In this document: positions 1 to 64,000 of the stretch, one piece after another
How the letters are laid out: each line of letters starts with the position of its first letter
Numbering within the stretch: position 1 is the first letter of the stretch
Notes under the pieces: model-generated
What the model was told of the DNA's origin: nothing
Databases searched by the model: none
The model's input: the letters and a program-made list of their open reading frames with translations, nothing else
Program-made: the position numbers and the translations under genes
Assembly: GCA_025786725.1 (NCBI GenBank)
Contig: JAHLTZ010000060.1
Span: 12,523 to 76,522 of the forward strand
Direction: 5' to 3'
DNA length: 64,000 nucleotides
Source: Syncephalis fuscata S228
Taxonomy: Eukaryota > Fungi > Zoopagomycota

Positions 1-1184
1 ATTTGGGTATTACTCGTACTTACCAACGACTACGTCAGAGCTACTGGTGGCAGAATATGCATAGTGATGTATGCGACTATGTGACATCGTGCACAGTATG
101 TCAGAAGATACGACGAATACACCAACGATCTGGATTATTACAATCACTACCAGTGCCAGAAAAGCCATTCGACTTTATTGCCATCGACCTTATGGGTCCA
201 TTTACTGAGTCTGAACATGGTAATAAGTACGTAGCTGTATGCTGTGATTACACCACGCGTTGGATTGAAGCCGCTGCTATCCCAGATGCAACTGCAGAAA
301 CTACAGTACAGTTCCTGATGAATAACGTTATTGCTAGACACGGCATGCCTAGTGTACTACTTACTGATGGTGGTACTAACTTTACATCTGGATTAACTGC
401 CGGTATTGCGAAACGACTTGGCATACAGCGACGGATTACCTCCGCACGACGTCCACAGACTGACGGACTAGTTGAGCGTTTTAATCATACACTTGCATCG
501 ATGATCGCTAAGTTCACTAGTGATTTCGAAAAAGATTGGGATAAATATCTACCCCTGCTATTGTTTGCATACAGAACAACGAAACAGTCATCCGCTGGCC
601 ACTCACCATTTCAGTTACTATTCGGCCGAGAGGCGACTCAGCCATTAGAAGTAGCAGTTGGCCCTGTTTCAACGGCTCCAGTTCGGTTCCATAAGAGAGT
701 AGAAGAATATGAGGAATACGTCACCGATCTGCAACTCCGACTCAATGATGTCAGGGAAAGAGCCAAGTTAATGATTGAAGCGGCCCAACGTCGGCAGTCG
801 GCTAGGTATAATAAAGGAAGAAGAAAAGAACCATTTAAAGAAGGTGACTTAGTGTGGATAGAAGAACAACTACTAAAAGGTACGAAGTTGAGAAAGATGA
901 AAGAAAGAATGAAAGGTCCTTTTAAAGTGATAGAACAAACGTCAGCTGTCAACTACAGACTCAAGGATTTGGAAACACAAAGAATGTTTTCAGAACACGC
1001 TGATCGAATAATTCCACTTCACACACGACCTGCCCATTTATTATTACCCAACATATCAATTAACCAAATATCATTATCTAACCTTTCCACTAATTCACTT
1101 AATGTGTCAACGGGACGTTCGACACTTAGTGAGGGAGTGATGTGGCGACATATTCAGAACACGTGGTACACGGGTACCACGTAA
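1..1184 (+). mobile_element. Ty3/Gypsy LTR retrotransposon pol 3' end (integrase), truncated by the window start
   Basis: The ORF has the integrase Zn-binding tail (YWWQNM..DV.DYV.SC.VC), the rve DDE core (IAIDLMGP, LLTDGG.NF, QTDGLVERFN) and a GPF motif (KGPFKV). No chromodomain is seen. The ORF runs through the PPT into the LTR. Confidence 0.95.
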
Positions 1185-1412
1185 TCGATGTGTCAAGCCA
1201 GCTATAAAAGCTGGAATATTTACATTTATTAATAAAGTAGTTCAATCCTAAGAAAAACCTTTTATTACAAGATCCTAGTGTTTTATCTACCTTGCCGTAT
1301 TACTCAGTCCCCCTTCATAATAGTAATACGACAGGTAGTATTGCGAATACTACAATTGTCAGTGCTATGATCATTATCGCTATTGCTGCTGTGTACATCT
1401 ATCTACGTAACA
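1141..1412 (+). mobile_element. 3' LTR of the Gypsy element (right end uncertain: 1412 or 1333)
   Basis: A purine-rich PPT (GAGGGAGTGA, 1131-1140) is followed directly by TGTGGCG. TATAAAA lies at ~1203 and AATAAA at 1231. The candidate end CGTAACA is at 1406-1412. Confidence 0.65.
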
Positions 1413-2396
1413 CGTCTTCTTATTTGACAGTTGTCTGCAACTACAACCATTAAAGAAAGAAGATAAAAAACAATCATGATATATGGAGGAATAAGGGAGG
1501 ATAGCGGTTTGTGTACACATGCATAGTGAAACCAAATATGTCTATGCTGTGGTAGCACTATTGCCTTCATTTGGTCTTGGCCTATTATTCATTACTAAAC
1601 TTATACAAACTATAAGAGATAGCGCTGCCCTTATTGTTTATTACTTATCGTCGGTAACGGTCAATGAACGATGATGGATCGTCTTTATCGTGTTGGTAGA
1701 TTTGTAGGTTGGGTGGTGCAATAGATACAGGTCGGTCGAATCGGTTGGTAAAACCTGATTTGCTAGAATACTGTTGTTAGAACGCGCTAGTATTGTGGCT
1801 ACACTGGTTGGTTATGGAGAGAAATAGAGAAAGGACAATCTGGGGCATACATATGAAATTGGAATGACTGTGTGACTGCGTGGATATGCACGCGTGTTCG
1901 CATGGTCCATCCAGCTACTTGTCTGCTGCACGGCATGGCCAAGGACAGCGTGTGCTGCTTGTTGCATGCTAGACAATACATACTGTCTGTCTGCCTGTCA
2001 CTCTCTATTGCTCTTGCCAACAAGCGCAGCGCCCCTTACTGCTACGGCCCAACTCCTTTTCTTTCAACTTAATCTCTGCAGTCATCATTATAGTATTCGT
2101 AATTCCTCCACTCGTTAATTACCAGGCATATAGTCTGCTATTTTTATTAAGCTTTAATCCTACCTAATATCCATACTTTTTGTTTCGCCGACCATAACCT
2201 GCAGGCCATAGCTACCTGTCTTTGTACTGCTCCCTTTGGTGTACAACGTTGCTAGATTGGTCTACGTTTATATATTACGCTTTTGTAGTTCTTTGTTTAA
2301 TTCGTGTTCTTTGACTTGTATTCGTGCTATCGGTGATTGTAGTGTTAGTTCTGACGCGTATTTCATATCATAGTCTTTTTTCCACTTTATATCACC

Positions 2397-3522
2397 ATGT
2401 CTGCTATCCAAGACAAGTCTACCACTGTAGTGGCCCCCGAACAGTTGCCACCATCGTCCAGCACTGGTGGTCGCAAGAAGAAGAGCAAGAGCGGTGCCGC
2501 CAAGCGCAAGAGAAAGCAGCAGCGTGCCGCTGAAGAAGCCGCTGCTGCTAAGGCCACAGCTCTTGCGGCTACCAACATGTTTGTACACGCTGCCTCTGAT
2601 GCTTCAGGTAGCGAGACTGAAGGTGCATCGACGCCCAAACATGAGATTGACACTGAGAAGCGTCAGCTTGCTGAAGCATTGTTGAACGAATCAGCATCTG
2701 TTTCGTTGAGCAAGTCTGGTAGTTCCGGTGGCCAATCCACCGCATCAAACACCGATGTTGCCTCTGAGGATGACAAGGTGGTTGAGAAGGTGAAGAAGGC
2801 CGATAAGGCCGAGGAAAAGATTGAAGAGGAAGTCAAGGAAACTGAGGCAGAGCCTGAAGTAACCAACACTGAAGGTAGTTAGCATTATTTAATAATTAAT
2901 AGCGTATTTAACTAATAATAATACTTTTATAGAACCAGCTGCAGTGGAAACGACCGAATCAGCTGATGTTAAGCCAGCTGAAGTTACTCCATTGGAGGAA
3001 GTAGTGGCTGCTGAGCCAGTTGAAGCTGCCTCCAAATCAGTAGAGGCTGAAGCTGTTGTCGTTGCTGATGAGCCCATTACTGAAACAGCTGCTCTTGTTG
3101 AAGAAAAGGAGCCAGTTGTTGAAGCAGCAGGCAAAGATGATGACGCTGCTGTTGTTGCGGAGGAAGCTAAGCCTGTTGAACAAGAGGCTGTAGAGGAGGA
3201 GAAGAAAGTAGAGGCAGTTGTAGTTGAAGATGAAGTTAAGCCAGAAGTAACTGAGGAAGTCAAGGCGGCTGAACTAGTTAAAGAAGAAGTGGAAGAGACA
3301 CGGGCTGAAGAGCCAACACCTGGTGTATCAACACGTAGCGTTGAAAGTGGTGCAGTTCTTGTTACTAAAGTACCAGTATCCAAATCAAGCAACAAGACAG
3401 CACCATCATCCAAGACACGTTCTGTGCAGCCATCGATCGTTTCTGACACAACAGTTGATACGGCAACACCCAAGAAGAAGAAGAGCATTTGGAAGAAGAT
3501 CAAAAAGATCCTTAAAAAGTAA
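2397..3522 (+). CDS. Low-complexity E/A/V/K-rich protein, 355 aa, one intron (2875-2932)
   Basis: Two ORFs join in frame across a 58-nt GT-AG intron with CTAAT. The N-terminus has a basic patch, the middle is acidic, and the C-terminus is amphipathic and basic (KKKKSIWKKIKKILKK). Confidence 0.8.
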
Positions 3523-5039
3523 AGCAATTAAGGATATGACAGGCATTACAGTGTCTGTCGCCACAGCACCCTTTTGAATTGTGTTGGCAAGTGTAACGAT
3601 CATGTTATATTTACACACACACACACACACAACGCTACGCAATCCGATCAAGTACATACACTGATATCTTATTATAGATGACGTGTAATCACCGACAACG
3701 AATGCGTATTTGTGTATCGCCGTTTCTGCGTGTATAATTGGTGTTGTTTTTGTTTTCTTCGTTTTTAGTGCGCTGATTTACCTTATGCTTCGTTTCGTAT
3801 TATTTCATCGAGATGTGCCTCTTTCTATTTTCATTCTTCCTATGCACACCGACAACAACATGCATGCTGCACACATTATATATATATTTTATATAACCAT
3901 TTATAATTTGTTGGCGCCTTTTTGTGACATTTCTGCAACTCATTTGATATTCAGCTACAATCTATCAACACGAGTTGACCATTGAACCTATTCAATTAAC
4001 CAACCAACCACTATTAGTACTAACCACAGCTATATTATGATACTTGGGAATGATGCTACAATATTAATCGTTTTTATTAACTATTAGCAAACAGTTTGTT
4101 TTTTTCTGTTATTCCACTAATATCATACAATCATAAATAAATCTATCATTGAAAAATACTAATACTATTAATACTAGGGAGCTATTTTACTTTGAATTCC
4201 TATCCTTCGGTTTAAGGATAAAAATATCCATAATTTGAATAGTAAATCGTCGATCAGTTTTACTACTGAGAAGTGCTATTTGTTAAAGCAATGTCACATC
4301 AACTTTGATTGAATCAATCAATATTCGATATTAGTGTTAATAAATATTATAGTATTTCATGTCACTTACAATAAAATATAATAGATAGATAAATGTTAAT
4401 CCATGTTATTATTGCTGTAAAGTATTCAAAGCATTATAATTTAGTGATTTAATATAACTCACCACCCAGTTACATGTTTAGTAGAACAACAAATGTGTAG
4501 TTCAATCAAGTAAAGGATGTCAGCTTTGATCTTTTGACACTAAATTACATGAGTCTACTAATAACTTAATACATGGAAGTTATTATACGTTGCCTTTTAC
4601 ATTTTTATTTACTCGTTTCACTCTTATTTTTCTATTGCTATCTTATTGTTCTATTTAGTGCTATATTATACAATAATACCGAATATAACAATATAAATAG
4701 CATACGTATTTGAACATCAATAAATAACATGATTCAATCCCTAGACTTTATTTCTTTTACTTTACATCAACACCTGTTCAAGTAACCTCAACGGCATGCC
4801 GTATCTTCTGGCTACAACTGCCGCCACAAGATCTTCCTGATAAAGAAACTCAACCTATCATTATTGCATATGATAAAGGCCATTTGCTTCATCAATGGCT
4901 GGCAAATAAACTGCGCCTACCAAGTTGATATTAAGAATGCCTAAGAGAATGGTGAACATCAGAAATGCTAGTCGTCCTACCTTCTTGTGACCATAGACAA
5001 GTATTTTACATAGTAAATACGCCCAAAATGCAACAATGG

Positions 5040-5195
5040 AAAATTAGAAAATAGAATAGACCACTCAGATACAAGAACCCACACTGTACGTAGTAACAAC
5101 AATAACAACTGCGGAGCGATATGAAATTGCGGTCAATGGCTTTTATTAATACTCAATCAATCTTTCTACACATAGCCAACAACAATAATAATCAG
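5040..5195 (+). repeat. Dispersed ~150-bp repeat, copy A
   Basis: Shares AGATACAAGAACCCACACTGTACGTAGTAACAACAATAACAA...GGCTTTTATTAATA...ATAGCCAACAAC with 9130-9285. A more diverged copy lies at ~25900-25980. Confidence 0.85.
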
Positions 5196-6920
5196 CCTTA
5201 TGAATTGCAAAGTAGTTAAATGAATATTGTAGCTATGTTTGTTGTGAATAATAGCATGACTTCAATTGAAACAAATTTTGCTTTGAAAACTCAAAATATG
5301 AGAGTCAAAGTAGAATTGGGAAATTTTGAAAAGCTAAAAATTCTTGATAAGAAAAAAAAGTTAATTACAATAAATGCAACAAATTCTATTTTAAACTTTG
5401 TTTATTTACATAATCTAATTAATGTAGCAATATTAACGGCAATGCCAATAGTGTTTTATTTGCCAAAATACTTCCAACAACTTACTTGTGGTAAATGTGG
5501 CTAACAAATACAATACAAAAATATGCTCTGTAAGAATTAGTATTAATAATATTGAGCTGGTAGTTAATGTTAAAACAAATGTTTATATTGAATAAATACA
5601 AACTACTAATGAAACAACTATCAAAGTAAATAAAGTGTAATGCAAACAAAATAATTTAATTAATAATTTTTTTAAAATATAAAATTGACCAACAGATAAA
5701 ATTATACTTGTTTGTTTAAAGCGTTTCAGATATCAGATTTAGCAAGTAAACAATTTCGAATTACATAAAAGTATTACTGTCTTAATTAACTTGAGCTAAT
5801 TAGTTGATGTATCAAGCAAAAGTGGAGATATGCAAAATAAAACTGTCAATATGGCATTTATCATTGATAAACTAAAACAATTTACTTGAACATTTATTCT
5901 TAAACGCCACAATAGTCGCTTCAATATTCTAATTTAAAAAAGTCATGGAACATGGCAAAAGAAGCTTAAGAGGGTGTTGTGGTGGATTACTTAAATTACT
6001 TGATTTGTATTAAATCTTATGGTAATTTTATTAACTAAATAAAGATAACCTTTTTTCATAATATTAAGCACAATATTGGTTGTTTAATGTAATTTAACTA
6101 TTAAATAACTATAATAGCCTCACATTTAAACTAAATATCCGCTTTAGTGAAAATGAAACTGAGTGGTGAGTGTCATTGGTGATAAAATATATATTTACCA
6201 TTATTATTGCACTGTAGATATCTATCCTGTATACATATACTATATATCCGCGTATACCACTAATATTGTAAATTGTAAAAGCTATATTAACAAAGGCTAA
6301 AAGTTTACTGCCAGCTGGATTCTTTAATAGATTTTGATTTATTTTGTTCATTACTTTTAGTAAATTGCATTAGTATAGTTTTGCTATTACTATTCATGTA
6401 TTTGTTCTGTCTATTTATTTTATTTTATAGTATTCTATGCTTTATTGCCATGTTTTATTAAAAAAGCTTATTTATTCTAATTTCAGCACAATGTTATGTA
6501 GCTATATGATAATAATAGCTTTGCTACTATCCATACCAATATATGTCTATAGCTTAGACAATATAATTATACACATTTTGTTAATTTAACTATTTGATTA
6601 ATAGTTATTAAGCATTGAATGCAAATAGAACATGGTTATAAATATAGCAATTCGATTGTATATAGTTAAGATGAAACCATAAGTTTATAGTAATAAACTT
6701 GCACAGTTGAATAGAGGCAACTAGATGCAAACATGTTGGTAACATAATGATTCCATTGATTAAAGACTGGATAAACCGGAGCATTGGCCAAAACTTGATA
6801 TATAGATAGACTGGACGGCGTAGTTGTCAAATAGTCTTGCTTTGCACCGAATATATACCTAAAGTGTATTGGACTAGTAGTTCAATTGCGCTACCGATGC
6901 TGATGTCTTGAAACCATCGA

Positions 6921-7895
6921 TTATACTGTATTTACAAATAAAAATATTATATGCCATATAATTAGTGTATAAGGCATCAATATTAATATTAAATAATCGG
7001 TACAATCAGTAAATGGCATAGTTAATATATGGTCAGTCGACGTATAATATAACTTACCGCCTATTAATATTAAGTTATTTATATGCATAATACATGACAT
7101 AATTAGTGCATAGTTAGTTAACATACAACACAACTTACAGTCTATTAATATTGTTATTTATACACATAATACATGGTACATAATTAGTGCATAATCAGTT
7201 GATATATAATATAACTTACCCCCTATTAATAATAAGTTATTTATATGCATAGTACATGACATAGTTAGTACATAGTTAGTTAACATACAACACAACTTAC
7301 ACCCTATTAATATCAAGTTGTTTATACGCATAATACGTGGTACATAATTAGTGCATAATCAGTTGATATATAATATAACTTACAATCTATTAAGTTATTT
7401 ATACGCATAATACATGGTGCATAGTCAGTGCATAATTAGTCAATATATAATACAACTTACATTCTATTAATATTAAATTATTTATACGCATAATACATGG
7501 TACATAATTAGTGTATAATCAGTCAATATATAATATAACTTACTGCCTATTAATATTAAGTTGTTTATACGCATAATACGTGGTACATAATTAGTACATG
7601 ATCAGTCAATAATAGTATAACTTACAACCTATTAGTATTAAGTTATTTATGCGCGTAATAAACGGTACATAATTAGTGCATAGTCAGTCAATATACAATA
7701 CAACTTACTCCCTATTAATATTAAGTTAGAAATACTGTTAGTAAGCATGATAATATAATATATCTATTGTCATCGAAACATACGACGAACCAAAGTTGAT
7801 TTATCATCTACCATAGCTGGTTTAGCATCTACTATGGTTGTAGCGGCTATCAAAGCCACAAGGACGATGCAAATAACGGCAATGGAAAGCTTCAT
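6921..7895 (-). CDS. Secreted peptide precursor (47 aa) built from nine 3-nt micro-exons: MKLSIAVICIVLVALIAATTIVDAKPAMVDDKSTLVRR-SCKYWWDCV
   Basis: Exon 1 is 7895-7784 (signal peptide, propeptide, GTATGT donor). Micro-exons: 7711-7709 GGA, 7628-7626 GTT, 7546-7544 GCA, 7463-7461 AAT, 7386-7384 ATT, 7303-7301 GGT, 7222-7220 GGG, 7141-7139 ACT, 7060-7058 GCG. Each lies between AATAG and GTAAGTT. The last coding exon is 6925-6921 (TA TAA) after CAG. Confidence 0.85.
6975..7728 (-). repeat. Tandem repeat with a 77-83 bp unit, ~9 copies (each unit = intron + 3-nt exon)
   Basis: ACTTAC recurs on the + strand at 7052, 7133, 7214, 7295, 7378, 7455, 7538, 7620 and 7703. The triplet that follows differs in every copy. 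Confidence 0.95.
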
Positions 7896-9129
7896 GGTAA
7901 TATTGATTTGTTGAGACAAACGAATAAAAAAGATAGTAGAGTGTGATTGGTATAAAGTGTATAGTGGTGCGTGTTTAGCAAGGAGTAGAGTGTGATGATG
8001 ATATCGCAGTTGGTTGTGTATATTTTGTGGGCTATTTAAACTTATGGCTATGTAGAGATACTAGTATACTGTAATATATGAGGTATATTTTTGGTGTATA
8101 ATATGAACCAATAAAGCAATCCAGGTGATGGTCTGAAATGCGCATGCACCAATAGATTCATGGCGTGACAGCATGCTTTCCAGCTTTGATTTTGACCTGC
8201 TCGGCATTTACACAAATGACGTAACAATGTTTATAATCCAGTACATATGCGATAGAGATAGATATACTAGCCTGTATTTTTGTCGCATGGTTTAACTATT
8301 TGCTAAAAACAAGTACATTATTTGGTTTTGTAAAAATTATAATGATGTCTTTGCTGCTGCTTCCACTGAATGACTCGACCCCAATGTCTACATGCATACA
8401 AAATAGCACACAACACTGATGCAAAAACAAGTTTAATATATGAAACTAGTATTTTTTTTATATAGCTCTTTACTTCTATACATAAGCTAATTATAATTTT
8501 TAAATTATAAAGCGTGTTGATTGGTACATGTGTGCATTTCATTCGACACTATGCTCATTGTTATGGGATAGCAATTGTTTTGAATTCACAAATGCATCAT
8601 GCCACCTAGACATATTGTGCTACATGTCGTGCAACTACTATCATCCAAATGGCGGTTAATTCAAATTATCTAAAATTGACTATACAATAAGTACTATTTG
8701 TAGGGTGATGCATCACAGCATTTTGAGCAATGGAACACTCCAACATGTCATTTTCGTCGTCAGTTTTCAGTTGTAAACTAGATTGCATCGGATAAATTAC
8801 ACGCAATGCAATATGTAGACACTAGATTAGACACAGTAAAAAGCTCTAACCAATTACCAACAAGCTCGAGTGCATAATGTTAATGGATTGCATATAAACC
8901 GGTAATCATCCAAGGCCTAACTGCTGCTTATATTTCTGAAACTTAATTCTGGCAAGTCAAGCAAGATGGAATATAGAAGAACAAGCCAAAGCAGAAACCA
9001 ATGAAAAAAACAATCAGCAGCTCAAAGGCTTACTGGTTTAACCTATAGCAAATCATTACAGTTATGCTATGCTGAACTGCGTTTATCAAAAGTCGACTGT
9101 TGCTGATGCGACCAGAACGGTAGCAATGA

Positions 9130-9285
9130 TGGAATATTGGAGAATAGAATACCATTTAGATACAAGAACCCACACTGTACGTAGTAACAACAATAACAAT
9201 TGCGGAATGGCATGTAATTACAATCATATGGCTTTTATTAATATTTGATTAATTTTTCTACATATAGCCAACAACGGCAATGATC
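9130..9285 (+). repeat. Dispersed ~150-bp repeat, copy B
   Basis: Direct-orientation match to 5040-5195. Confidence 0.85.
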
Positions 9286-9582
9286 AATCTCAAATATTTC
9301 AAAGAAATCAAGTAGAATGTTACATTGTTTAAATATTTAATATTATTACCGATACAATGTTCAGTTACATTTAATCAATTTTATGGAAATAATAATGGAC
9401 AATAATATTACATTAGTATTTATTGTGAATGATCATTTAAACACAAATTAATTTAATCAATTCGTCAATTATTTAAATCATTATTTCTATTTCATATTGA
9501 TTGTTTGGCTTGTTTATTATTATTGTTGTTGTGTTGCTGTTGCTGTTGCAACTATTGTTTATCTATAATCTCTAATGCAACT

Positions 9583-11298
9583 ATGGAGGAAGGCGAACTA
9601 GACTTAGACGCTAAACTTGCCGCTTCTAAAAACAACGGGCAGCCTAGTCATCGCGAAAATCTTGTACATTCTAGTACAAGCGAGTCAATCGCGTCAGGAG
9701 AACAGCAAACAGCACTAGGCCGGTCTAAATGGGAGTCTGATCACGAGTATAGCGATGACAATGAGAATAATACAACACTTAGAAAGCGAAAGCCGGCAAA
9801 AACCGAACGTAAACGATTAAAACGACGAAAAGAAACTGTAACAATGGCAGAAGAAGAAAAGACGATTGATACAATGGAAGTAACATCTAAAGCACACCAA
9901 GAACCGCTCAATCAATCATCTGATATGGCGACAGCAGCAATGCATCAGCTATCGGTAAAAGAAGTATGGAAGCCACGACCACAGCCACAGCCACCGACCA
10001 TTCGACGATGTGGATCGGTCGATCGATATGAACGACTGAATCGTATTGATGAAGGCTCTTATGGCGTTGTTTATCGGGCACGTGATCGTGAAACCGGCGA
10101 AATAGTTGCGCTAAAACGACTCAAATGCGAGCATCAAGATCGAGTAGGCTTTCCAGTTACTGATCTACGTGAAATTCATACACTTTTATGGGTCAAACAT
10201 GAGAATATTGTCAATGTACGGGAGATTGTTGTAGGGAGTGGTACACCACCAAAGTAAGTGTAAACAATAACTATAGTAATAATAATAATAATAATAGCTG
10301 GATCATTAATACACTAATGATTAGAGTATTTATTGTGATGGATTTCCTTGAACATGACCTAAAGACGTTAATGACGGGTATGCGCTCGCCATTCATGCAG
10401 TCGGAGGTAAAAACTCTTATGTTACAGCTATTGTCGGCTGTGAGTACACTGCATCGTAATTGGATTATTCATCGTGATTTAAAAACAAGTAATTTGTTGA
10501 TGAATAATCGCGGTCGTGTTAAAGTAGCCGATTTTGGTTTGGCGCGTAAATTTGGTAGTCCACTTAATGCAATGACCATCCCTGTTGTGACACTATGGTA
10601 TCGGTAAGCCGTATGCATAACAGGTGCCTTAATAGCAACGCTAACGTAGTGACGATAAATGACCAATATTAGTGCGCCAGAACTGCTCTTAGGCGCTAAG
10701 GAGTATACGACGGCGGTTGATATGTGGTCAATTGGTTGTATATTCGGAGAAATGCTACTTAATGAACCGATGATACCAGGTCGTGGTGAGATAGATCAGT
10801 TGAATAAGGTAAAAAATAGGAATTAAATACATAATGGATATTAATAGATCTACAGATATTTCAATTACTTGGGACACCCAATGAAGAATTTGGCCCGGAT
10901 TAAATCAATTACCAAGTGCCAAAAGTATTAATTTTGTAGAGCAGCCGTAAGTAGTATTGATAACAAAATAAATGGATAATTAATCGGTATGGATAGATAT
11001 AATATGCTTCGATCCAAATTTAAATACGTTACAGCAAACGGAATAGATTTGCTGGGACAGTTTCTTACTTATGATCCGGAGAAGCGGATTACGGCAGAGA
11101 AAGCATTACAGCATCCGTATTTTAGGTAAGTGTTGGGCTATGATGAATCTTAGATGATTAATGAATACAATGAACAGCGAGAATCCACCGCCACAGCACC
11201 CGGATCTCTTTCCTAGCTGGCCATCAAAAGCGTCTAAAGAACGAGCCGGTGCTATGGTATCACCTGTACTTATTGTTCCCGAAGCAAATATGGAATAA
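9583..11298 (+). CDS. CDK11: CDK11/PITSLRE-family cyclin-dependent kinase (multi-exon)
   Basis: Motifs [62 protein letters not shown] and C-terminal FPSWPSK. One apparent 1-nt deletion at ~10888. Confidence 0.9.
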
Positions 11299-11399
11299 AA
11301 TAGCTTGTTTAATTGTTATACTATTGATAGATCGTAGTTGATACGAATAACTGTAATGACTCAAGACACAGCATAAATTAATGTTGTTTTATTAACAGA

Positions 11400-12540
11400 C
11401 TATGATTAAAGAAAGCATTTGTGAAATTGGCATTATTAGCTGTATCGTCAACAATTGATTTATTGGATTTAAATGTATTATAAAAGCTATATTTACTGCA
11501 ACTATGTCCATGTTGAATGTGCGAGTTGAATGGTACAAAAATTACCGATCGGCTGCTGAGAGTCATTCAAGATTTGCATTGAACCATCTCTGTAAGTTAA
11601 ACCTTGAGATAATTGTTTATAATATCGTTAACCATCACGTTAATACGGGGTTGTCCTCGATATGCTCAAACTTGTTAGAAGACGTAATTGGTTCTGGTCG
11701 TGCATTTTTGTAATTGTATAGCACAATCTCCTTTCCGTTGTTCACGCAGATATCTAGTAATTACATATTTTAGTAAATCAGAAATTATTAATCTATACGC
11801 TTACTTTCTGCTTTTAAATCGTACAGCCATCCCAAGTTGTATAATTCGTTCATGCCTAGTTTGCAATTAATTATTAAAGTATGATAGCATTGTTTAAATA
11901 CTTACCATCTTGAATTTGTTTTCCCAAACTTGCCGATGTAGCAATCATTTTCTCTTTAGGAAGCCCATTAAAAATGGGTTTATATTGCCTGAGATTGACG
12001 TGGCAAATGTTTGGAGCTATATAGCAAATGCCATCTTTCAACTTGAAAGAAGTTGTGGAGCGAAGAATCAAATCCTTGAGAGATGAAGGCTTTGTTTTCT
12101 TTGGGTTAAACTTTGGGAGACTCTGTTTTGGTATATCAATTAATTAGTGGTTATTTAATAATGTGTTGTTGCTACATACCTTGTAGACCTGAAGAGTCCG
12201 GTCCTTGATATTGTTTTGATTGTCGCTGCCGCATGCAATGGTGATTGGATTAATACCATTTCTTCCCTCAGTATAGCATACACCATCTGCACAAGCAAAT
12301 GCAGACTTGATGGAAACTGATCTTGGACCAAACTTGGTAAATTCCTGACTTGGAATAGTGGGAAGATCACTCAGCTGATAGGCTAGATGTACGTTAATAA
12401 ATAGTGTATTGGCAGGCAATTCATCATTGTAGTTACATACTCTTTCCAAACAGACTCATACCAGCAGCATCTTGGGTATTTAGCACCAGTCCTAGGATGT
12501 AAATGGCGGCAATAGCGTTAAACTTGCTTGAGAAGATCTT
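11400..12540 (-). pseudogene. Degenerate gene relic, probably of a secreted protein
   Basis: A signal-peptide-like stretch (FSSKFNAIAAIYILGLVLNTQDAAG) lacks an adjacent ATG. Protein-like ORF fragments (12449-12144, 12071-11874) are broken by stops and frameshifts. Confidence 0.4.
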
Positions 12541-14297
12541 GTAAATTGGATTTTTTGTTGACAATATAGAAATTCGTAAAAAGTAGAAATGTAAAAATGT
12601 AAGATCTAAAAGTGAACTGGTTGATGTTGATAATAGGTAGGCAAAGCAAATATGCTTTCGCTTTATAGCTTGGAACATTGACATTTGTGGCTAATCTACA
12701 AAAGAAGAAACATCAAACTGTCAGCTGTATTTGGAATGCACACAAGATCAGTTTAAAATTTGGAAATATACACGAGGTATATAAGCTAGAATAAAAATAG
12801 CTGAAACAATACAAGCTTTGTATACTCGAATGTAATTCAGCCATTGGTCGAATGGTATATTGCGTGGTTTGAATTGTGGCTCCTAATCAAATTATACCAA
12901 AATAATCTAATTGAATTGCTTTATATGGCGTGGTGATGGCAATTAACTGACTACCCCTATATTGCAAACACTGATAAGCCTACTGCTATTGTGTCTATCC
13001 TAGTTTTATGTTCAAATGGCTATAAAACACTTCAAGGTTTTTAAAATAAAAGGAAATGATTGGATAGAAAATATATACATACAGAATAGTGATGATGAAT
13101 CTATGATAATAATTATTTAATAGCCGATTCTACTCACCACTGAATTTCATATTAAATAGAACAAATATCTGGTTCAATTGCAATTGGTGTTAAGCTTAAT
13201 TACTTGATTTTAAATCACACTAAATAAGCTTGCTAACGGTTGCAATTTTAAGAGTAAAAATAGTGATCCAACAAGATTACAGCTATTTGTCCTCATAAGA
13301 CCATTCCAGCAACAAATGTCAGTTGTTCTGACTGCTAGAAAGCAGAAAGCAGGTCTAATAAAGATTGCCCAATGCAATCTTAAACATTTGATGACTGTCT
13401 ATATAATTCTGGTAATGGTACTATTAATATATTACCAAATATACTACATGTGATGTTGCTACATTCTCAAATATAAAACCAAAAGGTGTACGAGTAAAAG
13501 TATTAAGTACATATTTAATTATTTAATATACACTACAACTGTGATAGCTCAACAGATGCTATTATTTTTATTACAAAACTTGGTCTGCTTTTAATTGAAT
13601 AAAAAAGACATTGTTAAAATAACAGTAATAAAGTGATGTAATATTGATCAAACAGCTAAAGGTGAAAAAGAAATTGAAATAGTAGCTTAGTCAAATGTTT
13701 TAATATCAATTTAATAAAATACTATTAGTATAAATGAATTTAACTTGTAAAAATCTGTAATTGTATAAACGTTTCTTATTCAACAAATACAAACTAGTAA
13801 TAAAACAACTATAAAAAAGAAATCTATTATGGTAAAATTTAAAAACGGTGTATTTTCCTAATTTCCTTTAGTTTTATACGTTTTACGGCTGGTGAAAATG
13901 GGACATGTACAAGTTTATGCATCAGCCAATGACGGTATGTACGACTACAACGATAGATCCAAATAATAGTGTAATACTGAAGTGTATATAAAAACTGCTT
14001 TATAAATTTGCTATGATGTAATAGAATAATCAGCAGCATAAATATCTAGTAACAATGATGGTAGATTTATGTATCGGCATTAATGTTTGTCAAATATAGT
14101 AATAGGAATGCCGTAGTAGCAAAAATAGCAGTGCTTAATCATCGATAGTTATGCCATTATGACGACTTTGGTTTCAGTTTCATTGGCTGATTTGTATTGT
14201 CAGTCTGAAACCTTTATATATTTTTGTTCACTGTATCAGCAAGCCATAGACATACTTTTTCCTTGGTTACAACTGATTTTCATTTTACTTGTGCATC

Positions 14298-15038
14298 ATG
14301 AGCTCGCAACAAAAAGACATGTCACAGCATCAGCCGAAAAAAGAACGTCGTCAGTCATTTGACTTGATCGATACTGGCAAGCATGGATCGAAGGAGGGCC
14401 CCGACTATGCCATTGATCTTCAGGACCATACTGGTGTGGTGGATGACAAGACACATCTTAAAGATGACATTTATACTACCAACTATTACAACCGATATGC
14501 TGCCAAAGATGCTTCAACAGGAGCCGGATTTGAACCCGCTGTTTCTCAACGTATTGCCACCGAGCCGGATAAAGAGAACGAGGGAGGAGCCAGCACTCGG
14601 CATTTGTCCAGTTCGGCCGATGTATCCGACCAAGACTCCTCGGTTTTCGAGTTGCGCGGTGCTCCCAGTCAAGCAGAATCTGCAGAAGAAACAGCAGCAC
14701 GTATTCGTGCCGGCTTAAGAGAGCACATAAAAAATGATCCCAACGTTGCACCACTGATGTTCAATCGTGACGGCTCGCGCCACGAGTCACTTAACATGAA
14801 ACTTCAAGCTGATAATGCCCAGTGCTTCAAGGAGCCGGGATACTTTGGAGCCGGCATTTGCGGACATGCAGCAGATGAACAAGCATTTGCCCATCCTCTT
14901 TCGGCCACAGGCCGTCGACGTGAATCGGTTATGTTAAACGAAATGGAGGAACAAAATGTGCATCGTCGATACAGTACTAGTTCTGGACCATTTGAGTTAG
15001 ATGATAAATTGACCGAAGAGCCTTCATCGTTGGACTAG
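14298..15038 (+). CDS. Hydrophilic hypothetical protein (246 aa)
   Basis: Intronless ORF with coding-like GC content and a TATA-like element at ~14214. It contains three RRxS motifs. Confidence 0.75.
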   Translation: MSSQQKDMSQHQPKKERRQSFDLIDTGKHGSKEGPDYAIDLQDHTGVVDDKTHLKDDIYTTNYYNRYAAKDASTGAGFEPAVSQRIATEPDKENEGGASTRHLSSSADVSDQDSSVFELRGAPSQAESAEETAARIRAGLREHIKNDPNVAPLMFNRDGSRHESLNMKLQADNAQCFKEPGYFGAGICGHAADEQAFAHPLSATGRRRESVMLNEMEEQNVHRRYSTSSGPFELDDKLTEEPSSLD

Positions 15039-15418
15039 GACATTGTAAATAGTATAACGAGTAGCCGCTTAATAAATAGCTTCGCAAATAATGTCATATT
15101 TTTATTATATCACTTTAAACTTGTTGATTTTATTGGTAGAGATGCAATAGTAATACTAATATTATGCTATGTTTTGTATCCAGTTATTCGATATGAGATT
15201 GCAATGCGAATAGTATACTTTTTATATTATATTATGTAACTAATATAATAGCATTTTACATTAGCAATATACGTAAGAAATATTCATCAATAGTCGCAAA
15301 GAGAAATGCATGAATCACGTATATTTATAAACAAAAACAACTAATCGGCGTTTACGTAATTAGCACACTAATACAGATATTAGCCATAGATGACAGAACT
15401 GTACAACTAACAGTGCAT

Positions 15419-16020
15419 TTAATAATCATTGTAGTCGTCGTACTCGTCATGAATATTAAAATAACGTGGTTGCGCAACGTAGCGGCTCGATGTAGGCCGC
15501 TGATTAAAATTAGTATGATTAAATCTTCTGCTATTTGAGGTGTTTGTCGCATTATCAATACTGATATAATCTTCTTGGCACGATCTAAACGTCGTAAAGG
15601 CCGTTTGATTGCCGTATCCCTGCGCTGATGAACCAATTTTGTAATCTATGCATATTCCAGTGCCATCATTGGTATTACTATAGGCACTCCTGTGATTCTG
15701 GGTATCATCCCTGGTGTAGGTAGCGTAATTTTTCTTATCGTAATTCTTATTATTATTACTGGACGTGTTGCTTATAGTTGTGTCAGTAGATTTATACAAT
15801 CCATGTACAAGAAATGCCTCAGCATCATCAATATTGTCAAATCGTTTGTATCGAGCATTAGAGTGTCCTTCTACCTGTTGCTTAGCTTCTTCCCTAGTAA
15901 GCAGCGTTAGATCGTGTCTCTATATCTGTTTATCCTTTACCATATTAAATAAATACCTGGTTCTCGCCCTTCTTTCACAGCATAATAGCCTCTTCCTCCC
16001 GTTTTCTTGTTCTTACCCAT
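15419..16020 (-). CDS. Stand-alone RNase H1 N-terminal hybrid-binding (Cauli_VI) domain protein, 184 aa, intron 15940-15894
   Basis: The spliced translation is MGKNKKTGGRGYYAVKEGREPGIYLIWEEAKQQVEGHSNARYKRFDNIDDAEAFL, followed by a low-complexity N/T/Y tail. Confidence 0.85.
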
Positions 16021-16556
16021 TGTGTTGTTGTAATGACAAAGAAATGGTAATTTAAAAATAAAGAAAAGTGAAAAATATTGCGTTTATGTGCAAAACACCT
16101 CGTTTGATCGTAATAGTCGTATAATAGATATTCCAAAATAAGCATAGTTAATATGCTCCTTGCTTTGCTTCCATAATTATTGTGTTAATGAACAGCTTAT
16201 ATACAACTCAACAGCTATACATGGCACTTCTTATTCGGCGCACAAACTGTACTGTCTACTATTAAAGCAGTTATCATACTTCAAACAAAAATTGTATTGC
16301 TACGCTGAATATTTAGCAACTCAGCTGTTTTACATCAGTGACCATTTGTAGACCAAACATCGTTATATTATAGACCACTGTTAGTATGCAAGTAGCTTTT
16401 ATGTACAGTAATTAATTATTTAGAATGACACAATGTTTTCACGTAGGTTTAAGCGTGATTTACTGTATTTTAGAATATTAGTGCTATTGTAGGTTAATTT
16501 GTTAAAGCTATTCATTAATATTAAAACAAAGCTATAGAATAAATGATTTTCAAAGT

Positions 16557-17583
16557 TTATATTAGCGTTAATAGTGATATATAGTTGGTAATGGTTGCAA
16601 CCCGACTAGAATAGCCTGTTCTAGTTGTATTTATATTAACGCCACTACTGTAGATATTATTTTGCCGATTCACCGTCAAGGTGCTGGAGTCACTGCTCGT
16701 ATGTTTTTTTGTACCATAGTTCACAAGTATTGTCGATGTAATATACCTAGATAGGTTTAGTAATATTCTGGATAATATAAACTACTTACCAATCAATAAT
16801 GTAAAAGTTCGTTGATAAGGGCCCTCCCATTTTAAAAATAATAAAGCTACAACATAATATATTGCAGAAAACTACCAAACACATGGTCTGTATACCGTCA
16901 TGAGCCAATCGCTTCCATGCGTCAGATCCATATTTTTTATAATGCTTATAGGTTACTGCACTAAAGATACCTGAGAAAAGTATATTGCTAGGAATCATCA
17001 TACCGATCCAGTACCATACAACAATATGTTGATGATTAAAAGTGCAACCAGAGTGTTCATCCAGTGTAACATATGACCATCCGTATGCAATAATAAAAAA
17101 GAAAAACTGTGGAAGAATGCAAATGGTGCCGCAAATAGCTACCCAGCGTTGCGACAACAGCACAAGGTAAGCTTTGTAAAGTATAACAATGCTGTTAAAA
17201 AATACAGAAAAACCTATACTCGCCATAATGCACCAAATAAGTATTCTACAGTTCAGCTGGTTGGTTAGTGATGCTACAATAAATAGTATAGTATTTACGA
17301 TGCCTAAAAATGACGGCAGAAAATAGCATAAATCAGATAGTTTGTACGACTGTGCCTTAATATGCCGGAATAGACGTATCAGATTGTAGGCAAATAACGT
17401 CCCCAGCATGGTTGCAAGTGCTAGTTGAATATGAAGTCCCATTATTCGGTTCTGAACTTCAACGTTGGGTGTTTCGCCGCGACTTGATCTCATATTTATG
17501 TAACTAAGAAAAGCAATTTCACCGAGCGGATGCAATGGAATACCAAACAGCTTGGTTGCATTTGCTTCCCATGGTTCATCCAT
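16557..17583 (-). CDS. Multi-pass (about 7 TM, GPCR-like) membrane protein, paralog 1; intron 16789-16747
   Basis: About seven hydrophobic segments and a hydrophilic C-tail. Collinear with paralog 2. Confidence 0.8.
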
Positions 17584-19213
17584 ATCGTAACGTTATATTT
17601 AGATGTAGACTGATAGACAAAGTGATTTTAGAATATTTCGTATTTAAATAATTAAGAAGGCGTATAAATTAAAAGAAAATGGGTTTAATGTGAACAAAGG
17701 ATAATGAAACGCATGACTTGCAGTAACCGGTTTTAGTATAAATAGAACATATTACATGTACGAAATTGTCTGGGGCATTATAAATAATAAACTGAAATGC
17801 ATGTTATATTTTTAAAGTTACAAAAATGCTACTGCCATTAACTATTGGCTATATGGTTGGTATTGAACGTTGTAGATACCACGACCTTACAAAAATAAAC
17901 GTGATTATTACAGTTTTTCATAACTCTAACTTATCTATATTAGAATCACGTATACTGCTATGTGATATTAATTTGTGTAACCCAGTGATTGTGAATTAAC
18001 GTAAATCTAGTAAATGACATGTTACTATATTCTTTTTATGTTATATGTATATGGTGTAAATCGTCGCTGTACATCGGTATTTCTTCATACTAATTTGCTA
18101 TTATAATTGTTACAGTATTGTAGAGTGCTTTGAACTTACTTGATCCAAATTCATTTTTAATATTAAATTTCTAAAATCATAAAGTCTAATAACATTTTGT
18201 TAACTAATAAAATGTAAATTACATTTTTGACTAATTTTATATGCAAAAATCATTGTTCTATTTCTTATACCATTCATTACAACTAAGCATGGAGAACTTG
18301 AATCCGGCAATCATTTTGCTATCTTTTAGCTATATAAACCATAATCCGTAAAAACCCCATTATTTTTACACATTTATTAGTGTATTAGCACAACTATCGT
18401 ACCATCACTCAATGCATTTACAGTATACTTTGCCAATAGCTACCTATATGTCATAAGTACATTTATGCAAAAAATGTTATAGATACTGTTTTATTATACG
18501 TAAAGTTATACGCATTGTTGCCAGTGCTTTATTAATTAAATGATTATTACTTTTAATGTATATTTCATTAAACTTTACTATTTACTAACTGTTATTTTTA
18601 CGCCTTTAACCCATTTTAGATGCTAGGATGACTAGCCATTCAAAGTATTGCTCTAAAACTACGCTTAAACGGCCTAGATATTTTTCAATTGGCATGTATT
18701 CATGAACAGTCATTAATTGTGCTGCTGATTCAGTTTCGCAATCAGTATTTTTTGCTTGTTTGCTTTTTGCTTTACGCCCTTGTTGATCTGAAAACAGGTT
18801 AAACTTTAAATTTTTTGCCTGAAAATACTTTCACCACGTATCCAGTTAGTTGATAACAACTAGCCGTCCTTTACTACCTCATCCATTAAATAAATAAATT
18901 ATTATATGAATAATTATACAAACAATTACAATATGTTCATATGATTTATCACATAAACACTTATATATGCAATAACAATTCACACCGTCATCGACACTTT
19001 CATTAACATGTCAGCAACATAATACCAAATAAACAACTAGTGTATGATTTAACATATTAAATTAACTAAATAAGCATTATTTTATAGCCAATTGTTACTT
19101 ATCTTACTATTTTCGAAATATTTTATTGTTTAGTTTACTATGATACACAAACAAATTGACTTTGACAATAAATGAGAATAAATAACGGCCATAGAATCAA
19201 TAATTTTAAAAGC

Positions 19214-20238
19214 TCATAGTAGCGTTAATAGTTATATATAGTTGGTGATAGCTACAAACCGGCTAGAATAGCCTGTTTCAATCGCATTTATATCAGCATC
19301 AGCACTGCGGATATTATTATGTCGATTCATTGCCAAGTTGCTGGAGTCATTGTTTGTGCGTTTTTTTGTACCATAGCTCACGAGTATCGTTGATGTAATA
19401 TACCTAGATAGGTTCTAGCAATGTTTTGGATAATACAAGTTACTTACCAATCAAAATATAAAAAGTCCTTGAGAAAAGTCCTCCCATCTCAAGAAGAATA
19501 ATGAAACAGCATATTAGGTTACAAAAATTACCAAACACATGGCCTGTATACCGTCATGGGCCAATTTTCTCCATGCGTCAGAGCCGTATCTTTTATACTG
19601 CTTGTAGGCCATAGTACTAAAGATTCCCGAAAAAAGTATATTGCTAGGAATCATCATACCGATCCAGTACCATAAAACAATAGAATGCTGGTTAAAAGTA
19701 CAACCAAATTGTCCATCCAATGTAACATATGACCATCCATATGCAATAATAAAAAAGAAAAATTGCGGCAGAATACAGACAGTACCGCAAATAGCTACCC
19801 AGCGTTGCGACAACAGCACAAGTAAGCTTTGTAAAGTATAACAATGCTGTTAAAAAACATCGAAAAGCCTATACTTGCCATAGTATACCAAACAGTTATT
19901 CTACAATTCAGATGGCTCGTTAATGATGCTACAATAAATAGTATAGTGTTTCCAACGCCTAATAAAGACGGTAGAAAATAGCATAAATCAAAAGCGTTAT
20001 AAGGCTGAGTTTTAATATGTCGAAATAGACGTATCAGATTGTGAGCAAAAAAAGGTCCCAGCATAGTGATAAACGCCAGCTGACCATATAATCCTTTCAT
20101 TCGGTACCAAGCATCGATTTCAAACGTTTCACCACCATTTGATTTTGTATTCACAAAACTAAGAAAATTCATTTCACCAAGTGGATGCAATGAAATACCA
20201 AACAGCTCGGTGGCGTTATTCTTCCATTCTGTATCCAT
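19214..20238 (-). CDS. Multi-pass GPCR-like membrane protein, paralog 2 (two apparent frameshifts at ~19820 and ~19525)
   Basis: High similarity to 16557-17583 with the same intron position. The 1-nt gaps may be assembly errors or pseudogenisation. Confidence 0.7.
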
Positions 20239-22798
20239 ATCAACACTATATCCAAGTATAACTGAATTACAAACTATAAAAATTGTGTATTGAAAGGAAT
20301 AAAAAACGCTTAGCATAAAACTAAAGATCCTAAGGCGAAACAATGAGAGCAAAATGCATGGTTTGCATCAACAGGTTTTAACTTAAATAGAAATTTTCTA
20401 TTTACAAGCCTGCTTTTATACAGCATAAAAGGTAAACTATTATAACACAAATACCGGTATTCGGGCCGATTAACCGATAAAACGTATCACCAATGGCGTG
20501 CAGCTATCCGTAATAGTTGGCATAAATATTTCCTATTTACTATTTTCTAATAACAATAAAAATATTTAATATACCCCTACTTCGTTTTTACACAAACTAT
20601 TATTTAATTGGCAAGTGCCTTATTATTTCATCTTGTATTTTAAATTAAAAAATTGCTACTGCTATTAGCTATTCAAGCATATCTTCGAATTGTAATTATA
20701 TGTTATAATCCATTGTTTAGTTAGAATTTTTAACATCAATAGTTTATGGTTATATATTACAAAAACCAATTTGCCGTATTGTTGTTTATTGAATTACAAT
20801 GTTGTTTAATAAATGATGTATTAGTTTATGATTAGTGTCGGATTAAAAATTAAAAAAGCCACAAGACCTTAATGGTATATGTCACTTTTATATTCGTAGT
20901 ACATGGGTAGCATACGCTCAGTATAAATACACACATGACTGCCTATATTTTAGTAAAGCTGTTATATTTACTCTGTTATCGTTTTGCTACTATTTAATCT
21001 AGTCTTTCTACGATAAAACTATTTTAAATACTAATAAAACACACACACAGACTAATTAGCTAAGTAATAATGATAACCGTTTTATAAATAGTCAACTACA
21101 GTCTATCAATATTAATTTATGTAATATTGGCTTCAAATAATTATCATACTAACATATGTTAAGTAGATAAATAGTTAGTATGGATAATTATTTTAAATTA
21201 CAGTTATTGCACTAATATAAATACTAAATGTGAATGTGCTATATAAATGTTTTAGTGTTGGATATTGTTTATTGTAGAATAATTATGTATTAGTTTATAG
21301 CAGCTTGAGCACACAGATTAATTATATACATATTTGCAATAGGTCCATAGACAGTTATGTTTAATTTATTATTGCTTTTGCTTGCATCGAATAAACCTGG
21401 ATAAATATAACTTATTTTGAAGATACAAATATATAAATTAGATTAGTATACAACATATAACCATTTAGTATTTATCATAACTACCGACTTAAGCTTGGCG
21501 TTAGCTTATTACATTGTGTACTATTTAAACAAGCAGTGCAGTTTTAGAATAAAGTCATAATAGTATGACTAAATAGAGTTGTTTACTATGCCATTCACAC
21601 AAGTTTGGCACATATCATTTTTATGCTTAATCGGTTAAGCCGTGTAATCTAGATTTAATCCATCAGCTTATCGCGTTGTAAAGAGCTTACCAATATTAAT
21701 GTCCAGGCAATATAATGACAGCAATAAAGACTCTTTTGCAATAAGTGTACAAGAAAACACACGGTTTACTACATATTACACTAATAGTTACATGTACTGA
21801 AGATTCTACTGGAATGGTTGTAGCTGCTTATACGGAAGACTAAGAGCAATTGCGTAGTACATTGGTCATAGACGGTTTTAGACGACTCATGTTTTATTAC
21901 GACATTTTCCACAACTATCACAATACATAAGCTGGCTTTACCGCTCCTCCGAACCAACACTGCACCTTTATCTTCTCTTTCTACTCTTTACCACTCGATA
22001 TACACTACACTCATTCGCCCTTACTGCCATTTGTTGTCCAATATGCTTTGCACTTGCTAGCCGTCTAATGATTACAAGATCACTGCTGGTTGCTGCTATA
22101 TGTACTAAGGTCGGTAAACGGGCGTGGGAGGTGCGATGCAGTTGTGCCTTTTGGCTATGAAGCACTGGATATGCAGTGTTCTAGAAGCTATATATCACGC
22201 AGTGTGTACTCCAGCATGCTGTAGAAGGCGCTTGTCTGCACATAGTTGATTGGTCTTTTGTATAGTAACATTGGTACGCTTACCGTGTGTTTGTTTGCGA
22301 GGTTGCCTTGCTGAGTATCTGGCTGTTGAGGCGACATAAGGTTTGCGCTTAAGATATCTGATATCTGATGGTGCAGAGCAAATGTTGTTTGGACAACCAC
22401 TACTTATTGCGGTGTAGTCAAGCAGCAAACATCATTGGCACATGTGGCTCATCTCGTTTACTGACCCTCTTCAATAGATATAGATTTGAGAGATATTTAG
22501 ATTTGGCAAGAACAGGACCACAATATGCTGTACAGTCATCCGGTTTGTACTAGTCTATCATTATTTATGTATTTCTTTAAATAAAGCTTTTTTACAAATA
22601 CTAAACAGTTTATTAACTATTTATCGTCATCATGTTCAATTGTGCGAATATTATCGATTTTAGTCATTTGAACATTAAACAAACACTAAATTGGTAATAA
22701 ACTGCTTAAAGTTTGTAAGAAAAAAAACATTATTTTATATTTAATATAACTAATAAACATTTTATTAAAATCTCAAGTATATCAGTAAATTAAGTGCA

Positions 22799-25479
22799 TT
22801 AGAATCGTTGTCGAAGTGAAGTGCCCCATCGACGTGCCAGCCTTTTACGAGGGTCGTCGCGGTTTGAGCGGCATATATTTAATAGATCTAGTTTAGTGGA
22901 TTCTGCCTCCAAACGAATACACTGCTGATAGAATGGATTAAAATCATTAATGCGTATTTCAGGCCATACTTGACCACGACTGTCGCGTCGTGACATGTCT
23001 TTTTGATGTCGACCTGACTCCCGGCTGCTTTTAGAATCTAGAGTTTGCAACAGCTTAAGCGCATTCTCTAGATCGCCAGCTCTATATAATAAGCATCGTA
23101 AGTATTAATCATGTCAATTCCTAGTTTAGCTTGCCTTGCTAAACCGTTAATCATTAGTTTATATGCATTGTGGCGCTGCTGTGGTTCGCAACCCAGATCT
23201 TGCCGTCGTGTCGTTTTAATGACAGCTGAAATGGCTGGATTCTCATCCTCTGATTTCCACCAAGCTTGCAATGTGTTCCAGATCTGCCATGCCTTTTTGA
23301 TGTGACCAGATTTTTCGGTGTGAAGCTGTAAAGCAAGCGAGTAGGTCCAGCCATCGCGTACAAGTTTTAATTCATCATAAACGTGCTCATATACACGGTT
23401 GGCCTCTTCGAACATACGGTATGATAATTGTACAGCCAAGTAACCGTTGACCAGTTGGACAGACAGTTTAGGTGGATGACAAGCTGGCTTACTTTCGGCA
23501 TTTGATTCTATGGCTGTACTTGTAAACTCAAGGCATAATTAAACAATCGTTTAGATTCTACCAATATGTGTATACGGGTGGTGGGCACAAATGGCAATAA
23601 TGGGCCTTCATCGCCTGGTATGACCGATAATAATGTTGTTGACTTCTTTGAATCCAATGTAACAGGTGGGTTGTTCTCCTTTAATTTAGCGGCTTCATTT
23701 TGTTGTCGTCGCATAGCATCAGCTGCCCAGCCATTTCTTGCGGTGGCTGCGTAAGCCATAAACATATTTGTATATGTCGCCTCATCGGGAGCCAGTTCTG
23801 GCTCTTTCTTTGCACTATATAGCACTGATATGAGCCAGTTATTATAACACCATCTACACCTTCCTACCGCTTTAACATGTCAAAAAATAGATTTCTAGCA
23901 CGTTCTATATCTCCTTGACGTGCAGCCGCAGCCAACAGTGCATTATATGTGTAAATGTCGGCCATAAACCCATAATCGGCCATCTGTATTAGTAGTTGGA
24001 ATGCCTCTGCATAATAATGTGTTAACAAGTTAAGAAAGCACAAATCAATATCAGCAATATAATATGAGTAACAACAAGGATATCTTTTCTACGTGCACAC
24101 GCTCCGATCAATGCATTAAACGTAACATCTGTTGGATTTAATTTGGCACGAGCCATTTCCTCAAACAAATTCATGGCTCTTTCTACCTGGTTGCCCTGTA
24201 ATATAAATACATAGTTAGTATCTTAACCATTCACTTGCCTATTATTATCTTTATCTTACCTTGGCACACGCGTGTATCATCAACGAATAGCTGACTTCAT
24301 CAGGTCGACAAATCTCAAATCGCATATGATCAAATGTTATCCATGCTCGATCAAGCTGTCCAGCTTGTACACATCCTTTCATCAGCATAGTCATAATCAT
24401 CTATTAATGATCGTCAGTAATAGATCGTAATAACAATAAACGCATTACCTGGTTGGGCTGTAGATTACGCGATCGCATAACCTGATATGTTTTGAATGCA
24501 TCATCAACTCGACGGTTGTTGATATAAGCTTTAATCAATCCACCCATCGTCACCTCATTGGGCTTAATATCGGCTAAAAAATGATTAACAATTGCTGGTA
24601 TACTCGATTGAATCTTACCTTCTTCCATTGCTTTAAATGTTTCAGTCACTTTCTCCAAATCAGCAACATTGGCGTGGACATCAATTAGAAAGTTATAGGA
24701 ACGAATATCTGGATAAATCTTTAAGCTCTAAGCATTGCTCTAAATTAACCATATAATATTGTTATTTCATACGAGCTAACCTTCATATACTCAAATAATT
24801 TTGCTGAAGTGTCTGTCTGTCGTAGCATGGCCTACATACACGTTTAAACAAACTTGCCATGTTGTATTTTTGATTACTTACACTCATTTGCAATGCGCTA
24901 TTAATCCGATTTAGTGAAATAGTTGGTGTAGTTATTGCTACACTGGTTATAGTGGTGCTTGCAGCACCGGTCACTGCCGTTTCAATTAGCTTTAGCGTAC
25001 TCTCAAGCTGCAGCGCTACTTGTTTTAATTCCTCATCCTTACGCGTTTCAAGGTATTGGACATCTAAATTACGCAAATAATTCTTATCAACCTTGCTATA
25101 TCGCCCCAATAATTTTGGCTTAATGGTAGCAGTTGTCTTCGGCGATGTAGGCTTTGTAACCGATGAATATATTTGATTTAGCTCAGTTTCTGACCAGGCT
25201 CTCTCAGTCTATAATATTTTTTGTAAATATTCATATTTATAATTATTATAACACAAACCTTGTTGAATTTCAATCCTTTTAACTGTTGTTCTTCCATTAA
25301 ATCCAAACTAATATACAGCATAAGTACAAGAAATACTAACGCGTTGTTAATTACCGTTCAGAAATAACGCTTTCAGCAGCAGCATGATTCAAGGATCGTA
25401 TTGAAAAGTTACCAGATCCGACCAGCGAATGGCCAACAGCTGTCCTTCTCAGCACCGATTGTAGTAATTGACGCTGCAT
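22799..25479 (-). CDS. Mitochondrial pentatricopeptide-repeat (PPR) protein, multi-exon
   Basis: Arg-rich presequence (MQRQLLQSVLRRTAVG). PPR motifs PNEVTMGGLIKAY, PDEVSYSLMIHACAK, PTDVTFNALIGACA, ADIYTYNALLAAAA and PDEATYTNMFMAY. Confidence 0.88.
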
Positions 25480-26104
25480 ACGAATCTTGCAAACGGTGAA
25501 TGTGACGCACAAAAGAAAAAAGAAATATTTTTGTAACAATATATTTTTTTTATGTTACAAAAGCTGTTATATTTTGACTCTCACATTTTTTATTTATCCA
25601 TTTCATCCCTCAATACTTTTAGATACAATTAAACACTTATTCATCACTATAACATGTATAACATCACATCCAACATTAATTGATTCATGTGTAATTATCA
25701 ATACAATAATGTAACTAATTAGTTATTTTTATTATTGTTTTGATATGTATATATATACATTGTCATTATGATATTAATTGTTCAAAATGCCATTTATTTA
25801 GTTGGATTGGCTATAGAGAAGTGGCTGTTTAATAAACAACTTTTATATCAATTATATTAATAGTGATCTTACATCGCAAATATATCCAAAATACAATAGT
25901 AGAATATTGGAAAATAGAATAGACCATTCAGATGCAATAATTCATGCTGTATGTAGATATAACAACGACTGCAAAATGACATTAAATCAATTATATGGTT
26001 TCTATATATCTATACTATTATATAACATTTTATAATATACTGAATACACTATAGTGTTTATATGCTTCATGTAACTTACTAAATGCATGAGGTAAATCAG
26101 GTGA

Positions 26105-26650
26105 AATTTATTAATAATAAAACTAGAACCAAAAGAACAACTGCAATAGTTAGCGCATATTTACTAGACAATAAAATAACATACGATATAAAAAATATAC
26201 GGTGTGAAATGACAATTAGCTATATCAAATTATTGAGTATATCTGCATGATCAATGAGCGGAATTAGTCGACATTTGTTAATAATAGAGCTAAAACAAAC
26301 GCAAAAATAGTTTTGGATAGAAGAAGACTAGGCAAGTATAGAATGATAAATAAATGATAAATGTACAGTAAGAAAGCATATAAAACGATGCCAAAGCTAT
26401 AGAGCATATAATACAATGAGTGAACTGAGTGGAGTATATTGCAGCGTATAAAAAATAAAATGTGTCTAGTGTATCGTAGAATGATACATAGTAGTGTGGG
26501 ACAGAATGGGAATGATATAGGTAAACGGTGGATATATGCGTACTGGATAACGAATTTATGATGACGAGTATTTGATGACTGATGTCACTCACCACCCATC
26601 ATCATGTTCAATAGACTGGATGTTATTAAATATTAGTCATTTGTCCTCCA
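26105..26650 (+). repeat. Dispersed ~500-bp non-coding repeat, copy 1
   Basis: Reverse complement of ~51565-52072, with shared GAGTATATCTGCATGATCAATGAGCGGAATTAGTCGACATTTGTT and TTTTGGATAGAAGAAGACTAGGCAAGTATAGAATGA. Confidence 0.9.
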
Positions 26651-26828
26651 AAAAAGCAATGTGTGGTGATGTGACGATTAAATAAAACTCACCACTTGTC
26701 CCCATGTTCAATAGATTGAATGTGCAGTGCAATTGCGCGAATGTTATTAAATTTAGTCATTTGACACTGAATCGCATTAAATAATTAATAAAAAACAATT
26801 TATTTAGTGCACAAAACTAAATACATGT

Positions 26829-29501
26829 TTAAAAATCATCGTCTAATATTGATGTTAGTTATTATAATGTATTGTTAGTATGTACTTACCAAGTTTGTTG
26901 CGCTTGCTTTCTTCAGCTTCATTCTCTGAAGCATGAGAAAGCTGGCGCTTCTCGACCTTGGAAGAAGAAAAAGGTTCAACCAAATTTGCTGCTTCTTGTA
27001 CATTCTGTACCAGCTCTTCCGCTTCTTCTTCCACTTTTGCTTCTTCATTCTGATCATCTTCTTGTTGAACTGGCTCATCTTCTGTGCCAGTTGCTTGTTT
27101 TTGAGCCACTTCTTCTGGCTCTTCCTTGTCCGTGTCTTGGATTGGTTGAGCGCTGTCCTTTAGTTTGGTTAGTTCAGTTTGCTCGGTTTCTTCGTCTTCT
27201 TCCAGGTCCTTTAGTTCTTCCAATAGCTGAGGGTCGCGATACCGCTCAACCAGCGTTTTGAATGGCTCGCTGAGCCATGAATTCTTTAGCGCCATTCCAG
27301 CCGTGTATCTGGCCGATGGGCTTGAATTCAACAAAGCAGCTATAAATCCTATAGCTGCAATTGTATTAATAAATTGTATAAATCTAAACCATATTACTTA
27401 CCTTGATCTGTAACAGTCTTCCACACTTCGCCGCTGAACTGAGGCTCATCATTTATCATCTTGCGTACAAGAAAGTGAATATCCGTAAATCCCTCAAACG
27501 GATGCTTTTCTATTACATGTGTTAATAAAAACATAATAATCTAGTCTGTTAGAACTTACTTGAGAATAAAGAATATATTGTTACGCCCAGACTCCATGCA
27601 TCAACCTCTTTGCCATATCCATCAACAGCATGGTCAGAGACATCAAATGTGTTGACGACTTAGATTCGCAGCTGCTTGTTCGATAATAGCACGCCCTCCC
27701 TTGCTTCCCAAAAAGACCTCAGGCGCCATAAAAATTGGCGTACCACGGTAATCGTCTGCAAGTGCTTGGCATCTTCCAGCTGGCACGCCAGCCCAAAGTC
27801 GGAATACATCACATGCGGGTACTTGTGATGTCCGCGCAAAAGGATGTTTTTGGGCTACAGCAACATTAGTTGATTATATTGCATTGCCAATTGTTACTTA
27901 CTTTAATGTCTAATGTTTGATGGTGAAATCACATACAATTACCAAATGTTGCTAATAAATAACCATTACACTTACCCCGATGAATAATGTTATTTTTATG
28001 CAGGTACTAATTGATCTGTGTTAGTAAATATCAATGGTATAATTATTACTCACCTTCAATCCACGCATTAGTTGGTGCACAATATACTGTGCTGCAGGCT
28101 CTGGCAGGGGGTGGTGCAGCTTTAGATAGTTTTTTAAATCACCACCCTCTGCCATCTCGAGCACAACGTAGTTGAACTTTGCTGTAGCCATAAAATCCAA
28201 CATTTTAACCATAAACGGATTATCGAGCTCGTGAAGTATCTGAATTTCAGATACGAATGTTATAACAGCTAAATCTGCCTCCTCTTGAGTTTTTTCCAGT
28301 CCATTGCTGGACTTTTTTATGGCGACGCGTTCGCCTGTGGCATTAATCTCTGCTACATATACTTTGCCAAAGGTTCCACTAGTAAATATTAATAGTTAAT
28401 ATATTGCAATAATAATTATTGCTACACTCACGACCCAAGTATGGCCTTGCTGATGGTATATTTTTTTCCAACAGCCTATACGTTATTGTGTTAAATTATT
28501 TTAATATCATATGTTAATTAAACCTACCATTTTATAATCTGGGCTGTTGTCGGGTACAATGTGGTCTGTGAGTTCCAGATTATATACGCGAAAGGTTACT
28601 AATAATTGATTATTAATTATAATAATTATAACTATTTCATAACCTACTTTCACAGCCAGGAATACTGATAAACCCGCCATTCAAAAAAATGATTCTTTTC
28701 GTATCTTCTGCATTTTTACCATTGACTGTACAGCATGTCAGTGTATAATTAAGGGATATTTTTATAATTACCAGTTAATGCAACGCCACTAATGTTCTAA
28801 ATAAAATTTAGTTATAAATGGAAATAGAAATAATATACTTACATGGAACATAATCAAGTTCCCTTCCTATATCAACCCGTAGTAATTAGTACAAGTTATT
28901 AAACGTTGATATGGCAATTACCATAAATATACGAAAGGACTGTTTTGGCGCAACTGCTTCTTGAATAACATAATCACTATATTAATAAAGTCATCATTAC
29001 ATAGTTGTTAGTAAAAGTCATTTTACCTCAAATAGTAGTTAATTCAATACTTACCACTCGACGCCACTTCCAAAGATAAAAGTTTGCCCAACTCTTATCA
29101 ATATCTCTATAATATTGATCAGCCAATTACACCACAGTTATTTATAAACTTTTACTTACCTGTGCGTTCCAAGTCGAACACTTCTATCCATCCAGCTACA
29201 TCACGCATCTCAACATGAGGCAGGCTGTCCCATAGCATGGGCGTCTTTTTGAGGAAGCAGGTGTTTATACTGTCGTCATCAGATGGTTTAAGTGGTGCAT
29301 TGGCTGCAGTAGAAGCAGTAGATATAGTAAGGCAGGAGGGACGGGGGAGGCGGATGGGCCAGCAACTGATGTATTAACAGCATCTGGTACGTGGCTAGAA
29401 TGTGATAGCGACTTAAGCGGAGTGTCGTTAGATGCCAACGACGCGGCATGATAAGATGGCTCAGCATTGCCATATGAGGTGGAGTTGTTTGAAGACGACA
29501 T
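26829..29501 (-). CDS. Ser/Thr kinase with a divergent FHA-like N-terminal region (Chk2/Rad53/Mek1-like architecture) and acidic tail; many small exons
   Basis: Motifs ILGSGTFGKVY, VAIK, VVLEMAEGGDL, IIHRDIKPKNIL (via the 8-nt exon 27909-27902), SDFGLA and VDAWSLGV. Apparent frameshifts at ~29330 and ~27745. Confidence 0.82.
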
Positions 29502-32500
29502 GTTTACAATAAACTTGGCAAGCAAAGTACGTGTTCCGACAAAAATAAAGCTCAAATAAAGATAGATAACAAAGGTGGCAGCGCGTCACTTTTATTTAGC
29601 TAGCTATATGCCAGCACCGGCATGCAAGGTGGCAGCTGAACCAATGACGCACGAACAACGTCGATAATGGAACATTGATTCAAAGTGCACAAAATACCAA
29701 TTGCAGTCATGATTATGCGACATTCTGCAGCGAATAGTCTATTTTAAATTTGCTAGTAAAGTGTTTTAAATACATTAACTGTGCAATGCTTATTACAACA
29801 GTCGATGTTAATTTAAACCAACCAGTTTGTTATACATACATAACAATATTCATTTCCAATAAGCATTTCATATCATGTAAATTAATGAGCCTATTTATTA
29901 CTAATGTGTAATATTGATGCATACTCAAACAATACAATCAAATGCAATATGAATGAAAAATAGAATATTTATTAATATACAGCTACTCTAATTATGCTGA
30001 TCAAGTATAGGCTATAAGAATTGAATGTATTATTTTATTGCACTCTTGTAATAGGCAGCAGCAATTTGACAATAATATACAACACCGAGCCACTCTGGTA
30101 ATTAAATAATAAGTAAATGTGGTATATTAAATAAAAATAGTAACGGCTTGAATGACTAAAAATACAAACGACGGCACTCCATAAAGCTGGCATTTGCTAC
30201 TTGGACGATCCTCTTGTACGGCACCAGGTGTCCTTGAAACTATGTGCAGTTGTATCCATGATCTTAATCTAATAATTTCCCGTTAATATTATAATTAATA
30301 ATTATAAATTGCTATGTACCTGTCGTATAATTACAACATATGTATATTAATTAATGTTCTAAATTATATAATCTAAATGGTTATCTTATAATCTAATATT
30401 TATAATTGTTAAAAGCCCCGATGCAGCATGTAACAAACGACAGTATAGAAGCATTCAGCCCAGCACAAAGCAATTACTCCAGATATTTGAGTAGCACCTT
30501 TAATGACATAGTGGATGTCACAACATATGCCTACATCTAAATAAAGACAACACCAAATATATGAAGCTCCCACTTTGCCGTCATCGCTACATACCGCTTT
30601 ACAACAGTGTTATATTAATGCACTTAACCATACATGCACACATAATACCGTAATAAAGCAGTGTACAATATGTAGCAATCGTTAAAATAGCGCAAAGAGT
30701 TGTTTCGTATTGCACTGAATTTCCAGATGATGCTCGAATGCAATAAAAACAGCCGACACACTGAATTCACGATGTGACTCAAATGCAGATACAAAACAAT
30801 CGTTGCACTATATAGAACATCTAAGCTGCGCTCCACCCATCCTGTTTGCAGACAGTGTGATATTATGCTATAATACCACACAATCGCATAGCTGCAATTA
30901 TTACGTAGCCCACGCCAATTTTGTATGGATAGGTCCATAGTTGAGCTGAAGAAGCTATCTTGATAGTGCCAATAATATTATGATATTGGCAACATGTAAG
31001 AGATAATCCTTCAAAGCAACCCATACGCAAGCTGCAAGCTAGCAGTGAACTGCCAACAAACAGTATGCTACACACTACATCGGGGCAAGTGCCTTCATCG
31101 TCCATATTCTGTGACATAGCAACAATGGCTGTATATCCATTATACTAGTCCCACACACCAGTGCACCACTAAAATAACACCGTAAAAGTAGCGGCCAACT
31201 ACACCATTCAAGCGACCCTCCACTTGGCAGAACTTCTCACTGAGTCCTATTTAGACCACCACAGCACCCACTGCAAACAGTTGCACTATCGCAGCAGCTA
31301 GCTTAGTGGTGTTATACCAACTGGATAGCCCTTTGAATATTTGTACTGGGCACTACTATTACAACAGTTGCTTTAGTGGCGTCCGTCAACAAGTGTGCCG
31401 TCCTTCTGTCACAGCTTGTAACAAATGAGCAGACAAACAAGCATTGCACAACACAACACAGTGTAATATCGATAGCTTTAAAGTGCGTATCTAGTACACA
31501 ACTCGTCCAGCTAGCCTAATAATAATATGTGTATTCGTGTGTGCCACAAGCAGACGTTTTAGCGTGCACTACAGCATAGCTCGCTGCAATTGTAAGTTGC
31601 AAAAGCAATTCACGTATTCTTGTAGCAAAAATACATAGTGGTAGTAGTGGAATAGGAGAAGAGTGGTGAAGAAAGTGGGCAGCATAGGCGACATTCGTGT
31701 TAAGCAGTTGGTGAAACTGAGATTGCATAGTTTATATATAGCGACCAATAACAGCATGTGTAGCTACAGCAATGGATTCAGATAGTGGTATATTGCTATA
31801 TTAATATCTGCAATTACTTTATTAATTTGTTAAATGTAATAGAACAGCAATTATATTTTATTCCTTATTATTTAGTATTTTTGTTTAATAAAATATTGTT
31901 ACAAAATCAGATATTTGGTATTGTATGGCGAGCTAAGCAAGCAAATGGCGAATTAATGAAAAGGACCCTGATAGGAAAAACCTTAATTAGAGTACAACGA
32001 AGTTTAAACTGAACTTTGTTGAATCGTGTAATCTGATTAAGGAATGACAATATGATGAGCAACACTAATATGATAAAACTATATAATTACAATTATACCC
32101 TGATGCCACCATATTATTATTTTGTGTGTATATATAAATAAAATTTATTTTTACAAACAAATCATTATTTTGTATTTAAAACCTACTGCTTAAAAAAGTT
32201 TTTATATTGTGATACAGTCATCATCAAATATTTGGCTCGATTGAAATTGTACTTTTGAAGCACTAATATTTTATTTTCTGTTACTACTGAAAATACAGTT
32301 GTAAGATATAATTTATTTTTTACATTGTAAAACCATGATCTTGCCAATAAAAAGTATTTTAACCAATGTAATGACTGTCGTATACAGTGTACTGTTTACA
32401 TTGTTGCTCTTCTTTAACCATAAAGCAGTACGTGGTGCATCTAATGCAGTTTTAAAGGTAAATGCCGCAATTATGATTAAATAATATTTATTTAGCTTTC

Positions 32501-32653
32501 AAATGTACTTGCTTAGTAGCAATTGTATATTGTTTGTTGATTATCGACGAATATAAGTTTGTAATAAAATAGTAGTACGCAAATTTGTATTAGCGATTAT
32601 AACAAAATAGTGTATTATAATTTAGCATTTGTAATATATAAAATAAGGTGTGT

Positions 32654-34528
32654 TTAAACAACCCTTTCATTTTGAAAAGAAGCATTCAGTGCCATTTTTC
32701 TTGAGAACATGCTGTTTTTCGATCCGCAGAGTTCCGTACTAACTGAAATTTTTGTATTTTGTATTCCTCGAGAATTGCCTCCACGAGTAGAGCTTTTTGA
32801 ATGAGTTTGAAAAATAAATAGTATTGCTATGAAGCGTATTGTATAGGATGTATTGGAGAGAACTTTTAAAACAAGTTCGTAATACACATCACGTGTCGCC
32901 ATATTAGATAGTTCCATGATGTTGGAAGCAAAGACAAGTACATAACCAAATAGACAGATGGCACATATACGAGTTACCTTGAATAGCAATGTTAATATTA
33001 TTTCCAAATAGCTAAAATAAGTATACTTACCAGTGATAGCGCACGTTCTGTGCTTTTACTTAAAGCACATTTGACTTTTGCGGACCAGAAGTTAATACCT
33101 ATGTTGTAAAGCGTAAGATAGAACATTGAAATGGTTATGCAGCTTACCATATAACACAAATGTAGCCATAACAATAATTTGAAATAGTAAAGAAAAGCCT
33201 ATTTGTAAATATACTATATAGATTAGAATTTCTGATTCAATAAAAAAGTGAAAAGAAAATTTTAAAACAAAAGCAACTAAATAGGCAACTATAGCTGATA
33301 TGATTAAACATCTAAATAGCTTGATCAATCTACTGTTGCCAATACCAGCTAGTATGGAATTCCTGTATAGTTATATAAAGCTTGCATTAGCATATTGCCA
33401 TATAGCTCGTATATACAAAAAGACCTACCAAAACCACAGTAATAGACAGAACGCTACTGTTAAAAAGGCTGTCATAACAAACTGTAAATGCGAGTGTAGA
33501 GTTGTAGTTGGATTCACTAGTAAACTGATGCACCAAACTAGTTATATATATATTGATGGTTAGAAACTACAATTTTTAATGATCTCTAGTGTAGTGACCT
33601 ACTAATGCTGGCTATTGTCACGAATGTAAAAATTGCTGAACGAATTAATTTTGGGTACTGGCGTTCGATTAGCATTTGTCCCAAATTAATAAATCCACGT
33701 AAAAGGGTGATAATCTCTAGAATGATCATCAAGTAAATGTAGGCTTGGTATTTTTTGGAAAGAAACACATCGTTCCATTTACCAGCCTCTATTAATTTAA
33801 TAATAATGTAAGCAGCTCTTTCACCGAATTACTATTTCCAGTCTAAAAAGTACCTACCTTGCTGAACTTTAGTAAGGACTCTTATATCTGTGCGCCTTTT
33901 TATGGCTGCCACATAATCAAAGCCTTGTATTAATGCCATATTCATGATCGGTTTGCCCTCAATTTTTTCCGAGTTGTAATCTTTATAGAATACCACATTT
34001 TGTGTAACAGTTTTGTATCCTGGACGCATACCCAGAATATAAAGAACAGCTTTAAAAGTTGGCTGCTTATCCTTTTCTAGTTGCTTATTAAGTTCATAAG
34101 CAGCTGCGGCTACCTATAAATATAAATACATATATCCTTGTTAGCATTTTGAATTTAAATATTTAACATCATATTTTCAAGCACACATTACATACCCGAG
34201 CCACAGAATAACACTTTGCATTAAGAGCGCTATTTTCTGCAATAAACAGGACAATTCTATCTTGAGCTCCTTTTAATGGAGGGCTTCTAACGGCAGCAAG
34301 ATCGGCTTTTGGATATTTCAGTCGGCAAGTGACGTTACTTTCGAATTCAGCGCCAACCAACTCGCCAGTAGTGATGTACGGAGAGACCGATATCATAAAT
34401 GGATCTTCTGTATGAATTTTATAAATTTCATTATCTATTTTAAATGTAACGAGGGCAAACACTGATAGTATATTTTGTAAAAGAAGAAAGACTAGACCAG
34501 TAGCGAGAAACGTTAGTCGCCAGACCAT
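32654..34528 (-). CDS. Signal peptide + extracellular domain + multi-TM membrane protein (receptor-like), multi-exon
   Basis: N-terminal hydrophobic leader, then a Cys-containing soluble region, several hydrophobic helices over successive exons, and a Ser/basic C-tail. Confidence 0.7.
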
Positions 34529-35417
34529 GATGAATATGGAGTAGGAAAATAGTGTAGATAAGATGGAAACAAAAAAGATAAAAAGTAGCCAATAATTATT
34601 TATGAAAATGGCTTGCTAGAACCAATGTCCTTAGTTAAATAGTCTGTGCCTTAGCCAAAAATGCTAATGTTATTAAAAAGTGCTGTTTTTACTTATGGTT
34701 ACCCTGGGACTGGACAGGCCCATTGTACTTCAAAACCGGTTGGTTTTGATTAACCTCCAATCAAGTAGAGATTTCAGGCACAAGCTTGAATTTAGCACAT
34801 GTCTACAAAATACATATGCAGCTTTATTTCTGTATAGAACGAAAGCTAATCTTTAAAATTATTGCTATTTTATTTAAATAACGATATTACATAGTAGTTT
34901 CAACTCTAAAATACGGTTTAGTATCGACATGACTTTGCTAGTTAATCCAAAACATTTGTTGATCGTATAAACATAGTACAGCTATATTTTGGTGTAGCCT
35001 TGTGTATTAAAATAGTGGCGAGCAGAGGCGAGAAAGTAAAAACCAATAAGATAAATACAGTAATCTATGTTTAAAATGCTAGAGGCATAATTTAAATAAC
35101 CAAGCTATCAATTTAACAATAGCCTAATCCAAGGCCTTACTGCTTAAACATTTATCCACGCACTAGTGGTAAATCTACATGGCTGCTCTTCCTAAATATT
35201 GTACCTTAACACTATACATATCAAATCTTACGATACACTATAATAGGAATTAGTTAAAGGAATCATATACGCGTATAGCACTATAGTGACTCACAATGCT
35301 GCATATCATTTCCAATAATCGCAGCTTTATTCAGTATATATCAATATATCTATGCATAATAAACAACAAAGGATAAATATAAAGTGGCACTTTTCACCTT
35401 CGCTTCCCCTCTCTCTT

Positions 35418-38400
35418 TTACAATGTAAGCTGTTCGACTGGTGGCAATTTATGCAACGATGTAATGTGATTAATCATCGGGGACTGGTGGGGTGTTGCCA
35501 CAGCCGCTTGTTGCTGAAATCCTTTTGTTTTATCGATGGTGGTCGCCATACATTGAGGACATCGCATTTGTTTATTCAGTTGAATGCCAAGCATGGCATC
35601 GGCTTTCCGGCTTACACTGCCATCGGGCATTGATAGTTGCTGATCCGCTAAAAACAAGTCACCATCAAATAGGCAGAACTCGTGGAAAGCATGTCCACAA
35701 AAGAACAGTACATTGACCACCGATGCTAGGGGAATAGTCAGTTTAAAAAAGCAAAAAAATGTCTAAATGTTTCCACTTACTGTCAAATAAAAGAGGCCCT
35801 TCACACAAATGACATATCATATTCTCCGCTATATCATCGATTAACAAACAATTAGTGATCACGTGTATTGTAGTGTGTCGAGTAACTTACGTGAGCAGCT
35901 ATAGCCGCGTCGTTGTGCCGATAATTGCTGATAGCCCAAATCAGAAATATGCGCGGTCAATATTTTATTACAGTCATTTTGCAACGACAACTAAATGTAA
36001 TCCGCAAATTATCGGTTTGAATAAGTATTATTGTGTTTTTAGCCAAACCTATCTTTTACCTACCTGTAATGCATAGTCTTGTAGTATTTTTGATATACCT
36101 TGTTTTAAACCAGGTATTTCGAGTTGTTTAGGTATCAATTCAACCAATCTTACTGGATCTACATGGGATCCCACTCCCTCAAGCAAGCTCTTAATAAATA
36201 CTATACAAATATAAATGATCAGTTACTATTATTATCATTATTATATTACTATTAAATAAAATCTTACCTGGCTTATCCTTTGAATATGTCAATAAATTAT
36301 CCCATAATTGGGCATCATTTTGTTCTTTGGCAAATTCAACTGCCTAATTGTTGTTAATCAATGTCATTCTACTAATAACTAATGATATAGTTACTATTGC
36401 TATTTACCTGATGTACATCATCGAGTCGTTCAATAATCAGCCATAAGGCCTTGTGGCTATTACCCATACGTCCTAGTAAATAAACCATTTCTGGTATAAA
36501 ATCTCGTTCGTAACAAATGTTATAGGCCTAGATGTTTATAAGTCATATGCTACATAGCCTATTATTAGTATCTTGCTTACCTCTTCCAGTGAATAAGTAT
36601 TACATGTTCGCATAAATGCTAGTAGTTTATGTGGTGCATACTCGGCATATAATTCAATCTATATTAACTGGTTAATATACTACAATTACTATTTATTACA
36701 CTACCTGTAAATTATGATATTCATAGCCAATACTTGGATCATATTCAAATAGGGCATCTAGATAGATGAAGAGTAGCTTGCGATCCTTGGCTAATTGCTC
36801 CACGACTCGTCCCACCTATAAATCATATTAATCATCAATATATGTATATATAGCCTTGTTTCAAATCTATGCCTTACTGGTATAGCATCGGTATTAGTGA
36901 CTAGCAACTTAACAGATGCATTAAATGTTGCCGATTCCAATAATGCCGAATCATCTGATGTCGATGTCGTCTGCTGTTGTTGACTGAATTGCATAAGTAA
37001 CAGTACTTTATCTTGTACTTCTGCAAACAAATTATGATTACGAATTAATTCAATAGTATCCGGTCGATGAAGTCGTAAATAATACTCAAGGGCCTTTTCC
37101 GGTCGATGTTCTGTTACATATCTATAGTACAAGAGGTAAATAAAACTATCAATATACACACCACCTAACTTACAATAGAGCAAGACACTCCATCAATGCC
37201 ACATCATCTGGTGTTGATTGAATAACATCTTCAATAGCCACTACCACACTATGTATATCATATAATTGACTTGGCCATTGTTGTAGTGTCATCCATAGTT
37301 GCTAATCAGCGTTAATATCTACCATCAATAACAATAACATCGTCTATCACTCACTTCATGATCAACATTTAGAAAGTGTACCAAGGCCATTTCATACACT
37401 GTATTACTTAGTTGTGTATCTTTAGTTGGTAGATACGGAATAATAATCTGATAACACATATTAATAACTGTATAGTAATCACTCGTTAACACTTACCTTC
37501 AATTGTCCCACTGAAGCAAAAGCAAACACCCATTGTTCCCAGAGCAGTGTATTATTTCTCATTATAGTGGGACACCATTTAGCCGCAGTCGTATAAGCCT
37601 CTGTACATACTAATTAATAACTAGTAGATACAACCTATGAATACGCTCATTACCTTGTTCAAATAGTGTTTCTAAATACGCTTGACCAATAGTTCTACTG
37701 AATGTTCCGGTGACAATCCCGTCATGCCTTCTTGTTCCTCGGTTGATTGGGCACAAGTAAGGGCATCGGCATAGCGTTCACGGGCCAGTAACCAGGCTAT
37801 ATGGTCATCCGCGGTACGTGCTTCAGCCACAATCAAATCTTTCGGACCAAGTACATAGAACAGATCACCGGTAGTTGCACAAGCTGTAATGATAACATGT
37901 TAGTATGGCAGTTAACTAATTCGATCAGTTATCTATCACCTAAACTGTAATCATTCGGCTGATAGAACTCGTAGCCTGTAATGGCCAAAGCATCAGCCGA
38001 TATTTCCTCATTATCCGCATCTAATATTCTTAATTCGGGCAACGATCCCGTCTATACAAATCATCGTTTTATATTAATATGCTGCTATGTACTATTCTTT
38101 ATTAATAACCTACTTTACGCTTTTGTCGTTCTAAATCAAGTGTCTCTTCATCAGTGTCCAATTGGTCAAATGTATAGGCAAGCACAAGAATCATATCACC
38201 ATAGGGAACAATACCCGATACAATATAATCTGTCGATATACTAAAATATAGCAATTAGCATTACTATAGTATACAATATATAATATAATATACTATAATA
38301 TATACAATATACTTACACGGAAATAATTTCTACATAAAGTAATGACTGATCAGATTGTGTAGGAGATCGTGTAGACCGTGATTTAACCATAGCCATCTTA

Positions 38401-39732
38401 ATACAATTGGCCCATCCAATGTATAATAAAGAGTCATTTTTCCACCGTAAATGACACTGATAAAGATCAGCCCGTGGACTGTCTAAAGGACGATCAATAA
38501 AAGTAATTCTACGACCTGTGGTCACATCATGCATTTTAACACCCTAAATAACAAATATGAATTAGTTAGTTAATTAACTAATTAATTAAATATACTATTG
38601 ATATTACCATATCATCAGCCCAAGCAATAAGATGTGTACGCCAGGTAATAGCACCGATGGGACCAGCATTTGAATGTAATGTAGTATTTTTACCACTAAA
38701 CCAACCTAGAATAAACACATATATACATATATTATGATTAATACAACTAATAGCTGGTGTATTAGTGTAGACGTACCCTTTTCATATAATACAAGCTGTT
38801 CAGCTAGACCACCTGATACAATACGCCGTGCTGTACTTCTGGCGTAGTTCGGTTCAATAGCAACACATTTAAGTGGACGCATGTAATTAAGAATAATAGG
38901 CGGTTGTTCGGCATAAAGGCTCTGTACAATAACATGTCCATCATCCGAGGCACTGGCTACATACTCGCCAGCCTGATCAATCGATAATGATTGAACAGTG
39001 GCTGCATGGGCACGGTATTTCTTCACTTCATTACCCGTAAAATCCATAATATGCACCATACCCCAATGTGTGCCAATAATCTAATTATATACCTTTTGTT
39101 AATGTTGTTATAATATTATTTGTATAAATAGATTACCATAAATTTATCTGATACTAAAATGATACTGGCAGCATCTTTTTTAAATATTTCAACTACATTA
39201 GTTGCAGTTACTCGTTGATACTTTAAATGTGGTTCCTCCTCTCTCCTCTTCTTCTTCTTCTTCTTCTTCTTCGTCATCCTCTTCTTCTGTTTCTTCACTT
39301 TCTTCTTCCTTTGAATGTACAGAAGTGGCTGTTGATGCTGGCAAGGTCACATTTATTGAGTGAGGTGAAGCATGTAAGTGACCGTCTAATAAGAGTTGTG
39401 GATTAGACGATGTCATATCTTGCTTCTTGTCTTGTAGTTCTTTAGCTTCTACTTTTTCTACTTCTTCTGTTTCCTTTGTTTCTTCTTTTACTGATTCGTT
39501 TACAGTTACTTTTTCTTTTCTTCTTCTTCATTCTTTAGTGGTTCTACAGTCTAATAAAACGTCAGGTTTACTCATCTTGTATTAGTATATTTATTACCGT
39601 ATCAGCTACAATACTGTCTACTGTCTCGATTGGTGACGACGTAGTTTCTGCATCATCGCCAAGTGGCACTGTTGCCACACTTGATGGGTCAGCATCAGCT
39701 GTTGTTATTTCCTTGTCATCAACACTTGACAT
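35418..39732 (-). CDS. VPS41: HOPS complex subunit Vps41
   Basis: Acidic N-terminus then EPHLKYQR, GTHWGMVHIMDFTGN and WD40 region, clathrin-repeat region (EMVYLLGRMG), and C-terminal RING-H2 (FFCGHAFHEFCL...CPQC). Confidence 0.92.
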
Positions 39733-39978
39733 GGCAGACTTGAATAAAAGCAATAGTAACTGTAGTAACTATAGGGTGCAGTAGTGAAGTAGTATAATAA
39801 CAGTAATAAATGATATAAACACACAAATACACAGACGCACACTATAATTACGCTTTCTATTCTATTATTGATACACACAAAACATCTCACGTCACTTGTC
39901 ACGTGATGTAACTGACTATTTATTATAAGTTATATCAATGCTGTTTATTTACTGCTTGTCATATGTTGACAGTGCTAG

Positions 39979-42663
39979 TTACTCGGTTGCTTTACCGGCA
40001 TCTTCCTTTAGGCCTACAGTGCGGTTAATAACAACACCGTCGAGTTCAGGTAGTCCTTGTTCGTCGACACGCAGTTTTGTATGTTTATCAAGACAGAAGA
40101 ATCCAATACGTACAAATTGGAAGCGACAAGTTTCAAAGCAAAGCGACTGGTCCTTCTTATCTGCATTAAGCTTTTGCTGTTCGCTATACCAATCGTGTAC
40201 TAAGTTGCGGAAGCCAGTTTCAAGTAATGCGCCCTCAACATTCTCCAAACTATTTGTATTAATATCGGACATCCAACCTTCTGGTACAAGTGTTTTGTCC
40301 ATCGGATTGCTATGCTTAAATAGATTGCCATACATATGAATTGTATGTGCTTTAACAGGTGAGCGATGCGCATCTGATTTGGCCACCCATTGAATGAATG
40401 CCTTTGGCTTCTTTGTCGTCTCAGGTTCAAGAATGCATTCATTTCAATAATGGCACCGGTCGTTGGATCTTTACGTATACCAGTGCATGTAATGATGGCA
40501 TTGGCATGCAATAGACCGACGCTCTTACCAGGTGCCAGACGGTAATAGCCAGGTGTGTCTTGCTCCTTAAAGTCATCGGCATCAATCCATAAATGCTTGG
40601 TGAAGGGACTATATGTTCGCCAGCTTCTGGTTTGCGTGGAATATTCGGTACGGTAACTTCTCTGCAGTAGTCATCAGCCAGGTTAGTGATTACAATACGC
40701 AGCGGCTTTAACACGGCCATAATGCGACGGGCCCGTTCGTTCAACAATGAACGGATGTGAAAGTCGAGCTTACTAACTTCAATGGTTGTATTGGCTGTAG
40801 TAACACCAACTTCACGTACAAATGCATTGACTGCCTCGGGTGGTACACCGCGACGACGAATAGCAGGTAGCGTGTAGAGACGTGGATCATCCCATCCATC
40901 CACAATACCCGTCTCAACTAGCTTGCGCAATTTACGCTTTGACAACACGGTATTTGTAACGTCAAGACGGCCAGACTCCCACTGGACTGGTTTATACACT
41001 TCAAGTGCATCGCACAGCCAGTAGTAGGATTCACGCGACTGACGGAACTCAAGTGTGCACAACGAGTGTGTAATGTTCTCGAATGAGTCAACAAGACAGT
41101 GCGTATAGTCATAGGTTGGATATATGCGCCATGTACTGCCGGTACGATGATGTGGCGTGTCAAGAATACGATAGGCAATAAGGTCCCAAAACTGTGGATT
41201 ACCATCCTCAAGATTCATCTTCATACGAAGTATAGCCTCACCACTGGCGTAGTAGCCGTCGTGCATCTTTGTAAACTCGGTTAGCGACTCTTCAATTGGT
41301 CGGTTACGATGGATACATTCAGTTCGTGGTCCTTTAGCATCACCGCCACGGTGTTCGTGGATCTGCTCGGCTGTGCAGTGGCATATATAGGCTTTGCCAC
41401 GCTTAATAAGATCGATGGCTAGATTGTAGAGCCGGTCAAAGTAATCCGACGAATAGGTGATTTTATACGGCGCAAAACCAAGCCATTCGACTGCTTCACG
41501 AATCTTAATAAAATATTCTTCTTCCTCAGCTTCAGGATTTGTATCATCGTAACGTAAATAGCAAATGCCGTCGTAAGCTTTGGCATAACCAAAATTGATA
41601 TTGATCGCTTTAGCGTGACCAATATGCAAATAACCATTAGGCTCAGGTGGGAATCGAGTAACAACTCGACTGCCAGTGGCCTTCAAGTGCTCTTCCATAA
41701 TGGAAGGATGTAGCTGCTTGTTACCGCCTGGCTTGTGTAGACGTGAAAGTTCGCCCTCATAAAAGAGTGCATTAGAAGTGGCGGCCGTTAATGTATCGAC
41801 TGGTCCTGGCTCTGAAGAAGCATCGACAACCTTAGTAATAGTTGTAGGTGCTACTGCGGCAGTCTTTGGCTTCTTTTCCTAATAAATGATTAATAAATGG
41901 TTAATAAATGATTAGTAAATATGCTGATTATAGTTTATAATGGTGTAAAAATACGTACTTTTTTCTTTGGTGCATCCCGTTCATCCTTTGGCCCAAGTAA
42001 TACCTCAAATTGTGCTTCAAGCTCTGTTTTAACTAAAGCAGCACTGGCCCAACGTAGTGCTTCAAACTTCTTTACTTTGCTTAGTGTTGGACCAAGACTA
42101 CGATAGCGGTCCTCTTGGATGCTGGTCGTATTCTCGGCAATATACGCAGCAATGATTGACTTGACTTCATCTTCACTTACAACAACACCTATTAAGATAC
42201 ACATATAAACATACGACTCTATTAGCCAAATAGCATTATTGTCGCTACAAATACTTACCAACACCTGCGGCAAGTTCATAATCGGCACGAACAATTTCTT
42301 TATGATCGTCAGCGTATTTAATGGCAGCTAGATAAATAATAATTAATCAACCAATTAATACAGCAATAAAAACTATTACTTTTACTTACCTGCTACTTGG
42401 TCGGTAGTTAGCAATTGCTTTGCAGCAATTTCTTTTGCCAAAAAGTCGAGATGTGCTGTTGCATCGCCTGAAGCTGTCGAAGCTAGCGTGTAAAGCAATG
42501 TACCAACAGCACGATCACACTCGATGGTTGAGTCGGCGGTGAAGCCGGCCACATGGATAACGTGCTCAAGCTGCGGGGCAAGCTTCTTGTTTTTGGCCGT
42601 TTCTTTGGCCTTCTGCTCCGTCAGACCAATCTTTTGGAACAGAGCAATAGTGTCGTCCGTCAT
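39979..42663 (-). CDS. GLN4: Glutaminyl-tRNA synthetase
   Basis: Eukaryotic N-terminal extension, TRFPPEPNGYLHIGHAKA (HIGH), VLSKRK and C-terminal FQFVRIGFFC. Two apparent 1-nt frameshifts at ~40605 and ~40430. Confidence 0.96.
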
Positions 42664-44107
42664 AAGAGAAATCGCACCGTTGACAGATCACAGATAAATA
42701 GGCGAACAGTGGCAAATTAGCCAACAGTAAAAGATAACAATGAGCAGTATAGAGGAATAAAAAGAAAAAGCAAGAATTTAAAGTGCTCAAATGTGCTGTT
42801 GTTAAAATACTCATCTATACAGATCTCTATTTATCCATCACATTGTGTCAATGACTCAATTCCGACTCTTTCCTATCAGCTAATAGTAATAGTGGAGGCT
42901 AGGCAATATTCTGCCACACATGGATGTTTATTTATGAAACAAGTAGTTGTGACAAGTATTATAGCATCATCATAACATTATATTTTATAATTTTATCATT
43001 CATTAGTTGTGTTGAGTCATACTTTTAATATCATCTCCTAGACATCATTGTGTTTGCACCATAGAATATAGTGCTTAGATAACCTATATTACATTATAAT
43101 TGTAAATAAGATAAACTAATAAAATTCTGAGCATATTGTTCATATTAGATCGCATCTCTGGCAATGGCTATATTAAAACATAATTAACATATTTTATACA
43201 ATACAGGTACTTTAAATAGATAATAACAATTTTGCGTAAATGGCTTTTGATTTTACAATTACATTTACAGCCAATAATATAGAAATTATTTAAATTAATT
43301 GATTATGTATCATTTACTATTAACAGTATAAATTATAAATTGTTATTGTATTACCAAGCTATTAATTAATAATTAATAATTTAGTTAGCCTTATTACTAA
43401 TTCTGCTTATGTACATTATTGTAAATGTTAATACACTTATTAATTCATATATTATATTGACAAAACATATGAGCTACAGTTATATTATAGCTATGCATTA
43501 TATCTATAGCATAATGAAACAGAGACTAGTTTATAAATGGACCGTTCGGCTAAGCGATAAATAGTCATAGTATTTATTTTGTTTTAGTCATCTATTTATT
43601 AATATGCATATTAATGCAACTGTTTTTATATTCCACGTGTATTCAATATACCAACTATAATCTTATACTCATTACTTAGCATAGTATTGAACATGGAATA
43701 TTACCACTTAATAAACCAAAGTAATATTAACAAGCAGTGTTGCTATTCTTAGTACTACGACTGTACCACTTGGTATATACCACTTGTACGACAACTACCA
43801 AAGTTACCAGAAACTACTTATAGATAGATAAATACATTATAAATACTATAGAAACTGGTCGTGTATAAACAATAAAAAACGCGAGGGTGAACAACTGCCG
43901 AAAAAAAAGACTGACCATCACACCGACACGACTTTTATTGCGCCACCACGATAACAACCACGACGATAAGTAAGCCGTCTTTTCTTCTTTTTCTTCTTTA
44001 CCTGCTCGAGCAAACGACCAACCTGGCCTACTTGGTTATTGTGCTTTTGTTATTGCTGCTGCTGCTGTTATTGTTTCTACCACTACCACCACGACGACTA
44101 CCTCATC

Positions 44108-45469
44108 ATGTCGGACAATTATCAAAAGCTTGAAAAGATTGGTGAAGGCACTTATGGTGTCGTGTACAAAGCGAGAGAACTTGCAACGGGCCGAGTGGTA
44201 GCTTTAAAGAAGATTCGGCTTGATTCCGAGGACGAAGGTGTGCCGTCGACTGCCATGCGTGAAATCTCGGTGCTTAAAGAATTAAAACACTCCAATATCG
44301 TGCAGTAAGTCATTCTGGATACGCGTTTTCGGCGCGACAATTACGCGCTTCCCTATTAACTTTCCATTAACTACTTACAACACCTTACCTGTTTATTTAA
44401 TCGCTAATTGTTCCTTACGTCTACGAACCACCAATGATATCAATACTATGGATAGGCTGCTCGATATCGTGCATAGTGATTCTAAATTGTATTTAGTGTT
44501 TGAATTTTTAGATTTGGATTTTAAGAAATATATGGATTCGAGTGCACCCAATGGACTAACTACTGAACACATTCAGGTAGAAATAACTATATAGAGTAGA
44601 CTCTACTTCAATGACCTATTGACCAACCATGCTCCTTTATTAGAGCTATCTCTATCAATTGGTTGATGGTATTCACTTTTGCCATGCACGCCGTATTATG
44701 CATCGCGATTTAAAGCCGCAAAACTTGCTTATCGATCGTAATGGCTTGCTTAAACTTGCTGACTTTGGTTTAGCCCGTGCCTTTGGCGTTCCACTGCGCG
44801 CCTACACTCACGAGGTATGGCACGAGCAATGCCGTGCTTTCAACTACATATTAATATACCAGCCTGTAGGTTGTAACACTTTGGTATCGTGCTCCAGAGA
44901 TTCTACTTGGATCAAGACATTATGCTCCACCAATGGATATGTGGAGTGTAGGCTGCATTTTTGCCGAAATGGTACAACGCCATCCACTGTTTCCTGGTAA
45001 TTATTTTTATTGACTAATTAAACAATAATTTCGATATTTACTAATAAGATTTAATGATCAACTATAATGGTTATACTAATGATTATAGGTGATTCTGAAA
45101 TTGATGAATTGTTCCGTATTTTCAGGTAAATGATTATTGATTTTATTAACTTTACTAATTACCAATTAACACGACGAACAGAGTATTGGGCACACCAACT
45201 GAAGATGTATGGCCTGGTGTCAGCAGTCTTCCTGACTTCAAGTCTATCTTTCCTAAATGGACGGCACAGCCATTATCTGACTCGGTGCCTACACTGAATG
45301 CTGATGGTTTGGACCTGTTAGAAGTAAGTAGAGTAGTTGCGACTTTTTGTCTATATCTAATGACTATGATCAGAGTATGCTCACCTACAATCCGGCCAAG
45401 CGTATCTCGGCCAAGCGAGCATTGCAACATCCATTCTTCAGCGATATGACCAAGTCTGTGACACATTAA
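44108..45469 (+). CDS. CDC28: Cyclin-dependent kinase 1/2 (cdc2/Cdc28 family)
   Basis: Motifs [54 protein letters not shown] and [12 protein letters not shown]. Confidence 0.93.
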
Positions 45470-45667
45470 GATTTAGAAGTCAAGGAATACCCACTGCACT
45501 GCTTTCTATATTCATATCCATAACCATTTATCAGTCTAGCAGCTAACGTAATGAATCGTCTTTATTATTGTTATAAATGCTAGTTCAAGTAGTATAACTT
45601 TGATTGCTATCAATTCCTCAATAAACTGCATGTTTATTAACAACGAGTGTTATTGTGTTAAATGAGA

Positions 45668-46531
45668 TTATTTAGCCTTTTTCGCCTTTTGGTCTCGTTC
45701 CGCATAGATCTTGGCCGTAAAAGGTCTAATTACAGATTAGTAACATTAACAGATATCATGAATGATTTATACACTTACTCTTCAAATCGCAATACGACAT
45801 TATAGCCAATAAACACTTGAATGGTCAAAAGAACACCGGTCAACGAGCCATACCAAAGAGCAGTACCTAAGAATACCAATGTAGAGCCATGATACATTGG
45901 ATTGTCGGTAACATTGAATGGGAATCCCGTAACACGTTCATTCATTAGAATGCCGAAATAATCACCTATGCTATATTATTAATAACTGTATATATATATA
46001 TATATACAGCAAATTGCACTAGTTTTACTGTCTACATACCAAGATAGGTACCAGTAACACCTAATGAGTACATGGATGACAAGACAAGTACATTACCGGC
46101 CAGTACAAGTACAGCGGCCAATACTTTAAATTCGCCATAGGCTAGCGGTGGATAGATGGGCTGATGTTCAAGGGCATTTTTGTATCTAATAAGTATATGT
46201 TGTTAATAGATACACAAACAAATAAACAATAAATGAAAAGTATTACGCGACTTACATGAAATCACGAATAATACCGAGTGAAAAGATAGAAACAGCAAGC
46301 AAATAGCAACCATAGAGTCGATTGCCACCAACTAGCTTTGTAATGGTCTTATGGCGATATTCTAATAACAGTCATATATTGCAAATAAGTCATTATAAAT
46401 ACTATTAACATGCGATACATACCCGAACGGGCAGCTATTGTCCAAAAAATTGGATTGAACGCAATAGCAGCCGACGCCCAATAAAGAGACGTCTGGCTTA
46501 GGTCCACCCACTGATGTATAGTAGAAGCCAT
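45668..46531 (-). CDS. OPI3: Phosphatidyl-N-methylethanolamine N-methyltransferase (PEMT)
   Basis: Motifs [49 protein letters not shown] and FEEPFTAKIY. Confidence 0.93.
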
Positions 46532-46889
46532 GAGTCAGCAACAATAGCAATATACGAAAGGAACCTGAATAAAGGAAAAAAGAGACGAAGAAAGCGGAGG
46601 AAGCGTCGTTGTTACTGTTACGATCGTTGTTGTCGCAGTCGTCGTCAGCGTTGGTATGCCACTTATTAAGTATTATTTCATTGGTACAGACACCAATGTT
46701 TCTACACGTTGGATGACGTGCTACACTGTTTATTTGTCACCCACATCTATCACATGTCAATTAATACTTATTAGATTCTGTGAGTATTCATTTTTTACCC
46801 CAACAGCGGTTACGCACTCTACGCAATTACCTTTTCGTCGTCACTTTCATAAACTACACGTCTCGGCGACACGTGTAAACAGCAGTGGT

Positions 46890-48454
46890 ATGACCGCCGA
46901 AGACAAAGCCGATAGATACCGGGTGCTTGACGAGCCAATTCGCTTGACGGCGCTGGCTGATCGGGTTCGAACAGCAGTGGAGGAATTTGATCAGCTGATT
47001 GGTGTCAACACACCCGATGAACAGAGCCAGCTACGTAAATGGATAAAGCGATGCAAGTAAGTAAAGGTGGCGCGTGTATAATAGCTATAGAAGTGACATC
47101 TGTGCCATTGTTATAGAGTAAAAACAGCTGCCAATACTACAAAACAGCAATTCACCAATGCCGGCCTATTAGTATTAATGCGGCAACACTATGAAACGGT
47201 ACAAGGCTCGGATATATCTTATATGCCATCTGGTTCATCTTATTTAGACACAGCAACGGGTGAGCAGCTACCAATAGGCTAATAGACGCTGGTTACTAAT
47301 ACAATTTGTAGCACCAGTATCCAATTCACTTACTAGCCATTTCAATACTATTTTGGGCGAGATGTATCAATCACCACTTGATGTGTACAAGTAGGCTACA
47401 GTATTATATTTAATAGAAAAAATCAGATTCTAATTATCGCTTGAATAGACGGCATTGTCGTGTTCCAGTGCCAGTGCATCGACGTCCTGATATTAATTAT
47501 TTGAGTGAACGACCGGTAACTACATGATGGTATTTAATAACGAATGTCTAATGCAGTGTGATAGCAATTGAAGCAAATACCGATTTCTAAAATGGCCAAT
47601 TCGAATGCATTTGTCACTATTATTACGGTTACGTTATTTAATCCAGAAAAGCAACATGCACGTAGTGAAGAAGTGGAAATACTTTCGTCACAAACTGTCG
47701 CTGATTTACTTTCACATATTGGATGCCATACACCAGCCAGAACAGCCGAGTCAGAGCAGATACTGACAGGTGTGTGTTGTATCGGTGATAATGTTTATGT
47801 CGATGTTACCGATAAGCCATCGGTAGAATATGGCCAGTAGGTAGAATATGGCAATATTCATATATCAACTAATTGGTTATATTAGACGTCTTTCCCGTTC
47901 GCTCAAAGAAGATCCCTATACATTTATAGTGCCTACAACAGCTGTGTTAGCTACTAAATTTGAGGATATTGATATTGTGCTGGGTCAACAGAATCTACTT
48001 AGTCATGGCGGACATTGTAGACATGCATTTATGTTTAAGAATGTTAGGTAACGTGTATTGAGTTGTTAAATGATTACAGCATATATATGCTAATTCTAAT
48101 GGACATTGGTAGATGTGTACAATTAGCACAGGCTAAAGATAAAAGTTTATTTCCTCGAACAATCTTTCGTGGTAGAATTAATCGTGTCAAATGCCATATG
48201 TGCACCATTTATCCGGCCGAGTAAGTAACCGATCAAATAACGTGTAATAGGCATACTTACATGATCGATTATACAGACGAGTTATTCTTGATGATGTTCA
48301 TTGTGGTGATACTCCAGTTATGCTGTGCATCTGTTGCTATTCTATGTTTCTTGAAGATGCTGATGGCAAATTACTGCGTGAAGTCAAAGAGGTTCCATAC
48401 AACACAAAGCAAATGGAGTTTGACGAGGCATGCGATGAAGCTGGTGGTATGTAG
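46890..48454 (+). CDS. SNAPC3: snRNA-activating protein complex subunit 3 (SNAP50) homolog
   Basis: EVEILSSQTVADL...IGC, then the C-terminal Zn-finger pattern HGGHCRH.F.F..VR...FPR...KCHMCTIYPA...DTPVMLCICCY. Confidence 0.78.
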
Positions 48455-48939
48455 ATGTAGGGCTGTAGTCATTTGTACCATAAACATTTATATTATAAAG
48501 ATACTTGCAGATACATTATTACATTAATACAAGTATGCTATGTGTCATTTAACATTAATATGCAATTTAATTTAATTTATTAATTATTAATTACGATTAG
48601 TTGTGTTGAAGCTATGGTACATATATTACAATGAGTAAATGAATAAAGGTTGTTGAATTTTATAATAAATATAATATGTTTATCGTATGGCAGAATGATA
48701 CATAATAAAATAAACATGTACTGTGAAGGTAATAGATGAATAAAATATATATGCGTACTGGATAATAAAATTATGATATTAGATAGCATGATCATTAAAT
48801 TGGATATGATAAATACGGACAAATAAAAAGTAGTCCACTATATTAATAGGTAATGAATACATAACAGTCAACGATAGACCAATTTATTGTGTTGCTATTG
48901 CATATACATTAATATACTTAAGCTATCAAATATAATAGA

Positions 48940-50046
48940 TTAAGCGGCAAGTTGCCATTGTAAATCTTTGAGTAGAACAATCGATTCAAATGTTAGTCGT
49001 GTCATTGCTAGAGCATCTTGAACTGGGTTGGGACTTTTCTCGCTTGTAGCATGCTCTTGTGACAGTACTACATCGACTCGCTTTTCATTTCTAAGCTTTA
49101 CTAAATGTAAAAGTAAGCCACGTCCTGCAGCCAATGCTACTGTTTCCGGTACATTTGGATAAATAGATTCAACGAGTTGCGTAACTGTCCAGCGAGGCTT
49201 TTGATCCTGCGTTGCTGTGTTTGGCGCCCAACCTTGCATCAGTTTTAAAATTTCTTCATCCCGTGCCATGCGGTGGTCGATATACGTATCAAGTAGTGTT
49301 TGCACGTTATCTTCGCCATCAACAATTGGACCATGGCCTGGATAAAGTCGTTTAGCGTGTAGGCCTTTAAGTCGTTCAAGCGATTCAAGATATACTGGTA
49401 AATCTTCAAATATGGTTGTTTTTTCACCTAGTACACAATCGCCAGTAAATATAGCCTCCTCTTCTTCTAGATAGAAAGCTAAATGATCGCGAGTATGGCC
49501 AGGTGTATGTAAGGCAATCAAGGTACAGTCATCTACGTGAAAGACATCGCCATTTGCTACTGGCTTTAAAGTATGGTCCTTTGTTCCTTGGACAGCTGGT
49601 ATGTCGGGTCGACTAGATTTGGCAGGTTTGCCGTCGTATTCTTCATCTGCAAATTTATAGGCTGTTGAATTCAAGTTTTAAATTGCTTGCAAACATCGGC
49701 CAATCCGCCTACATGATCACGATGCCAATGAGTTAGCAGCACTTGATCTATTACTGGCTCGGATGCGTTTGCACTGCCATTATTGTCGTTGTTTTGCTTC
49801 AGAGCTTGCACCAGCTGCGGCACGTATCCTTTAATACCTTCACCAGTATCAATCAATATACGTTTCGGGCCACTGCCGACAAATATGTGTTTGTGCCTGA
49901 TGTCCACAATGATTAGAACTTATCTAGGCTTTGGTTCTACTATAGTACAGACCTTGTAGCGTAAATGGTCCAGGATTAAGACCAAGAACGCGAATAACAC
50001 GTCGTGAATGCACTTCAATATTGGCCAATGGTGTTAGTCCTGACAT
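48940..50046 (-). CDS. LACTB2: Metallo-beta-lactamase-fold endoribonuclease, LACTB2-like
   Basis: Motifs RVLGLNPGPFTLQGTNTY, LIDTGEG, LTHWHRDHVGG, HTPGHTRDH, FTGDCVLG and YPGHG. Apparent 1-nt frameshifts at ~49880 and ~49672. Confidence 0.9.
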
Positions 50047-50323
50047 TGCGTTATTATATGACAACAATCGATGGATAGATAGATAGTAGAGGTAGTAGTA
50101 GTGCCAGTAGCTAAACAGTTGTGTCAACTATAGGCAAGTAAAAAAGGTCTGTGAGTCGGCTATCTTACTTGCCGCCAATTCAATAAAGCTCTTGTATACT
50201 CTTTACTTCTTTTCGTCGCCTTTGTCATACCAACCAACTTCCACACACGGTATATATATACATATATACTCGATTGCTCACACGCGTGTACGCAACGATA
50301 TTCTACTTTAGGACAGCTCAACC

Positions 50324-50991
50324 ATGGAATTGCCAACTGAAGCTCGGCACGGTCGCTCACTTCAAGTCTGGAATGAGGAGGGTGCCAGAGAAGTAAGCGC
50401 TGCTAGCATTTTTGCAAACTAATACTGCACAATGCTTACGTTGTCTTCTGCGTCTCTTGCATTGCAATCAGGTGTCGGTTTGCATACCAGTGAATAAAGA
50501 GACTGGCAAAGTGCTGCTTGTTTCTAGTCGGTCATCGCCAGACCAGTGGATTCTAGTAAGTGTGACGCCTCTTTACTGCAATGACGTCAGGAATAACCGC
50601 TGCAACACTAGCCCAAGGGAGGCTGGGAATCGGACGAGACTAAAGAACGATCTGCAGAACGGGAAGCCTGGGAGGAGGTAAGCTATAATGTCTATCGTCT
50701 AAGTAGTTGTTGAAAGCTATACTAACGTGCCAATGATCAACTATAGCCGGTGTGGTAGGCAGGATTGTTAAAGAAATTGGCACTTGGAGCACATTTCGTA
50801 AAAAGAAGCCATTGAAGGCAAAATCATGCTTTACAGTATTCGAGTTACAGGTAGACGAGTGCCATGATGTCTGGCCCGAACAGTCATTCCGTAAACGACA
50901 ATGGTTCGACGTAGACGACGTAAAAGATGCAGTCAAGCATGCCTGGATGGTAGAAGCGGTCCAGCAATGCTCAGCTGGTAAAGCATCTTAA
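50324..50991 (+). CDS. DDP1: Diphosphoinositol-polyphosphate Nudix hydrolase (Ddp1/Aps1/DIPP), 3 introns
   Basis: ARHGRSLQ...VLLVSSR...WILPKGGWESDE...AEREAWEEAG Nudix box and WPEQSFRKRQWF. Confidence 0.88.
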
Positions 50992-51564
50992 TGTGTATAC
51001 ATTTTTGTTCGCTATGTTTGGCTGTAGTGTATCCAAACAGTTCAATAAACATTACTTATTATTTCATCGTATTAATTGACTCACCATAGTTTATATGCAG
51101 TCATACTATCTCATTTCCATCATAATCAATTTGAGTCACACTTTAATATTTAATAAAGCAGATTATTAAGCTTATAGACATGTGTGCCAATATTTTACTT
51201 TTAATTGATTTTAGCTTGTCAGATTTACACATTTGAAACTTCTATAGTAAAATACTGATTCAAGCTATTGTTGAATGCTAAATTATTAAAATACTAGTAA
51301 TTATATAATCTTTATTGATTTAGTGTTTATTGTCTGACTAAGCTACATTGTCTGATTTTCCTTCTTTCTTTAATTGCTTGGTTAATGTTAAAATATAACA
51401 TTCTGATACTGTACAATATTATATATTTTTATAAACAATTTGAATTTTAAATACTGCATCTAATAGCATTCGCGTAATTAAACTACTCATTTGTTTTAAT
51501 TAATATGGGACCGGGCGTTAAGTTATATTAAATAAATAAATCATCACATTTATTGTTTGTATTG

Positions 51565-52072
51565 GTGGTCAAATGACCAGATTTAATAAAATCCAATCTA
51601 TTGAATATGAAAATGGGTGGTGAATGACATCAATCATCAAATACTCATCGTTGTAGATTCATTATCCAGTATGCAAATATCCACCATTTACTTATATCAT
51701 TCTACGATATAATAGACACACTCTATTGTTTATATGTTCCAATACACTCCACTCAGTTCACTCATTGCATTATATGCTCTATAGCTTTGGCATCGTTTTA
51801 TATGCTTTCTTGCTGTACATTTATCATTTATATATCATTCTATACTTGCCTAGTCTTCTTCTATCCAAAACTATTTTTGCGTTTGTTTTAGCTTATTATT
51901 AACAAATGTCGACTAATTCCGCTCATTGATCATGCAGATATACTCAATAATTTGACATAGCTAATTGTATTTCACACCGTATATTTTTTATATTGTATAT
52001 TATTTTATTGTCTAGTAAATATGCGCTAACTATGGCAGTTGTTCTTTTGGTTTAGCTTTATTATTAATAAAT
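51565..52072 (-). repeat. Dispersed ~500-bp non-coding repeat, copy 2 (inverted relative to copy 1)
   Basis: Reverse complement of ~26105-26650, lacking a short internal insertion. Confidence 0.9.
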
Positions 52073-53139
52073 TGTTTGCTGATTGTAAAAAAATTACTTT
52101 AATTAATAAATGATATGATATATTTAAAATGCCAATAAAAACTATAAATGAATGTCACTGTACATAGAAATACTATAAATAAATTGAAGTACTAACGAGG
52201 GAGGTGTTCATATAGTAGAGTGAGATATTAAAAATAATTAGCAAAGAGGTAATATATAGTCACTACAACCATTGTATTAGCAATTGTAAATATACAACAG
52301 TAGTAATGACTTTACTGCTAATATTATGTTGAACAATTGTAGTGCCAGTACATAAATGCAGCCTATTACTGTGGGACTGAACAAACATATATTAGCACGG
52401 CACGTAATGTTGCTTCATAGAAATCAAGCCAATTAGTATTTTTGCAATATACATAGAGTGTAGAAAAGTATTAATGAATAAATGTTATTAGGTTTAAAGG
52501 AAAAGAAAGAAAGTACGATGACATAAATTGTAGCTTGTGCGATTAACAGAGTTTATTTATGAAAAGTGGAACACAATATTAGTAAAAAGTAACAATTAGA
52601 ATATGAGTACTAAAAGTTAATCAATCCAAAATGGTGGTATAACATATAACATATTAATAGTAAAGTAACAAATGCAGTAAAGATAAGTGTCATTTAAGAT
52701 CAAAAACCAGTATTATAGAACAAATAATTAACAAAGTGATTAGTATAATAGGAATGATAAATAACAAAGAATAGCAATCAATTGCATAAATAAAAATATA
52801 ATTATAGAATATGCCATTGATAAAACAGTGAGTACAATAAAAAGAATAAATGCCAAACAATAAAAATAAGCATAGTTATAGAACATGTCGACAGTAAAAT
52901 AGTGAGTATAATACAAAAAATAGATAACAAGCAATAAAGACAACTTATTTGTAAACAATGTCAGTAGTAAATCAATGGTTGTAATAATAATAGTAAATGA
53001 AAAACAATAAAATATGTTAATTTATAGAATATGTCATCGGCAAAGCAATGACAGCAGTGATAAAAGGGTATCTTGAATGGATTACTATCTAAAAATTATC
53101 ATTACATAGTGCTTCTAAGTCAACATACGAAAGTGTGGC

Positions 53140-53529
53140 ACCAACAAATTCAAAAGGCAAAGCGATGGCCTACTAATGTGTATAAATGAATAAAATGCAT
53201 TCGCTCTAACAAGTCTGAATTCATTATAATTGTGCGCACACATTATTTGCTCTTTCAAAAAACAAGCTACAATTTATTTTACATGCAAATCTACTCAAAA
53301 TTCCCCCATAATCCACTGTATCAAGAGACAATCCGTTCACGTTCATCGCCTGGCCAGGCTGCTTCTAAAGGCAGAAGCCGTGCTTACCCTTTACGTGATG
53401 ACTGGGAGCAAGTGAAAGAGGATATTATGGAGCAGGCTGTGTTGACCAAATATACACAAGGACCTTGACGCTCAGTTACTGGCCACAGGAGACGCGTTAT
53501 TGGACGAACACACACACAATCATTGATAG
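53140..53529 (+). pseudogene. NADAR/YbiA-family pseudogene fragment
   Basis: Fragments RWPT...IRSRSSPGQAASKGRSRAYPLRDDWEQVKEDIMEQAVLTKYTQ, then after a frameshift QLLATGDALLDEHT followed by stops. The C-terminal WG motif is missing. Confidence 0.75.
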
Positions 53530-54118
53530 TTTGTATTTTTTCTTCAATAAAAACGTTTGTTTCAACATTAAACACCGTTTCAACCTTACTAGTGCTAATT
53601 TTAAAAGTATATTTTTGTATTGTATTTTTTAAGTTGCATTTGCTACAAGCATATCGTTCAAAGTTTTTTAAAAAGTAAAACACAATTGGTATTGCTGTTA
53701 ATATTGCTACAATAAACTAAATTACTCCAAAGATTTAAATTAAAATTACTGCATTTATTGTGATTAACTTTTTTCCCATCAGGGATTTTTAGTTTTGTAA
53801 CTTCTATTATTCAACAATATTATAAATACATAATACTATCCAAATAATAATATTATTTATTTTATTAATTGTTACTAAATATTATTAAGTGAAATATTAT
53901 GGATTAAATCACTTTTTGGTAGGTAATAATATTGGTATAATTTGTATAACTGTAGTTATTTATTTAATGATAATTGGATAATAATAATAAATAAAAGCAA
54001 TTGCAAATAGCAAATCACTAATATAATATCATTTAATACAATAGATTATACTACTCATTTACATAAACTGATAATTATATTTATTTGCTAAATGAGTAAC
54101 GAGCGCTATTCTTGACAT

Positions 54119-55073
54119 CTAATTGTCTTTACGATCGGCAATCAACTCTTCTACATCTTCGTCGTCTTCTACAGCGGCTATGCCACTCTCTGATGGATGG
54201 CTGACCTCTTCTAGCAAAGGAGCTTTTGCTGTAGCAGTAGCAGTAGCCGTCGACTTTCCTTTAGGTGTATCAGCAGTGGCGGGCCGTTTACCTTGTTTCT
54301 TTGCTGTTTCGGCCCAGGCCCAGAATGGAATAAACGAGTCAACAAAGCTAACATCTTCGAAAAGATTTGGGAAAATCCAGATACCCGGTTTGACAAGTAC
54401 GACGGTAAGTACATAAAAAATAATTCTTACTATACTAATGGCAAATAGCAGGCCTAGCAGACCAAGAATGCCCATACTAAGATACCAGGCACCATCGCGC
54501 ATAAACTGTGGCCATAGTGGAAACATAACGCCAGCAAATACAATAGCTATCAATGCAATGCCACCTAGCATTGTACCGACTTGCGAGCCTTGATACAGCC
54601 AGACGTAGTAACTGTCGTCTTGCATTGCTTGTAGTGAGTGTGGCTGCAAAGCACGACCTCCTGCTGGGTGTGCATCACCGCGGTCACAGCGCAGAAAGAA
54701 TTGATACAATAGCAGCAGTTCCAGCAGCTTCTCGGCATCTTCACGGCTGGCCACAGCTGGACCACCGCTTTTAGCGTATTCTTCACGCAATAATGCGCTA
54801 TATGCGCTCTTGCCTAGTTAGTCATTACACGATCGTAGTAAGTAACGAGTAAAATACTACACACACATACTATTTACCTTTAAAATACTCTATACGCTTG
54901 CCGTTTAACACGCCGGTACGTGGCTTCAAATTAGACGATTTTTGATTGCGCAGATAGTTGGCGACGGCATACAACGCCTTTGATGGCTTGTCCGACTCGA
55001 TCGTGCCATTGGATTGGTAGTTAAGCTGATGGCTTTGCTGAGAATGGCCTCCGCCGCAGCATTCGTCGGTCAT
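54119..55073 (-). CDS. SEC62: Translocation protein Sec62 (one intron)
   Basis: LNGKRIEYFKGKRA...YYVWLY, two TM helices with MFPLWP, and PGIWIFPNLFEDVSFVDSFIP. Confidence 0.93.
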
Positions 55074-55473
55074 CGTAGTAATAGATTGCTAAGCGATTGG
55101 ATGGAATGGAGTCCAAAATTGAATGAAAAGAAAGGAGTCAATATGGTAAATGAACTTGCTAGCTGGCTTCAAATATATTAAAAACATTTCAGCGAATAGA
55201 ATCTCGCCACAGCCATTTAGCATCAATTGAGATTGGACACTTGGCTCAAATCGGATTTATTCCGCAAAATAAAGAAAACTGACTTGAGTCATGGTACCAA
55301 GCAAATACCATCAAGACATAATAAAGGTATATACGAACAAGATACAGGCCCGATTCGGACCACTGCTACAGTTAGGAGAATGTGAATAAGCATAGCAGAT
55401 GGTGAGTATGGCTATTAGCCATGGTATGTCCATTTGGCTTTTAGCCATCACCATACGTGTATAGGTTCTTTTC

Positions 55474-56514
55474 CTATTGACCTGTCCCTGTATACTGATC
55501 GGATCCATCCCGTGGACTCTGCTGCGAGTGCGGCACTGGTGGCGGCTGATGATAGTAGGGATAAGGATAGTCATTGCCCGACGACTGGCCGGGATGGCCG
55601 GGGGACTGTACCGAAGGCTGTTGTAGTATTTGAGCTCGCATATATTGTTGTAGCTAACACATGATTAGTATTAATAAATAGTATGTAAAATGCCCTACCT
55701 GTTCATGTTGCTGATGTTGTTGCTGCTGTTGCTGATAAGCAAATACTGATGGTCAGCAATTGTCTAAACATCTGTGTTAATGTAGTACAGACTGCGCTGT
55801 GTTCAGCACTTACATTGGCAGCATATGACGGTGTATGCTGCATACCGTAGCCATACTGATAGGCAGCATGGTCCGATGACATCATGCCCCGGTAATCCTA
55901 TATAGCGAACATAAGCTTTATGCCAAGTAATACAATAGATGACCGACTTTTTCGGGTGATTTGCCAGACGAACGAAGTATTTCGTCGCGTGGAACAATAT
56001 CAATAAGAAAGTCAAACATATCCGACTTTGATATGGCCGTTGCAATATCACTTCGTTGCAAGGTGCGACGTTTATTTTCTTCAGCGTGGATCCATGCTCG
56101 CATTGTCAGTTCTCGAATCATAATCTCACATGCCTTTGCAAATAAAATTGGTGCCTATTTACATAGAGGTTACACGTTAGTCGTCATAAATGAAAACGGG
56201 CTGTTTAGATACCTCAGCACTAATCATCTAATAGCGGTAATATAGTTAGACATTAGTTAGTTGACAGCTTTCCTATAGAAGCAACTTACTTTTACATCAT
56301 CGTCAGCCTTCATAACTTTCTTGATACGGGCCAACGGCAACTGATGGAACTTGAAATCGTGATGACCAGTCTCTATTTCGGCAATTTGGCCTGACCAAAA
56401 GGTACTCATCAGCTGCTGATGCTGCTGGGCCAAATGCTGGACGTGCTGCGAAGCGCTTCCATTGTTGGCCGACGTTGATGCCGTTGGTGAATGTGGATGG
56501 GCGTGTGAATCCAT
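55474..56514 (-). CDS. HAP5: CCAAT-binding factor subunit NF-YC/Hap5
   Basis: [22 protein letters not shown]...[50 protein letters not shown] with a Q/Y/P-rich tail. Confidence 0.93.
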
Positions 56515-58064
56515 ATTAGCACAGGGATATTCCTAGAAGACGGCATAAAGATAGCGGCAGATTATAAGCCGCATAGCACAAAGCGTAAGCAGTCCGCGCG
56601 TATACATTGCGCAAAAGGACATGCACGAACACTGTCCATGATTACTCATACACTCACCACAAATACGTATAAAGAACTGCTATTGGCCCACGGCCCTAGG
56701 AGCAGACAATAAAGGTGCCTCGCGTGTAAGGCGGAGTAAAGCCAGCTGTTGATCCGTGCAGTGCTCGTCAACTAATCTTGAATCGCGAACGATGAGTGGC
56801 TGGTTCGTGTGAGGTGGAAAACAAACGAGGAAGGGAGAAAGATGAGTGGACGATGTTAATATGCTCAATAATGTGGCATTACTGCATTGAGACAACGACT
56901 CAACGTGGATGAGACCAAGATAGTTAACTGAGACAACAAAAATAAAATGAACAGCACGCAAGTTTACGTCTGATTGTTTGTCTATAAAGCGTTGTTCTTG
57001 TCGAAAGCAATGACGATTTTATACATTTGTTGTACTACTATATGTTGCGTTGAATTTTGCATGTAAAGTACGCTGCAGTTCTGTATAAATAATAGATCTT
57101 ACTAAATTGTAATACTTGCTGTTCATTGGCTGTTTTACTGCCACTTAACATTCTATCAATATTTTATGCTTTCATAACTGGATTTTAGCTTTTAATAATT
57201 ATAGAACAACTATTTTGCGCTAGGCTAAATGTTTTTATACATTGTCTGTTATATGCTGCATCGACATTTTTAACAATTGCACACAGAAATTATAAAAAAA
57301 TTATAATAATGGTAACTTAGATATAATGTATAATAAATAGCACCATTCTTTATTTAATGCAAAATGGCAAAAGTCTACGGTGATAAACCAATAGTAACAA
57401 TCATTAAACACTTGTTTTTATAAGTAACAAAGCAAATATATTTAGTCAAATTAATTATAATACTGTTAAACAGTGAAATTAGTGCTATTTCATTCTGGAC
57501 AATATTTGTACAATGACATACACATAATGACTAGTATTACAAGTAACAAGATGCATTGCTAATTTCTAAACTATTAATATGTATAACATAGTATCAATAG
57601 ATGTTTGTTAATATATACTATTCATTGCAGCAAACATTTAATATACTGCAGTACTATTTATATTATAATGTTAGTTGTGATATATCGTTAATGAATATAA
57701 ATAAATATTGCTAAAATATAGCTGCTATAAATCAACATGAATGAGACAATGAAGGTAGTGGATATAAGATAAAGAAAATGTTGTGTTTAATGTGTATAGT
57801 ATTTATAGTAGTAAATGAATGGAAGGTGCATATGTAGTTGGTGTAGTAAGTGCTCAATAGTTGCAATTGATTGTTGTACAATGCTATTGATGTCATAGAA
57901 TATGTATAATGTTGATGAACGTATATGACATGTGCTTTCATGTTAGACTTGGTAATTACGATTGTATAAGTGATTGGCATATGTAACCATAACATAAATG
58001 ATAGCTGAAGCATAGCAGACTGATCGTGTAATTGTGTGCTGATTTGCACAAAATCAAAACATCG

Positions 58065-61000
58065 AATAGTCCAAATATAATGCTAAACATAAGCTATCTG
58101 GTATATGCTGATGGCCTAAACTCCCACCCATCAGTGCGGCCTATACAGTATCCAGCTATCGTAATCATGATGTGCCGTGGTTGCTGTTTTACCATTGCTT
58201 ATGTTTCAAGCAATATCAGAAAAGCTATTCAGCCAGGCGACATACATTAACTAGATAGCTGGAACGAACAGCCAATAGCACTGATCCCATACCCCGTCTA
58301 GGCCACCACATACGAGTAGATAACTCAAATGCAACAATAATGGTACAATAGCACACTGTCGCAACATTAAATAGCCAAAAAGCTACATCATCATTCATAG
58401 ACAGCTAAAGATAACAGCATCGAAGCTACATTAATATAGCACTATAAATCATGCTGTGCCATCATAGCACTTTAACTGTTAAAACAATGATGCTGCCATG
58501 ATGGTACTTAATATTGCCCACAAGCAAGGAATGGTGCTTATTATACCGCTCACCCAAGCGTATATAGATAAACGCCACCATAAAACAAACAAGTGGTCTA
58601 CAGCTTTATTAAAGGGCTAAAATGCTATGCCACCGACCTTATCAATGTTACTGTACTCCGTTGCAATCATTCTAGTCTATCTAATAAAGCCAGCAGTTGC
58701 ATATTGTATGGTTCACAAGCAAGCAGTTACAGTGCGCTATATAAATATTTAAAGGTGCTTCAAACTACAGTATAAAAGTATAGAACTATAGAATATGCCT
58801 AGTATTAGTTAGAAAGTAAATAAAAACAAAAACCAATAAAATCATTAAATTTAATATAAATCAATATATGTATGTTATTCAGTATTAGTAACTAATCAAC
58901 ACAATATACTATATTTACCTTTTGTAGTTGCATTATGTTGTATTATTCGTAAATCTAAATGGCCATCAATACCATTTAATAGTCCAAATATAATGCTAAA
59001 TATAAACTATCTGGTGTATGTGATGGCCTAAACTCCCACCCATCAGTGCCGGCCTATACGGTCTCAGCTATCGTAATCATGATGTGCCGTGGTTGCTGTT
59101 TTACCATTGCTTATGTTTCAAGCAATATCAGAAAAGCTATTCAGCCAGGCGACATACATTAACTAGATAGCTGGAACGAACAGCCAATAGCACTGATCCC
59201 ATACCCCATCTAGGCCACCAACATACGAGTAGATAATCCAAATGCAACAACGATGGTACAATAGCACACTGTCGCAACATTAAATAGCCAAAAAGCTACA
59301 TCATCATTCATAGACAGCTAAAGATAACAGCATCGAAGCTACATTAATATAGCACTATAAATCGATGCTGTGCCATCATAGCACTTTAACTGTTAAAACA
59401 ATGATGCTGCCATGATGGTACTTAATATTGCCCACAAGCAAGGAATGGTGCTTATTATACCGCTCACCCAAGCGTATATAAATAAACGCCACCATACAAC
59501 AAACAGAGTGGTCTACAGCTTTAATTAAATGGCTAAAGTGCTATGCTAGTGGTCGATTTCAAACTAACTGCTCCAGCACTCCATTCATCTTTAATCTATC
59601 TAATAAAGCCAGCAGTTGCATATTGTATGGTTTCACAAGCAAGCAGTTACAGTGTGCTATATAAATATTTGAAGGTGCTTCAAACTACAGTCTAAGATTG
59701 TATAGAACTATGTAATATACCTAGTAATTAGTTAGAAAATAAATAAAAAACAAAAACACAATAAAAATCATTAAATTTAATATAAAATCAATATATGTAT
59801 GTTATTCAGTATTAGTAACTAATCAACACAATATACTATATTTACCTTTTGTAGTTGCCATTATGTTGTATTATTCGTAAATCTAAATGCCATCTAATAC
59901 CATTTAATAGTCCTAATATAATGCTAAATATAAGCTATCTGGTGTATGTTGATGGTCTAAACTCCCACCCATCAGTGCCGGCCTATACAGTATCCAGCTA
60001 TCGTAATCATGATGTGCCGTGGTTGCTGTTTTACCATTGCTTATGTTTCAAGCAATATCAGAAAAGCTATTCAGCCAGGCGACATGCATTGACTAGATAG
60101 TTGGAACGAACAGCCAATAACGCTGATCCCATACCCCGTCTAGGCCACCAACATACGAGTAGATAACTCAAATGCAACAATAATGGTACAATAGCACACT
60201 GTTGCAACATTAAATAGCCAAAATAGCTACATCATCATTCATAGACAGCTAAAGATAACAGCATCGAAGCTACATTAATATAGCATTATAAATCGATGCT
60301 GTGCCATCATAGCACTTTAACCGTTAAAACAATGATGCTGCCATGATGGTACTTAATATTGCCCACAAGCAAGGAATGGTGCTTATTATACCGCTCACCC
60401 AAGCGTATATAGATAAACGCCACCATACAATAAACAAAGTGGTCTACAGCTTTGCTTAAATGGCTAAAATAATATGAGCGTCGGTCACATTCAAACGGAC
60501 TGTACTGCCGTTCCAGTTATTTTTAGCTTATCTAATAAAGCCAGCAGTTGCATATTGTATGGCTTCACAAGCAAGTAGTTACAGTGTGCTATATAAATAT
60601 TTGAAGGTGCTTCAAATTACAGTCCAAGAATGTATAGAACTATGGAATATGCCTAGTAATTAGTTAGAAAGTAAATAAAAAACAAAAATGCAATTAAAAT
60701 CATTAATTTAATATAAAATCAATATATGTATGTTATTCAGTATTAGTAACTAATCAACACAATATACTATATTTACCTTTTGTAGTTGCCATTATGTTGT
60801 ATTATTCGTAAATCTAAATGACCATCTAATACCATTTAATAGTCCTAATATAATGCTAAATATAAGCTATCTGGTGTATGTTGATGGTCTAAACTCCCAC
60901 CCATCAGTGCCGGCCTATACAGTATCCAGCTATCGTAATCATGATGTGCCGTGGTTGCTGTTTTACCATTGCTTATGTTTCAAGCAATATCAGAAAAGCT

Positions 61001-61530
61001 ATTCAGCCAGGCGACATACATTAACTAGATAGCTGGAACGAACAGCCAATAACGCTGATCCCATACCCCGTCTAGGCCACCAACATACGAGTAGATAACT
61101 CAAATGCAACAATAATGGTACAATAGCACACTGTCGCAACATTAAATAGCCAAAATAGCTACATCATCATTCATAGACAGCTAAAGATAACAGCATCGAA
61201 GCTACATTAATATAGCATTATAAATCGATGCTGTGCCATCATAGCACTTTAACCGTTAAAACAATGATGCTGCCATGATGGTACTTAATATTGCCCACAA
61301 GCAAGGAATGGTGCTTATTATACCGCTCACCCAAGCGTATATAGATAAAACCACCATACAACAAACAGAGTGGTCTACAGCTTTAATTAAATCCCCAAAA
61401 TAATATGAGCGTCGATCACATTCAAACGGACTGTACTGCCGTTCCAGTCATTTTTAGCTTATCTAATAAAAGCCGAGCAGTTGCATATTGTATGGCTTCA
61501 CAAGCAAGCAGTTACAGTGTGCTATATAAA
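58065..61530. repeat. Tandem array of 913-932 bp units (about 3.75 copies) with a variable internal cassette
   Basis: The unit marker AATAGTCC starts at 58065, 58978, 59906 and 60838. The last copy diverges after GCTATATAAA at ~61530. Confidence 0.95.
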
Positions 61531-62970
61531 GCTATGAATTCCACTAAAAATTGTAGTTTACGAACATATAGAATAGTGGATTCACCTGCTAATTAGTTAA
61601 AGAACAAAGGTAAAATAAAAAGGCGTAGTTAAGATTACGTGTTTTAATGAGGGATATATTATGTAGGCACACGCGTGTGTTTAGTGCAGAAGCAAGCACT
61701 CAGCATTATCCAATGAATTGAAGCCATTAGGCGGAGCGAAAAAAGAAACAGAATAGGCCAGCTCAAAGAGAGGCGTGCTATGCAGTGATGTGTAACATAA
61801 ATGTATATTTCAGTAAGGGCGAATGTCATTGCAAGGCAAAGCGCTATCTGTTCAATTGAACAGTGCAATGACTCAGTAAAAATAAAATGGTTGAATACGG
61901 ATTATTGCGTTACCAATATACCAATCTAATGTAAATGAACAAATAATGATGGTTTTGCTTATCTATCTTGGTAATACAATTACGAAACAGTTTGAACTTG
62001 TTTCATTGCTTTCTTCAATGGATATGTACGTCAGTGCTAGCAAAAATGCAAGCTAGTGAAAAGAATGGCGCAACACAAAGATAAGCATACTACCATCTCA
62101 AGATTGCTGTCTTGTTTAAATCATCATCAGCTGATGGAATATGTCTAAGCAAATTACAGTTAAATAAGATATGCATGCTATTAACCGATATTGAAATAAC
62201 ACTCAGTTGAAATAAAAGACTTTGCACTGAATTCTTAAATATCTTTGGTGAAAATAATTTGCAAGTGTGTACAGTAAGCTATACATTCGGGCCTTAGCTA
62301 TGAAACAAACGTTTTTGTAAAGCCGATTTACTTGATATTCCCATGCATGTTACACAGTGTCATTAGCATCAATCATTAGCACTTGGTTACTTTCCTAAAC
62401 AACTTGCTATATTATAGTAACGACATACAGCTAACAAATATTATGTACTATTCAGATACGTAGTTATAATTTATTTATTTCAGTAGCATCCATATTGCCA
62501 GATATTTTTGCATAAACTTTATTAAAATATGCCCACTATTTGCGTATGAATGTCGGTCAAACTAACTCTCAAAATGCTTACTCTGTGCTACTGCGTGTGT
62601 GCACGGTGCGTTTCCCAATCGGTAACGGTGGTTTCAGCAACACATCTTTCAAACTTGACAATCAGTTGCACTTATTGGTTTGTTGTACAACTGCTAGCCA
62701 ATTGTTCATGTACTGACATATGATTAATAAAAAGCCAAATGTTTAGAAACACATTCATAGCGCAACTAGCCATGTCGTAATGGTGCTGTTTCAAATGTAC
62801 TATGACACATCGCCCATGTCTGCTAGCCTATTTATTAAATAAATGGATGAGTCGTTCAATATAGTATTCGCGTAGTTGACCTTTCCAAAGTTTTACATCA
62901 TTATTTGATACGTGTATTTTGATTTATATTCCAGTTTTAAACAAACTCTACATTAAAACATAACTGCAAT

Positions 62971-64000
62971 ATGGACAGTCCAGGTAATCCATTTGCTTGT
63001 AGTTCTCTTGATGCATCTGTTGCAAATCCCACTCGCTTGCCATTCAATCCACCCGCACATTTGTCGCCATCCCCATCATTAGCGCCTGCGGCTGAAGCTA
63101 ATATAGTTCCTGCCGCTGAAGATGTTGTTGAAGAGCAGTGTGTGGTGGCTCAGCCATCAGATGCTCCTCGTTTACCTGCACTTGCTTTGCCATTCACAAC
63201 ACCAAACAATTCAGTGGGGGACATTTACGAAAGACTCCCTGCTGCTTGGGCGGCAATGAGTTTGGCGGAGCAAGCCAAGATTGTAGGCTGGGTTGAGGTG
63301 TCGGATGAAAACGACACAGGTAAGTAAATATACAGTTAATAGACCATTTAAATAACCATTCATTCAAAGAACACCTCTTGATGCGAGGTGAAGAATACAC
63401 TTTTGGGCAAGGCTCAGAAAGGTAAGCTATGCAGTGTTTAATACTGGTGTCTTATTGGTATAGTGCTGTGCCATAATTTGCTGTTATTTAGCAAATGTAG
63501 ACACACTAAACTATTGCTGGTTTGATTGACACATTACACAATTTTATTAATATAATAATTTGTAATATTTAGTGCGAGCGAGGGAGAGGAAGAGGAAGAG
63601 GAAAATGAACAAGACGATTATTTTAGCATATTCATGGTGAGCAGCACACATCATTATGTTAAAATAACAATGCTAATCTTAATCCATATTTAGGAAAATG
63701 AAATAATGATGTGCAAAGTAAGTAGTTATCATACTAACTAATAATGGTGCTAAATGTGTAATTAGAATTTGATGTCCAGTTCTATTTTGGGTAAGTAGTA
63801 TTTACTATAAATTACTAAACAATACTAATTATTTTATTTAGTGGATGGTGTCAGCATTAGGTCCGATGCTACATGTGTCATCAAAAAACAATAGCAGCAT
63901 CCAGCCATCTGGTTGCAATTGTAAGTTTTATTAGTCTATGATAATCACGACTAATCAATGGCACTAGTTTTTTATGCTATATATTTGATTAAAAAGTTGA
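62971..64000 (+). CDS. 5' part of a paralog of the FHA-like-domain kinase at 26829-29501 (runs off the window)
   Basis: Pro-rich N-terminus. IVGWVEVSDENDT|intron matches VAGWIEVFDLERT|intron, and GEEYTFGQGSE matches GQTFIFGSGVE. It shows a similar series of ~25-nt exons. Confidence 0.65.

Follow-up and report, generated by a model that had tools for sequence, protein, structure and literature searches.

The window analysed here is a stretch of 64,000 nucleotides from Syncephalis fuscata, a member of the Zoopagales that parasitises other fungi. It carries a gene belonging to a family of about 200 or more genes that encode mostly six-cysteine peptides, and in more than half of the family genes examined the mature peptide is encoded by an array of micro-exons. 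Real splicing of these chains of 3-nt exons is supported by four independent lines that agree: the frame and cysteine statistics, intronless paralogs of the same layout, a joined contig, and a contrast in sequencing depth. At the family level we regard the splicing interpretation as almost certain, and it is very likely that the whole account holds, i.e., that the window gene is a functional member of a family of micro-exon genes for secreted peptides. In the proposed mechanism, a conserved first exon would encode the signal peptide and a propeptide with RR at its end, the mature part would be assembled from 6-38 successive phase-1 exons of 3 nt (rarely 6 nt), each followed by an approximately 80-nt copy of one intron, and a conserved last exon would supply the stop codon and the 3' UTR. 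The spliceosome would remove every intron, most likely by recognizing each short intron, to give a short mRNA, and the precursor would be secreted and then presumably cut after RR by the kexin of the genome. Unequal crossing-over and conversion may change single residues without breaking the frame, giving a variable library on a mostly six-cysteine helical scaffold, and reverse-transcribed mRNA may occasionally replace an array in place by an intronless copy.

The window gene has the following layout:
8033-8040, minus strand: TATA-like box (TTTAAATA), tentatively placed about 30 nt above the presumed start
7896-8003, minus strand: 5' UTR, transcription start probably near 8001-8005
7784-7895, minus strand: coding part of exon 1, ATG at 7895, hydrophobic signal peptide and propeptide
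7712-7783, minus strand: intron 1, 72 nt, GTATGT donor starting at 7783
7709-7711, minus strand: micro-exon 1 (GGA)
7626-7628, minus strand: micro-exon 2 (GTT)
7544-7546, minus strand: micro-exon 3 (GCA)
7461-7463, minus strand: micro-exon 4 (AAT)
7384-7386, minus strand: micro-exon 5 (ATT)
7301-7303, minus strand: micro-exon 6 (GGT)
7220-7222, minus strand: micro-exon 7 (GGG)
7139-7141, minus strand: micro-exon 8 (ACT)
7058-7060, minus strand: micro-exon 9 (GCG)
7061-7708, minus strand: tandem array of eight homologous introns (74-80 nt, 81-95% identical) with micro-exons between them
6926-7057, minus strand: last intron, 132 nt, acceptor CAG at 6928-6926
6660-6925, minus strand: last exon, two coding bases, TAA stop at 6923-6921, conserved 3' UTR, 3' end probably near 6660

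The original prediction had placed exon 1 at 7895-7784 with GTATGT as first donor, followed by nine 3-nt exons between introns and a last acceptor at the first AG that follows the last donor. All of these positions were borne out on the minus strand, and the joined product is indeed 47 residues long, ending in LVRR-SCKYWWDCV. The introns measure, in order, 72, 80, 79, 80, 74, 80, 78, 78, 78, and 132 nt, so the predicted length of 74-80 nt is correct for the eight array introns but not for the first and the last. Likewise, the claim that no AG lies between donor and acceptor fails for intron 1, which has two earlier AGs (7766-7765 and 7737-7736). Their use would yield introns of 20 or 49 nt and short, truncated junk products, the second is absent from the closest paralog, and both are probably unused. 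The micro-exons are codon-sized, as had been proposed, but they lie out of codon register: they are phase 1-1, one exon supplying the first base of each mature codon and the following exon the other two, and the final base of exon 1 is the first base of the codon completing the dibasic RR site. Hydropathy is 2.5-3.6 across residues 1-20 of the product, and the leader is conserved throughout the family. Micro-exons contribute 27 of the 141 coding nucleotides (about half in the longest copies of the family) and nearly the whole mature peptide. The 132-nt last intron apparently arose by fusion of two repeat introns when the micro-exon between them disappeared along with its splice sites; the paralog L047 still has an exon there. 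The transcription start was placed near 8001-8005 because the L037 retrocopy starts about 106 nt upstream of its own ATG and because depth in the probable RNA run drops in bin 7957-8073; the counterpart of the TATA-like box in L035 and L047 reads TATAAAT. In the window gene alone, 55% of exon-order shuffles are also open, and its open frame is therefore weak evidence when taken by itself. The proof of 3-nt exon splicing comes from the family.

The 29.4-Mb S. fuscata genome contains about 230-260 candidate copies of exon 1 and likewise of the last exon. A genome scan for repeated AG-NNN-GTAAG-type units, proposed as a check in the original prediction, gave thousands of matches: AATAG-N3-GTAAGT occurred 3,227 times genome-wide against 28 in the control, and two consecutive acceptor-N3-donor units 3,270 times against 0. 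Spacers of other lengths, which had been named as counter-evidence, stood at background genome-wide, with 60 matches against 58 for a 2-nt spacer and 56 against 51 for a 4-nt spacer. Forty paralog loci were fetched, and 26 arrays, including that of the window, were parsed by splice-site scores only, with the reading frame unused. These arrays contain 6-38 micro-exons each, comprising 604 of 3 nt (95%), 28 of 6 nt, and 2 of 2 nt, and 643 of the 660 parsed introns are 60-89 nt long; one consensus is common to 491 introns of the family. Four of the 26 arrays (L042, L043, L062, and L069) are frameshifted by a missing base in exon 1 or by a 2-nt exon. In the part of the genome examined, all parsed repeat introns sit in tandem arrays, and one isolated motif (L001) proved to be a chance antisense match. 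The 6-nt exons, found in L036, L040, L044, L045, L046, L050, L052, L061, and L064-L069, nearly all end in T, and many directly precede the first or last cysteine codon, which suggests that they mark common positions at which one intron is absent. Two arrays with more diverged introns form an inverted duplicate (G000:C1:575193-576320 and 609429-610559) and could belong to an older subfamily.

Relatives of the family were also sought outside S. fuscata. None was found in a metagenome pattern scan that returned 82 stretches with one match each. One of these (L097:1-720) has irregular AT-rich repeats with AG-NNN-GTAAG, but it has no leader or regular array and is probably unrelated; its repeats lie upstream of a kinase-like gene on the metagenome contig. 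Protein searches gave matches only in S. fuscata, to which 15 of 16 profile matches belong, a result that does not imply absence from other Syncephalis because short genes are poorly annotated.

Across the 521 codons read from the joined micro-exons of the 22 intact arrays, not one internal stop occurs, whereas shuffling the exon order produces 36.2 +/- 4.3 (minimum 20); cysteines number 96, twice the 46 +/- 4.7 expected. The paralogs are related, so the 22 arrays are not independent, and fewer independent events underlie the shuffle and Fisher statistics than their values suggest; the shuffle effect is very large despite this kinship. The true stop lies at or just past the last junction in the intact arrays. 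In addition, the family introns contain 110 internal AGs against 1075 expected, and they have 24% GC, compared with 47% GC and nearly full entropy in the exons. Taken as non-coding minisatellites with chance splice-like motifs, the arrays would leave the intronless copies as the only genes; the units are 81-95% identical and do score as tandem repeats. However, this explanation is largely refuted by the strict 3-nt spacer, the lack of stops, the cysteine excess, the depletion of AG, the divergence of the spacers far beyond that of their flanks, and an exact joined chain in a probable RNA run, and we consider it extremely improbable. The original prediction had stated that gene predictors would miss such genes, and public models of array genes do appear wrong; for example, P0122 has the leader of L061 and matches it over the first two residues that follow RR, but beyond them it differs from the micro-exon product.

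X1, the only run found, consists of assembled contigs and is probably RNA, by a guess. Its depths pool paralogs and are qualitative, with summed values of about 149,000 on exon 1 and about 172,000 on the last exon, against 0-2,270 over the array and 0 in 1.1 kb of intergenic DNA beyond the 3' end. One X1 contig (depth 85) bridges exon 1 to the last exon via 31 letters, which reproduce, letter for letter, the final base of exon 1 followed by the complete set of ten micro-exons from L047 (G000:C13), and its next 29 nt match the last exon of L047 up to the first difference from the window. Its exon-1 variants, however, are of the type of the intronless L033/L034 and not of L047, and the contig was rejected as a clean L047 mRNA for this mosaic structure. 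L033/L034 share the first three triplets with L047, and only the last seven micro-exons are unambiguously those of L047. The contig arose by template switching (a chimera), through mosaic assembly, or from a copy that the assembly lacks. If it is a chimera or an assembler mosaic, splicing joined seven or more 3-nt exons in a row in the X1 sample; if it is an unassembled copy, a spliced mRNA was copied back earlier. Exon-by-exon genome searches found no intronless twin of L047 among the best 40 candidates for each exon, and the sole other last exon identical to that of L047 among the best 40 candidates follows an apparent degenerate array remnant. This remnant (L047:1-260, with the final 234 nt left out; G000:C13:2566-3060) is without a recognizable first exon.

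The array splicing claimed in the original prediction is thus supported at the family level, whereas no spliced contig of the window copy is among the X1 records listed (8 of 379). Within the same 8 of 379 records, all depth at 7833 and 7862 carries paralog letters, and about 99 of 185,293 depth units at 6844 carry the window letter. A loose end at 7701 was considered as a partly spliced intermediate and rejected, as it matches the 5' end of a SINE inserted in paralog introns. The lack of a window-specific spliced contig among those listed and the small share of depth at 6844 would be expected if the family is real and the window copy silent or decaying, as a pseudogene or minor allele; the frameshifts in four of the sampled arrays and the loss of one cysteine in the nearest copy, L031, point the same way. 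However, the window gene has an open frame, 20 of 20 canonical splice sites, and an intact leader and promoter flank, and the near-identical L031 is present as a second, unspliced X1 contig that matches all five diagnostic differences. A silent window copy is quite unlikely, and full splicing of the window copy is likely.

In seventeen intronless paralogs, the leader, mature peptide, and last exon form one contiguous stretch, and most of these paralogs share the spacing C-x2-C-x3/4-C-xn-C-x3/5-C-x3/5-C with the spliced arrays. These copies bear on the idea that the arrays are alternatively spliced combinatorial cassettes like those of schistosome micro-exon genes, each gene yielding a pool of peptides because skipping one 3-nt exon fuses two residues into a new one. 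All exons are symmetric, tiny exons are hard to define, and 38 of 522 single-exon skips create a stop, which would accommodate such skipping. On the other hand, the sole chained contig includes all ten exons, the intronless copies have full cysteine sets, and the cysteine spacing requires near-complete inclusion. Use as cassettes, although compatible with the main account, is unlikely.

The intronless L041 and the array gene L035 are sisters (100/98), and both are short W-rich members with similar peptides. Upstream homology to array genes extends over at least 340 nt in most intronless copies and reaches 98% for L041/L035, and the intronless/array label switches about six times on the unrooted tree, at least two of them on well-supported branches. 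Because upstream flanks are kept and labels change in several clades, the pattern fits repeated in-place intron loss via cDNA, with arrays as the presumed starting state. Loss of introns through cDNA is a reviewed mechanism (PMC3488318). At L037:5336-5900, with a twin in L038, a transcript-length retrocopy with a 9-bp target-site duplication lies inverted about 630 nt from its intronless parent and marks the transcription start and 3' end. Additionally, a tRNA-derived SINE, about 410 bp long, and one LINE-like piece occupy an identical position of the repeat intron in ten introns. The SINE, which has A and B boxes, a TAAAA tail, and a target-site duplication, is antisense and about 17 nt after the donor (L035:1135-1624, L036:1371-1839, L040:1897-2393, and L042, L043, L062, L065 with two, and L066), and several of these insertions are independent. 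A longer insertion at the same intron site (L061:2413-2991) has the 3' end of the SINE but a different 5' part, and is probably the 5'-truncated partner LINE. The SINE/LINE insertions and the retrocopy show that reverse transcription acts on the family.

Close paralogs differ by whole in-frame units, namely eight residues between L049 and L056, five between L050 and L061, and four between L067 and L068. The window gene and L031 differ at one intron half and the following exon, which appear to have been overwritten by an upstream unit. Where units are clearly orthologous, divergence per site is 0.049 in micro-exons and 0.012 in the flanking introns (Fisher p 4e-5), about a fourfold difference, and within genes the exon identity is 0.29, near random, compared with an average of 0.76 in the flanks. 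This contrast suggests diversifying selection on the exons, homogenization of the introns, or both. The repeat unit is an intron plus three bases, and therefore unequal crossing-over or conversion would add, delete, or replace single residues in frame. We give even chances to the view that this repeat is a selected diversity generator, in which minisatellite instability, and possibly the skipping of single exons, would produce residue edits that are always in frame in a 200-gene library of secreted disulfide peptides used against hosts or competitors, while reverse transcription would freeze variants as intronless genes.

Six cysteines are present in 21 of 33 distinct mature peptides, which contain 17% Cys and have a mean net charge of +2. 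The original prediction had described a two-Cys aromatic peptide; this is true of the window product, but the predicted two-Cys ring is not conserved in L031, which ends in WWDWD with one Cys. All 43 of 43 copies, arrays and intronless genes together, encode a single mature peptide per precursor, preceded by RR in about 90% of copies, and the S. fuscata genome has one P-proprotein (kexin) domain. Judging from sequence, the peptides would be secreted and cleaved after RR. Searches of Pfam, the ESM Atlas, Foldseek, and VIA gave no significant match for the family peptides, and an eclosion-hormone look-alike at 0.76 was dismissed as noise level. In disulfide-linked helical hairpins (alpha-hairpinin, CS-alpha/alpha), paired cysteines stabilise a helix-loop-helix; set beside these, the model of one intronless six-Cys member was helical (pLDDT 75), and its best structural matches had Z of 2.8 or less, none significant. 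The family signal/pro leader also precedes longer, unrelated mature regions in P0128, P0130, P0134, and P0137 of S. fuscata, which suggests either a reusable secretion cassette or mis-annotation.

We lean slightly toward a use of these peptides as effectors or antimicrobials against the fungal host or competing microbes. The main rival is that they are signalling ligands, for self/non-self recognition, mating, or host sensing, read by an expanded membrane-protein family. The genome encodes at least 144 copies (357 candidates) of a hydrophobic membrane protein of about 265 aa that looks GPCR-like by eye, with members on the minus strand of the window at 16786-17583 and 19795-20352 that have no Pfam match. 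The signal-pro-RR layout also resembles that of fungal pheromone precursors, and the short W/C-rich members presumably recall ascomycete alpha-pheromones. However, mature regions that are cationic, rich in Cys, and quick to diverge are characteristic of conflict peptides, and the membrane family is without Pfam assignment, so signalling is possible but doubtful.

Precursors processed by Kex2, such as those of the alpha-factor type and the KEPs, have a signal-pro-dibasic-mature layout, and conotoxin-like libraries combine a conserved leader with a hypervariable Cys-rich mature part. The S. fuscata family has the Kex2 layout, with signal peptide and dibasic site, but unlike KEPs it has one peptide per precursor, no peptide repeats, and no sequence match, the repeat lying in the introns. 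Introners and introner-like elements comprise thousands of similar introns dispersed into unrelated genes. The S. fuscata family similarly has many highly similar introns; however, in the part of the genome examined these follow one another directly within a single gene family, apparently multiplied together with the exon by tandem duplication and not dispersed into unrelated genes.

The closest parallel in layout is with the micro-exon genes (MEGs) of schistosomes, which are also genes for secreted proteins of a parasite with a conserved signal peptide, tiny symmetric exons, fast mature regions, and poor automatic annotation (PMC10526429, PMC4350168). On hydropathy and the conserved leader, the S. 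fuscata family has the signal peptide typical of MEGs, whereas most of the coding sequence, which in MEGs lies in micro-exons, lies outside them in the window gene. MEG exons are mostly 15 bp (6-81, rarely 3) and their introns 0.1-5 kb (PMC10526429), while in S. fuscata 95% of the exons measure 3 nt, an intron interrupts each mature codon, and the introns are homologous repeats of about 80 nt. MEGs comprise 35 genes, vary by alternative splicing, and are reported from flatworms only (PMC10526429, PMC4350168). In contrast, the S. fuscata family is fungal, with about 200 or more loci, variation by gain, loss, and conversion of units, intronless twins, and no homology to MEGs. Fungi and plants splice isolated exons of 1-3 nt (Coprinopsis, 10.1101/2024.05.10.593147; plants, PMC8831610), and Coprinopsis has 27 three-nt exons scattered over 26 genes (10.1101/2024.05.10.593147), compared with more than 3,200 in S. 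fuscata, in runs of 6-38 per gene. As the original prediction had supposed, open-access papers gave no description of a gene in which homologous introns stand in tandem and each unit has a single exon of codon length. The architecture is categorically new, convergent with MEGs but unrelated and more extreme, and the peptides form a new family of a familiar type.

With as many as 38 successive 3-nt exons joined in order, the arrays are a practical extreme of exon size and density. They offer a natural setting in which to study how the spliceosome copes with exons that cannot accommodate both flanking complexes, including the order and fidelity of splicing. Direct evidence is scarce for intron gain and loss by tandem duplication and through cDNA (PMC3488318), and the arrays and intronless twins beside active SINE/LINE elements offer many replicates of both. 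Under this layout, single residues can be added to a peptide, removed, or exchanged, and genes of this kind escape standard annotation; similar ones could hide as 'satellite DNA' in other genomes. The large, mostly mis-annotated library of small disulfide peptides of this mycoparasite may hold antifungal leads. Elsewhere in the window, positions 3-1184 (plus strand) contain, by eye, a Ty3/gypsy-like integrase fragment, and a 74-bp AT-rich repeat in two copies at 52786-52938 is unrelated to the array by blastn.
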